NCBI RefSeq assembly: GCF_036321535.1
Contig: NC_087436.1
Coordinates: 73,596,001-73,660,000 of the forward strand
Direction: 5' to 3'
Origin: Camelus dromedarius
Lineage: Eukaryota
DNA: 64,000 nt
The notes under the pieces were generated by a model. It saw nothing but the letters and a program-made list of their open reading frames with translations, made no database searches and was not told the DNA's origin. A program made the position numbers and the translations under genes. Of the stretch, positions 1-64,000 are shown in pieces (within the stretch, counting starts at the first letter, position 1; the number at the start of each line of letters is the position of its first letter).

Positions 1-715
1 ATAATTTGCAAAGAGCTACAGACACCAAAAATACAACAATTCAAGGCATGTGGTGGCAGTGCTATTTGCCTTAGTTCATTGGTTTATATAAGTTGTGTAT
101 TTGTCTGCAATGTTTACTTTTCAGAATTTGTTACTTTAAGTACTAACACATTTGATGTAATGTGTGTTGGAATCATTGTTTCTAAATTTGATATTAGAGT
201 TCTTAGCCAATGATTTCCTTCTGAAGAAATGGATATACTTAAAGGCAAGGTAGCATGGTCTGGGGGATATTATGTCATCAGCCCTCCATCCAGCGTGACT
301 CTTGAGATGAGCAGGATAGGACAGTTTAGAGTGAGTGCCTTGACACTTGAGATGGCTGCAACCTGTACCTCAGTGAAGAAGCAGAAGGATGCTGACCCAC
401 AGTGAAGAGGAGGGCGTTCCCGAGAAACTTTTGTAGCAGTGTATTAGCATGTGTTTGGTTTGGTTTGATTTTAAGGTAAACATTGAAACAAATTACAAGT
501 TAACAGCTCATACAAGTCAGATTTAGTATTATTGTTTGATTATTATAAAACATACTACGTTTCTAGTTTTAAAAGACTCAAACTATGGTTTATATAATTT
601 ATTGGCATTTTTGCTGAAATAGATTTAAGTCAGAGAATAGATTTTTAAAAAGCAATGAAGCAATGTGTCAAAATTTAATGTTTTCATAATAAAAAATAGA
701 TATTATGTTCACTTA
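1..715 (+). other. USO1: 3' UTR end of upstream gene, probably USO1 (p115)
   Basis: AT-rich unique sequence ending in AATAAA (688-693) followed by T/GT-rich sequence. The name comes from the conserved USO1(+)...PPEF2(-) order; no coding exon is in the window. Confidence 0.55.
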
Positions 716-2214
716 ATCCCTGGTCATGGATCCCTTTTTTAGATTTTGAGAAAAGTATTTTATTCTTCAAAAAAGATGAGACAGGGAAAGTGGTGAGAGA
801 AGTCCTTCTCTTACTAAAAGAACATTGCTATCACTGGATGCTAACAGCAATCTTATTTAAAAATTTTTTTTAATAATAAAAGCAATCTTATTCAAAACTA
901 ATAACTAGGATTCCATAAGATCGGAGGGGGCTAATTGGAGCAAAAGCAGAAGAGGTTGGAGAAGGGTTCCAGTGTTTCTAAATTGAGTGTTGGAGTTCTT
1001 TCTTCACAGTGGTTTCCATTTAAAGAAGTAGCAAGACAGCACGAGGTGGGGCGTAATGTGCATCATCTGCCTCCCGGCTTCAGGAATAGTTTGAGCAGTC
1101 CACTAAGAAGCACAGACTTTTGAAGGGAGAGGTATCTTCACATGTCTTGAAAGGGGAGATAGCTGTGCGTTAGAGCACCTGTGCTGCAGCGCACCCCTGC
1201 CTCTTCCCACCACTACCACCGCCGCCCTGAGATGGCACCTGCCATCTGAGGACCATGTGATTTTTACTGGACCAGCTCAGACTGAAGTTTTCCTCAAGTT
1301 GACACCGCATGGTGAACAACTGGTTAATGACTTCATCTCAGGCTAATGTTACAAAGAAAAAGAAAAAGGGGTCAGGAGTAAGAATGAGACTTCCAGAAAT
1401 AATGGAATACCAAAGATCTGAGAGAGAAACATCTGCAAAATCAGTGATAGTTTGCCAGAGTTCAGTCACTCAGGCTGGCCTGGAGTAGAGAAGAGAAGAA
1501 GGCCTCTCAGCTGCACAGTCCAGCCTGGAGCCCAACAGACATCTTAACATGGCCATCATTTTTGGGGGGGTTATTTTTTTTGCCTAGATTGCTTCTGGAG
1601 CCTCCCAAACTGGTCTCTCAGCCTCCAGTTGGTCGCTGCTTCTCCCTGCCATCCTCCATACTCCCAACAGTAAGCTTTCTAAGATGCACATGCGAGCCGA
1701 AGAGACTGCCAGTGCCTGCTGTCTGGAGCCCTCAGCCAGCTGAATAAGAGCCTTTGTGCTCTACCGCTCTCTGGTTTAGCTCCCTTCGAGTATATTTTAG
1801 AACCGTACCAAGATATTTGCGATCCTGGCATACAGCCTGCTTTTTTCATTTCTCATTTTGGTTTTGCATGTGCTCTTTCCTCCACCCTTTTGTTGGCCCT
1901 CACGTTAAAGGCTGTTTCCCTGTATGGAGAGCTACAACAGTGGAGAATTCATAAAACACAAAACATACTTGGCCTTAGTTGAAATTTTGTTCAAGTATAG
2001 TTTACACCTCAAGCACGTCTGAAAGAAAAGAATAATCACCCGAAGTTACTACAAAAGGTAAAGTAACAGCTCACATTTTAAAGGGTTCAGTTACTTGGTT
2101 TGAAATTATGCTGTTAGGAAATTCAACCCTTGTTTCAAAGTTGTGTTTGCAGCCAGGTGAGGGCCTCATAATGGTCTTAAGAACCAAAATCTTTACTGTT
2201 AAAGAAAAAATGTA

Positions 2215-2960
2215 TTGATTCATTCAGTGAATATTTACTGAGTGTATACTGTGCTGAGTACTGCTGTAGGCACTTGGGCTAGGAATCAGTCCCCTCCCCA
2301 TATAACTCAAGTTCTGGAGGAGTAACTGACAGTAAACAGGTACATAAGACAGTGTCAGATGCTTTGTAGCTTCTGGAAAGGAGTGCATTTTATTCTGAGT
2401 CCAACTGGAAGCCAAAGGAGTGATTAGATCTGATTTATATTCATAGATTACCTGGTCCACTGTGTTGAGAATTGTCTGTGGGCAGAGCGGTGCTAAGAGA
2501 GAAAGCCGGGGGACTACGTAGGAAGCTATTGCCCTCATCTGAACAAAAGCATATGTAGTTCAGACTACACTGTAGGGATTGAGGTGTCTAAACTGGTAGG
2601 ATCTGGGATATATTTCACAGGTAGATCTGAGAGGACTTGTTGGTGAATTGCCTGTGTCTGGGGTGTAGGGGAGCAAGACAAGTCAAGAGTAACTCCTGGG
2701 GGAAGGTGGGAGGAGCAGGTTTGCAGTGGGCTCTAGAGTTGTGTGTGTTAGGCTTACTAAATCAGACCCAAGTAGATACTGTCATACAAATACATAAATA
2801 TTCAGTAGGCAGTTGGATATAGAAATTTGGAGTCAATTAGGGCTGGAAAAAAATTGTACGGTAATGGAATTTAAGTCCACCCAGCAGGGTAAGTTCTTAC
2901 AGGGAGTGAGTGTAGAGAGAAGGCAGCCAAGAACTGAGCCTTTGGGCAGTTCAGCTGTTA
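2215..2960 (-). mobile_element. L2 fragments
   Basis: cattcagtgaatatttactgagt L2 3' end followed by degenerate L2 body. Confidence 0.6.
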
Positions 2961-4094
2961 GTGGTGGGGAAGGACCCTAAGAAATATTAAATAAGCAATA
3001 AAGTAATCTTAACCCAGAGCAAATTTGAGCCTTGGAATTAAGGGGAAAACTGAGCAAGCTATGACCTTTAAACTGATTTCTGACTGCAATTTTGGAAAAT
3101 GAAAACTTAATTCTTTTCAAACTGCTTTAATGAAATACATTATTCTTCTAATGCAGACTAGTTCTTAATGAACCTGATTAAAGTGGGTTTGTGGGGGTGG
3201 TGGTTGCAGAAATCTGCCCGGCTAACTAAATACAAGATACGTATCTGAAGAAAATGTGTTTACAGGTACATTATATCCTTTAAAAGGTTTTATTTTAATG
3301 CAGGTTATTTTATTAAATTGTCCTTTTTGTGGATTAGTGATTTGTTTCCCTTCCAGAAACCCTAGAGAAGTTACTCTTGTAATTTTTCTACCTCTACAAC
3401 TCAGAAACTTTAGGATTTTCTATAACCTTTCAAAACGAAAATGTTTCCAGAGAGAAAAACATTAAAGTGTGACACATATCTGTCTTAAATGTGGTTTCCC
3501 TTCCTGCAAATTAACTCATTTTGTCTAGACATAGGTTTTTCCATAGTCATGCTACACAATTGCGACTAGTTGTTTCGGTTTGAAAAGGCTTTACATGTTG
3601 ACCTTGCTGCAATTATATATTACTTTTGATTTTGCTCATTACAAAAACATGACACCACTTTGTAATCACAGTTTTCCACCTATGAGAATGTAAACACATG
3701 AATTCTAATAGCTGGTTTGCTAGTCTTTTTTCAGCTCTGGCTTTTAATTCTAGATTTGTTTAAATAAACTTATTATTCTCTGAATCTAGTGGCATATCTA
3801 TAGTGGTAAAGCTCACCATCTTGGGACTCTTCACTTAACAAGTTCTTTCATCTCTCTGTGACATTTCAGGCCCCCAGTACCCTGTGAAGTAGCTTGTTGC
3901 CTATTATCACGAAGAAGGTGAGAAGCAAGTTAGTTGTTGAGGTGCACATGGGATGGACTTTGATTCTTTTTTAACCTTCATGTTCTTGACCCCAAATGAC
4001 GTTGCACAAGTCTGTAAAACAAAAAAAGTAGGCAACTGTTTTGCAGCAAAGATGGTTATTAGCATGTTTAAGAGTAGGATGAGCATATGCATGA

Positions 4095-4430
4095 CCTAGG
4101 TTTCTATTACTGCATTACAAATTACCACAAATTTAGTGGCTTGAATAACACACATTATCTCTAGTCTGGTTCAAGAGTCGGGGCACAGCTTAAATAGATT
4201 CTCTGCTTTTGGTCACAAGGCTGCCATCCAGATGGTAGCCAGGCTCTGTTTTCATCTGCAGGTTCAACTAGGGGAGAATTGGCTTCCAAAGCTCATTCAG
4301 GTTGTTGGTAGAATTCATTTCCTTATAGCTGTAGAACTAAGGGCTTCAGTTTCTTGCTGGCAGTTGGTTGAAGTCTGCCCTCAACAACTAGTGGTCACCC
4401 CGAGTTCCGTGCCTCGTGTGCTCCCTCAAC
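4095..4430 (-). mobile_element. MaLR (MLT1-like) LTR
   Basis: attaccacaaatttagtggctt...ccaaagctcattcaggttgttgg. Confidence 0.7.
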
Positions 4431-4999
4431 AGGAAGTGGAGATCATGGGATGCCGCATACTTTTATCTTCCTGAAACTTAATTCTTAATCTGCCAGAGGT
4501 TTTCAAAATAAGGTGTGTGTTAGGGGGGCCGTGTTGTGTGCAATTGGAAGTGGGTAGTAAATTTAACAACAAAGGGTTTGTGTTAAACCTCACTTTTTCC
4601 AAACTGGGATTCCCTGCAAATGGACAACTAAATAGGTCAGAATAACTGTCACACTGGTCAATAATAAATATAACAGTGTAAAGCCAACCATAATCTAGAG
4701 ATCAGTGTTACAAATTTGTATCTTCAGGCCAGTTCTCTTCTCGAAGCTGCATATCCACTTCATTGTCTACAACTAGTATCGCAAAGGTGCCTCAAAAACA
4801 ACTCATTAAAAGCCAAATCTATACTCCTACGCTTCTAAACCTGGTCCTCTTGTGTGCTTATCTCAGGGGAATTGGCACCATCCTCTGATTGCACAAACAA
4901 GAAATCTCAGACTCATCGACCTCTCAATTTTGGTTTTAATCTGTAAGAAGGTCTCATTTCTGTCCATTTTCTTCCATTTTGGGGGCATACTTTCCCTGG

Positions 5000-5345
5000 T
5001 TCTTCACAGGTGCTTGCTCTGAAGGAGAAGGCCACCTGACAAGGAACTGAGGACAGACTTCAACCAACACCTGGCTAGGAACTAAGGCCTTTGGTCTAGC
5101 AGCCCAGAAAGAACTTAGTCCTGCCCCACAACCACAGAGTGAGCCTAGATGCAGTTCCTGCCCTGCTAACCTGGAGATGACTGCAGCCCTGGCCGACTCC
5201 TGACTGTGCCTTCTGGGAGACCCCCGAAGCAAAAAGCCCAGTAAAGCCATGCCCGGAAGCATGGCCCTCAGACACTACAAGATAAGTGTGTGTTGTTTTA
5301 AGCCACTGAGTTTGGGGATGATTTCTTATGTGGCAATAAATAAGT
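5000..5345 (+). mobile_element. MaLR (MLT1-like) LTR
   Basis: tgttgttttaagccactgagttttgggg 3' end. Confidence 0.7.
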
Positions 5346-8300
5346 CAACCACATGATATGGTACATAGTACCAAGTTCCCTTTCCTTTCTCATGTCTCCT
5401 TTCTAACTTTGGTAGTTTTTACCATTCCAAATTTCTGCCTTATGTTTTGGGATGAAATCTATCTTCCTGCGGCCCTGTTCATTGATCATAGTTTGAGTCT
5501 TTAGGGCCATGCAGTCAAACAGCAAATGTGTATCCCCTGATTCTGCTCTCTAAGCAACCTTCACTGCTCCTTCAGGTGTTCTTTAGTGGTTCCTGGGATA
5601 AACTGTCTATGTATGTGGTGCCCAAATTGAGTGGAAAGAACAATCACCTCCATGTTCTGAGTACTTTCCTTGTCTGACAGTTGCTTACTCCTTGTAAAGC
5701 AAGGCTGCTACAATGCTAAGTAAATGTTGGCCAAGCACAAAAAATCATGTTTTCAATTCAATCTAAGATTTTAGTAGTTTTTTGGGAGACAGTATAACCG
5801 CAGATATAATATAATTGCAGGCTCATTACCTTGCCTGTTTTCCAAAAGTGCTGGTCAAGTTTGGTTAAGCCATTCTATAATGGTGCAGTTGTTTTTTGGT
5901 CTTCTAAGGGCAGGATTTTCTATACTTATTTAAATTTAGACTTGTGAGGTTCCTCAGCATTGCTGCAGGCTTTTGGGATCTATATTATATCTTCATTTTT
6001 ATCGTATGCATTTCATTTTTGCCAACTCTTTGTAAAAGAAAAAAAAAAGGAAGAATTGTTTGGCCCTACTGACCTCACTAGGTTATTGCCCCAATTCAGT
6101 ATGCTCACACATGAGAAAACATCACAAAATTTCAAGTTTATTTTTTATTTAAGAAAAATTATAAACACTACATAGTTTAATATTGCTCATGGATTAAAGC
6201 AGCAGTTAAGATATCTAATAAAAATACACAATAAATATATGATAAAGATAGAATTTTGAAGCTCATTTTAAACTATCATTTACTACATCACGTATCTAAA
6301 TAACTTAAATTGTCTAATCTTTATCATTAGTATTTTTCTTAATAAATAGTTAAAAAGCATCTTGTGTTCAAAAAAATGACAAAGCATATACTTGGGTTGT
6401 TAAGATAATATACTTTGTCTTGAATCATAATCTCTCAAATCCTCCCATATTAGGACAAGTAAGTCAGTTATGAAAAACCTCATAGATATTAGATTCAGAG
6501 AAGTAGCTTCCTTGTTCAGGTTTGGACACGAGCATTTCTTTAGTCTGTTTGGTCATATTTGAAACTTAGTCCAGTATGTTACTATTCAGTGACTGATTTC
6601 TCTTATTGAAGTACTCTTTCTCACAATTTAATAATCTTGAGTCATAGTAACTACTAGTATTCAATGGAAAAAATTATTGAGTTTATGCAATAATATTTAA
6701 GGTAACAAGTTACAAGTAATAGAAAACTCAGAAAGGTAAACACTAGAAGAATTGGAGACAACAGACAGAAAACTCCTTTGGGTTGTTTTGCTCTAATAGG
6801 GAGTAGAGAAATGGGCCATAGCTGGACTAGGATGTGGGGTCCAGCTTGAGAGATTTTCAAGACAGGAAATACTAATGACTGTACGCAGCTGAGAATAATC
6901 AACTAGAGAAGAGGAGGGTTATCCCCCCAGAGTTTTGAGGATTGACTCTATGAATAAGCATGAAAAAGTGCTTTATAGAAAGTGCTGCTCAGATGTGAAG
7001 ACTCAGGAATCTGCAGTGTGGTCTTCCATGGCTCTGCAGTTAGATTCAGCCAGGCTCAGCAGGTTCTGGCAGCAGTAAATATTTTCTTTTGGAAATCTGT
7101 ACAGCTCAGAGCAGCCCCGCCAAGTGCCTCCTTTAGGTGGGGATGGGCCTTCGCTGCTATTTGTAGCTTGTGAATTGTAGACACAAAAGCTGACACTTGG
7201 CCCTGCTTCCAGTGTGACTGAGCACTTTACATATCAAATTCAGGACAAACAAAGCTTTGCACCCTGAGATAAACCAAAAAATTGGAGTCATTCTGACTGG
7301 TTCTGATTTCCAAAATAATAAAGCCTTGACTATTTCCTGTAAACCTGGACTCCCTAGCCAAAATAATTTTATCCATGATTTTTGCTACGCTGATATCTAA
7401 TAAGACACATTATGACCTTTGTGAAACTGAGAGTCATGTGGGAAAGTTACTGTTTTCTCATCATGAGAAGACTGGTGTAACTGTCATAACCTTGGTAATC
7501 TGAGTTTCTTTTCCTTTAAATACTTGTGTGGATTTGTTTTCGTTTTTGTGAAGCCTGTTTTGTAATTTGGGAAGCCTGTTCTGAAGCCTGTTCCCTGTAT
7601 TTTTTGCAAGTAAACTTTATCTTTCCTTTTCTAAATGTTTCTGTCTTGACTGTAGTTGATTGGACTAGGGGCTGCACCCCCTGACCCAAAATGGGCCAAA
7701 CTCTCTGCTCCAGGAATTTGTATTTGTGTTCTTTTTCAGCTTCTTAAACCAGGAAGATATGAACTGGAGGGCCATGGAGTAACCATCTTCACCAGGTATG
7801 GGACAGTAGTGGAGAAAGTTCACTGCAGAGAGGAAAGAAGCAGAGGCAAGGTGGGGTGGGAATGAGACAGTGATTGGAGAACAACCCTACCCCCCAGTAC
7901 CCCAGCAGCATCCATCCTAGCATGCTGTTTTATTCATGTCATAACACTAATCACTGTCTACAGATATTTGTTTGTGTCTCTACACCCCCTAGAATGAATG
8001 TAAGCACTATGAGGGCAGGAAAATTGTCTTGTCCGTCATTGAATCCCAGTGCCTAGATCAGTGCTTGCCATATAGAAGGCACTCCATAAACACTGACTAG
8101 ATAAATGGATTCTATTTATTTGTTCATATTCAAATTAGAAATCTGAGAACTTCTGTCCCATTGCTTCAAAGACATCAATATCTGCTTTGAGTAATTACAA
8201 ATTTAACAGAATTAGGGACGTTGACCAAATAATAATTGCATGCAATCAGTTTTAAAGCCTGAGACTTTAAAAATTATCAAGAGCTTGCATTCCATGGAAT

Positions 8301-10396
8301 GGATTGCATTATAGCATCCCTTCAAGAAAGCAAAGTTCATGGACCACCATGTAAAGTGATCTGGGATGATTGCTCCCAGCTATCCCTGGGGTTATAATGA
8401 CGAGCCCTTGAGAAAAGGAGAGGGAGCAGCCATCTTGCTCCTGTCTTCACTGCAAAACCCAAGGGCACAGATGAACAACTGCTTGGTGTCATGTGTGACT
8501 TATATGGAACATTCATTATCCAAAGGAAGTTTCCTTCAAAATGTCTCTTTCTTCCAAAATGTTCAAAGGAATGCCCTTATAAGTAACTAATTAACATGGG
8601 CATTTTGTGCAATTAATAGTAATGGGCCAAAACTTTTCTTATATTATCCACCAAGTGCTTATTGATGATAAATATGTTGTGACTGCAACAAGGATTTTTC
8701 TCTGGTTAGGTATTTAATCTATGTTAATACAGAAATAAACAACTTCCCATGGGTATGTATGGTTCATTTTTGTTTGCTGTCCACTAACTGTAACTTCCTG
8801 AGTCCCAAATTTCTCTTTGGGCTAAAATACCACTTAATAAACTTAAGCACTCAACTTTTAAAACAAAAATATTTATTATGTCCATTTGTTCTCAGAGTTT
8901 CCTTCTTTTTGAGTTTTAAAGTTTTCTCTCCTGTGTGTGTGTTTGTGTGCAAGTATTTGGGAGAGAATAATTTTTTTTTTTTTTTAGAGAACTCTTTTTC
9001 AAATGATCTGGCAGGAATGTTGACAATGTTTTATAAGCCCTTCTGACCCATATTTAGCTTTACAGAGGATCTATTGATAATGATGACTCCTTAAGGCGCA
9101 GAGCGTGGAACAGCACAGCTTGCTCCTGTCTTCACCGCAAAAGCCAGGATCTCTGGTTTAACTGCTCCACCATGTTTATGTTCATTTGGGTAAAGAAACA
9201 TTTACTTGAAGTCCTCTTTTATGAATACGCTAATGAGCTGTGCTCGCCATAATGTTCATTCTTTCTGACTTTTATTTGCTTTATGTTAATATGATGATGC
9301 TTATACTCCTATGATAATTGTATAACTTTTTTTCTTTTTCTTCTTTTCTTTTAGAAAGGAGTTTACTTTTGTTCAGATTGATTTGAAAGCATTCTCAGAG
9401 GTGATTTGTGGAGTCTTGGATGAAAATGGACCCATTTTTGGTCACAGATTTTTGAAAGTTTTACTACCATTTATTACCTAACAGATCCTCATACAACTAA
9501 TCTGATTCATTATCATTCTTTGAACTTAAAAAAAAAAAAACCTTGGAAGTTTTGGGCTTTGGTCTCTACTTTCTATCTTTTCTACCTTGTATAACTGAAA
9601 TTGTCCAAATTGATTAAATTGGAATACATTCAAACTATGAGAGAATTGTGAGTCTACATGAATAAAAAATTGTATTCATTGTTAAAAGGCTGTTAGAATA
9701 GAGAATGACCTTGGGGGACTGTTGTGTTTTAAATATCTGTACATTGAACTCTATTACAGAATTACAGATGGGGAAGTTTTATCTATTCAGCATTCATTAC
9801 TGCATTAGCCTCACTGATTATCTATTGACAATGTATAAATGATGTAAGTTTTTTAAAGCCTTGAAATATAAATGTTTCCTGTTGGGCACATGCACAGAAG
9901 CTGAGCTTACTGTTAATGGCCTGCTTATCCAATTGATAAAATAACCATTAGGATCTTTTTCAAGCCCTTGGGTATTAGATGAAAATTTTGCAATTAGTGC
10001 AGCAGGAGCTTTTGGTCTTGAAATCCCTGCAGTCATAAGTTTGACTTTAAGCAGCTGATAACTGTGCAGTGATAGGTTAGACGATTTCTGTGTGTTTCTT
10101 ATAAACACGTTAAATTTTTGTGGTTTTTATTTTTTTAACAGATTTTCATTTAAAGGTCTTTTTGATGACTTGCCTTAGCCAGAATTGGCTAGCAGGTGTC
10201 ACTTTGTATGACAACTTGTATACGGGGTCGAGATTGTGAGACCATATTTTGCCCAATGGGAAAAGGTATCCTGCTTGATTAGTGATGTCAGTCATGGAAA
10301 GAAAATGGATGTTAGTGACGGGATATGCATTTGTCATCATCAAGTAAGCACAGTTTAGCCTTTAGACCACCTTTGAAAGCCACTGAGTTACGTTGC

Positions 10397-11027
10397 TGTG
10401 TGGAGGAGGAAAACTTTTCCTGTACCCTCTTAGGTTTAGTGAATGGAGTCTGCAAATTTAACCGACAAAAGACAAACAGGAGAAAAAGAATACAAATTTA
10501 TTAATTTTTTTTATGTGCACAGGAGTTCACAGAAAAGTTAAAGAAGTGACTGGAGTGGGGGTGTAGCTCAGGGGTAGAGCACATGCTTAGCATGTACGAG
10601 GTCCTGGGTTTAATCCCCAGTACCTCCATTAGAAAAAAAAAAAAAAAAAAGTGGCTTGACATGGAGGCTCATATTCCGTTTTAACAAACGAAAGGGAATT
10701 TGAGATTCAAAGAATGATAAACTGTGGCAAAGTGACTAGAAAATTTATGAGAGAACTAGTGGAAGATAAGGGTTATTTTAGTAAAGTCCGTTTATGCAAA
10801 CTCATCTCAGCGTTGACTCCCAGTCTTTGGTGATAAGAGTGCTCTTCTCCTCTGGGTGCAGTGGTGGGGGGGCACCTTCCTACAGGGAAATTTATAGCCT
10901 GCTTTTAGGCAGATAAGGGGAAGGCAGAGAACTTTCCTGTAGCTGTTGATTCTCAATTGCCTCCAGCTCAAAATAATCCTTGTGTCAAATTGGCATATTG
11001 CAGGGTTGCACATCCTGATCCCTTTCA
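10397..11027 (-). mobile_element. ERV-type solo LTR
   Basis: TG...CA termini and ERV1-like body, interrupted by a SINE. Confidence 0.65.
10555..10650 (+). mobile_element. tRNA-derived SINE (camelid Vic-type) nested in an LTR
   Basis: gtagctcaggggtagagcacatgcttagcatgtacgaggtcctgggtttaatccccagtacctcc plus A tail; A and B boxes. Confidence 0.85.
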
Positions 11028-11417
11028 AATGCTAACCTATTTTTCAGAGTGGAAGATTGCAGTATAAGAAAAAAGTGAAAGCAATTGTTTCCCTAGCTCC
11101 TTAACTTTGATTTTGAAATGTTTTCTCCTCTCAGTCTCCCTCGAAAGTCAGCAAGTCTGTAAAGCAAGTGAATTAACTTGACATTTCTAAATTTTGTTTC
11201 TTACTACAAAAGCTTTTGTGATGTCCGCGACTCTAAAGTACAAAAAAATGTTCCAAATCAGAGAAAGGCCACATTAAATCTCTCAGGTTGTTCTGTTTTT
11301 GCCCAGCTGCATGCTTTCTTCCTTTTCTCCTATTTCTTCATCTCATTCTAGCACATGCTTTGGTGATGACAGCCCCATCTGTTTGAGTATTTCCTTTTAC
11401 TTTCTTTACCTGGATTT

Positions 11418-11884
11418 TGTGAACGAAAAATACTGCAAACCGTATCAGTAAACAAAGAATGCTGAAACTATCAAGTGATCAGCGGCTGCCGCCACCTCCC
11501 AGTGAAGACAAGCCTGCAGCCCAGCCTCTGCAGCCACTCACAATGGTGCACTCCGAGAGGACTCAGAATAATAAAGGACAGGACACTGGCCCTAGATAGC
11601 TAGGTGCTTGTCAAACGAATGAATTCGATGAGCCCAAATGTTTGCCTCCTCCCACACACAGAAAAGCATTAAATTCTTTAATTTGAGATGCCTGGCTTTC
11701 TTTAGGTAACAAGCAATCTTTTATTGTTCCAACTACCTGGTCTTTGTTGTAAAGCTCCTATATATCCTAGCTCCTCCCGTACCCCATTCGGAGCAGTCCC
11801 TCAGCGCGATCTGAGAGGGTGTCATCCCGGCTCAGGTCTTCCCACCAAATAAAACGTAACTCACAACATTTATTTCAGTCAACA
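11418..11884 (+). mobile_element. ERV1-like solo LTR
   Basis: TG...CA termini, TATATA at 11759, AATAAA at 11848, near-TSD attt/attc. Confidence 0.8.
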
Positions 11885-12106
11885 ATTCTTTAACAATACA
11901 CATACTTCCCTACATGCAGTACAATGTAGAAAAATTCCTGTGATACTTTACAATTGTAAGCACCAGGATTTCTATTTCCACTTTCATTTTTCAACATTTC
12001 TTAATGTTTCTGTGTTATTTCTATAAATACAGTAATATAGTCATTCTGGTGCTACAAGATTCCCCTGTGTCTGCTTCTTTTTATCTTCTAATTTAGTTTT
12101 CATGCC

Positions 12107-12459
12107 TAGTGGTGTGCTGGAGTGGGTTATTAATTTTTTAGGGATCTTGTGATCTAGTTTTTAAATATGACCATTATTAAAAATTAAATTATATAAACTT
12201 ACAATTAAATAAATTATACTAAAAACATAGGTAACAAGGACTCTAAACCCAACACTTTCTTATTATTTTACTATATTATTATCTATGCTCTTGAGGATAT
12301 TTATGCCTATTCTGTCTATTTGTGGAGGAAACACTATGCATGGTGTGCTGCTACACATCTCTTTCCAGCTCCGTGTTTAGTGATATTATGGCAAAAACCA
12401 CAAATTGGATTTTTATCCCCCAGAGAGACAGTTGTTAATCATTTGCCAGCACACCACTG
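12107..12459. mobile_element. Non-autonomous hAT-like DNA element
   Basis: 14-bp TIRs tagtggtgtgctgg / ccagcacaccactg. Confidence 0.7.
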
Positions 12460-13458
12460 TTCTAAGCCTATAAGATGCTGTTTGATTTTTGTTAAGTTTT
12501 AATAAACAAATCCTCACTTCTCTTGTGCTTAATATCATTCTTCTTTCTTCCAGTTTCAAGATTTGTGCAAATCTTAAAAGGTTCATTGCAACCAGTTCAT
12601 AGAAAGGTTTCTATCAAGTCGTATGCTTTGTCCTTTCAACCTTGTCTAAACAGGATAGTCTTAACTTCTGTTTAGACAACAGAAGTTGTCTAACAGAAGA
12701 TAACTTCTGTTTCACTGAGTCAGTTAGCTTCCTGCCTTGAGTCAGCTCTAAATTTTTCATTTCATTTGCTGCATACAAGCACCACTAAAATCTTTGAGTG
12801 AATCTCTATCAGTTGTGCCGTAATCAAATTGAGTAGTTGCTGCAGCATTTTAAATTACAGCTGTCTGCATCGTTGGCATAGTTTAGTTTCTAATTTGTGC
12901 TCTTTCTTTATCCTCTCTCCCAATTCACTCTCTGGAGATTCTTTGTCAACGCAGCTATTTCCACTTGAAGGAGACTCTGATTTAACTGTGAAGAAAACTG
13001 ATGGATTTTTTAAAATTTCCTGCTAAACAGTCCTTTTCTGAGGCCATTCCTTTAAGAATTTTCCAGTATAGAATGATTGTTATAATCTGGGCTATCTCCT
13101 TCACTCTGGAAACCACCTGAGTGTTGAAAACCAATGACATCAGGGTTATCTCTAGAGTTTAAAGAGTACTGTAGCAATTAAAAGTGTAAATGACCAACAT
13201 CAGAATCTTTTCAGATTTGGTAGAGACACTTTGAGAACAGGAGATTCCAATCCCTAGGACAGGAAGAAAATGCAAGAATAAAAGGTAAGATAGGACAACA
13301 GTTGGCAAATTCCTCTGGCCCCCCAATTTTGTCTGCAATTGGGTAAAAACAAAAACACTTAAATAGTTCAGAGAAGGTTTAGAAGTTGTGCTGTTTTATT
13401 TTTAGGTAACAATGAGAAATTGCCTCAGAGTTGTAGAGTACATGCCAACATCACTTTG

Positions 13459-14686
13459 CTACATCTGTGAAGCATCTTGGAGAGGAACTTCATTTCTAGA
13501 GGAGTCGGTGAGTGAGATGAATCCTGTCATAAAAATAGTCAGGTTCACAGGATACATCATCAGGGGTGACAGACCAGGACCAGGACCAGGACCACCTGAA
13601 CTTTGAACATCGCCCTTGAAAGTTGCTCTCCACACACAGCAGCACAGGCAGATGTGCGTCCGGGCCTTCTTCCAAGAGAAGGCGTTACTGAGCACTTCAG
13701 CTTACATGTCTCCTCGGGGCTCCCTAGTTGGGGAGGAGGTAGGGAAGCTCGTGCTGTGAAGTGCTCCCTTTCTGGGGAGCCCTGGAGTGGTCAAAACTTG
13801 GGGTGTCAGGGAAAACCTGGCTGACACACCACAGTAGGCCCCCAGGTTCCCAGGTGCAGAGGCCTCTCCATTTCTCTTCGATGTCTTGGACTCTGTGGAA
13901 AGTGTGAGGACAGGGCCTCTCAGGGCTGTGCTCCCCATTAAGGGAGGAGCCAGAGTGGATGGACTCTGTCTATGAATGACAGTCACTGGCTGAGGCTGGC
14001 TGTGGGCCACTGTGCCGGCAGTGGGCCTAATTATATCTGGCGCTCCAAAAACACTGGAAGGCCACACAACCAGCAAGGGCACTGCCTTCATGTAATAAGC
14101 ATCCTCTGGTCCCTCTTTCAGTCTTTGCATTGGCTGTAAATAGAAGGACAAAGAGACCAAGTCAGAGAAAGTACTTTCTGGCTGGAATACACCAGCGGCT
14201 CCAGTACTAATTGACAATTTTGGCTTGAAAGAGCTATCTTTTTTTAGGGGGCGGTACACATACGACTTCTGCGGGAGATAAAGGGAGTGCAGGAGGCTGG
14301 GGTGACATGCAACAGGTAGGAGTGGTTGAAATCGGGCTAAACTGGGAAATCGGTTTGGCTTTTGCCTGACTGGCCTATATTTTCAATGCCATCTGTCCTC
14401 TGAGATACAAACTTAGAGCATGGGGAAGCAAGTCCTGGGGATAGGTCCATGTCAATGTCCCCAAGTAGAAAGGTCCTGCAGTATCAGATCTCTGCTGTAT
14501 CCTGGTCATTCCACCCACCACCAGAGTCACTTCCATGCTGGAGCTTTGACTAAACAGTGAAGATGGGCTAGATATTTTCTGCCCTTGCATATTTTCCCCC
14601 CTTATTATCAGTGTGTCGCAATGGTAGGACATTTTCAACAAAGAAAATCTTTCTGGCCCAACTGTGCTGTATTCTACATACCCCAT
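13459..14686 (-). pseudogene. Decayed coding-like terminal exon (Ser/Pro/Thr-rich, unidentified)
   Basis: Three track ORFs join through one frameshift (~14383) and one in-frame TAA (13704-13702). GC-richer than the flanks; AATAAA at 13400-13395. Confidence 0.5.
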
Positions 14687-15227
14687 GACTGATCAATATC
14701 CTTTCATTTGGCCTAGTATTTTTGTATCCTTCTTGTCTCTGTTGACCTATTTTTCACCACCAGTTTCCTATTAGAATAGTTCAGTGCCACAAGCAAATAT
14801 AAATAGGTCAAAGTTTTCCTTGAGCCCAAGTTCTGTTAGCCTTGCTAAGGGAGCCATGGAGCTTTTAAGGAAAGAGAGCCTACAAATATCCTAGTTATTA
14901 TGCCCTAAGTGACTAATTTTTTGATTGTGGTAGGTGGCATTTTAGTCTTAGGATTTCCTTCAGGATGATATTGGAATTCAAATGGTTAGTTTCAATTTTA
15001 TATCTTCTAAACTTAGCCTAATACTGAATTTTTCTGGTTTGACAGAAGAATATTATATGCAAAAAAAAAAAACCTGTTCTCACTGAGTACAAAATATTTA
15101 TAATTGGATTCAGTACACAAGAGGTTTGAAAAATTCAGACCCACTTACATTTTACCAGTTCCTCAAATATGACCAGAGTGCTAAGTTTCTATAATTCAAG
15201 TTTGGATTTCTCTTGTAAATTATCTGA

Positions 15228-15440
15228 AGCAAGGGTTCTAACCTGGGAGCAGTGTGCCCTCCAGGGCATGTTTGCCAGTGTCTGGAGACATAATTGGTTG
15301 TCACATATGGAGGATAGGGGTGCTGCTGGCATCTAGAGGGGACAGGACAGGGATGCTGCTAAACCTACACTGAACAGGGCAACCCAGCAACAAAGAATTG
15401 TCTGGCCCCAAGAGTTAACAGTGCCGCTATTAAGAGACTC
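15228..15440. mobile_element. MER20-like hAT element
   Basis: tgtctggagaca...ggatgctgctaaac; a second copy lies at ~61455-61672. Confidence 0.75.
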
Positions 15441-16374
15441 TGATCCAAAGCAACTTAATTTTTTTAGGAAAGGTAAATGATATTGACTTACCAGCATCTG
15501 AACTACATAGTAGCTTTTCCTGTACCCAGGACTGCTGTTACTGCTCTCGTCTGACAAACCAAGCACCCCTTTCTACAAACAGAAAAAGAAAGTGGTATTA
15601 GAACCCCTTTTTTCTTTTGGTCTGTTGCTTCCTTTTCCAAATGGACACATGCTACTCAAAACTTGGAGAAGAGCTGCTCAAAGTAAATATACTAAGTTTG
15701 TGGCTCTGGCAAGATACATAATGTCTTAGATAAAATGGGAAACCTGCAAACAGACACAGGGCAAGTCAAGGGCCAGAAGCCATCTCTGTTACCATCCCTC
15801 CTTCTTACTGGAGCCCTGGCCCCACATCCTCTCTTGCCTTGTGTCTGTGGGTCTCTGCTCTGCAGCCAGGGCCAACCTTGGCCTTCTCATTCCAGCTTCC
15901 TCCTCTGCTGAGACCTCAGAGATAGTCCAAGTTGGTCTTTAAGCCCATGTGCCCCAGACACCACACACACACACCCTCAACCAGACCCCGGGGAGCAAGC
16001 CAAGTGGCAACTTTTGATTTTTATCTCCTCTCCGCCAACACACACACCTTTTCACCTACATGTGTATACTGGCTAAAATTTCCTTTTTCTTTTTTTAACT
16101 TCAGGGGATTTCCACTTAAACCTTCACATTTGGGCCCTTTGTGACATCTTGTAATGTTCCAAAATGTTTTCAGACCCTTGGATGAATTTAAGTAAATAAT
16201 GATGCCAAAAGTATCTCATGAAAAAAATTTTTTTAATAGAAAACATTGCTCTGAATGTAACATTATCACAATCAGTGGTTAAAAAAATATACTCTCATTC
16301 CTGATACCAACCCTATGGAGTTGGCTTACAGGAAGCACAGATGTCCTTTTTTTCCTGAAACCACAACTGGGCTG

Positions 16375-16835
16375 CTATGAACCAAGTAATTGTGTCCCCC
16401 TAAAATTCATATATTGAAACCCTAGCCCCCAGTGTGAGAGTACTGGAGGTGAGGACTTTGCAAAGTAATTAGATTATGAGGGTGGCACCCTCATGAATGA
16501 GATTGGTGATTTTTTTTTTTAATGGAGGTACTGGGGATTGAATCCAGAACCTCGTACATGCTAAGCATATGCTCTACCACTGAGCTATACCCTCCCCCCA
16601 ACCCCCTGGTGCTTTTATGAGAAGAGAAACTGAAGAGCTTGCTTCCTCTTTCTCTCCGCCATATGAGGATACAACAAGATGGTCATCTGCAAATCAGGAA
16701 GAGAGCCCTCACCAGGAATGGACTGGCCAGCACCTAGATCTTGGACTGCCCAGCCTCCAGCACTGTGAGAATCAATTGTTACTGTTTAAGCCACCCAGTC
16801 TATGGTGTTTTGTTATGGCAACCTGAGTAGATTAA
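16375..16835 (+). mobile_element. MLT1A-like LTR
   Basis: aaattcatatattgaaacc...tttaagccacccagtctatggtgttttgttatggca. Confidence 0.8.
16510..16600 (-). mobile_element. Vic-type SINE nested in a MaLR LTR
   Basis: Reverse complement of the same SINE consensus with a T tail. Confidence 0.85.
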
Positions 16836-17419
16836 GATGTGGGCTCAGGAGGAAAGAGCACCAAGATCAATTAGCAATATCCATCCTGATTAAGCAAATG
16901 GGCAGTGATGGCACGTGTGCTCAGACTTGCCAGTAATTCTAGATTCAGAGTAGACATGTATCTCTCTATATACCTGTTTGGAAAGAGCAAGAATTTATTC
17001 TTTTTTGGGGGGATTATTCTTGTATCCCCATACCATTGATCAGTAAGTATAGGTTGAATAGATCACTTGTACAAATTCTAAAATTCATACATGACCCTGT
17101 ATTTTACCCCATTACCCACAGAATGGGTGAGAATCAGAGAACAATATTCCCAGGTCCTGTCCCCTAAGCTGGGTGATCAGCCAGACTGACTCACTAGGTT
17201 AGTAATTTGTTCTCATTAAGCAGTCTATAGCAGCACACGATTAAAGTTTCTACCTTAACAAAATGACAAATTATAGGTTATAAACATCTAGGTTGCTTGT
17301 GAATAACAGGTGAATAATGGGAAAACTTTCACTCTGAGGCACCCCATCAGCAAAAGAGTGAATGCCATTCTTCTAGAGGCCTAGCAAGAAAGCCATTACC
17401 TAGCTGAAAACTATGCTGG

Positions 17420-17685
17420 GGGGAAAGGGAGGGATAAATTGGGAACTTGGGAGCTGCAGATACTAACTACTATATATAAGATGGATAACCTTGTAACTAC
17501 TATATACAAAATGCATAAACAACAAGGTCCTAGTGTATAGCACAGGGAACCACATTCAGTACCTTGTAATGACCTAAAATGGAAAAGAATATGAAAAGGA
17601 ATATATGTATTTACAAATGAATCGCTATGCTATACATCAGAAACTAACACAACATTTTAAATCAACTATACTTCAATTAAAAATA
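17420..17685 (+). mobile_element. L1 3' UTR fragment
   Basis: gtatagcacagggaac...aatcaactatacttcaattaaaa. Confidence 0.85.
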
Positions 17686-17944
17686 ATATGCTGGAGTCTC
17701 ACATTGCATCTTAAAATTTCACGTGACTTTTGTTTTACATGCCATGATATGTTTATTGTAATATTAACATGTTTTCAAATTATTATTTAAATTGTTCTCA
17801 AAAAAAAAAAGTCTTCTAGAAGACTGACCGTGTTAGATGTATCATGATCAGCTCGTGACCTGGCCACCTCTGATCCACCACCAGGTCCTCTGAAAGGAGC
17901 ACATTATGATAGATGAGAGGGGTGGGTATGATAAAAATGTAGGT

Positions 17945-18350
17945 ACAGCAGACTGAACCATGTCCCCTAAAAAGACACAAACCAGTTCTAACCCTCGGTA
18001 CTGTGAATGCAACCTTATTTGGAAATAGGGCCTTGGCAGATATAATTGAGGATCTCAAGATGAGTTCATCCAGGATTTAATCCAACGAGAGTTTTAAGAC
18101 ACAGAGAAACAGGGGAGAAGACCGTGTGAAGATGAAGGTGGCGACTGGAATTATGCTGCCACAGCCAAGGAACTTCAAGAGCCAACAGAATCTGGAAGAT
18201 GTAACCCAAGGGTTCTCCCCAAAAGCCTTTGGAGAGAGCATGGCCCTGCTGACACCTTGACTTGTGACTCCTGGACACCGAGAGTGTAAATTTCTATTCT
18301 TCTAAGTCACTGAGTTTGAGCTAATTTGTTGCAACAGTCCTAGGAGACAA
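17945..18350 (+). mobile_element. MLT1-like LTR
   Basis: ccttatttggaaataggg...gcatggccctgctgacaccttg. Confidence 0.8.
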
Positions 18351-20284
18351 ATGTACTTTAAAAATGACTGTTCCAAAGATAGCACTGCCAGTATTTGAAC
18401 CCTGCCCTGGCCTCGTTGTCACAAGTTCATTTTAACCCCTACTCTCAGACAAAGTGGCAAAGCCCCAGTAAGTCTGAAATTCCACCGCTGAACAGCTTTG
18501 CCAGTTACCCTCACAGATGATTTGCAAAGTAGATCTTTATCTTAAAAACACTATAGGTGTGTTTGACCAGAGGCAGGCCACACCAAGTATAAAAATTTGG
18601 ATGAATACCAAGAAAAATATTCTTGGCTATAAAAACTGGATAATTTGTATCTCAAAAGGCTTTGGTCTGACCTCATAAGTGGCCTCGGCTGAACATTCAT
18701 CCTCAATGCTCACCTACTCTCTCTTACCATTTTGTAAAAGTATCCAGTGGTTTGTTTAATAGTTGTGAAGAGTGCCAGAAGATGGATTTTTAATATTTTT
18801 AAAAGTATTTTACAATAACAAAGGCCTAACTCATCTGGTATTGGCAAATGTGACTTGGAAAAATCAATTCAGTGTATTTGTGGACCATACTGCTAGACAA
18901 TTTGGTCACATCCATATGTGTAATTAGAAAAGTGGGAGGTGGGGCGTTCTCAGCGGTATATATTTAAAACTCTGAAAATGTTCCACAAAATGCTAGAAGA
19001 GGAAAAAGGCCTTTCTACATCCCTCTCTCCTTCTTCCCTCCCTCTTCCTCTCATTTCCTGAATGAGGAAGATCTTATCCAGAAATTCCATCTGTCAGGCT
19101 CCTCTAAGATACAACTGATGAGAAAACAAAACCAAAATAAGCAGCGCTTAAGATCCTGAAAGTGATATTAATGTTCTGACTTTGTAAACATGGAAAACAT
19201 TATTATGATTTACTGAATGGATTCACAGGGTGGGTTTCTTGGCAACATCAGTTCAGTAATCTTTCATATTTGATCAACTGTTGTATGAAAGAGTAGGTAA
19301 AGCTTTCTCTAAATGGGGGAATACCCTTTGCCTGAAAGTACTCCTCTTTCTGAAACTCCACCAATACTAATTAAATCCTTTCTATTTAACTTTACTCTCT
19401 TTCAGGCATCCTCTAAAATTTCTATAAGAGTAGAGGTGTTTATAAAGCTGCTGTCCTCGAAGAAGAGAGGATACGGAATTAAAACTGGCCCTAAAAACCT
19501 GACATCTTTCAAATTATAGGGCAGCTCCTACTTCAGAAGACTTATCTCACAGCTGGAAAAATTTTTATACCCTGGTTATTCCTGTACTTTTGTGTTACAC
19601 TGTTCTTCAAGCAAAACTCTGAGTGGTTGCAGTCCTTGATGAGCGGTTTCTTTAGCGCAATGGTGTAAGTTTACTATACGAAGAAAAATAGAAATTTAAG
19701 AAATGTATTCTTGTAATATACCAAATAACCTCCTAAAGTGTTAGTTTTCCGAACAGCACACAGTAACTATAGTTTCAGATTAAAATTACATTATTTAAAC
19801 CAAACACCATTACAAGACTATCAGAGCAGGGAGCAGATTCAATTTGTTAGTTAAATTATAAAGCTAGAAGCAGATAAGAATGTGTTCCTGATTCCAGGAA
19901 AAGACATTCTACTCAAATTTCATCAAGGAAATTGGTGTGATCACCTGTATTGTTTCACCAGGCTGTTTTTAAATGACAAGGATCTATTTAAATAACTTAA
20001 GTGGTGGTTTTGGCTTCCAATAATTAAATACAATTAATGTTACAAAATAGACCGTTTAACTATTAAAGTGTTAAAAAGTGGTTATGAAGTAAAATCATCC
20101 CACAATGTTTCTGGCATGCCTGCAGACCAGGGTACTGTGGAAGGACTTCTGACTGGGAGAGATTTTAAGGATAAAGTCACAATTTAATTTAGATCTCAAT
20201 TTTTTTTTTTTTTCTAAAAAACCACACTGATCTGGGAGGTAACAAAAATGCATAGAAAAAAGTCTGGATAAAAGTGCCCCACCA

Positions 20285-20999
20285 GAATGAAGTTTGGTGC
20301 AGTCATTGTGGAAAACAGTATGGAGATTCCTCAAAAGACTAAAAATAGACTTACCAAATGACCCAGCAATCCCACTCCTGGGCGTATATCTGGAGGCAAC
20401 CTTAACTCAAAAAGACACCTACACCCCAATGTTCATTACAGCACTATTTACAATAGCCAAGACATGGAAACAACCTAAATGTCCATCGACAGATGACTGG
20501 ATTAAGAAGTTGTGGTATATTTATACAATGGAATACTACTCAGCCATAAAAAGGAATAAATCAATGCCATTTGCAGCAACATGGATGTCCCTAGAGAATG
20601 TCATTCTAAGTGAAGTAAGCCAGAAAGAGAAAGAAAAATACCATATGATATCACTCATATGTGGAATTTAAAAAAAAAAAAAAGACAAATGAACTTATAT
20701 ATAAAACAGAAACAGACTCATAGACATAGAATACAGACTTGTGGTTGCCAGAGGGGAAGAGGCTAGGAAGGGATAAACTGGGAGTTCGAGATTTGCAGAT
20801 ACTGACTGATATATATAAAATAAATAAACATGTTTATACTGTATAGCACAGGGAAATATATTCAGTATCTTGTAGTAGCTTACAGTGAAAAAGAATATGA
20901 AAATGAATATACGTATATTCATGTATGACTGAAGAATTGTGCTGTACACCAGAAACTGACACAACATTGTAAACTGACTATACCACAATTAAAAAAAAA
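20285..20999 (+). mobile_element. 5'-truncated young L1 (ORF2 C-terminus plus 3' UTR) with TSD
   Basis: ORF 20294-20671 is the L1 ORF2 tail (WKQPKCPSTDDWIKKLWYIYTMEYYSAIK); polyA; TSD aaaagt(g/a)ccccacca at 20270-20284 and 20996-21010. Confidence 0.95.
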
Positions 21000-23592
21000 G
21001 TACCCCACCATATGGTGATATTATGGATAGATTTTTTCTTTTTTTTTTAATTGACATATAGTTGATTTACAGTGTTGTGTGTTTTATGTTCTTTTATTAT
21101 TTCTGATTTGCCTACCATGAGCATGTCAAAATTTTATAATCAGGAAAAAATTAGTTTTTAAAGGATTTTAACTTAAAACACTTTTCTCATTCCTCTCGTT
21201 CAGTGGATCAGGAAGCACACACACATATTTTTAATTGTTTAGTAAAGCATCTCTACAGTCTGAAATAAAACTAAAAATTAGTCTCTCCATAAATCAGTTT
21301 TAAGGAAAAAAATGAAAATAATGAAAGGCAGTGGAAGGGACAGGATTTATGGTGGAAGTAAGCCTTCTTTCATCCCTTCCCCCAGGCCTCTAGTTTTCCA
21401 GTAAATTCATTTTTTCCCTGCTTTACACACATATACATGTGTGTATGTGTGTGTATGTGGGTGTGTGTGTACACACACAAATTTCAAACCATTCAGAGCT
21501 TCTTTATTCCCATATTCCAGAGATAATCCTTATTAACGTTTAGCTATATGCCATTCCAATCTGTTTCTATATCTCCAGTACAAAACATAGACAATATGTG
21601 TCTTTTAAAAATACACATGAGATCACACTTTAGACATTGTTCTGCCACCTACCTTTTCTCATGTGCCAGTGCACTAAACACAGTCCCCCTCCTCAGTACC
21701 TGTTACATGATATTCCACTGTATGCTTGCATCCCCGTGTTTGAGATGTCCCTGTTAGTGGATATTTAGATTGGTTTTTGCCATTACAAATAAATTCTGTG
21801 ATGAGCATCATAAACATTATTTGAAAGGTAGAAGAACAAACATCAGGATACAATGTTTTGTCTTTTTCCAGTAGAAAGAGTAGTGATGTATTCTTGCTAA
21901 CTGCCAAGGAAGGCTAATGTTCCAGTTTTACCTTGACAGAAATGTCCATATAGAAATTAAGACATTAAAAAATAACTTTATAGTGAATTTTAAACATCAA
22001 AAATAACTTCAAATAGGATGTGTAAATGGCATAAAATTATACTGCATATATTATTTAGCCCAAAGAAAGAAACATGCTCTCATCCTGCCGCAGTCAGTAA
22101 TGCCTGAAAAGCATAGGGCATCTTATCCTTATGAGGGTTGAGATATTCCATTCTTCAATTCATACTTTCAAAGTAAGATATAAAAGTGTGTCTCTGCACT
22201 CTTAGGAAATAAGGTTAACATAAACTAATTATCTGGATTACAGACTGTAAAAGTGTCAATATTTATTTACTTTAAAATTTGTTCTTGGAACATCTTTAAG
22301 TTGCACACTCCCAGGTTATCTTAACTGGAGCATACTAAGCACAATTTGCATTTTATTGATAACCTCAGGCCTCTATGAATGCCATCCGTCTACTGCAATA
22401 TTGTGATAGCCCCAGGAGGGTGTTTGGGGTTAGGTCCACTCACCCCTGCACTAAATGATCCTAAGCTGAATTTCAAAGTCCAATAACTTCTTGGTTTGTG
22501 ATGGAGGGAGAAAAAGGGATGTGATTGCGTTGTGTGTTTATCTGGTCTCCTGACAATTAGAACCTCTGGCTGTGGATTGACACAGAAATTGATGGGACAT
22601 AGTTGATGAACCTGTTAAGGCCCAGTAACCAAACTGAACTTGTCCATTAAGAGACTGTTTGACGAAGAGGAACAAAGAAAATGGATGAAATATTAGATTC
22701 AAAATGCAGTTGGTAGACAGGAGTCTTAAAATATCCAACCTCTGAGAGAGGGAGAGTTGGCTGTAGCCAAAAAGCAAAAAAAAAAAAAAAAAAAAAAAAC
22801 GAGTCCTTGATAGCAGAAAGACTGAAAATGTTATTTCCAAGTTCCATTCCAACTCTAATATTCTATGAGGCCATGATTGCATTTCCACTAAGAGGTCCCA
22901 GTTGCAACCACAGGCAGTCAAGACCCCAAAAGCTGTTTTCCTAAGATGGTAGTGGTGGTTAGAAGCAACTTAAAAGCAAAAAAGAAAGTGTCTGTGTATG
23001 TGGGGGAGAAGAAAATGAAGCATGACTACAAACAAGGAGAAAGCACACAATTACTGTAGCTCTTTTTCCTAGAGGAAATCACATCACTTGATAATATCAA
23101 TGCTTCATATTCAGCGCCATAGGTTAAAACAGATTAGGATGCCATTCTAAATAGTTATAATTTTTTTGAAGGAAGGAAAATCGTAGAAGGACATGTATAA
23201 ATACATATCAATAATTTACCTTTTACTTCATAAATATGAAGTGCCCAGTATACATGAATGGCAAAAGGATACAGATATTGAAGATGATTTGTGTGAAGAA
23301 CAGGAAATTGGAAAGATATTTCAATTGAGAGTTACATTGAAGTCTGATATTTTCTGGATTCCTGGGATTCTGGAAGGGGAAAAGCTAACTGTTAATACAT
23401 GGGTGTTGCCCTGACGTCCTCACATCATAAGAAAGTCATCCTCAGTGGCTGCTCCACCCTCACTGCTGCCTCTCTTTTTTCTCCATCCCTGCTCCTTCCT
23501 CCCTTCCTCTTCCTCTCATTTCCTGAATGAGGAAGATCTTACCCAGAAATTCCATCAGTCAGGCTCCTCTAAGATACCCAACTTGTGACATT

Positions 23593-23672
23593 TCAATGAC
23601 AGCGAGGAAGCCGACTTGCGAGGCCACTCAGAATGCTGGTTGGAGGCCAGGAAGAGAGTGCCTGATCATCCA
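23593..23672 (-). CDS. Microprotein last coding exon (DDQALSSWPPTSILSGLASRLPRCH*)
   Basis: Strong acceptor gctcac...ccactctcttgtctcag|, phase 1, TGA at 23595-23593. Confidence 0.6.
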
Positions 23673-24693
23673 CTGAGACAAGAGAGTGGCGTTGACGTGA
23701 GCAAAATTTCTCTATGTTTCATAAGGAAGTGGTTAATAGTTGGCCTTTCTGCAGGGCAATCCTGAAGCCTAGAAGTCCATGAATTTCGAGAGGGTCTGCT
23801 GGAAATCTTATGCAAAATGTACATGTTATGGGGAATGCAAGATCCTGGGTTTTCATAGATTCTCAAAGGGGTACAATTACTCCAAAAGAGGTGAAGACTC
23901 GGACAAGTGGCTTCGAGCACATCTGATAACTCTGGTGCCTCACCGGGTACTTAGGCTCCATGTGGTGTCCCCAGAGCACTTCCTGTTGAATCTCCCGTGT
24001 AGGACCAGAAGGAAGCACTGAGCCTAGTCTTGACACTAGGGAGGGTTTAGTGAATGAGTTCATGAAACAGGAAATGCTGAACTGTCTAACTTCAACTTTG
24101 CCACCACTTAAACCTTATTTCTTCATCTGCTAGAAAGAGGAGAGGGACTTGTGTTTTATTTTACTATGTGCCTTTCAAGGGTATTTAAAAAAAGAAAATG
24201 TAGCCATGATTCTTATACAAACATAAAAGGAACAAGTGTCAAGGATTATATTTAGCTCATTAATGAAGGAACTGGCAAGCTGTTACAACAGTTGAAAAAG
24301 AGAACTCAAAGCACCACACCTTCATGCTCAGAGTAGGGATCCTGAAATGAATTTACAAGTAGTACAAAACTGGCACACCTTGTCGATATCCACAGGCATC
24401 CTACCAGATACAGTTTGCATTTCTATGCACAGGGGTTAATTACATTACTATCAGTTTTGTACAAGCTTACATTTATCTCTCCAGAATTCTAGCATTGTTA
24501 AAGACAAAGATGGAGGTAACTGGGAAAACCGCACTGGTCAGAACGTCACTCTAGTTCAGTCTTTCACAATTTTTCCTTACGGTGCCTTTATTCTTAAGAT
24601 ATTTTCTTTGAGACAGGTCTTATATTAGTGGCCACCAATTCAGTATGATTTGGGGGCACTGAGAAAACCCTTTATTACCTGATTTTTACCTAC

Positions 24694-24747
24694 CTGCCTG
24701 CAAGGCACCTGAAATTCCACAGTGGGACCTTTCGTCTTTGATCAGGC
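24694..24747 (-). CDS. Microprotein coding exon 3 (LIKDERSHCGISGALQA)
   Basis: Good donor CAG|GTAGGT; 54-nt phase 1-1 exon. The acceptor ataaatccag| is weak but is the first AG after a long AG-free stretch. Confidence 0.5.
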
Positions 24748-25238
24748 CTGGATTTATGCCATTCAATTTAAACGAACCCCCAGAGGGAGCCATGTTTATA
24801 AGGGCACAAAGTAGTCCATGTATGTTATCATGTCTGATTCTCACAGCAACCCATTTTATAAATGATGAAATTGGGAGGCTTGCTGGAGGTAATAAGGACC
24901 TGGTGAGTGATGCAGTGGGTACTTGCACCCAGTTCTGGTTTCAGAAGATGCCCACGTCCTGCCATGCTAATATGTCTTAAAAGACCTGTGCTTCTGGGAT
25001 GGGTCCTACTGAAGGCAGACAGAGGAACAGGAAGAGGATTCACCCTTGCTCACAAAGTCCCTGGACACCATCATCTATGATGGGAAGTTCATTCAACATT
25101 CGTGACTCATACATTTACTGAGCACCCACTATGTGCCAGGCACAGGGGTCATAGTATCGAACAAGACAGTGTCGCCGTTCTTGAGAACTTAAGTTCCAGT
25201 GGGGAAGACACACATCAGACAACTAAATACAGCGTGGA

Positions 25239-25278
25239 GTCTACAGCCATACCACCCTGAACGCGCCCGATCTCGTCT
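25239..25278 (+). pseudogene. 3'-truncated (tailless) 5S rRNA retropseudogene
   Basis: GTCTACAGCCATACCACCCTGAACGCGCCCGATCTCGTCT equals 5S nt 1-40 with one G>A; flanked by ctaa(a/g)tacagcgtgga direct repeats. Confidence 0.92.
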
Positions 25279-25741
25279 AAGTACAGCGTGGATTATTCGG
25301 TTAGGATGGTTAGAAGCGCTACAAAGAAGAGCAGGGAATGCAGGAGTGCGTCTGGGAGGATCCGACTTTCCTGGGGGTGGGGAGGGAGGGTCAGGGAAGT
25401 GCTCTTAGGGATGACTAGCAGTTAAGAGGTGTTGGGGGAAGAGGAGCGCTGCTCCGGGGTGGGGTGGAAGGAAAAAATATTTCAGGCAAAGTAAGCAGCA
25501 CATTGGAGACTCTGAATCAGATCTCTGTCATTCTTTTCCAACTTCCTCTGTACCTATGGGCTCTTCTCGCTCCATCTTAAAACAAAAAGCTAAATGTAAC
25601 TATTTTCCTAGGTAGGATGTGTTGTGGAGCTATTTCTGAGCAGAAGGACCTTCTCCTTAACCAATTTAGTCTCTCTCTCTTCCTGCCTTAGAGTCAGTAA
25701 CTTAAACATCACTTCTGAAAATTTATTGATTCTGAAGTTAC

Positions 25742-25784
25742 CCTTAAGTACCTTCATTTTAACATAAGTGAAATGATATCCTTT
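25742..25784 (-). CDS. Microprotein coding exon 2 (KGYHFTYVKMKVLK-G)
   Basis: Strong pyrimidine tract ccttttatatctatttccctctttcaag|, 43-nt exon, phase 0 to 1, donor AGG|GTAACT. Confidence 0.6.
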
Positions 25785-25957
25785 CTTGAAAGAGGGAAAT
25801 AGATATAAAAGGATGTAACAATGGGGAAAAAAGAATCACATTGTCAATCTTATGTCCAGAGTATGGGAAATCAGATGTCATGTGACTTTGTGTTTCAACA
25901 GGAAAATCTAGAAGCCCTGGAAGGGGAAGAAGTAGGAACACATCAGGGGCTACTCAC

Positions 25958-26014
25958 CATCTGAGAGGTGAGAACTCCAAGGAGAAAGACCAGAAGACTC
26001 ACATGCTGGGACAT
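25958..26014 (-). CDS. Signal-peptide exon of secreted microprotein (MSQHVSLLVFLLGVLTSQM)
   Basis: Acceptor tttcacttgtgcttccag| (exon starts 26023), 9-nt leader, ATG with A at -3, hydrophobic core LLVFLLGVL, phase-0 donor ATG|GTGAGT. Confidence 0.75.
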
Positions 26015-27114
26015 GCTGAGGTGCTGGAAGCACAAGTGAAACATTTTTATTCACAGAAATTAACATGTGCTTGTATATATGCAGATGATGTCTTGACCAT
26101 TCTGTTTTTCCCTTATCTATTTAACACCAATGGTGTACTGTGGAAGCAGTAAAGCACAGAGGTGCTGGATGGAGCAGGCTGGGTGTGAAATCCTGAATTT
26201 GACACTTGCTAGCTGTGTGACCTGGGGCAAACTACTTAGCCTCTTTGGGCCTCATTCTTCTCATCTATAAAATTGGGATAATACTAAAGGCTATTTCAAG
26301 GGTGGTTATAAAATATGGATGCAGAAGTGCACATGAAGCATTTAAAATAGTGCATGGAACACGGGCAGCCCTCTGTAAGTTTTTAGCTTTTATTACTACT
26401 CCCATGCTCTGAGCTGGGCACCAAACAGAGATAAATAAAGGTCTGGCTGTGAAGAATTCATAGTCCATTTAAGAGATTAAATAAAAGGAGTGGATTTCTG
26501 CCTCCACTGCTTACTGCTTTATCCCTTACTCACAGTGGTTACTCATTAAAAATGTGCTGAGAGAATCCATAATGGTTGTATGTGTCCTAGAAAATCAAGC
26601 TTTGATGCCACTAAGGTCCTGACTGCATCTTGATCTACATCATCCCAACTGCATCCCAGGCATTAAATACATTTAATCTCCATGCACAGAGCCCCTTGAG
26701 ATATTTTCCAGGGAGTCTGACTCCGCAGGGTGGCAGGTGACTCTGCAGCCGGCTCCAGGACCCACTGGAGATGCACCAGTAATGTTGACCTGGCTAAGGT
26801 GGGCACTCGGGTTGGGTCCAGATGCAGAGCTCAGCTTTCACCTAATTAAGTGTTTTTGTTTGCCCCCATCTCACTGGATAATAATAGCTAATGTGAAAAT
26901 AACTTCTACTATACCTCACACTTGCCATGCTGCAGACACTTGTCCAAGTTCTTTAACTGTATTTGTTCACTCTCACAACAGCATCCTGAGGCAGGAACTA
27001 GTGTTTCTATTTCTATCTTACATATGAGGAAACTGAGACACAGTGAAGCTAAATAATTTGCCCAAAGTCCTGGCTGTGAAATGAAGATCAGGATTCCAGC
27101 CCAAGTCCTTAGGC

Positions 27115-27300
27115 TATGATGGGCTGTACTGTGTTCCCCCACCCCCAAATGCATATGCTGAAGCCCTACCCCACCTGCTCCAATGTAATAATGTTTACAC
27201 CTGGACCTTTGGGAAATAATTAGGTTTAGATGAGGTCCTGAGGCTGGGATATTCATGAAAAGATTAGTGCTCTTATAAGAAGAGACCAGAGAGCTTACTT

Positions 27301-27376
<76 letters not shown>

Positions 27377-27535
27377 TCTCCGCCATGTGAACAAACGGCA
27401 AGAAGTGGCTGTCTGCAGGCTGAGAGCCCTCACCAGAGCCCGACATGCCCAGACTCCAGAACTGTAAGAAATAAATGTCTGCTGCTTAATCTACCTGATC
27501 TACGGTGTTTTGTTATGGGAGGCCAAGCTAAGACA
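27115..27535 (+). mobile_element. MLT1A-like LTR containing a (TC)n microsatellite
   Basis: MLT1A motifs around the (TC)n tract. Confidence 0.8.
27303..27372. repeat. (TC)n microsatellite, ~35 units
   Basis: Read directly; produces the RE/SL-repeat ORFs in the track. Confidence 0.97.
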
Positions 27536-27975
27536 CAGGCCTGCTGTACTGCTCCCAAGACTTGCTCTTCAGGCCCCTTTGTCTATAGATGGTACAGTTC
27601 CAGGTGCTGGGGTGGTGCCGGGGTACTGCTGCGTCTGGGAGCTGCCTTCCTGTCCTGCACAGTGAGACTGTCTACTTTTATTTTCCCATGAAGTCTAGGG
27701 TTTTCCTCTGGCACATCCCTGACCGGCACTCCTGATTCCCCTCCACTACTCAGCCTTCTGTATTGATGCAGGACAACAGCTGGACTGACTGGAAATCTTT
27801 TTTATCATGCATTTCATCAGTAAAAAATTTTGAGTGTGTACTCTATATACATATATATACATATATATTTATCATTTATCAGTTTTAAGCATGTTCTACT
27901 GCATATACAGTATTACATTATAGAACTCACTAAAAATAAATTTTAAAGTATGGGATTTAAGAATATAAAAATTCT

Positions 27976-28065
27976 ATAGCTCAGGGGTAGTGCGCATACT
28001 TAGCATGCATGAGGTCCTGCCTTCAGTCCCCAGTACCTTCATTAGAAAAATAAATAAATAAATAC
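27976..28065 (+). mobile_element. Vic-type SINE
   Basis: tatagctcaggggtag...cccagtacc plus (TAAA)n tail. Confidence 0.8.
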
Positions 28066-28362
28066 ACAGAGAAACCTAATTAACCCCCTAAAATAAAAAA
28101 TAAATTTAAAAAATTTTAATTAAAACAAACAAAAAACAGTTTGAAGTATATAAAAATTTTAAAATCTCTTTCTACTCCACTGGGTCCTGCTGTGCACCCC
28201 CAAGACACAGACATACCACTCAACCCCAGGGACCATCTCATGTTGCCACATCCCCCGAAATAGCTCCCACTCTATCTGATGCCTGAAGGTTGACTAAGCC
28301 CTGAATCCATAAATTAATAAATCAGAGGGTAGGCATCTCCCTTTGGGCCCCTCAAGACTTAC

Positions 28363-28451
28363 CTGCTGCCGCCGGAGCGCGCTAAGACAGGCAGGAGGCT
28401 CCATCAGAAAGCAACACCAACCAGGCATTCTCTTGACCCCACAAAATGCCC
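28363..28451 (-). other. Candidate 5' exon of the U90926-like gene
   Basis: Perfect donor CAG|GTAAGT (GT at 28362-28361), local CpG retention, possible acceptor ttctttaccag| at 28452. The 5' boundary is uncertain. Confidence 0.55.
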
Positions 28452-31400
28452 CTGGTAAAGAATTCTGTGGCTTTGTGTGTTTTCTAGACTAGTTGTCTTA
28501 CAAAACATGATGTCAGGTAGGGGAGCAAAGTCTGTCTTCAGGATTCGGTTTTGAGAGAATTGCTTACCCCTGGCTTTGCAGCCAACCACATGCCCCTCCT
28601 GCACATAATTATACAGAGGCTGGAGGGAGCGTGCACTTCAGAAGCTGGGTGAGCCCGCGGGTACGGTACACAGGTACACAGACGCACAGACCGTGAATTC
28701 CTCACTGTCAGAGAACCCCACAGAGACAGAACCAAATCTAGTAGACAAGAGACATTTGAAATGTTCTGTGTGTCAGTGTTATTCTTTTCAAAATAAAAAC
28801 CTACCGTTGTTGTCAGAGAAAAATGCAAGGCCCACGTCAAATTCTAATTAAATGAACCCAAGTTACATCCCATCTTCTGTGCTGGCCTTCGCCTCAGATA
28901 TCCCTTTGTTATTCAAAGATTTTTTTTTCCTTTACAAATATTTTATTAATTATAAAACATAATAGGGGTAAGAAAGATACATGAGTATCAGCATAACTTA
29001 CAAACGAAAAAACAGCATTTTGGTGTCATAATTTTCTATAACACAATAACTTGCTAATGTGATATCTTGATTAATCATTAGGATTTTCTATGCTCAATTT
29101 TCTGCAAATACATTTATTGGGTCATCAAATTTTATACTTTTAGTAACTTCATTTTTTTTTCTTATTAGGAGGTTCACTCGGGATTTTAAATGCCAAAAAA
29201 ATCTATCAAATCATTGTATATTTTTTATATTTGATAAAACATATTATTTGCTGATATATGTTTCTATTAATTAATATGACTTTGTAGCTACTGCAAAGTG
29301 TTAGACCTGTCATTTCTTTATTTTATTTTATTTTTTATTGAGGTATAGTTGATTTACTGTTATTCAGAGATTTACAATCAAAATGGTGTTAATGGTAAAA
29401 ATTCTTCCGCTTCAAGAGGTGAGCAATACTTGCTTCTCATTTCCTATGTTGCTTCCTATAAATGCCAGAAAAACACACAGCTCCAGTGTTACACTTGGTG
29501 GGCACACAGAAATGTACCAGAAAGTGGACACACACACAGGCCGCAAGGGAAGTTCTTCCAACAGATTTCTAGAGCGCAAACTTGTATCCTGCACACATGT
29601 ACAATACACTTACATGTACTTCAGTCCCATATTCCTGCTGCAAAACCTATTTAGCTATTGCATGTGTTCTTTTAATACCCTACTAGCTTCAGTTCATAAC
29701 GATTTTATAGATTTCGTGAAGAGTTTTGCATTCATATTTGTAAGTGAGATCAATCTGTGAGATTATTATGTCTTTGGTTTCGGCAAGAGATTTTCAACCT
29801 TTGTGAAATGACTAAGAATCTTCCCCACTTTCTCTGTGCTAACTTACATTGGTATTAAACACATATGTTTCCTTACATTTTCCTAGTCAGATGTGGCTAT
29901 CCTCAAAGGACATTCAGGTCTGCCGGGCTTGTGTGAGGACTGTAGTACTAATGCTATTCTTAACCTGCTTGAGCTGCAAGAGAGTGGAAGACAGTCACCT
30001 CCTTGCCCTGAGGCAGACTGTCTTAGACAAAAATTTTGATGACTAGGCCAATAACAGTGACAGTCTTGTGAAATAATTAAACTCACCTTGTAAGACTGAG
30101 GGCTCTTTAACAGCTCTGTTACTTGTTGAAGAAAGCACCACTGGTCACAAATTTGAAAATGGCACTTTGGATGTAAGAGTTGTTGGTGGTAACAGCACAG
30201 AGTATAGACATCATGTTTTTCCCTTACATGCGTGCTTCCCAACCAGATTTCCAGGTATCTTAACTTTTATTTCACAAAACAAAATGTAAATATTTTGCTT
30301 ATAGATTACATCTACATATATGTACATGTTCTGTAGATGTATTTACGTGTAATACGTATTTTTACATTATATTTCTTTCTTTGGAGGAGATAGTCTGTAA
30401 AAAATCAAACCGGTAGACTGTCAAAGGTCAGATTTCGGGAATAGTGGCAGCCACATCACAGAGTCCCCTCCCATCTCGCCTCAATATTTGTCTCTCCCCA
30501 CCTCAGACACCTTGCGTTCTCAGTTATGGCTTGTTAATCTTTAATAAGATTTTAAAAACAGCATTATTTCTTCCTGTTTTAAAAAAATACAAATCTGGCT
30601 AATTTATTTTGGCCAAGGAGAGAATACCAGAAGAGTCCTGGTTCTAGTGTGGTCTCGGAGAACAGGTAAACTTGGAAACTCCAATTCTAATTCACAGTGA
30701 AAAGAGGAGGAGAGGATGGGGAAGACCGATAATACTTATGATGTGGACGTGGCAATGTGAATTATTAACCATTGCCTGAGACACGATGTGCTCTTTTCGG
30801 AGTCTAATATGGGTCTAGGAGGGCTCAGGAGTTTCTGCAGGATGGATTCTCCAGCAGTCTTGTTCCAGATTTCAACGGCCCCGTGAAAAAGGAAATGCGT
30901 GTCCCTGTGCTTGTAGTGTTGAGCACCGGAGGGTTTATCAAAATACAACTTATTCTTGCTTGCGAGGGGAAACACTGATCAGGAAGCTGGTTTCCAGCGT
31001 TGGAGGACCATCAACTTCAGCGACTTCTCCAAATGTCTGTGTGGAGGAGGGGGCGCTGCGTGAGCTTTGCCCCCGTTTGCTCGGTTCAAAGTTAGAATTA
31101 TTGTTTATGCAACCAACCTTTCAGGTTAAGAGAGATCATTTGCCACATATTTGAAATAGAGCATGTTTTGTAGTTGTGCGCGAAGCTTTAAACGGACAGC
31201 CTATTTTTATCACTACAAGCACTGGATTTGCAAGCGTAGTTCTGTCAGACTTCGTCTTTTCAGACTTGCTCTTTTAAGTTACGTGAAGAGCGACTTGCTG
31301 AACTGCGCCAGATAGCACAGCAACGTCATTCGCTCCAAACCCTTGAAGGAAGGCGCTAATTTATGTTGTTTGTCTTTAAATCTGTTGAGCGTCTTAACCT

Positions 31401-31464
31401 AAGTCTTACTGGAACTGCACGGCTAACAATATAGGAAAAGGAGGAATTAAATGAGGTAACAAAA

Positions 31465-31505
31465 GGGGTGGGGAATATGTAGATGAGTGCAGTGACTGCT
31501 GGTCA
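31465..31505 (+). promoter_or_regulatory. U1 distal sequence element (GT box, octamer ATGTAGAT, SPH-like site)
   Basis: GGGGTGGGG at 31465-31473; ATGTAGAT at 31477-31484 (-219 to -212, the octamer variant of human U1); TGCAGTGACTGCTGGTCA at 31488-31505 resembles a reverse ZNF143/Staf site. Confidence 0.75.
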
Positions 31506-31633
31506 TGCCCGCGCTACACATACATTTCCTAAGATTTTGGCAACCTTCAGATATAAAAATATTGCTACATGAAAATATCGCTTGGCAACTCTTTATTCCA
31601 GAAATAAGGGTGTCTAGAGGCTACATAAGAAAA

Positions 31634-31653
31634 GTGATCCTATGTTAAGAGTG
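31634..31653 (+). promoter_or_regulatory. U1 proximal sequence element (SNAPc site)
   Basis: GTGATCCTATGTTAAGAGTG at -62 to -43, similar in sequence and position to the human U1 PSE (GTGACCGTGTGTGTAAAGAGTG). Confidence 0.75.
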
Positions 31654-31695
31654 ACTTGAATTCGATGGTTAGGTGCCGGGGAAAAACGTCAACTC

Positions 31696-31859
31696 ATACT
31701 TACCTGGCAGGGGAGATACCATGATCACGAAGGTGGTTTTCCCAGGGCGAGGCTCACCCATTGCACTGCGGGTGTGCTGACCCCTGCGATTTCCCCAAAT
31801 GTGGGAAACTCGACTGTATAATTTGTGGTAGTGGGGGACTGCGTTCGCGCTCTCCCCTG
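31696..31859 (+). ncRNA. RNU1: U1 snRNA, full-length 164-nt variant
   Basis: ATACTTACCTGGCAGGGGAGATACCATGATCACGAAGG...AATTTGTGG (Sm site)...GCGTTCGCGCTCTCCCCTG. Intact 5' splice-site recognition end, U1-70K loop and AUUGCAC U1A loop; no polyA tail. Confidence 0.98.
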
Positions 31860-31869
31860 ATTTTATGTT

Positions 31870-31882
31870 GTTTAATATAAGA
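31870..31882 (+). terminator. snRNA 3' box
   Basis: GTTTAATATAAGA starts 11 nt past the U1 3' end; one mismatch to GTTT-N0-3-AAARNNAGA. Confidence 0.7.
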
Positions 31883-32039
31883 AAAGTTCTATATGCTTTG
31901 TTAGTAGGTTTGTTCTGGCTTGTGAGATAGCTTACTCGATTCAGGTTTTTGTGATTGTGGTTTTTTTTTAGACGGATTTTGTGATTTTACGAAATCTGAA
32001 TGGGTAATTGTTATTTCGTAGTACTTGTGCATTTGCTTT

Positions 32040-32594
32040 ACAATGTTTTTAAAACTTCAGTATAGTTGGTATACGGTAGTCTGCTGCAGGTGTGTATGTA
32101 TAATACAGTGATTTATAATTTTAAAGATTGTATATGTTGTTTATAGTTACAAAATATTGGCTGTGTTCCCTGGGTTGTGCAATACATCCGTGTAGTTTAT
32201 AAACTTTAAAAAAAAATTTTTATTGTTATATTTATTTTATAATGTGTTAAATTCCACTGTAGAGCATAATTATGCAGTTATACATAACCATACATATATT
32301 CATTGTCACCGCCCCTACACCCGGGCTGTGAGCTACCACAAGATCTTGTATACATTTCCCTGTGCTATACCGTATAATCTTGTTTATCTATTCTACATTT
32401 TGAAATCCCCCTGTCCCTTCCCACGCCCCTCCCCCTTGGCAATTTTGTAGCTTGTATTATACCTGTTAGTTTATACCTTTTAATCTGCTTCCCACTCCCT
32501 ACTGGTAACCACTAGTTTCTTTTCTACATCTGAGTCTCTTTTGTTATATTCACTACCTCTGTTGTATGTTTTAGATTCCACATGTAGTTGATAT
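32040..32594 (-). mobile_element. Nested L1 3' UTR fragments
   Basis: ttccctgtgctatac and ttagattccacatgt L1 3' hallmarks in reverse. Confidence 0.7.
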
Positions 32595-33008
32595 TGTTAC
32601 GGAAACGACAGGCCAGTCAAGAAACAAGCACCACTCGGAGGGTTGGAGTACTCAGATGTATTACGCCAGTGGGCTCAGAGGGTCTTCTGCTCCGAAGCTC
32701 TGAGCACCTCCAAGACATGCGCATGAGGTTTTATAGGGTAAAGTACAAGCTTGGGGTATTTGGCCAATAGGCATAGAACAGCTTTAGCAGCATTATCATT
32801 ACAAAAGTGGAGGTGGGGAGGCAGGAAACCAACATTCCAAAGCCAGATATGTATCTTTGAAAATCCAGCTGGCTAGCAAAAACACATAAACAGCAAACCA
32901 ACACTAATTAATTTAGATTTACAAGTTAGTCCAGCACAACTCAGATCAGTATTCCAATACTTAGACTTGTTAGTTATCTTGTTAGACCAGCCCAGCTTTT
33001 CCTTCACA
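32595..33008 (-). mobile_element. Young ERV1-like solo LTR
   Basis: TG...CA termini with a perfect 4-bp TSD atat; CpGs retained. Confidence 0.8.
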
Positions 33009-34404
33009 ATATCAACTGTATTTCAATTAAAAAGCAACCAACCAACGCACCCATGAGAACTGAACATTTTTCCAAAAGAGGAAATGCAGATGGCCAGCAG
33101 GAACATCAACATCACTAATATCAGGGAAATGCATATCAAAATCATGATATCTCGCACCTGTCAGAATGGCCATCATCAAAAACACAAATAACAAATGTTG
33201 GCAAGGATATGGAGAAAAGGGAACTTTTGTCTCTCCATCTCAACTCTTAAATCACACCTACCAAGTTTTTTTCCCACCAAGTAACACACAGGTTCCAGAG
33301 ATTGGGATGTGGACATTTTTCGTGGGCCATTATTCAGCGTACTACATCAGTAAAACCTGCAGAAAAATGTGGCATGAGCTATGGAATGACGTCACTAAAA
33401 GGGGCTTGAAATATGTAAATGAGCACAGTGTCTGCTAGCCTTGTTCCCATCGTACATGTATCTATGATTTTTGCAAATATTCTGGGATCCAAAATATTCT
33501 CTGGATTTTACAGTTTGAAGAAGTCTTTCTTTTTGTAAGTGATAGTCTAGAGCTTGCCTTGAAGAAAGTTACCATATGTGTGGAGTGTTGGAAATATGAA
33601 GGTAAGCAGTGGCAGGCAGTACTCGACCAAGATGACTGGTAGCACACGCGGGTGGGTGTGTTAAAAGAGGAGTATCGGAAGAGCATCTAAGCCTAACCTA
33701 CGCTAAAAGTACTGGTTAAAAGTTGAAGGCTTGCAAGAAATGGGTTTGTTCATCTGGGTGCTTGAAAAAACACGTAGCAGGTTTTTCAACAGGTGCGAGT
33801 GCTGCAGGGTTAACTCTCAAGAATAACCCTTCATCAAGTCAATGTTTGATCGATGCATGAACCTTTAAGGACAGATAAAGGCAATGGCTTCCAAGAGTGG
33901 GTCCTGATAGTGCTATTGAGCCTCCTCCAAAGCGTCAATGTCTGAATCAGAACCCGGTTCCTCTCACTTAGATGATCCTGCTGGTGTACTGTCAGAAGGT
34001 TTAAAGGAGCCTCACATCTCATGGCTTACCTACCTGCCACACATCGGCTGCCTCACCAGCTCGGCACTATAGGCGCCAGACAGCCGTTGTCACATCGTCA
34101 TGCTAAGGTTATCAAGACAGAAGAACCAGGGTTCTGGTGAGTGTTAGCACTGTGTGTGTGTGTGAGAGAGAGAGGGAATGAGTTTATATTTTCTCTGTTT
34201 ATAATTATATTTTGTGTGTACTTGTATTTTAAATATTCTGTGTTTTATTCTTTGTGTCTCTCTTTCAGTTCACTAAACAAAAGCATCTGTAAGATTTGAA
34301 AGAAAGAAAATGTTATTTTGTTGCTGACATGTATTAGGCCAATGATGGTTGCCTCTGTACTGAATATGTATAGACTTTTTAAAAAACACCTTTATTGTGA
34401 TATA

Positions 34405-34646
34405 ATTCCTGTACAGACTTTTCTGTTTTATTTCCTAAACAATAAGGTATAACAACTATTTACCTAGCATTTATATTGTATTAGGTATTATAAGTAATCT
34501 AGAGATGATTTAAAGTATACAGGGAGGATGTGTGTAGGTTATATGCAAATACTAGGCCATTTTATATAAAGGACTTGAGCATCCTCAGATTTTGGTATCT
34601 GCAGGGGTCCTGGAACCAATCCCCACGATACCGAGGGGCGATGGTA
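34405..34646. mobile_element. MER2-like Tigger fragment
   Basis: gtaatctagagatgatttaaagtatac...tcctggaaccaatcccc. Confidence 0.8.
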
Positions 34647-37600
34647 CTTCTGAGAATCTATGCAGAGTCACAGTTCTTAAACCTGGCTACATATTAGAAC
34701 CATCCCAGGCATTTTAAAAATGCTGATGCTCTTGTTCCTCCCACCATCAAAAATGTCAGTTCAGTTGGTCTGAGGTGGGACTTTGGTGTATTTAAGGTCC
34801 ACAGATGATTTTAAAGTAGAGCCAGGGCTGGAAAGTTCTGGGTAGTCATTTCTATCCAGGACCCAGGAAAATCAGCTGTCAAGATGCATGTAACATACCC
34901 TTTATTAGCCATGTAAATATTTGCATTACCAAGTCCTCTATTTGTTCTCAGTGTTTTGATCATGAAACTGTAATTCACAGCCCCAAAGGCATCTGCTATA
35001 CTGTCAGATATATTTTATTATTTTTAACAGCCCCCTCCCAGGAATAGCAAACACTGTTTCAAAGGAGTGAGAATCTCATGAGGACTGAAATCCAAGCTGT
35101 CTTGTTCTCTTCTGTTTCCCCAGTGCCTGGAACCAAAGTGATACTTAAGATTATTAAGTAGGGGTATGAACAGAGGATGTTAAGACCATATATTTGTCAA
35201 CTGAACTCAAATATATTTAATGGTAGAATCAAGATTAGAAATATCTGTGTGTGAGAATGCTGAGCTGGGTCTAATCACTTAAGTGATGACCACCTCGCCA
35301 AGTCTGGCAGAGACTGCAGGCTGCATACCCCTCCCCGATATTCTTATTCCTTTCTTCCTTTGTCGTAAAACCCCAGATTCTTAGCCAGGCATATGACCTA
35401 CCAGAGAAAAAGAGATTCAGTTTCCTAGATCCCTTTGCATTTTCCTGGTATCTCTTAAAATGGTGATAATGATGAAAAATGACATTCCACTTGGGAATAA
35501 GATAATGATATAAACATTTTTAATGAAGCATTGCCGTTTTATCCAGGATACTGAAAAGGGTACACCATGGTAAAAGAAGCAGAGGAATTGTGTCTTTGAT
35601 TATCAGCTGTGGTGTTAAACAGTGCCTGGGGGAAGAAGCTGTGTTTGGCTGTGAAGTTCCTGCAGAACTTCATGAATCATGAATCTCCCCGCCTGTTGGG
35701 GGTGAAAGGGCCTGATGGGTTAGGAGTCAAAGGAGGAGCCATTTCTGTTACGGGTGGGAAAGATGGCATGGGGATGATGGTGGTCCGTCTGTTCATTGGT
35801 TGTTTCCTCTGATAAAACAAAAATCAGGACATGCATGACTGGGACATTGTGCTGTACACCAGAGATTGACACATTGTAATTAACCGTACTTCAATTAAAA
35901 AAAAAAATCAAGACAAAAATAATTTATAACTGGTCAACATATAAATATTATATAGCTATTACTTGCATAAGAAAAATATTTTTAAGTTTATATAGGTAAG
36001 GGGAGCATTTTCAATTATTACCATATATATATTTTTTAGTTTTACTAACTGATTATCAACTTCCTCTAGTTCTCTGTATGTAAATGACAGCTAATCCATG
36101 AAATTTCAAATCTTTGTATTTGATCTTTAAAAAGAAAATCAAGTACTCCCTTCCCATACTCGTTGTTCCAGCCAATCCTTTTGGGAGGAACAATCAGAAG
36201 AGTTGGATCCCTTAAAAATTTTAAGCATAGTTGTGAGGGTAGCAGAGTTCTAAGAAAGTGAGGCTTTAAGGACTCAAGATTGTGGGGAGGCAAGAATCTC
36301 AGGGAGACATTTGGCTGTAACCCTCTCAAGGCAATTGGCGAGCCTGGAAGTTGTGTCTGAAAAAGGCTAAGAAGCAGAGCAGAACTTCTGACAAACTCAC
36401 AGGGCTGGGGGATAAAAATTAAAGTTCAGGAGCTGCCAGAGAGGAGATTGCTAAGTGACCCCCAAAGGCCTCACCCTGGGAGTCAGAGTGAACCAGGGGA
36501 CTTGTTCTAATCATCTCAGTCTCCAGATGGATCCAGGTGGTCTGTGAACGTTGTGCCCACCACCCATGTGCCCAAGAGAAACAAAAGGAAATCCTCTCCA
36601 GAGGAAGACAGCTTCATCCAGAACCTCACGTTGTCTCTGCAGTTTTCACAAGCAATGTTCACTGCTCACTCAAAAACAACTAGGCTAAAAAAAAGGATCC
36701 AAAGGAAGTGGTAGGGAATGAGACTCAACGGACAATGAAAAGGAAAAGTAGATCACAGATGCAGACCCTCAGGAGATCCAAGTAATGGAGCTACCAGACA
36801 CCGACTTTAAAATAACTGTGATCAAAACGGTCAAGGAATTAAAAGATAAGATGTTGACTTTGGCATCAAATGGACATTTTAGAACTGAAAAATAGAAGGA
36901 AATAGAATAATTTTAAGAAATTATGAGTTCTTAAATAATTTTCTCTTACATATATTTTTAGATATAAATATATATGTATATTTTTAAAGTTGAAGTTCCT
37001 TCTTAGATATTTTTAAAAGGAAACGTCATGGAAATTTGAAATTATTGGTTAATAACAATCTTCAACATTTTCAAGAAATTATAATTCTTTTCAAACAGAT
37101 TCACAAGTTCTAGTTCTCCTATTAATTAAAAATTTTGTACTCATATTCATACCTGTGAGAGATAATCACTATTAACATTTTAGTAAACTATATACACTTC
37201 TAGTTTTTAAAATTAGTTTATGAATATAAATATTTTTAGAAAATTATTTGCCTAAAAAGTAGGTTTCTATTCCTTTATATTTAATAGTTATTATAAATAG
37301 TTCCTATGTCATTAAGGTTTTTAGAACAAGATTTTGAAAGGCTAAATAATATTCCACTGTATAGCTATATCATAATTTCTTTAACTATTATACTATTGTT
37401 AAAATTTTATTTCTGTTTTTTAGTATTTTAAATAATAAAGTAAACGTCTGACCATAGGAAAAACACCCAACAATTCTGTTAGCCAATATTATGATGACGA
37501 AACTCTCAAATGTGATTTTATATTTCTGATGTCTTTCCTTTTATTTTCCTGAACCTTCATTCTTCTTTCAAGTGTTGATATAGATAGAAAAAATCAAGAA

Positions 37601-39079
37601 TGAAAACTTACACAGGTACTCAAGTGTTTATATAACATCTGAAGGTACTGAAAGGGGAAAAAAAAAAACAGTTACATGACATTTAATTGTTAGGAAATTT
37701 TGTTTCAGTTCCAATATATATTTTTAAGTCCTGGAAAAACAAATACACTTCTAAGAAGAAATTGCAAAAATTACTTTAAGTTCTGTGAGTACTAAAGAAG
37801 CTTGTCGTAATGTAAATTGGACAATCACAGAAGAGAAGGTAGTTAGGAGTTAGCTGAGATGTGGATCAGTACAAAAATTTTCCAGATATTAACTCTAGTG
37901 AAAAAACAACCAGAGCGCCTGAAAACATGGTGATTTATTTCTACCTTTCTATTCAGACTACAGCAGAAAAGGGCAGCTGAGAGCCAAGGTGAGGAGCAGA
38001 GAGCTGTGTGCGTTGGCAGTTCTTTCTGAGCAGAAACCTGAGCTTTCAAAGATGCTGCAAGCATCTTCAGGAAGATGCAAAGCAGCAAACCATATATCAA
38101 GAGGCCACAATCTATAGATCAAATCTGTGCTAAAGATAATTACTGAAAATAAGTATAAATTTATCTCAGAACTTTCTTGGAAAAAAAGTAAAGTAGACAT
38201 TTGTCAGTTGAGAAAAAGTCTTCTAAAAGGAATTAATGCATGTAATTTTTACAAGGAAATTTGGATATTAAAATGGATGTATTTCATGAGTTTACCATGG
38301 GATGCAGCAATGGTCTATCTGGGATCATTTTTGGATGGGTCCTTTGAAACGTAAAGACATAATGTTAAGTTGTGGAAACAAAATATTTTGATGATTTCTG
38401 GGTTCTAGTTAAATGACTTCTATTCAAGTCAGATTATGCTAAACTTGTAAAAGAAGTTCCATGACTTACGTTATCCCCTTATTTGTGAAAGAGGAGGATC
38501 TAAACCAATTGTATACTGAGAAGGGTGGTGTTCACCCAAAACAGAGGTGACTGAGGGCTGCTGTTGCTAACTTTCATAGGGCTAGAGAGGGTCTATTTCT
38601 CTGGAGATGATTCTGCCAACTGGCAAGAACGGTCCACAGAGGTCCTAGCTATGCCAGTGAGGCTGTTTCCTATGATTTCCACCTTAGATTTTTCATTTTT
38701 ACCTTGGAGAAAATACTATAATCATAGTTTATGTTCCTGAAAATATTACTTCTTGAAGATGTCAATTAGTTCCTCCCTAAATCATATCATCCTAGGAGAC
38801 AGCAAACATTCCTAATTTAGGTTTAAAAAGAGAAAGAAAAAGAGTAATTACCTTCCAGTTTAAGAACTGATCATAAGGAATTCCAGAATGAAATTCTTGT
38901 ACCTGTGAAAATTGAGAGGTAGAGTGTGGAGACTGAAGAAGGAGATGGAATTACAATAATAGTAATTAACTAGCAAACTTAGACTCTGAGTTTCTGGAAG
39001 ACAGGGACTATGTTTTGTCATCTATGTAATCCTGGCACTTAGCATTATCGCCCATCTCAAAAAAAAAATTATTTATGGA

Positions 39080-39172
39080 GGGGAGGGTATATCTCAGTGT
39101 TAGAGTGCATGCTTAGTATGCACAGGGTCCTGGGCTCAATCCATAGCACCTCCATTAAAAATAAATAAATAT
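39080..39172 (+). mobile_element. Vic-type SINE
   Basis: ggggagggtatatctcagtg...acctccattaaaaataaataaat. Confidence 0.8.
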
Positions 39173-39324
39173 AAACTTAATTACCTCCCAAAAAAAGTTC
39201 TAAAAAATTAAAAATTTTAAAATGTGAAATTAAAAAAATTTCTTTACAGAATAAGCAAATGAATCTTGCATGTGTTAACATCAGTCACTAATCCTTTTCA
39301 ATACCAAAAATATGATCTCAGATA

Positions 39325-39791
39325 CAAGCATACCTTGTTTTATTGCACTTTACAGATACTGCATTTTTTTTTAACATATTGAAGGTTTATGGCAACCCTG
39401 TGATGAGCAAATCTATCGTCCATTATTCCAACAGCATTTGCTCGTTTCTTGTCTCTCTGTCACATTTTGGTAATTCTAACAATATTTCAAACTTTTTCAT
39501 CATTACATTTGTCATGGTGATCTGTAATGAGTGACCTTTGATGTTACCACTATGACTTGCTGAAGGCTCAGATGATGGTTAGCATTTTTTAGCAGTATTT
39601 TTCAATAAAGATATGCATTGTTTTTGTAGACATAATGCTATTATTGCACATGTAATAGATTACAGTACAGTGTAAACATAATATTTATATGCACTGGGAA
39701 GCCAAGAAATTCATGTGGCTTGCTTTATTGTGATATTTGCTTTATTGTGGTGATCTGGAACCAGACTTGCGGTATTTCCAAGGTATGCCTG
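39325..39791. mobile_element. Tigger2a/MER28-like DNA transposon
   Basis: TA|caagcatacctt ... aaggtatgcctg|TA terminal inverted repeats with TA TSD. Confidence 0.85.
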
Positions 39792-41139
39792 TAATTCTCT
39801 CATCCTACTCACTCTCTTCTTTGTTCACAATAACAACCTGAGCCATAGTCTTGCTTAACCTACAACCACAGGGCTTTTTATTGTCTTTAAGTTTACCAAC
39901 GGCTTCTCTAGGGCAATCACAGCTCCCTCTGACAGCCACTCCCTCAGCCAGTGTCTCAGAACCTTGGTAGCCCAGTGGAATAATCACCTGGGGAACTTAT
40001 AAAAATTGTGATGCCTGAATCACTCCCCAGGCCAATTCAGATTTTGGTAGGGGGTGAAACCCAGACATTAGGACTTTTTAAAGTTTTCCAAGCAATTCCA
40101 GAGTGCAGCCAAGGTTGAGAACCACTGCTCTGCTCTGGGGCCAGGAGAGCTTCCATGCTGCGCTTGACTCAAATCTCTTGCTTTTCTAACAGTCTTTTAA
40201 AAGGTTGAAAGAGCTACTTTTAGCTCCGAAGAAACTTAAAATGAGGATTGTGGCTTTGACTCCAATGATAGACTTTTTTTGAGGATTGAGTATAAAAGGT
40301 TGGAATGCATGAACCAAGGCTGATTGGCAGAAACAGACATTAAGAGGTTACTTACGGGTGTGCAGTGAGCTGTGACCAAGAGGAGAGCGATCAGGAACAC
40401 CACTTTCATCTTTCAACTCTATCTACAAACAAGTAAGAGTATTATTTAACTTGGAAGATATGAAGCCCTTTCTTGCTTATGTATACGCACTGGATCAGGC
40501 GTGTTATTAAGGAGCTTGGCTGAAGATCAAGCTATTGGGAACTAAAGGATGTAGAGATTGGAGATTCTGGAGGATATTAAACAATTGGAACATAGATTAT
40601 AATTCACATGCCTTAAGACTGATGCGTGTACATCATACACCCACACACACATGCATTCAAGTACAGTATAAAACACTTAATGCTTATTAGAAATATTTTC
40701 CCAGTGAGTTTATAAGAATATTGGTCTATTCTACTAACTGCTTGTAAAAACACAGCTTTTAAAATACTTATTATTTCATTTGATTCTTGCAATGACCTTG
40801 ATAGGTAGATACCATCGCTGTAACCCTCACTCAGCAGTGGGTATTTGTCCTGTCTATCCTCCTGTATTATGATGTAGATTGTTTATTTGATGTGTTAGTA
40901 GATTCTTGTCAGTACATGGTTTTTCTGTTTTCTACTTTATCATGGCAACTTTTATTTTAATCTTTTTCATTTGTCATGAAAACAAGAAAAATCCCACGAT
41001 GTTAATAATATATCTTTTAAATGATATCCAGAATACCCTCTTTGTTGTTTTGCAGGAAGAGAAGAGAGACCAGGCATTCTTTTTTTTTTTAATTAAAAAA
41101 TTAAAAAAAAAAGTTTTCTGGGGTGAATTCAGTTTACTT

Positions 41140-41236
41140 ATGTATTTGTTTATTTTTGGAGGTGGTGCTGGGGGTTGAACCCAGGAGCTGGCGCATGCTG
41201 AGCATGCGCTCTACCACTGAGCTATACCCTCCCCCT
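41140..41236 (-). mobile_element. Vic-type SINE
   Basis: Reverse copy ending ctctaccactgagctataccctcccc. Confidence 0.85.
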
Positions 41237-42954
41237 TCAGGCATTCTGAAGATAAATATAATTGTTTTACTTATCCATCAGCAGAAAACTATCATTTTAA
41301 TCAAGAGTATATTAATTGATTCATTTTTGTGAGTAAGAGGTGTCACTCTTGGTAAATGTTTATTATAAAAATTAACTCTGCCATTTGAAATAAATTAATT
41401 TTGAAACAAATCAAGACATGAAATAATAATACATATCCAATAATCTTAGATCTGTGAAATGCCATAAGAGAATATATCCTGAAACAAATTGCCAGTGACT
41501 GATTTTAGAAAATCCATCTTCAAGGTTAAACAATATTTGAAATGGGAAGAGAGTCTTCAAGCAGATGATACGAAGACCAAGCTCACATAGATATTACTGC
41601 CTGCTGGAGGGCTTACATCCTTCATGTTCTCTCCCGTAACAGTTGAAGTTCCCTGTATTTTTCCTTACATACATTACTATAAATATGGACGAGGGAAAGA
41701 GGCATGCACATTTGCAGAACAACTTTTAAAATTCCATTTACGTAGAATTTTTGTCATCGCTCTTTTTCTGTAATTTGTTTTCACTCACTATTTTAAAGTC
41801 CTGCTATAACCCAGAACAACCATCAAAGTAACAACACATTTAAAATAAATATGTGAGTACATAAGACAATATTTAAAGTATCAAGAAGTATGCCATGACT
41901 ATAAAAGAGAACTTAAATGTTATTATCAGTGAATTAAATTCTTTAATTCTCAACCTTTCCAGTTGTCTATATCTTTCATAAGATAATATAATTTATATTT
42001 GAAAGGATATTACCTTGTACACCAGGAAAAACGAAATGTCCAATATCACTAAGATTTCCTTGAAGCCTTGTTACCAGATGACCTGGATAATCAGAAGATA
42101 CTTATATACGTGGATACTAATGACGTGTAGTATTAGCACATTAGAAAAATGAGTTCTGATGACCCTCATTTACATAGGAATGGGCCAGGTTTTTCCCACG
42201 CAAGGCCAATACCTCAATCTTTGTGAGGCTAAGACCCTTGTCTCTGATCATGATACATTTTTGTGGTTATTCTTGAGGCATGAATAATTCTTTCAGGAGA
42301 TCTAGGGTTTGGCTAATAAACAATGAGGGCAAATAATTGCAACAACTAGAAAAGTACCATGATGTATTAGTAGTTTGGCTAGGAGATACACCTTGAGAAT
42401 TTCAACTGAAATGACTTAACATAAATCCATTGAAATTTGCGTGAATCATGCATTGACAGAGAATTCTTGTTCCACCATCTCATCTAGTGGGGAGACAGAG
42501 GTTATGACCTGGATAAATGGGGTGGGGGGAGCACTAGCCTGGGAGTCAGCAACCCCAAGCTCAGCCACTGCCTCTGCTGGTTCCACCTGGGGACAGTCAG
42601 TTCATTTCCCTGCAAAGAAAATCTCCAGGGCTCTCCTTATCTCAGAGTCCAGGTCCAGCTAACTCAGTGCCAGAGGAAGGAGAGCCTTCCCTCCTCCAAC
42701 AAAAACCCATTCATCTCTCACTCCCATTTGTTTGACAGGATAAATATTTTTTCCTTTCAGAGAAGTCTTATACTCTCCGTATCTATTAGGTTTCATTTCT
42801 ATGGGCCAGGCAGATCAGTCAGCAGCATTTTTACCAAGATCATCCAGACAGAAAATCTTTAAGGAAACATTGGCCTTAAATGACATGATGGGTCAGATTG
42901 ATTTACTATACATACACAGAACATTCCATCTAAACGCAACAGAATATTATATAC

Positions 42955-44750
42955 AGAAATGATATTATATGCAGGATACAAATTAAATATACAAAAATCT
43001 GTTGTGTTTCTGCATGCTAATAATGAACCATCAGAAAGAGAAATGAAAACAATACCATTTGCAATTGCATCGAAAAGAATAATAAACCTAGGAATAAATT
43101 TTACCAAGGATGCCAAAGACCTACCTATTGAAAAGTACAAGTCATTAATAAAATAAATTGGAAAGATATTCCATGCTCATGGATTGGAAGAATCAATATT
43201 GTTAAAAGGTCCATACTACTTAAAGCAATCTACATATTCAATGCAATCTGTATCAAATTTAAAAGAAATAGGACAATTAAAAAATTTATGTGGAACCACA
43301 AAAATCCTGAAGTACCCAAAGCGATCATGAGAAAGACAAACAAATCTAGAGACTTCACCCTCCCTGATTTCAAATTATGTTACAAAGCCGTAGTAATTAA
43401 AATAGTATTGTATTGGCATAAAACAGACATATAGATCAATGAGACAGAATAGAGAGACTAGAAAAAAACTCACACATATGTGGTCAACTAATTTACAACA
43501 AAGGAGTCAAGAATATACAATGGGGAACCGACAGTCTCTTCAATAAATGGTGTTGGGAAAACTGGACAGTCATGTGCAAAAGAATGAAATGATCACTATC
43601 TTACACCACACACAAAAATTAACTCAAAGTGAATTAAAGTTTTGAATGTAAAACCTGAAACTCCTAGAAGAAAACATAGGTGGTAAGCTCCCTGACATTG
43701 GACTTGGTGATGATTTGTTAAATCTGGGACCAAAAGCAAAAGAAAAGCAAAAATAAACTGAGACTACATCACACTAAACAAAGTTGAGCATACATAAAAT
43801 TAAATTAAATTAAATTAAAAAACTTCTGCACAGGAAAGGAAACCACCACCAAAATAAAAAGGCAAAAAGATATGTGCAGCCCTATGTTTACTACAGCATT
43901 TTTCTTTTTTTTGCGTTTTTTTAAATTGAAGTATAGTTTACATGTTGTGTCAATTTCTGGTGTACAGCATAATGTTTCAGTCACATATATACATACGAAT
44001 AATTGTTTTTATATTCTTTTCATTATAGGTACTACAAGATGTTGAATATAGTTCCCTGGGCTATACAGTAGAAACTAATTTATCTATTTTATATATAGTA
44101 GTTAGTGTCTGCAAGTCTTGAACTTCCAATTTATCCTTTCCCACCCCATTCTCCCTCTGGTAACTATAACTTTTGTTCTCTATGTCCGTGAGTCTGTTTC
44201 TATTTTGTAAATAAGTCCTTTTTTGTATTTTTTTTTTTTTTAATATTCCACATGTAAGCAATATCTTACGGTATTTGTCTTTCTCTTTCTGGCTTACTTC
44301 ACTTAGAATGCCAGTCTTCAGGTCCATCCATATTGCTTACTGCAGCGTTATTTACAATAGCTATGATATGTAACTTAAACAACCTAAGTGTTTATCGATG
44401 GATGAATAGATGAAGAAAATGTGGTGTGTATATATATAATATATATGTATATATGTGTGTGTGTATATGTATACACACACACAATGCAATATTATTCAGC
44501 CATAAAAAAGAAGGAAATCTTGCCATTTGTGATAACATGGGTGGACCTGGAGGGCATTTTGCTAAGTGAAATAAGTCAAAGACAAATACCATGTCTCTCT
44601 TATATTGGGAATGTTAAAAGACATAACAAAACAAAACAAACAAACAAAAGAAACCCTAAGCTCATAGGTATAGAGAACAGATTGGTGATTCCCAGAGATG
44701 GGGAGGTGGTGAGAGAAATGGATGAGGGGGGGTTAGTCAAAAGGTTAAAA
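42955..44750 (+). mobile_element. L1 ORF2/3' fragment interrupted by an antisense L1 3' end (~43900-44337)
   Basis: GYKLNIQKSVVFL ORF2 motif; the nested copy is bounded by the repeats ttactacagcatt / ttactgcagcgtt. Confidence 0.9.
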
Positions 44751-44989
44751 AAGTGTAGTAAGTCAGGATGTATGATAGTCACAGTGGAGGGGGCGGGGGG
44801 AAGTATAACATTAAAACACTTTACTCTGTTCTTCAAAAGAAATAAGACATTAATGAAAAAACAAATTTTTAGGGTGACACCTCAAGTTATCACTAAGTGG
44901 TTATAACAAAGTCTAATAGTATTTTTAATTTAGTGAGGGAGTTAGCATTTTCAAGAAAACCTACAAAAAATACTTTTGTTACGTTTAAA

Positions 44990-45350
44990 AAAAAAGAATG
45001 AAATACTGATACCTGTTGCAACATGTATGCACTTTGAAAACATTATGCAAAGAAAAAACGGAGCCAGACACAAATGGTCACATATTGTATGATTCCATTT
45101 ATATGAAATGTCCAGAATAGGCAAATTCATAGAGACAGAAAGTAGACTAATAGTCACGGGGGCTGGGGAGAAGGGGAGCGACTGCTCATGAGCATGTTGT
45201 TTCTTTTTGGCGTGATGAAAATGTTCTGGAATCAGAGAGTGGTGATGATGGACAACTCTGGGAATATACTAAAACCACTGAATTGTGTACCTTTAAAGGA
45301 TGAGCTTTATGGATTGTGAATTATATCTCAATAAACTTGTTATTAATATA
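44990..45350 (+). mobile_element. Old L1M 3' end
   Basis: tgtatgattccatttatatgaaatgtccagaataggcaaattcatagagacag...tatctcaataaa. Confidence 0.85.
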
Positions 45351-46974
45351 TACATATGAACAAAAAGGAAAATAAGAACAACTCATGACCCTAACACTTA
45401 GAGCTGACCACTAGTAACTTTTTGATGCATTTGCTTGTAGTCTTCACTTAAACCTACTATTTATGCGGCTGAAATCTTAGTGAAGTCTTGCCTTTTTTTT
45501 TTTTTTTTTTTTACATATATGGCAACTATGCAACTACAGACTCTTTGTAAACACTAATTTCAATAGTTGCTTAGTACTTGACTGGCTGAAAGATGAGAGG
45601 GTAAGAAGAGAAAATATGGTGTGATGAAATATGGTGGACCCAGGGACCAGGAACAACGGTCTTGCCTGCTACCAGGTTCCACAGTTTTCCCACCTGACCA
45701 GATTCTTTTCTGTAAAGAATGTGCAGTTCTTAGGCTAGAGGGAGGGAGGTGCTGCTGCTGACAAGTAGCAAATAGAAACCAGTCTTGCGTGGGGTCATTC
45801 CCGAAGTTTCAATTATGGAACAGACGCAAATGTCTTTGAATGGATATGCTGAAACAAATGGTTAAAACAGCCATAGAATCAAAATCAAATTTTCACTAGG
45901 ATATGAACAGGCAGAATGAAGCCATGGAAAGAGTACTGGATTCAGAGCCAGAAGGACTGGGTTTCAGTCCTGGCTTCAAAGATAATAGTTATGTGACTGA
46001 TAGCAAGTCACTAAAATCTCTCAGCCTCAGTTTCTCTATCTATGAGAAGGGGTTTCTATTACCTGTTTTAGTGACCTCACAGGGTTGTGTGAGGATCAAC
46101 TAAAATTTATACAAAAAAAAGAGATTTGAAAATTATAAAATGCTATACAAAAGTAGGAGGTACAATAAATAATGTCTGATCCAAATTATGAGTTAAAGAA
46201 ATATTTTACTATTGTAAATGCTGTAACAAAAGGTTTTGAAGAAGAGAAATGGAGATTGAAGGACAAATCACTTATCTGTATTGGGCAGCCCTAGAGGGTC
46301 TCAGACACTGGGAACATAAGAAGGTGATGGATGTCAAAAACTTTTCTGGTAAGTGAAGGATAAACCACCAAAGTAAGGGAACAGAGCATAGCGAACATTA
46401 GGGGGCCTGACCTTGACTGACTGACTATCTGCCTTCCTTCCTTCCCCCTTTCCTTCCCTCTTCCTTTAACATACATTATTGTGAGCCTGGGAATACAAAA
46501 AATGGGCAGATATAGTTCCTGCCTTTAAGGAAAGCACAGGCTAAGGGGAAAGACAGAGTCATGAATAATTAAAACACAGTGAGGAGAGGGCAACAATACA
46601 CAGGGTGCTATGGGGACAGAAGAGGAACACCTAGCTTAGAAGGTTCCTGGAGGAAGAGATGATGCCACTAAATCTCAGATGGAAAGCAGTATTTAGCCAA
46701 GTTTAATGGGAAAGACAGAAAAGACATTCCAGGCAGAGGGGACACTATGGGCAAAGAACAGGGAAGTGAGAAATAACATGGTGGATTTGTGGAACCACAG
46801 ATAGTCCAGTCCTCCTCAAGGATGATGAGGCAGGAAGTGACAGGGAAGTCTGCACAGACAGTGGTGTTCTAGGAATCCTAACTAGTTGGGTGATTCAGAA
46901 GCTAACACAGAAAAGCAAAAACCTCCAGGTTCTTACTTTTCCCTTAGGAAAGAGAGAAATTCAATAGTTAATGA

Positions 46975-47660
46975 AATCAAAAGAACAATGTCAAAATGGG
47001 GATTGGCAATTTCAACTCGTATGTCAGATGAACTGATTTCCTTCATATATAAAAAGCTCTTAAAAATAAATAAGAAAAAGATGAGTAACTCAATAGAGAA
47101 ATAGACTAAGAACATGAGTTAGTGGTTCACAGAAGAAGAAACGCAAATGAATAGCAAATTAACAAGATTTTAAATGCACATTTACTTTGACTCAGCAATT
47201 TCACTTCTAGGAATTTGCTTTGCCTCTATAATCATGCAAGGGGGCAACAAAAAATGGACAAGAAGGTTTATTGCATTATTGTTCATATTTGGAAAAATCT
47301 GGTCATCCAAATGCTCCTCAGTTGGGGACTAGTTAAATAAATTATGGTAATCCATGTAATGGAATATATTAAACAAGCCATTAGGAAGAACGAAGTAGAT
47401 TTATATGTAAGAATATGAAAAAAGTCACCAAAATATATTGTTTGGTGAATAAAAACCAAGGAACAAGTGATGTAACTTCACATGTGCTTTTAAAAAGATA
47501 TATACCTATATGTTTATGCGTACCTTCAAACAATTCTGGAAGCATGTACAAACTGTTAACAAAGGTTTCTCTCAAGAAGAATAGAGACTTTTTTCATTCA
47601 AAGTATAAACTTTTTAAATTGTTTGAATTTTTTTTACTGTAGAGATTACCTTAATAAAAA
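46975..47660 (+). mobile_element. Ancient L1M fragment
   Basis: Degenerate ORF2 3' motifs (cagcaatttcacttctagg; taaattatggtaatccat). Confidence 0.65.
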
Positions 47661-48444
47661 ATACTAAAATACATGTCAGTAATTACCAGTGAGTTTAGTG
47701 GTTTTAAAAAGCTGTCTATCCCCAAAGTGAAGATAATTTGCTGAGTAATATTCAGGAGACCACTTCAGAGGAAAGATTTAGAATACTCTGCTGCTGATAT
47801 TCCAAGGATGACTTTGGATGCTGAAGTATCCCCCTGCTCGTCTCCTCAATTTTAGGGTGAATGATGCCCGACCATTACATTTTCTGCTCTGCAATTCCGG
47901 TTCTCTTTGCTCTGACTGTATCTTTATAAGGAATCCCACCTTCCCCGCTTACATGCATTAACAAGAGCTAGTTCTTTTCAACCAAAAGACCCCAGGCAAA
48001 AAGGATTTTTTTTAATTGATAGTTTAACTTATTTAGGTTCTTAAACATACGGGCTGCAGATAGGTTTTCTAACCGAGACTAAGGAATATACTCTTGTATG
48101 AACTAGTCCTCAACTGAATTATACCTAAGGAGACACATGATTAGTAAGGGCTTATAACCAAATTGGTCTCCAAGTAAAACGAGAAAAGTGAAAAACAGAG
48201 ACACTCAATAACGTTTCTGAGAGAATAAATGAAAATCATCTGGAGATCTCACTCTCCTCTGAGGGTGAGAGTCGGGGTAGGAATGACTGTATGTGGGGAA
48301 AGAACCACGAGAATTTCATTAGAAGGAAACCAAGGCTGGGACTGGAGCTATAGGCTGGAGAGAGGCTTTGACATCCAGCAATGGTTCCCAAGTGACAGTT
48401 CATGGCCAACCTGCCTCAGGTTTATCTGGGGGAGAGTCACCCAT

Positions 48445-48920
48445 CTGTGGGGGGCAGAATAATGGCCTTTCCCAAGGATGTCCAGACCCCAGCCCTCAGA
48501 ACCTGTGAGTGTTCCCTTATATGGCAAAAGGGCCTTTGCAGGTGTGATTAAGTTAAGGTCCTTGAGATGTTGATCTCATCCTGCATTTTCCAGATGGGCC
48601 CAATGTAATCACAAGGGCCCTTAAAAGGGGGGAGGCGGGGCAAGAGAGGAGGTCAGAGGGAGGTGATGTGAGGAGAACTCACTCTGCTGTTGCTAGCTTT
48701 GAAGGTGGAGGAAAGGGCCTCGAGCCAGGGAATGTGGGCAGCTTCTAGAAGCTGGGAAAGGCAGGGAAGCAGATTCTCTCCGAGAGCCTCCAGAAAGGAC
48801 AGCCCCGCCGAGACCTGTGTCGGATTTCTGACCTACTGAACTGTAAGAGGGTAAATTCATATTGTTTTAAGCCACTAAGTTGGTGGTAATTTGTTATAGC
48901 AGCCATAGGGCATAAATACA
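48445..48920 (+). mobile_element. MLT1D-like LTR
   Basis: tgtgggggcagaataatggcc...ttttaagccactaagttggtggtaatttgttatagcagc. Confidence 0.85.
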
Positions 48921-49854
48921 CCATCTGCAAGTTCTGGGGCCCCATCCTAGGTGATTCTAATTCAGCATTTTTTACAAATCTGGTATTTGTCCAGGTTTGG
49001 GGAACCCTGCTTAGAATATGCTTTAAATCTATGTAGGAGAATGGATTTAAAGAACGTAAGTCACATAGATAAAACTTCATCTTTGGAGATCTCATTTTTC
49101 TAAAGCATGTCCAAACAAATACTCCTTCTGACAGGAGAGCATAAAGGTAACAAAATGGCCCGGAAGTCCAGAAACCACATTTTAATCCATACTCATTTTA
49201 AGTGAATTTGGTAAATGTGTTATCACTTTGCCAAGTTCTGCTATGTTTGCTATCTACATTGTGGGGCAGTTCATCCCAAACTTATCTCTCAGATAAAAAG
49301 ATGAATTTTTGAAATTCTCTTATAGTTAAAATCCTTTTCATTTCAAAATTCAAAGCATGCAGCCAGTATTTGGTGAGACTTTCCTATGAATGGGGCTCAA
49401 CAAAACCTCCTTCCCTCTGGGTCCTTTCCTAGCGGCTGGGTCAGCAGTCCAGCAAGGTGCCAACTGGCCCTTGGTTCTGTGCTCTCACCAAGGAGCAAGT
49501 GATTATCACTCTTGGGGTAAAGACACAACATGCTTACAATTTCACCAGAACTCCTGCTTCGCTCAGACACACAAGTGTTCCCTTTTTGTCATTAAAGATG
49601 GGAAATCTTACGTTTTGGGATGATCATAGCGCCAGCCTCTTTGTCTCCAGTCATAATTTTTGCTGTGATTAAGGGCAAAACAAAAGTGAAACCCTCTAAG
49701 GTGGAGGTTTTCAACATGGCTGCACATTAGACTTTTTAAAATAATTAATTCCCAGTTTCCATACCCCAGACATTCTGATTCAATTGATCCAGAATGGGGC
49801 CCAGGCATCAATTTTTTTTTAAAACAAAAAAATGTTTTTGAGGGGGTGCATAGA

Positions 49855-50095
49855 GGGGAAGGGTATAGCACATGCTTAGCATCCACGAGGTCCTGAGTTC
49901 AATCCCCAGTATCTTCATTAAAAGGAAGAAAAAAGTTTTTTTTTTAATTGTAGTAAAATGTACATAACCTAAAATTTGACATTTTAACCACATCTAAAAG
50001 TACAGTTTTGGGGAAGGTATAGCTCAGTGGTAGAACACATGCTTAGCATGCATGAGGTCCTGGGTTCAATCCTCAGTACCTCCATTAAAAAAACA
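49855..50095 (+). mobile_element. Two Vic-type SINEs (49855-49935 with internal deletion; 50009-50095)
   Basis: Both carry atgcttagcat...gaggtcctg.gttcaatcc.cagta. Confidence 0.8.
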
Positions 50096-52329
50096 AATTA
50101 CAGTTCAGTGGCATTAAGTATATTCACATTGTTATGCAACCTTACCATCCATCTCCAGAACTTTTTCAGCTTCCTAAATGGAAACTCGTACCCTGAATGT
50201 GCTTTTGAATACGGTCTCCAGGTGATTCCTAAGTACATAAAGTTTAAGAAGCACTGGTCTGAGGGGTTTCTGGCAGTAGATCTCCTGTGTTAAACTTAAT
50301 CATCACTTACTAGGCAGTGGGCGCTGTGTTAAGCATTGTATATCTTATTTAATCTCATTTATGGTTTATCTCATGTAATCCTCCCAGAAACCGTATGAAG
50401 TAAGTATTATCACGAACCCCTCTTTACAAATAGGGAAGCATTTAAGCATTTTACCCAAGGTTGCACAGCAGGTTAGGGTTGGAGCTGGGGTCACATCTGT
50501 GATTCCAGAGCACATGCTCTCCTCCCTCTGGACTTCCTCTGTGCCCAGAAAGATCCCACCCAGCTGCTCAAATCTGAGGACATGTGTTAAGAAAGAAAGA
50601 TGCCTGGATATGTAGAGGGAAGAAGTTAAAATCTGATCCCACCACAAGTAAATCTTTATTTCTACGGTTTTATACAACTCCTGCATCTAGTAGAGACACT
50701 CGGAGAATCTGGGACTCTGCTTTGAGAGTATTATTTTATTTTATTTCTCCAGAAACTTGCCTTTCAACCAAGATTTCCTTTTCTTTCTTAAGCGTTCCAA
50801 CCGATCCTCTTTCTCTGTTCAGAACCTTCTGGAATAAACAGGAAGTTCACACAGGAAGTGTCTGCGGGGAATTCTGTGCTGAGTAGGATGGTGTGGCCAG
50901 GCTCCTGCTCTCCTCTCTCACACCCTGTGGTTTCAGGGCTCACCGTGACTCAGGGGTGGAGCCTCTGGAAGGTCTGACTGGGAATGTGACTCAGGAACCC
51001 TGACTAGGCTCCTTTGTTCACTTCTGAGACTGGGATGTTTACAAAACCAAAAACCTTTTCTAATCAGAAAAGATAAATCCCCTGTAAGGAAGAAAAACAC
51101 AAAGGAAAATTCCATGGGAAATGCCTGAAATTGACTGATTCTTTTGTCAACAACTGGGAAGTCAGGTGTGGCCAGATGGCCACAGTGATGTGCACAGCTG
51201 GACCAGTCCTTGTCCTTCCACAGAGTGAACACCTAGAGGGTACCTCTAGTCATTAAAAGTTGCTTGAAAACTTCATAAATCAAGACACAGTCTTCTTAAT
51301 AGATTGCTCAGAACTACTCATTGATCAAAGATCAGTTAAATGAATGGTCTCAACCCTGGCCTCACAGTGTAATTAATCAATTGTGAAACTTCTTAGAACA
51401 AAATGCCTATGCCCAGACCCACACCTAGAGATTCTAACTTAACTGGTCTGGGGTGATGCCTAGGTACTGGTATTTTTAATGTGTATCCAGAGGTGAGAAA
51501 CACTGAATTAGACAAAGCGAGGCTAATGTCCCATCATTGTTGTATTCACAGTGCCTCACATGGGCATCTGGCACTTTGTAATGTTTATGGCATACATTTG
51601 TGAATCAATGAACCAGTGTTACCACATAAACTACTGTTAGCACTCAGGTAGTTAAGTCATGGCTTTCAAAATACTTTTACATGCCTCTCTCATTTAAGTC
51701 TCATGACTCCTTTGGAACATACTGATATGTGATACCCATTTACAGATGAGGAAACTGAGGCTTAATGAGATTAGATGATTTCCCTCCCAAATCCCACAAA
51801 ACTGATAAATGAAAAGTGTTTATTTTACTCTAGTCTACTTGAAGTTTGATGACAGCTATGGTTCTCACCCAACTGCAGTTGTGCCCTGAGAAAGTTTGAT
51901 TGTTTGCTTTAGCAAATATGTCATTTATTCCTCCCACCTTAATGCTGATATCTAATTTTAAACAATGTTTATAGTAAAACTCAAACAAAAAAGTAAAAGA
52001 GAATAGTATAATTACCTCATGTAATCATCACCCAGCTTCAATAATGATCAACTCAGGGCCAGCATGATTCCATCTGCACCCCCACACACTGCCCCTTATT
52101 TTGAAACAAATCCCAGGAAATATTTCAGTATGTTTCTCTAAGGACTTAAAATAACCTCAGTGTCATTATAATACCTAAAAATTAACAGTAATTCCTTAAT
52201 ATCATCAAATACCCAGTCAGTATTCACACATCTCTGATTGTCTTTTTTTTGTTTGTTTTAAGTTTCTTTGATTAGGAAATCCAAATAACTTCTACTTTTT
52301 AATTTAACTTGATTTTTGGGTAACAATTA

Positions 52330-53815
52330 TATTTATTTTTTAAATTGAAATGTAGTCAGTTTACAATGTTAGATTCTGGTGTACAGCATAGTGGTTCAGT
52401 TATACATATAGATACATATTCCTTTTCATATTCTTTTTCATTATAGGCTATTACAAGGTATTGGATATAGTGCCCTGTGCTATACAGTAGGACCTTGTTG
52501 TTTATCTATTTTATATATAGTAGTTAGTATCTGCAAATCCCAAACTCTCAATTTATCCCTCCACCCCACCCTTAATCCCTGGTAACCATAAATTTGTTTT
52601 TTATGTCTGTGAGTCTGTTTCGGTTTTGGAAATAAGTTCATTTGTGTCGTTTTGTTTTTTTGTTTTGTTTTGTTGTTTTTTTTTTTTAGATTCCACATGT
52701 AAGTGATATTATATGGTATTTTTCTTTCTCTTTCTGGCTTACTTCACTTATTATGATGATCTCCAGGTCCCTCCATGTTGCTGCAAATGGCATTATTTCA
52801 TTCACTTTTATGGCTGAGTAGTATTCCATTGTATACATATACCACAATTTGTTTACCCAGTCATCTGTTGATGGGCATTTAGGTTGCTTCCGTGTCTTGG
52901 CTATTGAAATAATGCTGCTATGAGCATTGGGGTGGATGTATCTTTTTTTTTTTTTTTTTTTATGTTTCCTCCAGATATATATCCAGGAGTAGGATTGCTG
53001 GATCATATGGTAAGTCTAGTTTTAGTTTTTGCTGAATCTCAATACTGTGTTCCGTAATGGCTGCACCAAACTACATTCCCACCAGCAGTGTAGGTGGGTT
53101 CCCTTTTCTCCACAGCCCCTCCAGCATTTATCATTTGTGGAGTTTGGAATGATGGCCATGGTGTAAGGTGATACCTCAATGTAGTTTTGATTTGCATTTC
53201 TCTGATAATTAGACATATTGAGCATTTTTTCATGTGCCTATTGGCCATTTGTGTCTCTTCACTGGAGAATTGCTTATTTAGGTCTTCTGCCCATTTTTGG
53301 ACTGGGTTGTTTGTTTGTTTATTAAGTTGTATTGAGCTGTTTATATATTCTGGAAATTAAGCCCTTGTCAGTCTTATCTCTTGCAAATATTTTCTCCCAT
53401 TTGGTAGGTTGTCATTTTGTTTTGCTTATGGCTTCCTTTGCTGTGCAAAAGCTTACAAGGTTGATTAGGTCCCATTTATTTATTTGTGCTTTTATTTCCA
53501 TTACATGGCTAGACTGCCCTAGGAGAACATTGCTAAGATTTATGTCAGAGAATGTTTTGCCTATGTTTTCTTCTAGGAGATTTATAGTGTCTTACGTTTG
53601 ATCTTACGTTCAAGTCTTTAAGCCGTTCTGAGTTTGTTTTTGTGTGTGGTGAAGGGAGTGTTCCAACTTCATTGATTTGTATGCAGCTGTTCAGCTTTCC
53701 CAACACCACTTGCTGGAGAGACTATCCTTTCTCCATTGCATATTTTTGCCTCCCTTGTCAAAAATTAACTGTAGGTGTGTGAGTGTATTTCTGGGCTCTC
53801 TATTCTGATCCATTG
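52330..53815 (-). mobile_element. L1 ORF2 3' part plus 3' UTR
   Basis: Frameshifted ORF2 pieces ([10 protein letters not shown]...[28 protein letters not shown]). Confidence 0.95.
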
Positions 53816-55604
53816 AGGGATCAAATAATTTCTATATGTTGTAATTTCTTGATATGGCTCTTAAGCCTCTTTTAGTCTGAGGTTTCCTCTTCATCTCTTT
53901 TTGTCTCCTTGTATTTATTTGTTGAAGAAACTAGGTCATTTGTCATGTAGAGTCCCTAGTCTGGGTTTTGTTAACTGTAATCTGTTGTCATTTAACACAT
54001 TCCTCTGAGCTGTGGCACATGTAATTTAGTAGGTAGATCCAGAAGTTTGATCAGATTTGGGTTGGATACCCTCCACCCCCAAAACTCCTTCCTTGGTGCT
54101 GGAAAAGTTTCCCTTGATGGTAGATATTTCGGGAGCAAAATCAACTGTCAAAGCCGGACATCCAATACACAAATTCACGGCCCAGGAGTAGGGAGGGACC
54201 TGCATGGCTGTGGCCACGGTGTGCCCGGTTGCTGCTGGGAGGCTCCCTCCCCAACTCTGGGTCCAGGGTTAGCCGTGCCTCCCTCAGACGTCCTGGCTGC
54301 ACCTCCCTGAGTTTGTGCCTCTCCTTTTCTGATTTGTTCCGCTTGGCACAGTGTGCAGGGCCAGCAGGGGTTCTGCGGGGACTCTTCCCCAGAAGTCCGC
54401 GTTTCCCTGGGACCAGACTCACATCTCTTGCTAGCTGGTAGGTAATGAGGAATCAGCATTTTCTAGCACCTACAGTTATGGCACAGCATTTGCTCAGAGT
54501 GACATCTAGTGGCTTTAAAAATGGATAGGGCCCCTTTTTTAAAGGAATGCCAAACTGTAGTTTGGTTTTTAAATTTGTATTTTTGAATTACAAAAGTATC
54601 TCATGATTGTAAGAAAACCTTACAGGAAACTGAATGATAATAGCCTTGGCAACTAGGTTTGTTTCCAGAATTTCACTCAGAATTTTCCTGGTGCACCATG
54701 TGAGTAGACAGTGAAAGTCCCCCGTAAACTCACGCCCCAGGAGTGACCACAGCTAATGGTGGACAGTTCTCTTTAATGGCTGCTTAGTGTTTCATAGAAA
54801 TGGGAAGGGCACTTTTTTTAAACTCCATCCTTCATTAATGGGCTTTAGGACAGGATCTAATTTTTTGGCTATTACAAACAGTGCTGCCAAGAACATCTCT
54901 ATACATGTGGTTTTCGTACTCTTGAGAATGTTTCTGAAAATAGTCATGTGGAAGAGGAGTTATTGGGTCAAAGAAGATGAGCATTTTTGGTACCAATTTA
55001 CACCTCTACCAACAATGGATGAGGGTACCTGTTTCCCCACGTGTTCACAACACAAGCATATTATCATTTAAATAAAAATCTGTGCAACTTGTTTTTTTTC
55101 TTTCTGTTTATTAAAAGAAATGACCTTTTTGGTTTGTTTCCATGACTAGGTTGGGTCCTGTGTGGTAGTTTTTTCTGACTGTTAATCTTCCTAGAGATAT
55201 TTGATGCTGACTTTATAAACTAGTGGATTCTAACCTAGAAACAAGGAAAAATGTTTGACCTTTATGAATATTCATTAACTCAAATTACATTTGTGGAGTG
55301 CCTGTTGTGTGCCTGGCCGGTTGCTTGAGTCACAATGGTGAAGAGGACATAAAACCTGCCTGTGTTATTAGGGAGCCCATGGGGCTGGCATGTAAGCCAG
55401 TCACCATGAGTGTGTGAGTCAGGCTCCAGTGGAAAGAACCCAAGGCAGATTGGTGGCCCAAAGAAGGGGTTGAGGAGGGGATGGGTCGCTGGAAGGCTGC
55501 ACAGAGAAGGCACTTGAGCTTGATCTTGAAGAATGAGGCTAGGCCAAAGGTGGAGAGGGGTAGGTGGTGTGTGTGCAATTCAAGATCAGGAAACTATGTG
55601 AAAG

Positions 55605-56093
55605 TGTTGCTGGAGAATAGGTTCTTGTCTCGCACAGGAAGGAATTCAAGATCGAGCCATAGTAAAATGAAAGCAAATTTATTCAGGGAGATACACACTC
55701 CGTAGGCAGAGTATGGGCTGTCTCAGAGGGCAAGAGGGGTGGCCCCAGAGCATAGGGTTACATCTTTGAAAGTGAGACTGGCCACGAGGTGTGGGGGTGG
55801 TTAGTTTTCAAGGGTGGGTAATTTCATATCTAATAAGTAGGAAGACTATTCCAACTGTGTTGGGGAAAGTGTGGGGATTTCCAGGAATTGGGCCACCACC
55901 CACTTTTTGGCCTTTTATGGCCAGCCTTTGAACTGTCTCAGTGCCTGAGGGTGTGCTGTGAGGCTCAAGGTCCATTGGAAGTCAAATCCTCTCCCATCTT
56001 TGGCTGAGTTGGTTCTAACCAGTGTATGTCATATCTTCAATTGCTGTGTCTTTCTTTTAATGGTTGTGCCCTGCCCTCTTCCCTTTTGTCTCA
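55605..56093 (-). mobile_element. ERV1-like solo LTR
   Basis: TG...CA termini with a perfect 4-bp TSD aaag; TTTATT at ~55678. Confidence 0.8.
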
Positions 56094-57344
56094 AAAGGTA
56101 GGGTATATCTGGGGGACCACAGGAAGATCCAAGTAGCTAGAGAGAGTTTGAGAAGAAGCTCAGATTTGAGACTGCAGAGGTGGGTACAGATTGGACTGTC
56201 TGTGAGGCCAATGTTTCTCAAACTCTGGATGCTTTTATTTTAAAAGAAAACATTACCTCAATGCTGTAATTGGAAAATCAATATCCTTTGCCATAAATAC
56301 ATATCATAAAAACAATTTTAGTAAAAAAGAAAAAACCCAATTGAGTACACTTTAAACAGTTTAAAATTAAAAAAAATAATAATAACAAATCGAATCTGTT
56401 TACCAAAAATGCACTCCTAAAATTATCTTCATCTGGGATAAAAATTACATGGTTTGTAATCTGTCAGTAATAGAGAGACTTGGCTCTGCTTCCTTTAGTT
56501 TCAGACTAAGATGAGGATTCTGTCAAGAAAATACTGTTTCTGTTTTTTGGGTTAATTAGCCCCAGATTCTCAACACACCTACAAGGGAAAACTTTCTAAC
56601 ATGTATTTCTCTCTGAAAATGAACCAGGCTGCCTCCAGGAGCAGTGACCCCCAGCCTGGAGCATTCTAGCAGATGCCTGCCTGTGAAGCGGCTTTGAGGT
56701 TTACTTAGTGTCTAATGTCTGTGATTGGGAAATATTTCAAAACACTAACCCGGAGATTAAGAAATGTATGCCTTTATTTTAATCATTAAAATACAGATAA
56801 AAGGTTTTGAGTTCTACAGAAATAATTTAAAGCAATAATTGTTAGAGATTTATGGAGTCCTAATTACACCTGCACATGAGTTCTATGTCCAGCAGCAGTA
56901 GTAATTGTTTTAAAAAAACAAACAACTTCCCCCACAAAATACTTGTATATATCTTGAAGACATGTCAAAAATCCCCAAACAGAAAAGGACTGTTAGTATA
57001 TTCTTAGAAAACAGTGCTCCTGGGAAGCGTGAGCCCTTCCTGAAACTATCCTTTGTTAATTAACACAGCTAAACTCGAACTCCTCGGATTGTCAGTGTCT
57101 TGGGTTATCTATTGCTGGATAACCAATTACCCCAAAAGTTAATGTTTTAAAACAACAATACTTACTATATTTTGCAATTCTGTGGGTTAACTGGGCTCAG
57201 CTGAGTGATTCTTCTGCTCCATGTGTTATCAGGCGCAGTTGCCATTGGCTGGGCTGGAACATTCAGCAAACCTAGCTTTGTTCAGTTATAGGTGTGTTCC
57301 TCGTGGTCTTTGTCAGTATGGTATTGAGAGCATGAAAAGTTTAT

Positions 57345-58000
57345 TGATTTGGTTTCAATTTCCCTATTTCTACTAACCTTTAAGAATTACCATTTATCAA
57401 GTTTGGGTATACTATATCAAAGAAGAATATCCACAATTATCTGAAAAGGCTATTAAAATACATTCTTTTCCAACTACATGAAGCTGGACTTTTTTATATA
57501 CTTTAGCCAACAAACCATCATAGCAGATTGACTGCAGAAGCAGATATGAGAATTCAGCTGTCTTTTACTGAGTCAGAAATTAAAGAGATTTGCAAATATG
57601 TAAAACAATGCCACTCTTCACTAATTTTTGTTTGGGGATATATAGTTAATCTTTAAAATATGTCATTATCATTTTGGTTTTGATGACGTACTGTGGTTAA
57701 GTAAGATGTCACCACTGGGGACGCTGGATGATGGAAACATGGGGTCTCTCTGGATTATTTTCAACTTCTTGTGAGTCTACAATTATTGCAAAATAAAAAG
57801 TTTAAAAATATTTGTTAACATAATAAGTATAGTTTTTATTTTAAAGTGATTAATAAATATCTGAAATATATCCCAGTTTCAATTTCTAATACAGTAAACA
57901 TCAATGGAGATAGCCCACATAAGCAAAAGCTCTTTGAGATCTTCAGTAATTTTTAACAGTGTAAAAGAGTCCTGTGATTGAAAACTTTGAGAATCACTGC
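57345..58000. mobile_element. Charlie-like hAT transposon remnant
   Basis: aaagaagaatatccacaattatctgaaaaggc...tttgagaatcactg. Confidence 0.7.
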
Positions 58001-59079
58001 AATATAAGTAAAGGTGAGAAATAACATGGCTTAGACTAGGGAGGTAGCAATGCAGGAGTAAGAAGGGGTCCAATTCTGGATGTGTTTTGAAGGTAGAGTC
58101 AAGATATGTTAAGAATCGGATGTAGAAAACAAGAAAAAGAAGTTTGTTTTGTTTTGTTTTGTGTTTTGCATAAGGAAACTGGTAGGATGAAACTGATATG
58201 TAATCAGATAGGAAGGCTCACAAGAGGACTAGATTCGGGGTGGGGGGAATATAAGGAGTTTATCTTGGAAATGTTAAGTTTTGAGATGCCCATTAAATAT
58301 CCAAGTGGAGAAGTATGTGTGTTTAATCTGATTACATCAGGCTTTCTTGTGTCTGTTAACACTAAAATTTGGGGGTATTTGGCAATGTCCTCATCTAAAT
58401 CTAAAAATGTGAGGTTTCTGAATTGGCCTCTCATATTTACAGTTATCCCAGTGCAAATAGCAGTTAATGTCTTACCAAATAACCCCCCTTCGCTATTGCA
58501 GGGTAAACCAACTAGATAAGCAGTCCTGGAGCCTGGCTGCACTTTAGAATCACCTGGGGCACACTTAAAACGCTCCAATAGCATGGCCTCTTACTCAGAG
58601 ATTTTGATTTAATTGGTCTGGAATGGGGCCACAGACATCCTGTTTTCAAATATCCCAGATGATTTTAATGAGCAGTTAAGGCTAAATCACTGGATTAGAC
58701 GCATGATTTTGCTGTTTCTTTCTAGACCAATTAAAAAACTCTTTTTAAATTAAAACCCCCTTGAAGCCAATCCCTATAGTAATTGATAAAGGAAATTTTC
58801 TCAAAGTCTTGAGTGTATACATAGGAGTCGCCTACTGCAGGACATAGAGCCTAAAGGGTGTATAACAGCAAACGGCGAGGGCCCAGAAGAAATAAGAGCC
58901 AAAGCAACTACTTCCCAGAAAACTGGTTAAAGCAAGCAGAAGAATGGCCTGATGTGAATCTGTGGCTGTGCCATCTAGACTCAAGAAAGGAACTCGGAGT
59001 TTAGCCATCGACCCACCAAGCTCCACGACAGCCATCCAATCCTGAATTGACAAGCCAAGGACTTTTGTAGTTTTTGTGT

Positions 59080-59570
59080 TTCAAGAGTCTGGGCACAGCT
59101 TTACAGGAGCCTCAGCTCAGGGTCTCACAAGCCTGCAGTCAAGGTGTTGGCCAGGCTGCATTCTCATCTGGAGGCTCCACTACATCTGGAAGAATCTGCT
59201 TCCAAGCTTATTCAGAATGTCGGCAAAATTTATTTCCTCGTATGATTGGAGGCTTTGGATTTTTGTAGCCATCAGTTGGAAGCCATCTGCAGATCCTACA
59301 GGCCACCCAAAGTTCCTTGTCATGTGGGTTCCCTCAATGTGGCTGCATGTTTCCACAAGCCAACAAGGAGAATCTCCTGCTCCAGTCTACTAACGTGGAA
59401 TTTTATATAGCGTCATATAGTTACAGGACAAACACCCCATCACCTTTGCCATATTCTGTTGATCAAAAGCAAGTCACAGGTCCTGCCAGCACTTGTGGAG
59501 ATGGGAATCAGGCAAAGGCGGGAACACCAGGAGGTGAGACATCACTGGGGTAGGGGTCACCTTAGGGTCT
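59080..59570 (-). mobile_element. MLT1-like LTR
   Basis: agcaagtcacaggtcctgcc and related MLT1 motifs. Confidence 0.7.
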
Positions 59571-59915
59571 GTTTCCCAAACAAATGACGGCATATAAACC
59601 AGGGATTGTTTATAATCAAACCAAACAGATAATATTGTCCTGGAAAACTGGAAAGGACACTGGATGGAGCCAGGGATCAGGGGTTCTGGTCTTGGCCATG
59701 GCATTAACTAGGTCACATATCCAGCTGGACTTCAATTTCCTGTACAAATAAAATGAGGTAGGGGAGATACCAACCAAAGAAATGCATATAAAATAGCATG
59801 GAGGCACTATCATTCACTGTTAGCAAAACTTAGAAATGACTGCACTCTGAGCTCATGAGTTTATGGGGAAACTAGTGTGCTCAGTCCTGAAAAGCAACCT
59901 GTCAGACGTTCACAT

Positions 59916-60300
59916 CTGTGGCGATTAATGTTACACATCCACTCGGCCGTGGGGTGCCAAGATATTTGGTAAAACATTATTTCTGGGTGTGTCTGTGAGG
60001 GTGTTTGTGGATGAGATTAGCACTGCAATCAGCAGACTGAGTAAAGCAGATGGCCCTCCCCAGTGTGGGTGGGCCTCACCCAATTCACTGAAGTCCTGAA
60101 AAGAATAAAATGCTGAGTAAGGAAAAGACTCCTTATCTTTGCTTGAGCGCCTTTAAGCTGGGACATCTGTCTTCTCTCACCTTCAGACTCTGACTGACCA
60201 GAATCAACCGTCAGCTCTCCTGGGTTTCCAACCTGCTGACTGCAGATCGTGGAACTTCTCAGCCTCTGCAACCACGTGAGCCAATTCCTTACAGTAAACC
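59916..60300 (+). mobile_element. MLT2-like (ERVL) LTR
   Basis: aaacattatttctgggtgtgtctgtgaggg...gtgagccaattcctta. Confidence 0.8.
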
Positions 60301-60721
60301 TTTTTATGGACTAATAAGACTCCCTTTGACAAAGTAATCCCAGTCTTGGGGCTCTAGCCTGTGAAAATGTATAAATTCAAATGATTTTTAGGAAACAGGC
60401 TATCTGCACAAAGCTATTAACCACAGTGTTGTTTATAATAATGAAAAACCGGAAACAAGACACATGTTTAACACTAGGAGAATGGCTGCATAGATTATAC
60501 TGCATCCATTTGAAATTACGCAGCCTTTAAATGCATAATCATGAAGACTATGTAGCAACACAGATGTGAACTTATAAAATAAAAGCAGAACATTAGATTA
60601 CATAAGCATTATAGTTACAACAAGAAAAAGTAAATAATGAGAAGAATCCATACGTTTGGGTCATGGGGTTACACAAATAATTTTTCATAACTTTCCTTTG
60701 GCAATAAGACATTGCATATCT

Positions 60722-60731
60722 TTTATTTATT
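60722..60731 (-). terminator. PPEF2 candidate polyadenylation signals (overlapping AATAAA)
   Basis: TTTATT at 60722-60727 and 60726-60731 on +, ~320 nt past the PPEF2 stop. Confidence 0.6.
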
Positions 60732-61051
60732 GTTTTTATAATGAAAACAATGAAGGAGTTGAATTATCAGTGGTTCTTAACTGGGATAGACTTGAGAATT
60801 TAAAAATACTTACATCTCGGTCCTACCTTGTGAAAATTCTGAAATGGGGCTAGGGCACCTACATATTTAAAATACATACACACACACTCTAACTTCACCC
60901 TCCACCCCAAGAATACAGGTGATTCTGATGCATGTTGGTAGGCAAAGCCACAGCATAAAGTTCCACAGTTTCTGGAGAATAAGAGAACTGTTCTAGCAAC
61001 GAGCTCAGCACTGCTCATGAGGCACCTCGGGCGATGGAGACCAGGCTGGCC

Positions 61052-61305
61052 TTAGTGTGCGCCTGGGCTGCTGCAGGCACTGCTGTTGGTGTTTGTGGTT
61101 CGTGGGCAGTCTGAGGCATCGCCCTCTGAACAGGACTGCTCCACAAGGCGGAAGGCCTCCAGGAACTCATTGATGTCAATGTGGCCATCCTTGTTGAAGT
61201 CAATGCTCCGGGCAAGGTCGCAGATGCAGTCATCTGTGATGTCAATGTTCATATGAGAGCTGAACAGCTTCCAAGTCTGCCTGAACTCGTCCAGTGAGAT
61301 GAACC
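61052..61305 (-). CDS. PPEF2: PPEF2 last coding exon (C-terminal EF-hands)
   Basis: Acceptor ctctctctggtaag|GG, then (G)FISLDEFRQTWKLFSSHMNIDITDDCICDLARSIDFNKDGHIDINEFLEAFRLVEQSCSEGDASDCPRTTNTNSSACSSPGAH*. Contains EF-hand loop DFNKDGHIDINE and matches the PPEF2 C-terminus as I recall it. Confidence 0.95.
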
Positions 61306-61724
61306 CTTACCAGAGAGAGCAAGTCACTTAGTCTAGTTTTCAGTGCTCGTTTCCTCTGACATTCTTGCAAGGACACCTGGTTGCAAACAAAGACACCCAG
61401 GGCCTAGTATCCACTTTAAACTCCCAAGAGGATAGTGCAAAATCACTACATCACCAGTGGTCCTCAGCTGGGAGCAAGTTTGCTCTTCTAGGGACGTTTG
61501 TAAATGTTTCGAGACATTTTTGATTGTCATGGGGGAGGGGGGAGGGTGTTACTGGCATCTAGTAGGTAAAGGGCAGGGATGCTACTAAACATCCTAAAAT
61601 GTACGGGATGGGCCCCCAAACAAAGAATTGCTCAAGCCAAAATGTCAGCAGTGCCACTGCTGAGAAGCCCTGCATTAAATCATCCCAAACATATGCTAAT
61701 TTATTCTGCTTATAAAAAGCCTTT

Positions 61725-63045
61725 GACCTATATGTCTATGGTCAATTGACTTTTCACAAGGGTTCCAAGACCATTCAATGGAAAGAATAATATTTTTCAA
61801 CAGATGGTAGGGGACAACTGGATATCTACATGCTAAAGAATGATGCTACACCCCTACCTTGCACTACAAATAAAAATTAACTCAAAATGGATTAAAGATC
61901 CAACTGTAAGAGCCAAAACTGTAAAACAATTAGAATACATAGGTATAAATCTTTGTGACCTTCAGTTACGTAACATTTTCTTAGCTATGACAACAGAAGC
62001 ACAAACAACAAAAGAAAAAAAATTGGACTTTTTTTAAAATTAAGAACTTTTTTGTATCAGACGACACTACCAAGAAAGTGAAAAGATGACCCATAAAATC
62101 AGAGAAAATATTTGCAAATCATATGTCTGATAATGGCTTAATATCTAGAATATATCTTAAAAAACAACTCAACAATAAAAAGACAACCCAATTAAAAGAT
62201 GGATAAAGGATTTGAATAGACATTTCTCCAAGGAAGATACGCAAAGTTCAATAAGCACAAGAAAAGATGCTCAACATCATTAGTTTCTAAGGAAATGCAA
62301 AGCAAAACTATTAAAAGATATTTCACACCCAGTAGAATGGCTATAAAAGTTTTTTTAATGGAAAATAACAAATGTTGGTGAGGATGTGGAGAAGTTGGAA
62401 CCCTCATACATTGTTAGTAGGAATGTAAAATGATATAGCCACTGTGGAAAACAGTTTGGCAGCCCCCCTAAAAGTTAAACTTAATTTTACCATGTGGTCT
62501 AGCAGTTGCACTCCTGGGAATACATCCAAGAGAACTGAAAACATATGTTTACACACAAAGTTGTATATGAATGTTCATAGTGACATTATTCATTATAGCC
62601 AAAAAGTGGAAATAATCCAAATGTCTATCAACTGATGAATGGATAAACAAAATGTGATATATCCATATAATGGAATATTATCCAGCTATAAAAAGAAATT
62701 TTGAAAACTGACACATGCTGTAACATGGATGAACCTTGAAAACGTACTAAATGAAAGAATCTGGATCCCAAAAGCCATGTATCAAACTATTTGTATGAAA
62801 TGTCCAGAATAGGCAAATTCGTAGAAACAGAAAGCAAATTAATGGTTGCCAGGGATTGACAGAGAAGGAAATGAGAAGGGGGAGTGACTGCTAATGGGTA
62901 TGGGTTTCTTTTTAGGGTGATGAAAATGTTCTAAAATTAGACGACGATAACAGTTACACAGGCTTGTGAATATACTAAAAAAGCACAGAGCCGCACATTT
63001 TAAATGGGTAAATTATATGGTATGTGAATTATATCTCAAAAAAAG
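61725..63045 (+). mobile_element. L1M ORF2/3' fragment in the last PPEF2 intron
   Basis: KINSKWIKD motif and an L1M 3' end. Confidence 0.9.
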
Positions 63046-63164
63046 TAATAATATTTGAAAAGGCCTCTGGACCACTAAAGAAATAGGGTGAGGGTATACA
63101 GGACCTCCTTGTACATTTTTTGGTAACTCTTTGTGAATCTATAATTATTTAAAAATTAAAAAAA

Positions 63165-64000
63165 AATTTATTGAAGTATAGTTGGTTTACAATGTGTTGG
63201 TTTCTTGTGTACAGCATAGTGTACAGTTCATTATATATATATACATATATATTTTCTTTCATATTCTTTTTCATTATACATTATTGCAAGATATTGAATA
63301 TAGTTCCCTGTGCTATACAGTAGGATCTTGTTGTTTATCTATTTTATATATAGCACCTAGTATCAGCAAATTCCAAACTCCTAATTTATCCCTCCCCCTC
63401 CTTTCCCCTTTGGTAACCACAAGTTTGTTTTCTATGTCTATGAGTCTGTTTTATAAATAAGTTCATTTGTGTCATTTTTTTTTGGATTCCACAAATAAGT
63501 GATATCATGTATTTGTCTTTCTCTGACTTACTTTACTTAGGTCCATCCATATTGCTGCAAATGGCATTATTTAATTATTTTTTATGGCTGAGTAGTATTC
63601 CATTATATATATATCTCACATCTTCTTCATCCAGTAATTCATCAGTGGACATTTCCATGTCTTGGCTATTGTAAATAGTGCTGCTATGAGCATTGGGGTA
63701 TATGTATCTTTTTGAATTAGAGTTCCCTCTGTATGTATGCCCAGGACTGGGATTACTGGATCATACAATAACTCTATTTTTCAGTTTAAAAAAAAATCTC
63801 CATACTGTTTTCCATAGTGGCTGCACCAATTTATATTCCCACCAACAGTGTAGGAGGGTCCCTTTTTTTCCACATCCTCTCCAGCATTTATTATTTGAGG
63901 ACTTTTAATGATGGCCATTCTGGTGTGAAGTGATATTTTGATTTACATTTCTCTGATAATTAGCAATCTTTTCTCTGATAACTGAGCATCTTTTCATGTG
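63165..64000 (-). mobile_element. L1 3' end, continuing beyond the window
   Basis: Same subfamily hallmarks as the 20.3 kb and 52.3 kb copies. Confidence 0.9.

Follow-up and report, generated by a model that had tools for sequence, protein, structure and literature searches.

The closest described system to the locus considered here is mouse U90926, which lies between Uso1 and Ppef2, with the human lncRNA AC110615.1 located between the same two genes (PMC8190147). The mouse transcript (NR_033483.1) has 5 exons and 522 nt (PMC7656448). It is TLR-inducible and filed as lncRNA, and two papers report that its open reading frame, U9-ORF (264 bp, 87 aa), encodes a secreted 87-aa protein (PMC10764201, PMC13434451). 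AC110615.1, for which Shirahama et al. 2021 use the name 'human U90926', is a multi-exon transcript with 6 exons and 592 nt, filed as non-coding. In the authors' own alignment, the human and mouse transcripts are 45.3% similar (PMC8190147), and because they are so little alike, fast sequence turnover is the known state of the locus. The literature passages searched do not say on which strand mouse U90926 lies with respect to Ppef2; therefore, same-strand orthology is unproven. In bioRxiv, U90926 was found only in mentions, with no preprint about the gene itself.

A previous interpretation of dromedary DNA from this region (the sequence-only reading) proposed a multi-exon gene for a conserved, possibly unannotated, secreted microprotein of 77 aa, a likely counterpart of U90926. 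What it stated of the mouse gene, a 5-exon TLR-inducible transcript in the Uso1-Ppef2 interval with a secreted product, agrees with PMC13434451, PMC10764201, and PMC8190147.

Position of the candidate between USO1 and PPEF2

The window, i.e., the whole stretch of DNA that was analysed, comprises 64,000 nucleotides of Camelus dromedarius contig NC_087436.1. It begins at contig position 73596001. To its left, USO1 head-domain exons are located at contig positions 73575599-73584117 (+), and an exon for the USO1 C-terminal domain lies just before the edge at contig positions 73594913-73595128 (+). The distance from the USO1 exons (+) to the window is thus 0.9-20 kb, and the candidate lies within the window at 23.6-28.4 kb. 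On the right, the terminal exon of PPEF2 encodes 84 aa, which match PPEF2 of Vicugna pacos and Camelus species with 100% coverage and 100% identity. The interval is therefore the one between USO1 and PPEF2, as had been supposed, and the candidate occupies the position of the U90926 / AC110615.1 locus. The proposed chemokine neighbourhood is also real, with chemokine-family exons 107 and 129 kb right of the window end. In a Pfam search that covered 280 of the 580 stop-to-stop frames of at least 45 aa (ordered by position, frames 1-150 and the final 130), only the PPEF2 EF-hand exon rose above noise. The features discussed below are as follows (positions within the window).

28363..28451, minus strand: putative 5' exon; the donor GCAG/gtaagt fixes its 3' end, and its 5' end is a guess of the sequence-only reading
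25958..26023, minus strand: exon 1; acceptor 26023, ATG 26014, donor ATG/gtgagt; encodes a 19-aa hydrophobic leader
25742..25784, minus strand: exon 2 (43 nt); weak donor AGG/gtaact
24694..24747, minus strand: exon 3 (54 nt); strong donor CAG/gtaggt, poor acceptor
23593..23672, minus strand: exon 4, coding part; stop TGA 23595-23593; acceptor at the 95.2th percentile; 3' end undefined
61055..61306, minus strand: last coding exon of PPEF2 (EF-hand); Pfam EF-hand_1 E 4.5e-8; stop at 61052-61054

Exon chain, reading frame and chance expectation

The four minus-strand exons with ag/gt borders and the 77-codon open reading frame are present in the DNA. Joining 26014-25958, 25784-25742, 24747-24694, and 23672-23593 gives 234 nt, equal to 77 codons and TGA, with phases 0, 1, 1, and the peptide is identical to the one originally proposed. 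The upstream donor at 28363 is likewise present and ranks at the 99.97th percentile among 6705 GT sites. With splice sites scored by approximate consensus weights rather than a trained model, exon 1 has an acceptor at the 97.6th percentile and a donor at the 99.6th, exon 2 an acceptor at the 95.6th and a donor at the 95.2th, and exon 3 a donor at the 99.8th and an acceptor at only the 45.7th percentile of 8646 AG sites, without a pyrimidine tract. Skipping of exon 3 keeps the frame and leaves a product of 59 aa. Three of the four donors in the chain rank above the 99.6th percentile. The 6.5-kb region as a whole contains 6 donors of the top 0.5%, which is the 99th-percentile value of minus-strand sliding windows, and 12 acceptor-donor pairs, which is the 90th percentile. 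Each exon occurs only once in the genome, and none is derived from repeats.

The ends of the putative transcript are less convincing. No poly(A) signal occurs within 1236 nt of the stop, the first AATAAA/ATTAAA being at 22357, and no CpG island is located at the putative 5' ends, the best observed/expected value nearby being 0.67 at 28651-29050. The NF-kB, ISRE, AP-1, CRE, and PU.1 consensus motifs gave no match in a scan of 1.3 kb covering both putative 5' ends; the same 1.3 kb contain one GAS-like and one C/EBP-like site, about the chance level. Given the absence of both a nearby poly(A) signal and inflammatory motifs, the transcript model is incomplete and nothing favours U90926-like induction.

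How easily such a chain arises was estimated within the window. When the site and size limits are relaxed to the level of the weakest sites in the sequence-only reading itself, 3502 four-exon models that run from ATG to stop and encode at least 70 aa can be built in the window, starting from 65 different ATGs. ATG 26014 alone starts 24 further models, 21 of which exceed the proposed chain in summed splice-site score; of 36 plausible exon chains, only 2 yield the 77-aa product. For the chain as it stands, an open reading frame of at least 77 aa was obtained in 89 of 2000 dinucleotide shuffles and in 101 of 5000 trials in which this exon geometry was placed at random. Its length is thus in the top 2-5%, only mildly unusual, and these figures are generous because the chain was picked to keep the frame open. 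By itself, the exon and reading-frame pattern is no more than chance expectation. It is worth noticing that a clean GT-AG chain with a start resembling a signal peptide arises easily in intergenic DNA.

By heuristic, the hydrophobic leader has a 13-residue uncharged run (residues 5-17), and sites obeying the (-3,-1) rule follow residues 13, 16, and 17. A comparable leader is found at 3 of the 65 model-starting ATGs of the window, and two of those three lie within exon 1. The 77-aa product contains just two Cys and lacks an N-glycosylation sequon. The claim of a clear N-terminal signal peptide is weakened by the 5' exon of the same model, which has in-frame ATGs at 28428 and 28404. If this exon is joined at 26023, the start of the frame moves upstream by 25 or 17 codons, the open reading frame becomes 102 or 94 aa, and the leader may be displaced to residues 30-41.

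Relatives and conservation of the exons

The 77-aa product is listed as a protein by no source, and in this respect the earlier interpretation was correct in calling it possibly unannotated. The exon-4 peptide, searched as a 41-aa stop-to-stop frame, matched none of the longer or similar-length proteins of a 5.8-billion collection. The spliced exon1-exon2 product was not found in protein collections, which include spliced Logan-derived fragments of PPEF2. With the 35-aa frame that contains exon 1 as a query, a search of 1.84 billion representatives gave 2 clusters, and both represent unspliced read-through ORFs of genomic DNA. A scan of metagenome contigs for the DNA of the relatives (alignment A1) gave 124 pattern matches, of which 0 were confirmed.

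Three related sequences, from at least two other sources, keep the exon-1 ATG with the frame open, and the codons at both exon-1 splice sites, acceptor and donor, do not vary among the four rows (window and three relatives). Within exon 1, coding identity is 14/19, compared with 18/25 in the adjoining intron and 11/17 upstream. The identity of exon 2 to one relative, P0121, is 7/14, compared with 15/28 in the preceding intron and 11/18 in the following one. The same relative has Asn in place of the Gly codon of the exon-2 donor, and therefore the donor GT is absent at that position; it also has a Leu-to-His change within the hydrophobic core of the leader. In a conserved coding sequence, identity should be higher in the exons than in the flanks and the substitutions compatible with the frame, and exons 1 and 2 do not display this. 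This small comparison, which covers 19 + 14 codons of exons 1-2 only in three relatives of unestimated distance and is still compatible with weak constraint or positive selection, points to probable neutral drift of the peptide. The description of the product as conserved is not supported, as exons 1 and 2 are kept no better than their flanks and one relative is without the exon-2 donor. The claim that a secreted protein is encoded is likewise unsupported, the frame being kept no better than the surrounding non-coding DNA.

Possible readings of the locus and comparison with known systems

The interpretation as a whole survives in part: the interval, the facts about mouse U90926, and the absence of annotation stand, and the counterpart of the U90926 ORF, the conservation, and the clear signal peptide are not supported. 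On balance, it is probable that the candidate is at best a positional counterpart of the lncRNA-type locus of U90926/AC110615.1, carrying a non-conserved ORF. The putative transcript would be a minus-strand, spliced, low-abundance product of Pol II, and its first ORF-bearing exon (26023-25958) may be real or close to it. In that case, the 77-codon frame would represent a lineage-specific ORF without constraint, such as short spliced non-coding RNAs often carry, and presumably no orthologue of the secreted mouse U9-ORF. We infer both the existence of the transcript and its U90926-like behaviour.

It could also be assumed that there is no gene here, and that chance GT/AG sites and an ATG in intergenic DNA were chosen for their open frame, with a conserved block at approximately 26080-25690 that is neutral or regulatory. 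This possibility, which is rather unlikely, draws on the 3502 comparable models in 64 kb, on the 21 of 24 alternatives from the same ATG with higher scores, on the one poor acceptor, and on the missing poly(A) signal. The 5' ends with neither a CpG island nor an inflammatory promoter motif, the flat conservation across exon and intron, the failure to find the product in any protein collection, and an Rfam search of 22-30 kb with no match at E <= 1 are in agreement with it. However, mouse and human each have a spliced transcript in the interval (PMC8190147), so that a transcript would be expected here a priori. Very strong donors on the same strand also place the region in the top ~1% of sliding windows, and all three relatives retain the codons at the acceptor and donor of exon 1, which argues against chance sites.

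At the other extreme, the candidate would be a genuine small secreted protein gene, with a cleavable exon-1 signal peptide homologous to that of mouse U9-ORF and a mature part too fast-evolving to be recognised between orders, like other immune or reproductive secreted peptides. The uncharged run with its (-3,-1) sites, the rarity of such leaders at the model ATGs, the exon-1 ATG, open frame, and donor retained in three relatives, the hydrophobic leader and similar ending in mouse, the ORF length, and the immune-gene neighbourhood are consistent with this proposal. It is nevertheless improbable, as exons 1-2 are no better kept than flanking intron, one relative has lost the exon-2 donor, and exon 3 depends on an acceptor at the 45.7th percentile. 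Only 2/36 plausible chains yield the product, the upstream in-frame ATGs would bury the leader, the two Cys come without a sequon or the four-Cys motif of the mouse protein, and the protein collections contain neither the exon-4 peptide nor the spliced exon1-exon2 product. A bolder version, for which we see only a very slim chance, supposes an ancient secretory-leader exon at the USO1-PPEF2 locus (ATG, open frame, and donor kept in at least three taxa), possibly common with the mouse U9-ORF leader, onto which unrelated short secreted tails evolved in each mammalian lineage, the camelid 77-aa product being one of them. If this were true, the locus would be a conserved launch pad for lineage-specific microproteins of an immune neighbourhood. 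If the product were translated and secreted, the story of mouse U9-ORF, a protective secreted protein in endotoxic shock made from a 'non-coding' RNA, would extend beyond rodents, and a second, unrelated product of the same locus would be available for comparison. On the present evidence, the value is mainly cautionary: a position syntenic to that of a known micropeptide gene does not bring the peptide along.

The comparison with the mouse frame was made by eye, the ORF being taken from the transcript printed with PMC8190147. On this basis, mouse U9-ORF and the 77-aa product have no recognisable common mature sequence. The C-x7-C-x3-C-x5-C pattern of U9-ORF has 0 matches in the six frames of the window, and a relaxed four-Cys pattern gives two matches at 29473-29614 (-), with different spacing and outside the exons. 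The mouse four-Cys pattern and Ser/Thr/Pro-rich tail have no match in the product or the window, and the proposed counterpart of the U90926 ORF is not supported. The mouse transcript ends at a poly(A) signal ~130 nt after the stop, whereas the camel locus has none within 1236 nt. Human AC110615.1 shares the interval with the exons described here and, by eye, only short, scattered, and untrustworthy word matches. Chains that linked the mouse and human transcripts to the exons by eye needed a gap every 10-15 bases, would gain no score with usual gap penalties, and were rejected as evidence. Expression, secretion, and glycosylation have been demonstrated for mouse U9-ORF only, according to papers that cite the primary study. 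The similarities concern architecture and the leader. Like the 77-aa product, U9-ORF is a short ORF of a multi-exon unit that starts with a hydrophobic leader, and by eye its leader ends in a short motif, L-T-[SA]-[QH], similar to the product here. Other macrophage 'lncRNA' ORFs, such as that of Aw112010 (84 aa), are likewise short and belong to immune-inducible transcripts filed as non-coding (PMC13434451); they differ from the 77-aa ORF, which is known from sequence alone, in having evidence of translation.

A candidate minus-strand exon chain between USO1 and PPEF2

The sequence-only reading proposed a four-exon minus-strand gene for a secreted 77-aa microprotein. When the four stretches were cut and joined by script, they gave 234 nt, a multiple of three, and the translation, 77 residues followed by TGA, is identical to the product proposed; exons, AG/GT borders (AG directly 5' of each exon, minus strand of 23500-26100) and frame are thus confirmed, and the donor of the upstream exon is also present. 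All exons are single copy in the genome (2.3 Gb, 171 contigs). Each splice site was ranked against every GT (6705) or AG (8646) on the two strands, using approximate consensus weights.

Exons of the model, with percentiles of their splice sites
28451-28363 (-): putative 5' exon, defined at its donor end (GCAG/gtaagt at 28363, 99.97)
26014-25958 (-): exon 1 (acceptor 26023, 97.6; donor ATG/gtgagt after 25958, 99.6)
25784-25742 (-): exon 2 (acceptor 25784, 95.6; donor AGG/gtaact after 25742, 95.2)
24747-24694 (-): exon 3 (acceptor 24747, 45.7; donor CAG/gtaggt after 24694, 99.8)
23672-23593 (-): exon 4 (acceptor 23672, 95.2)

At the exon-3 acceptor a pyrimidine tract is lacking. The candidate region is rich in strong minus-strand donors, with six in the top 0.5%, equal to the 99th-percentile value of sliding windows, and 12 acceptor-donor pairs, equal to the 90th. 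Its strongest exon-like pair, 24126-23944 (-) (acceptor 11.6; donor CCG/gtgagg, 6.9), is absent from the proposed model, and adding it to the chain ends the frame from ATG 26014 at 44-63 aa.

The window spans C1:73596001-73660000. Its proposed location between USO1 and PPEF2, with chemokine genes beyond, was borne out by the exons found.

Flanking exons
C1:73575599-73584117 (+): USO1 head-domain exons
C1:73594913-73595128 (+): USO1 C-terminal-domain exon, 0.9-1.1 kb left of the window
61055-61306 (-): PPEF2 EF-hand exon, 84-aa open frame (Pfam EF-hand_1, E 4.5e-8), stop codon at 61052-61054
C1:73766663 and C1:73789027 (-): chemokine-family exons, 107 and 129 kb past the window end

PPEF2 proteins from Vicugna pacos, Camelus ferus and C. 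dromedarius match the 84-aa frame end to end at 100% identity; in the protein search 513 of 545 candidates reached E <= 0.001, and the matches listed are mammalian PPEF2. The candidate therefore falls in the middle of the USO1-PPEF2 interval of a camelid-like genome and shares its strand with PPEF2. According to PMC8190147, the same two genes flank U90926 in mouse and the lncRNA AC110615.1 in human.

Repeats near the model are confined to introns: the SINE 27974-28138, present thousands of times in the genome (identity 77-91%; 5533 candidates at first look), and the (TC)39 microsatellite 27303-27380, both in intron 1 of the model (3' of the putative 5' exon), and an old repeat at 24174-24519. 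In intron 2, 25239-25278 (+) matches 40 nt from the 5' end of this genome's 5S rRNA (39/40 positions agree with the tandem 5S genes of contig C8) and is unreported by Rfam at E <= 1; it is an odd insertion of the 5' end alone within an old repeat and, by eye, is flanked by a 16-nt direct repeat (15/16 alike) and lacks an A-tail. Four tRNA-model matches (10557-10628 (+), 16523-16594 (-), 41160-41231 (-) and 50013-50084 (+); 29.5-51 bits) are probably tRNA-derived SINE heads, not tRNA genes. On the strand opposite the putative 5' exon, and 3.2 kb upstream of it, a full-length U1 snRNA copy occupies 31696-31859 (+) (flanks 31021-32200; Rfam RF00003, 172 bits, E 7e-45); CpG o/e around it reaches 0.94-0.95, the maximum for the window. 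Some 670 nt of the 5' flank are 78% identical to a member of a U1 gene cluster on contig C16, which indicates that gene and upstream region were copied together at the DNA level and that this is no retro-copy; it could be an active U1 variant.

Chance expectation of the open frame

With limits as loose as the weakest sites of the proposed chain, four-exon ATG-to-stop models of at least 70 aa number 1191 + 2311 = 3502 in the window and start at 35 + 30 = 65 ATGs. ATG 26014 accounts for 25 of them, and 21 of the 24 others exceed the proposed model in summed site score. Among 36 chains built from better exon-like pairs 3' of exon 2, the frame from this ATG measures 35-86 aa, and just two give the 77-aa product. 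A leader-like hydrophobic start is rarer, occurring at three of the 65 ATGs (two belonging to exon 1, one a poly-T artefact). With the chain taken as given, 77 aa were reached in 89/2000 shuffles and 101/5000 random placements, figures biased toward the ORF because the chain was selected for staying open; the length excess is mild.

Joining the putative 5' exon at 26023 would bring in the in-frame ATGs 28428 (A at -3) and 28404, giving 102 or 94 aa and moving the hydrophobic stretch to residues 30-41; a transcription start just 5' of exon 1 would instead add ATG 26044 (87 aa). Simple rules applied to the 77-aa product mark residues 5-17 as an uncharged run of 13 and allow cleavage behind residue 13, 16 or 17; they show no sequon for N-glycosylation, and Cys occurs at positions 43 and 76 only.

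Relatives of the first two exons and the readings of the locus

The 35-aa frame around exon 1, run through HMMER exhaustively against 1.84 billion representatives, matched two proteins at E <= 0.001: P0121 (183 aa; Logan contig of 7954 nt) and P0122 (99 aa, ENA assemblies), the cluster of the latter having one additional member, P0123. Both align collinearly with unspliced DNA of the window (P0121, 26080-25689; P0122, 26047-25757) and continue past the exon-1 donor into intron sequence, which marks them as gene calls made on the genomic DNA of related organisms, not spliced products. No longer or similar-length protein sharing the exon-4 peptide was found in a 5.8-billion collection, although camelid proteins from NCBI and spliced PPEF2 fragments derived from Logan are among its contents.

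The ATG, acceptor codons and donor codons of exon 1 are invariant in all aligned rows. Against P0121, identical/aligned residues are 11/17 upstream of exon 1, 14/19 in its coding part (likewise 14/19 for P0122 and P0123), 18/25 in the adjoining intron, 15/28 in the intron before exon 2, 7/14 in exon 2 and 11/18 in the intron after it. As aligned here, identity is flat across exon and intron. P0121 also has His for a hydrophobic-core Leu, and Asn for the Gly codon holding the exon-2 donor GT; an Asn codon rules out GT at that position. In this small sample of three relatives, the peptide seems to have drifted neutrally. The block 26080-25689 (-), about 390 nt from exon 1 through intron 1 to exon 2, is related to sequence from at least two other sources, at 50-74% translated identity even over exon and intron; instead of coding sequence, it could be a conserved promoter or first-exon region of the locus.

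We lean, by a modest degree, toward an unconstrained ORF carried by a positional counterpart of the lncRNA type, or by what is at minimum a genuine first exon, with putative transcription and splicing. The absence of any transcript at the locus is rather less probable; in its favour, there is no AATAAA or ATTAAA within 1236 nt 3' of the stop (nearest at 22357), and neither putative 5' end has a CpG island or an inflammatory promoter consensus. A genuine secreted microprotein, which the leader-like start would suit, is improbable; the conservation expected of it is unsupported, exon identity being no higher than intron identity and the exon-2 donor GT being excluded in P0121.

Comparison with mouse U90926

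The primary paper on U9-ORF, the secreted product of mouse U90926, is that of Sabikunnahar et al. 2023. The mouse transcript is described as 522 nt in five exons (PMC7656448) with an ORF of 264 bp (PMC10764201), and its product as 87 aa, glycosylated and secreted, with induction via TLR-MyD88-p38 (PMC13434451); the statements of the sequence-only reading on exon number, induction and a short secreted product agree with these sources. Mouse nt 4-520, printed in alignment to human in supplement 2 of PMC8190147, contain by eye an ATG-to-TAG frame of 87 codons, in agreement with the published length. The mouse-human transcript similarity is 45.3% by the authors' own figure (PMC8190147). By-eye nucleotide chains between the mouse/human transcripts and the window exons were dismissed for too many gaps.

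Homology of the 77-aa product to the U90926 ORF, as the sequence-only reading had supposed, is unsupported. C-x7-C-x3-C-x5-C had no match in six frames of the whole window; two relaxed matches, 29473-29614 (-), have other spacing. Compared by eye, U9-ORF has a hydrophobic leader, four Cys in that spacing and a Ser/Thr/Pro-rich tail, whereas the camelid product lacks both the spacing and the tail, and its likeness to the mouse protein is a faint one at the end of the leader, L-T-[SA]-[QH].

What the first reader, a model, noticed from the sequence alone, without database searches (positions are those of the whole stretch)
31465..31882. Solitary, apparently functional U1 snRNA gene
Seen: a full 164-nt U1 with octamer DSE at -219, an SPH-like site, PSE at -62 to -43 and a 3' box at +11. 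There is no A tail or evident TSD, and CpGs are retained over ~30.8-31.9 kb. Established: most dispersed U1 copies are promoterless retrocopies, while true genes carry these elements. Inference: an active single U1 gene, either ancient at this locus or moved in as DNA with its flanks.
Basis: partly seen in the sequence, partly recalled or inferred. Interest (0 to 1): 0.7.

Follow-up and report, generated by a model that had tools for sequence, protein, structure and literature searches.

The report
U1 gene in decayed tandem cluster
This is a real and probably working gene for the U1 splicing RNA in a mammal, but it is not alone: it is the intact middle copy between a broken U1 copy and an old copy of its promoter that no longer leads into U1 sequence, which is mostly ordinary gene birth and death.

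Summary
The U1 at 31696-31859 is intact (Rfam 172 bits). Its distal octamer sits at -219, exactly as in human RNU1 genes. A 3' box follows, there is no A tail or target-site duplication, and CpG retention is the highest in the window. The PSE and SPH matches are weak on their own.

"Solitary" is wrong. A heavily deleted U1 relic with its own 3' box lies 744 nt upstream on the same strand (nhmmer E 7e-6). An old copy of the U1 promoter lies 1.9 kb downstream (180 of 260 identical, z 14.7), conserved mainly at the DSE and PSE, with no recognisable U1 body behind it. Contigs from public runs point to at least one sister of the relic elsewhere in the genome.

Best reading: an active Pol II/SNAPc U1 gene kept by selection in an old DNA-duplicated mini-cluster. 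Activity is inferred; no locus-specific U1 expression was tested. Whether the cluster arose here or moved in is open. It is a new member of a known kind. The open lead is what, if anything, the third promoter transcribes.

The parts
31696..31859 (+). U1 snRNA coding region, intact
   Evidence: Rfam RF00003 172.4 bits; 6 differences from the human and 6 from the mouse reference printed in bioRxiv 10.1101/2021.08.01.454689, counted by eye
31477..31484 (+). DSE octamer, U1-type variant, -219
   Evidence: exact match; same motif and position in human RNU1 genes
31488..31506 (-). SPH/Staf-like site, weak; lies in the block conserved with the duplicate promoter
   Evidence: 5 mismatches, not above chance; block -220..-191 is 23 of 30 identical to the duplicate
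31635..31651 (+). PSE, -61..-45
   Evidence: 4 mismatches to the published consensus; block -70..-41 is 19 of 30 identical to the duplicate, against 16 of 41 and 18 of 42 on either side
31870..31882 (+). 3' box, +11
30952..31075 (+). U1 relic ('U1L'): 5' arm changed at 3 of 11 positions, U1A loop and much of stem-loop II deleted, Sm site half deleted
   Evidence: 119 of 162 aligned bases identical, 0 of 200 shuffles reach the score; nhmmer E 7.4e-6 with a fish-only profile; site comparison; pairs
31084..31096 (+). 3' box of the relic, +9
   Evidence: 1 mismatch to the published consensus; 22 of 63,980 positions do as well
33339..33619 (+). duplicate of the U1 promoter ('unit 3'): octamer-like 33413-33420, PSE-like 33569-33585
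   Evidence: 180 of 260 identical, z 14.7, 0 of 200 shuffles; tile score 131 against 64.5 for the best unrelated tile of 630; octamer-to-PSE spacing 156 vs 158
33620..34142 (+). sequence behind the unit 3 promoter: no U1 similarity; 3'-box-like site near 33714 (2 mismatches), a better match at 34107 (1 mismatch), donor-like site at 34137
   Evidence: not significant against U1 or the relic; no Rfam family near its cut-off; motifs
30801..31900 (.). CpG-retaining region covering relic, spacer and U1
   Evidence: 38 CpG, o/e 0.69, G+C 0.45
32217..33224 (.). interspersed-repeat fragments (L1-like by my reading) between U1 and unit 3: 32217-32398 and 33106-33224
   Evidence: 69-81% matches to repeats elsewhere in the window

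Best explanation
An active U1 snRNA gene that is the surviving member of an old, DNA-duplicated three-unit cluster. Mechanism, from established snRNA biology and inferred for this copy: Oct-1 binds the octamer at -219 and stabilises SNAPc on the PSE at -61; Pol II starts at 31696; Integrator cuts upstream of the 3' box; the RNA gets its Sm ring and trimethyl cap and acts as an ordinary U1 snRNP, a minor sequence variant with unchanged functional sites. Shown: intact body, elements in register, CpG retention, and two related units on the same strand. Inferred: the units arose by tandem DNA duplication long ago, the upstream body decayed, the downstream unit lost or replaced its body while its DSE and PSE were kept by selection for a long time, and purifying selection kept the middle copy intact.
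For: Rfam full-length match with no non-standard pair. 5' splice-site arm, U1-70K loop, U1A core and Sm site are intact (site lines). The six differences from human U1 (60, 62, 73, 77, 122, 157; by eye) include a two-sided change at pair 62-77 and none is a CpG transition; the body keeps 8 CpG. Octamer identical in letters, strand and position to human RNU1. Upstream CAACT invariant in 8 of 8 aligned rows. No TSD or A tail. Highest CpG o/e in the window. Neighbours differ from it at 27% (relic) and 31% (promoter copy) of aligned sites while the body is within 4% of human U1. Promoter-pair identity is 64 of 91 in the DSE and PSE blocks against 68 of 163 in the spacers, p 9e-6 (block edges chosen after I had seen an alignment).
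Against: PSE and SPH matches are individually not above chance. The relic's upstream region is not significantly like either promoter (z -0.8 to 1.3), and none of 4 flank-versus-flank tests was significant, so the tandem unit's edges are not shown. The human ChIP table lists no SNAPc-bound locus in this interval (its only chr4 row is an unoccupied U1 at 137 Mb; interval position recalled). Gene conversion could keep a dead body intact.
Confidence: 0.75

Rival explanations
1. A silent or nearly silent class I-type copy: recently inactivated, or kept looking intact by gene conversion from active U1 genes elsewhere.
For: PSE has 4 mismatches and no convincing SPH site. Human variant U1 genes with promoters are expressed at 0.001-0.15% of canonical U1 or less (PMC10870369 passages). 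No direct expression data here.
Against: Exact octamer at -219, CpG retention in the unique flanks that conversion of the body would not protect, and footprint-like conservation of DSE and PSE.
Confidence: 0.13
2. On origin only (compatible with activity): the whole cluster, already old, was moved into this interval as a DNA block in a non-human lineage, rather than being ancestral here and lost in humans.
For: No SNAPc-bound locus here in the human table. Contigs point to dispersed sisters of the relic's 3' end (2 RNA-type runs, 2 studies) and of its far upstream flank (1 DNA-type run), so pieces of this unit have been duplicated as DNA.
Against: No junction or TSD was identified. Repeat fragments inside the cluster are 69-81% like other copies in the window, so it has been collecting insertions for a long time, wherever it lay. 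No orthologous locus could be fetched.
Confidence: 0.4
3. The relic and/or unit 3 are themselves working Pol II snRNA-type genes: a short Sm-less U1-derived RNA, and a non-U1 RNA from a U1-type promoter.
For: Relic keeps a near-perfect 3' box, lies in the CpG-retaining zone and can fold into several hairpins. Near-identical contigs over 30810-31403 in 3 of 3 RNA-type runs laid. Unit 3 keeps octamer and PSE at the right spacing. Human 'Unknown-1' is SNAPc-bound and has a U1-type octamer and Z motif but no annotated snRNA.
Against: Relic folds no better than shuffles (z -0.82); of 46 U1 pairs it keeps 11, breaks 10 and lacks 25 (alignment-dependent); it has no significant promoter. The RNA contigs are depth 2-4, start upstream of the relic's +1, were selected for holding this stretch, have no strand and may be DNA. 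Unit 3's promoter has CpG o/e 0.31; its expression was not tested.
Confidence: 0.15
4. An L1-mediated U1 retrocopy that landed near promoter-like sequence by chance.
For: Most dispersed U1 copies are of this kind (PMC3561869 passages); L1-like fragments are nearby.
Against: No A tail or TSD; non-transcribed upstream bases shared with fish-type U1 genes; exact U1-type octamer at -219 (chance about 0.001 within 21 positions); 3' box present.
Confidence: 0.01

Closest known systems
Human RNU1 genes (1p36, 1q21, chr14) and SNAPc-bound U1-like-10/-11 on chr17 (Faresse 2012, PMC3499247)
   Same: 164-nt U1, ATGTAGAT octamer at about -219, PSE, 3' box, no TATA-like site at -35..-20; true U1 genes at several dispersed loci; full-length and shortened U1-like genes near each other (144 and 165 nt on chr17).
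   Different: Different genomic interval, with no bound locus listed there in human; six base differences; weaker SPH match; units spaced 0.7 and 1.9 kb rather than tens of kb.
Class I U1 pseudogenes / variant U1 genes such as vU1.8 (O'Reilly 2013, PMC3561869)
   Same: DNA-duplicated copies with flank homology; vU1.8 also lost part of the U1A site, as the relic has.
   Different: vU1 genes keep the Sm motif and recognisable promoters; the relic has lost half its Sm site and has no significant promoter similarity.
Human 'Unknown-1' SNAPc-bound locus (PMC3499247)
   Same: U1-type octamer and Z motif without an annotated snRNA, near a U1 gene; unit 3 looks analogous.
   Different: Unknown-1 is shown to be occupied by SNAPc and Pol II; unit 3 is untested, and orthology is not claimed.
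Class II/III U1 retropseudogenes
   Same: Dispersed, away from the known clusters.
   Different: This copy has promoter, 3' box and conserved non-transcribed flank, and no A tail or TSD.

Membership tests
Bona fide U1 snRNA gene | Full-length U1 sequence and structure | tested here: met
   Rfam 172.4 bits, model 1-166, no non-standard pair
Bona fide U1 snRNA gene | Intact 5' arm, U1-70K loop, U1A core, Sm site | tested here: met
   site lines; by eye
Bona fide U1 snRNA gene | DSE octamer near -220 | tested here: met
   exact U1-type octamer at -219
Bona fide U1 snRNA gene | SPH/ZNF143 site in the DSE | tested here: inconclusive
   best matches have 5 mismatches, as expected by chance; not the human RNU1 Z motif by eye
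Bona fide U1 snRNA gene | PSE near -60, no TATA box | tested here: inconclusive
   4 mismatches, weak alone; block conserved in the duplicate promoter; human PSE alignment (Fig. S5.doc) could not be read
Bona fide U1 snRNA gene | 3' box 5-20 nt downstream | tested here: met
   +11; 3 mismatches to one consensus, 1 to a recalled one
Bona fide U1 snRNA gene | SNAPc/Pol II occupancy and a capped, Sm-bound transcript from this locus | not testable with these tools
U1 retropseudogene | A tail, TSD, no flank homology | tested here: not met
Variant U1 snRNA gene (for the relic) | Sm site retained | tested here: not met
   5' half of the site deleted in the alignment
Variant U1 snRNA gene (for the relic) | DSE and PSE retained | tested here: not met
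   PSE 4-5 mismatches off position, octamer 2 mismatches; no significant promoter alignment
Variant U1 snRNA gene (for the relic) | 3' box | tested here: met
   1 mismatch at +9
SNAPc-type Pol II promoter (for unit 3) | Octamer and PSE at U1 spacing | tested here: met
   spacing 156 vs 158; octamer variant also seen in bound human promoters
SNAPc-type Pol II promoter (for unit 3) | Occupancy and a transcript | not tested

The most novel reading that the evidence does not exclude
The cluster is a place where U1 duplicates were re-purposed: unit 3 is a still-active U1-type promoter that now drives an undescribed non-U1 RNA (about 85 nt to the first 3'-box-like site, or a longer spliced RNA using the donor-like site at 34137), and the relic belongs to a small dispersed family of shortened, Sm-less U1-derived RNAs with their own 3' boxes.
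Probability: 0.15. Interest if true: 0.6.

Novelty: new member of a known kind. Interest (0 to 1): 0.3.

Why it matters
If right, it adds a U1 locus outside the intervals known from human and shows U1 birth and death in one 3-kb stretch: a dead body, a live gene and an orphaned promoter. Unique flanks and six diagnostic bases make it one of the U1 copies whose output can be measured separately. The orphan promoter would matter more if it is still used, because it would show how snRNA promoters give rise to new non-coding RNAs.

Tried and rejected
No whole genome is held, so other U1 loci of this genome could not be counted. A pattern for octamer plus U1 start found 0 metagenome loci; the U1 start found 8 loci there, all fish-type by my reading, 0 in viral contigs and 0 in prokaryote genomes; 0 plasmid matches. 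So no mammalian promoter or ortholog was available for alignment. Rfam in E-value mode does not recognise the relic or anything behind unit 3 (two weak unrelated hits). Whole-U1 MFE folding was uninformative (z -1.82, not the known fold). Relic promoter versus either promoter, 4 flank comparisons and unit 3 body versus U1 or relic were all non-significant. The pair counts are invalid (I mis-copied the structure line); redid them, and one pair still fails in all eight rows, a copying artefact. In one search the three RNA-type runs show no own-locus cover at 30270-30809 or 31404-31695, and the DNA-type run lacks its own-locus contig; holes prove nothing because a filter drops records. The 35-nt match at 30281-30315 and the 45-nt A+T-rich match at 30550-30594 are probably chance. 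Run X20's share (0.12) turned out to be spacer, not relic. Earlier findings of the scan: none by sequence or place, none by two word sets; 8 shown of 195 for 'U1 snRNA' concern other genomes. PMC12106830, PMC5786027 and PMC3278928 passages added nothing.

Full report
Setting. The window is mammalian by its repeats: tRNA-headed SINEs and L1-like fragments. I think it is a camelid, but that is recalled and untested. A last exon with EF hands lies at 61055-61306 on the minus strand; its best solved-structure match is the phosphatase rdgC (E 8e-7), so it is PPEF-family; 'PPEF2' is recalled. I found no USO1 coding exon; bases 1-900 look like a 3' UTR end by eye. No whole genome is held. The stretch 30850-31300 is held in full by 14 of 24 listed runs, from two organism labels, and in part by a third label, so it is not an assembly artefact.

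The observation. U1 is at 31696-31859, full length, 172.4 bits, no non-standard pair. By eye it differs from the human reference printed in bioRxiv 10.1101/2021.08.01.454689 at six positions (60, 62, 73, 77, 122, 157). Positions 62 and 77 change together and keep their pair; 60 and 122 swap Watson-Crick and G-U pairs; 73 is in the loop beyond the U1A core. The octamer ATGTAGAT is exact at -219 (7 matches in 127,986 positions). Human RNU1 genes have it at -218 to -220 in 6 of 11 listed rows, one more at -235 (Fig. S9 of PMC3499247). The PSE at -61 has 4 mismatches to the consensus in PMC5493778, and the SPH candidates are no better than chance. The 3' box at +11 has 3 mismatches to that paper's consensus and 1 to a recalled longer one. 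There is no TSD or A tail. CpG o/e upstream is 0.70, above all 611 other tiles (best 0.49).

DNA-level origin. A metagenome scan with the U1 start gave 8 loci, fish-type by my reading of their U1 variants. I aligned 6 of them, leaving out L004 and L006, which end inside U1. The five bases CAACT at -6..-2 are invariant in all 8 rows, including this gene and the relic described next. A retrocopy would not carry untranscribed bases.

It is not solitary. (1) A weak second hit led to a U1 relic at 30952-31075, same strand, 744 nt upstream. It has 119 of 162 aligned bases identical, score 89.5 against 30 +/- 5.6, 0 of 200 shuffles, and E 7.4e-6 with a profile built from the fish-type loci only. It has lost the U1A loop's 3' part, much of stem-loop II and half the Sm site, and has 3 changes in the 5' arm. 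It keeps 11 of 46 U1 pairs. Its 3' box at +9 has 1 mismatch. Its upstream DNA is not significantly like a U1 promoter. Rfam does not call it. (2) A copy of the U1 promoter lies at 33339-33619: 180 of 260 identical in a gapped local alignment, z 14.7. In a global alignment identity is 64 of 91 in the DSE and PSE blocks and 68 of 163 in the spacers (p 9e-6; edges chosen after seeing an alignment). Octamer-to-PSE spacing is 156 against 158. This footprint supports the PSE assignment and implies long selection on both promoters. What follows unit 3 is not like U1 or the relic and matches no Rfam family. Repeat fragments lie between U1 and unit 3. A two-sequence promoter profile found no further copy in the window. 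None of 4 flank comparisons was significant, so 'tandem triplication' is inferred from order, strand and homology of parts, not from mapped unit edges.

Public runs. I laid 4 of the 24 listed runs on 30270-31695; all are contigs. The three RNA-type runs gave near-identical contigs of depth 2-4 within 30810-31403. This is a weak hint only: the runs were picked for holding that stretch, contigs have no strand, DNA can be in them, and the contigs over the relic begin upstream of its +1. Read-through from the relic, antisense transcription from the U1 promoter and contamination all fit. More useful are foreign contigs. In X16 and X18 (two studies) a contig matches 31080-31113, the relic's 3' box, with 3 differences, and its loose 5' end shares relic-specific letters of the terminal hairpin (by eye). 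In X11 a contig matches 30531-30610 with 12 differences and a gap, and both loose ends still resemble the window (by eye). So the relic unit has at least one sister elsewhere, made by DNA duplication.

Mechanism. Shown: anatomy and homologies above. From established biology (PMC5493778, PMC3499247 passages): Oct-1 at the DSE, SNAPc at the PSE, Pol II, Integrator cleavage directed by the 3' box. Inferred: the middle gene is active and selected, because its body is within 4% of human U1 with 8 CpG kept, while its neighbours differ by 27-31% or more. I put this at 0.75. A silent copy kept by conversion (0.13), active side units (0.15) and a retrocopy (0.01) are the rivals. On origin, the human ChIP table lists bound U1 or U1-like genes on chr1, chr14 and chr17 and none in this interval (the interval's position is recalled; one cell line). 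The cluster was therefore either lost in humans or moved in elsewhere; I cannot decide.

Comparison and novelty. It works like, and on every sequence test that gave a clear answer is, a bona fide dispersed U1 gene. The relic resembles class I copies such as vU1.8 but fails the Sm and promoter tests. Unit 3 resembles human 'Unknown-1'. Eight literature searches returned no paper on a U1 gene at this locus; the library lacks most subscription papers, and genome annotations may well list it.

What I read: passages of PMC5493778, PMC3561869, PMC10870369, PMC8457000, PMC8190147, the preprint (76), PMC12106830, PMC5786027 and PMC3278928; passages (33, 56, 64), Table S1 and Figs S9, S10 of PMC3499247. 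Its PSE and 3' box alignments, the promoter alignments of PMC3561869, the variant table of PMC10870369 and the figures of PMC8457000 could not be read; they bear on how weak the PSE is and on whether human has a U1 relic here. Kyriakopoulou 2006 is not held; Bernstein 1985 and Denison and Weiner 1982 I saw only as citations.

Verdict. Real, probably active, not solitary, known in kind. Interest 0.3; the orphan promoter is the part worth following.

Noticed in passing
window 33339-34142 (+): Old copy of the U1 promoter with octamer and PSE at U1 spacing, followed by non-U1 sequence with mildly raised CpG (o/e 0.49), 3'-box-like sites and a splice-donor-like site at 34137.
   Followed up: partly
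window 30952-31096 (+): Deleted U1 relic with a near-perfect 3' box; contigs point to a sister copy elsewhere in the genome that turns up in two RNA-type runs.
   Followed up: partly
window 30900-31300: ACTACA occurs 3 times in 30800-31695 against 0.5 expected; I recall it as a ZNF143-associated promoter motif. An octamer-like site (1 mismatch) lies at 31226 and a PSE-like site (3 mismatches) at 31271, both on the minus strand. The spacer 31100-31440 has the highest CpG o/e of the parts measured (0.90).
   Followed up: no
window 30490-30645: A low-copy paralog at about 80-85% identity is seen in one DNA-type run (record 2); nature unknown.
   Followed up: no
window 900-61000 (interval before the PPEF-type exon): In mouse and human the USO1-PPEF2 interval holds the lncRNAs U90926 and AC110615.1 (PMC8190147 passage); whether unit 3 relates to them was not tested.
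   Followed up: no
window 19027-19112 and 23492-23577: Two 95% identical 86-nt copies 4465 nt apart (family D14), possibly the two ends of an LTR-type element or a local duplication.
   Followed up: no
window 10557-10628, 16523-16594, 27977-28062, 39090-39175, 41160-41231, 49853-49938, 50013-50084: tRNA-Ala-headed SINE copies with A-rich tails; four of them are called as tRNA by Rfam and ARAGORN.
   Followed up: no
L004/L005 (one contig): A fish-type U1 in a tandem repeat with a period of about 2.56 kb and an internal 111-nt repeat.
   Followed up: no
window 35461-35533 (+): Weak SNORD79 match (28 bits against a cut-off of 47, E 0.15), probably chance.
   Followed up: no
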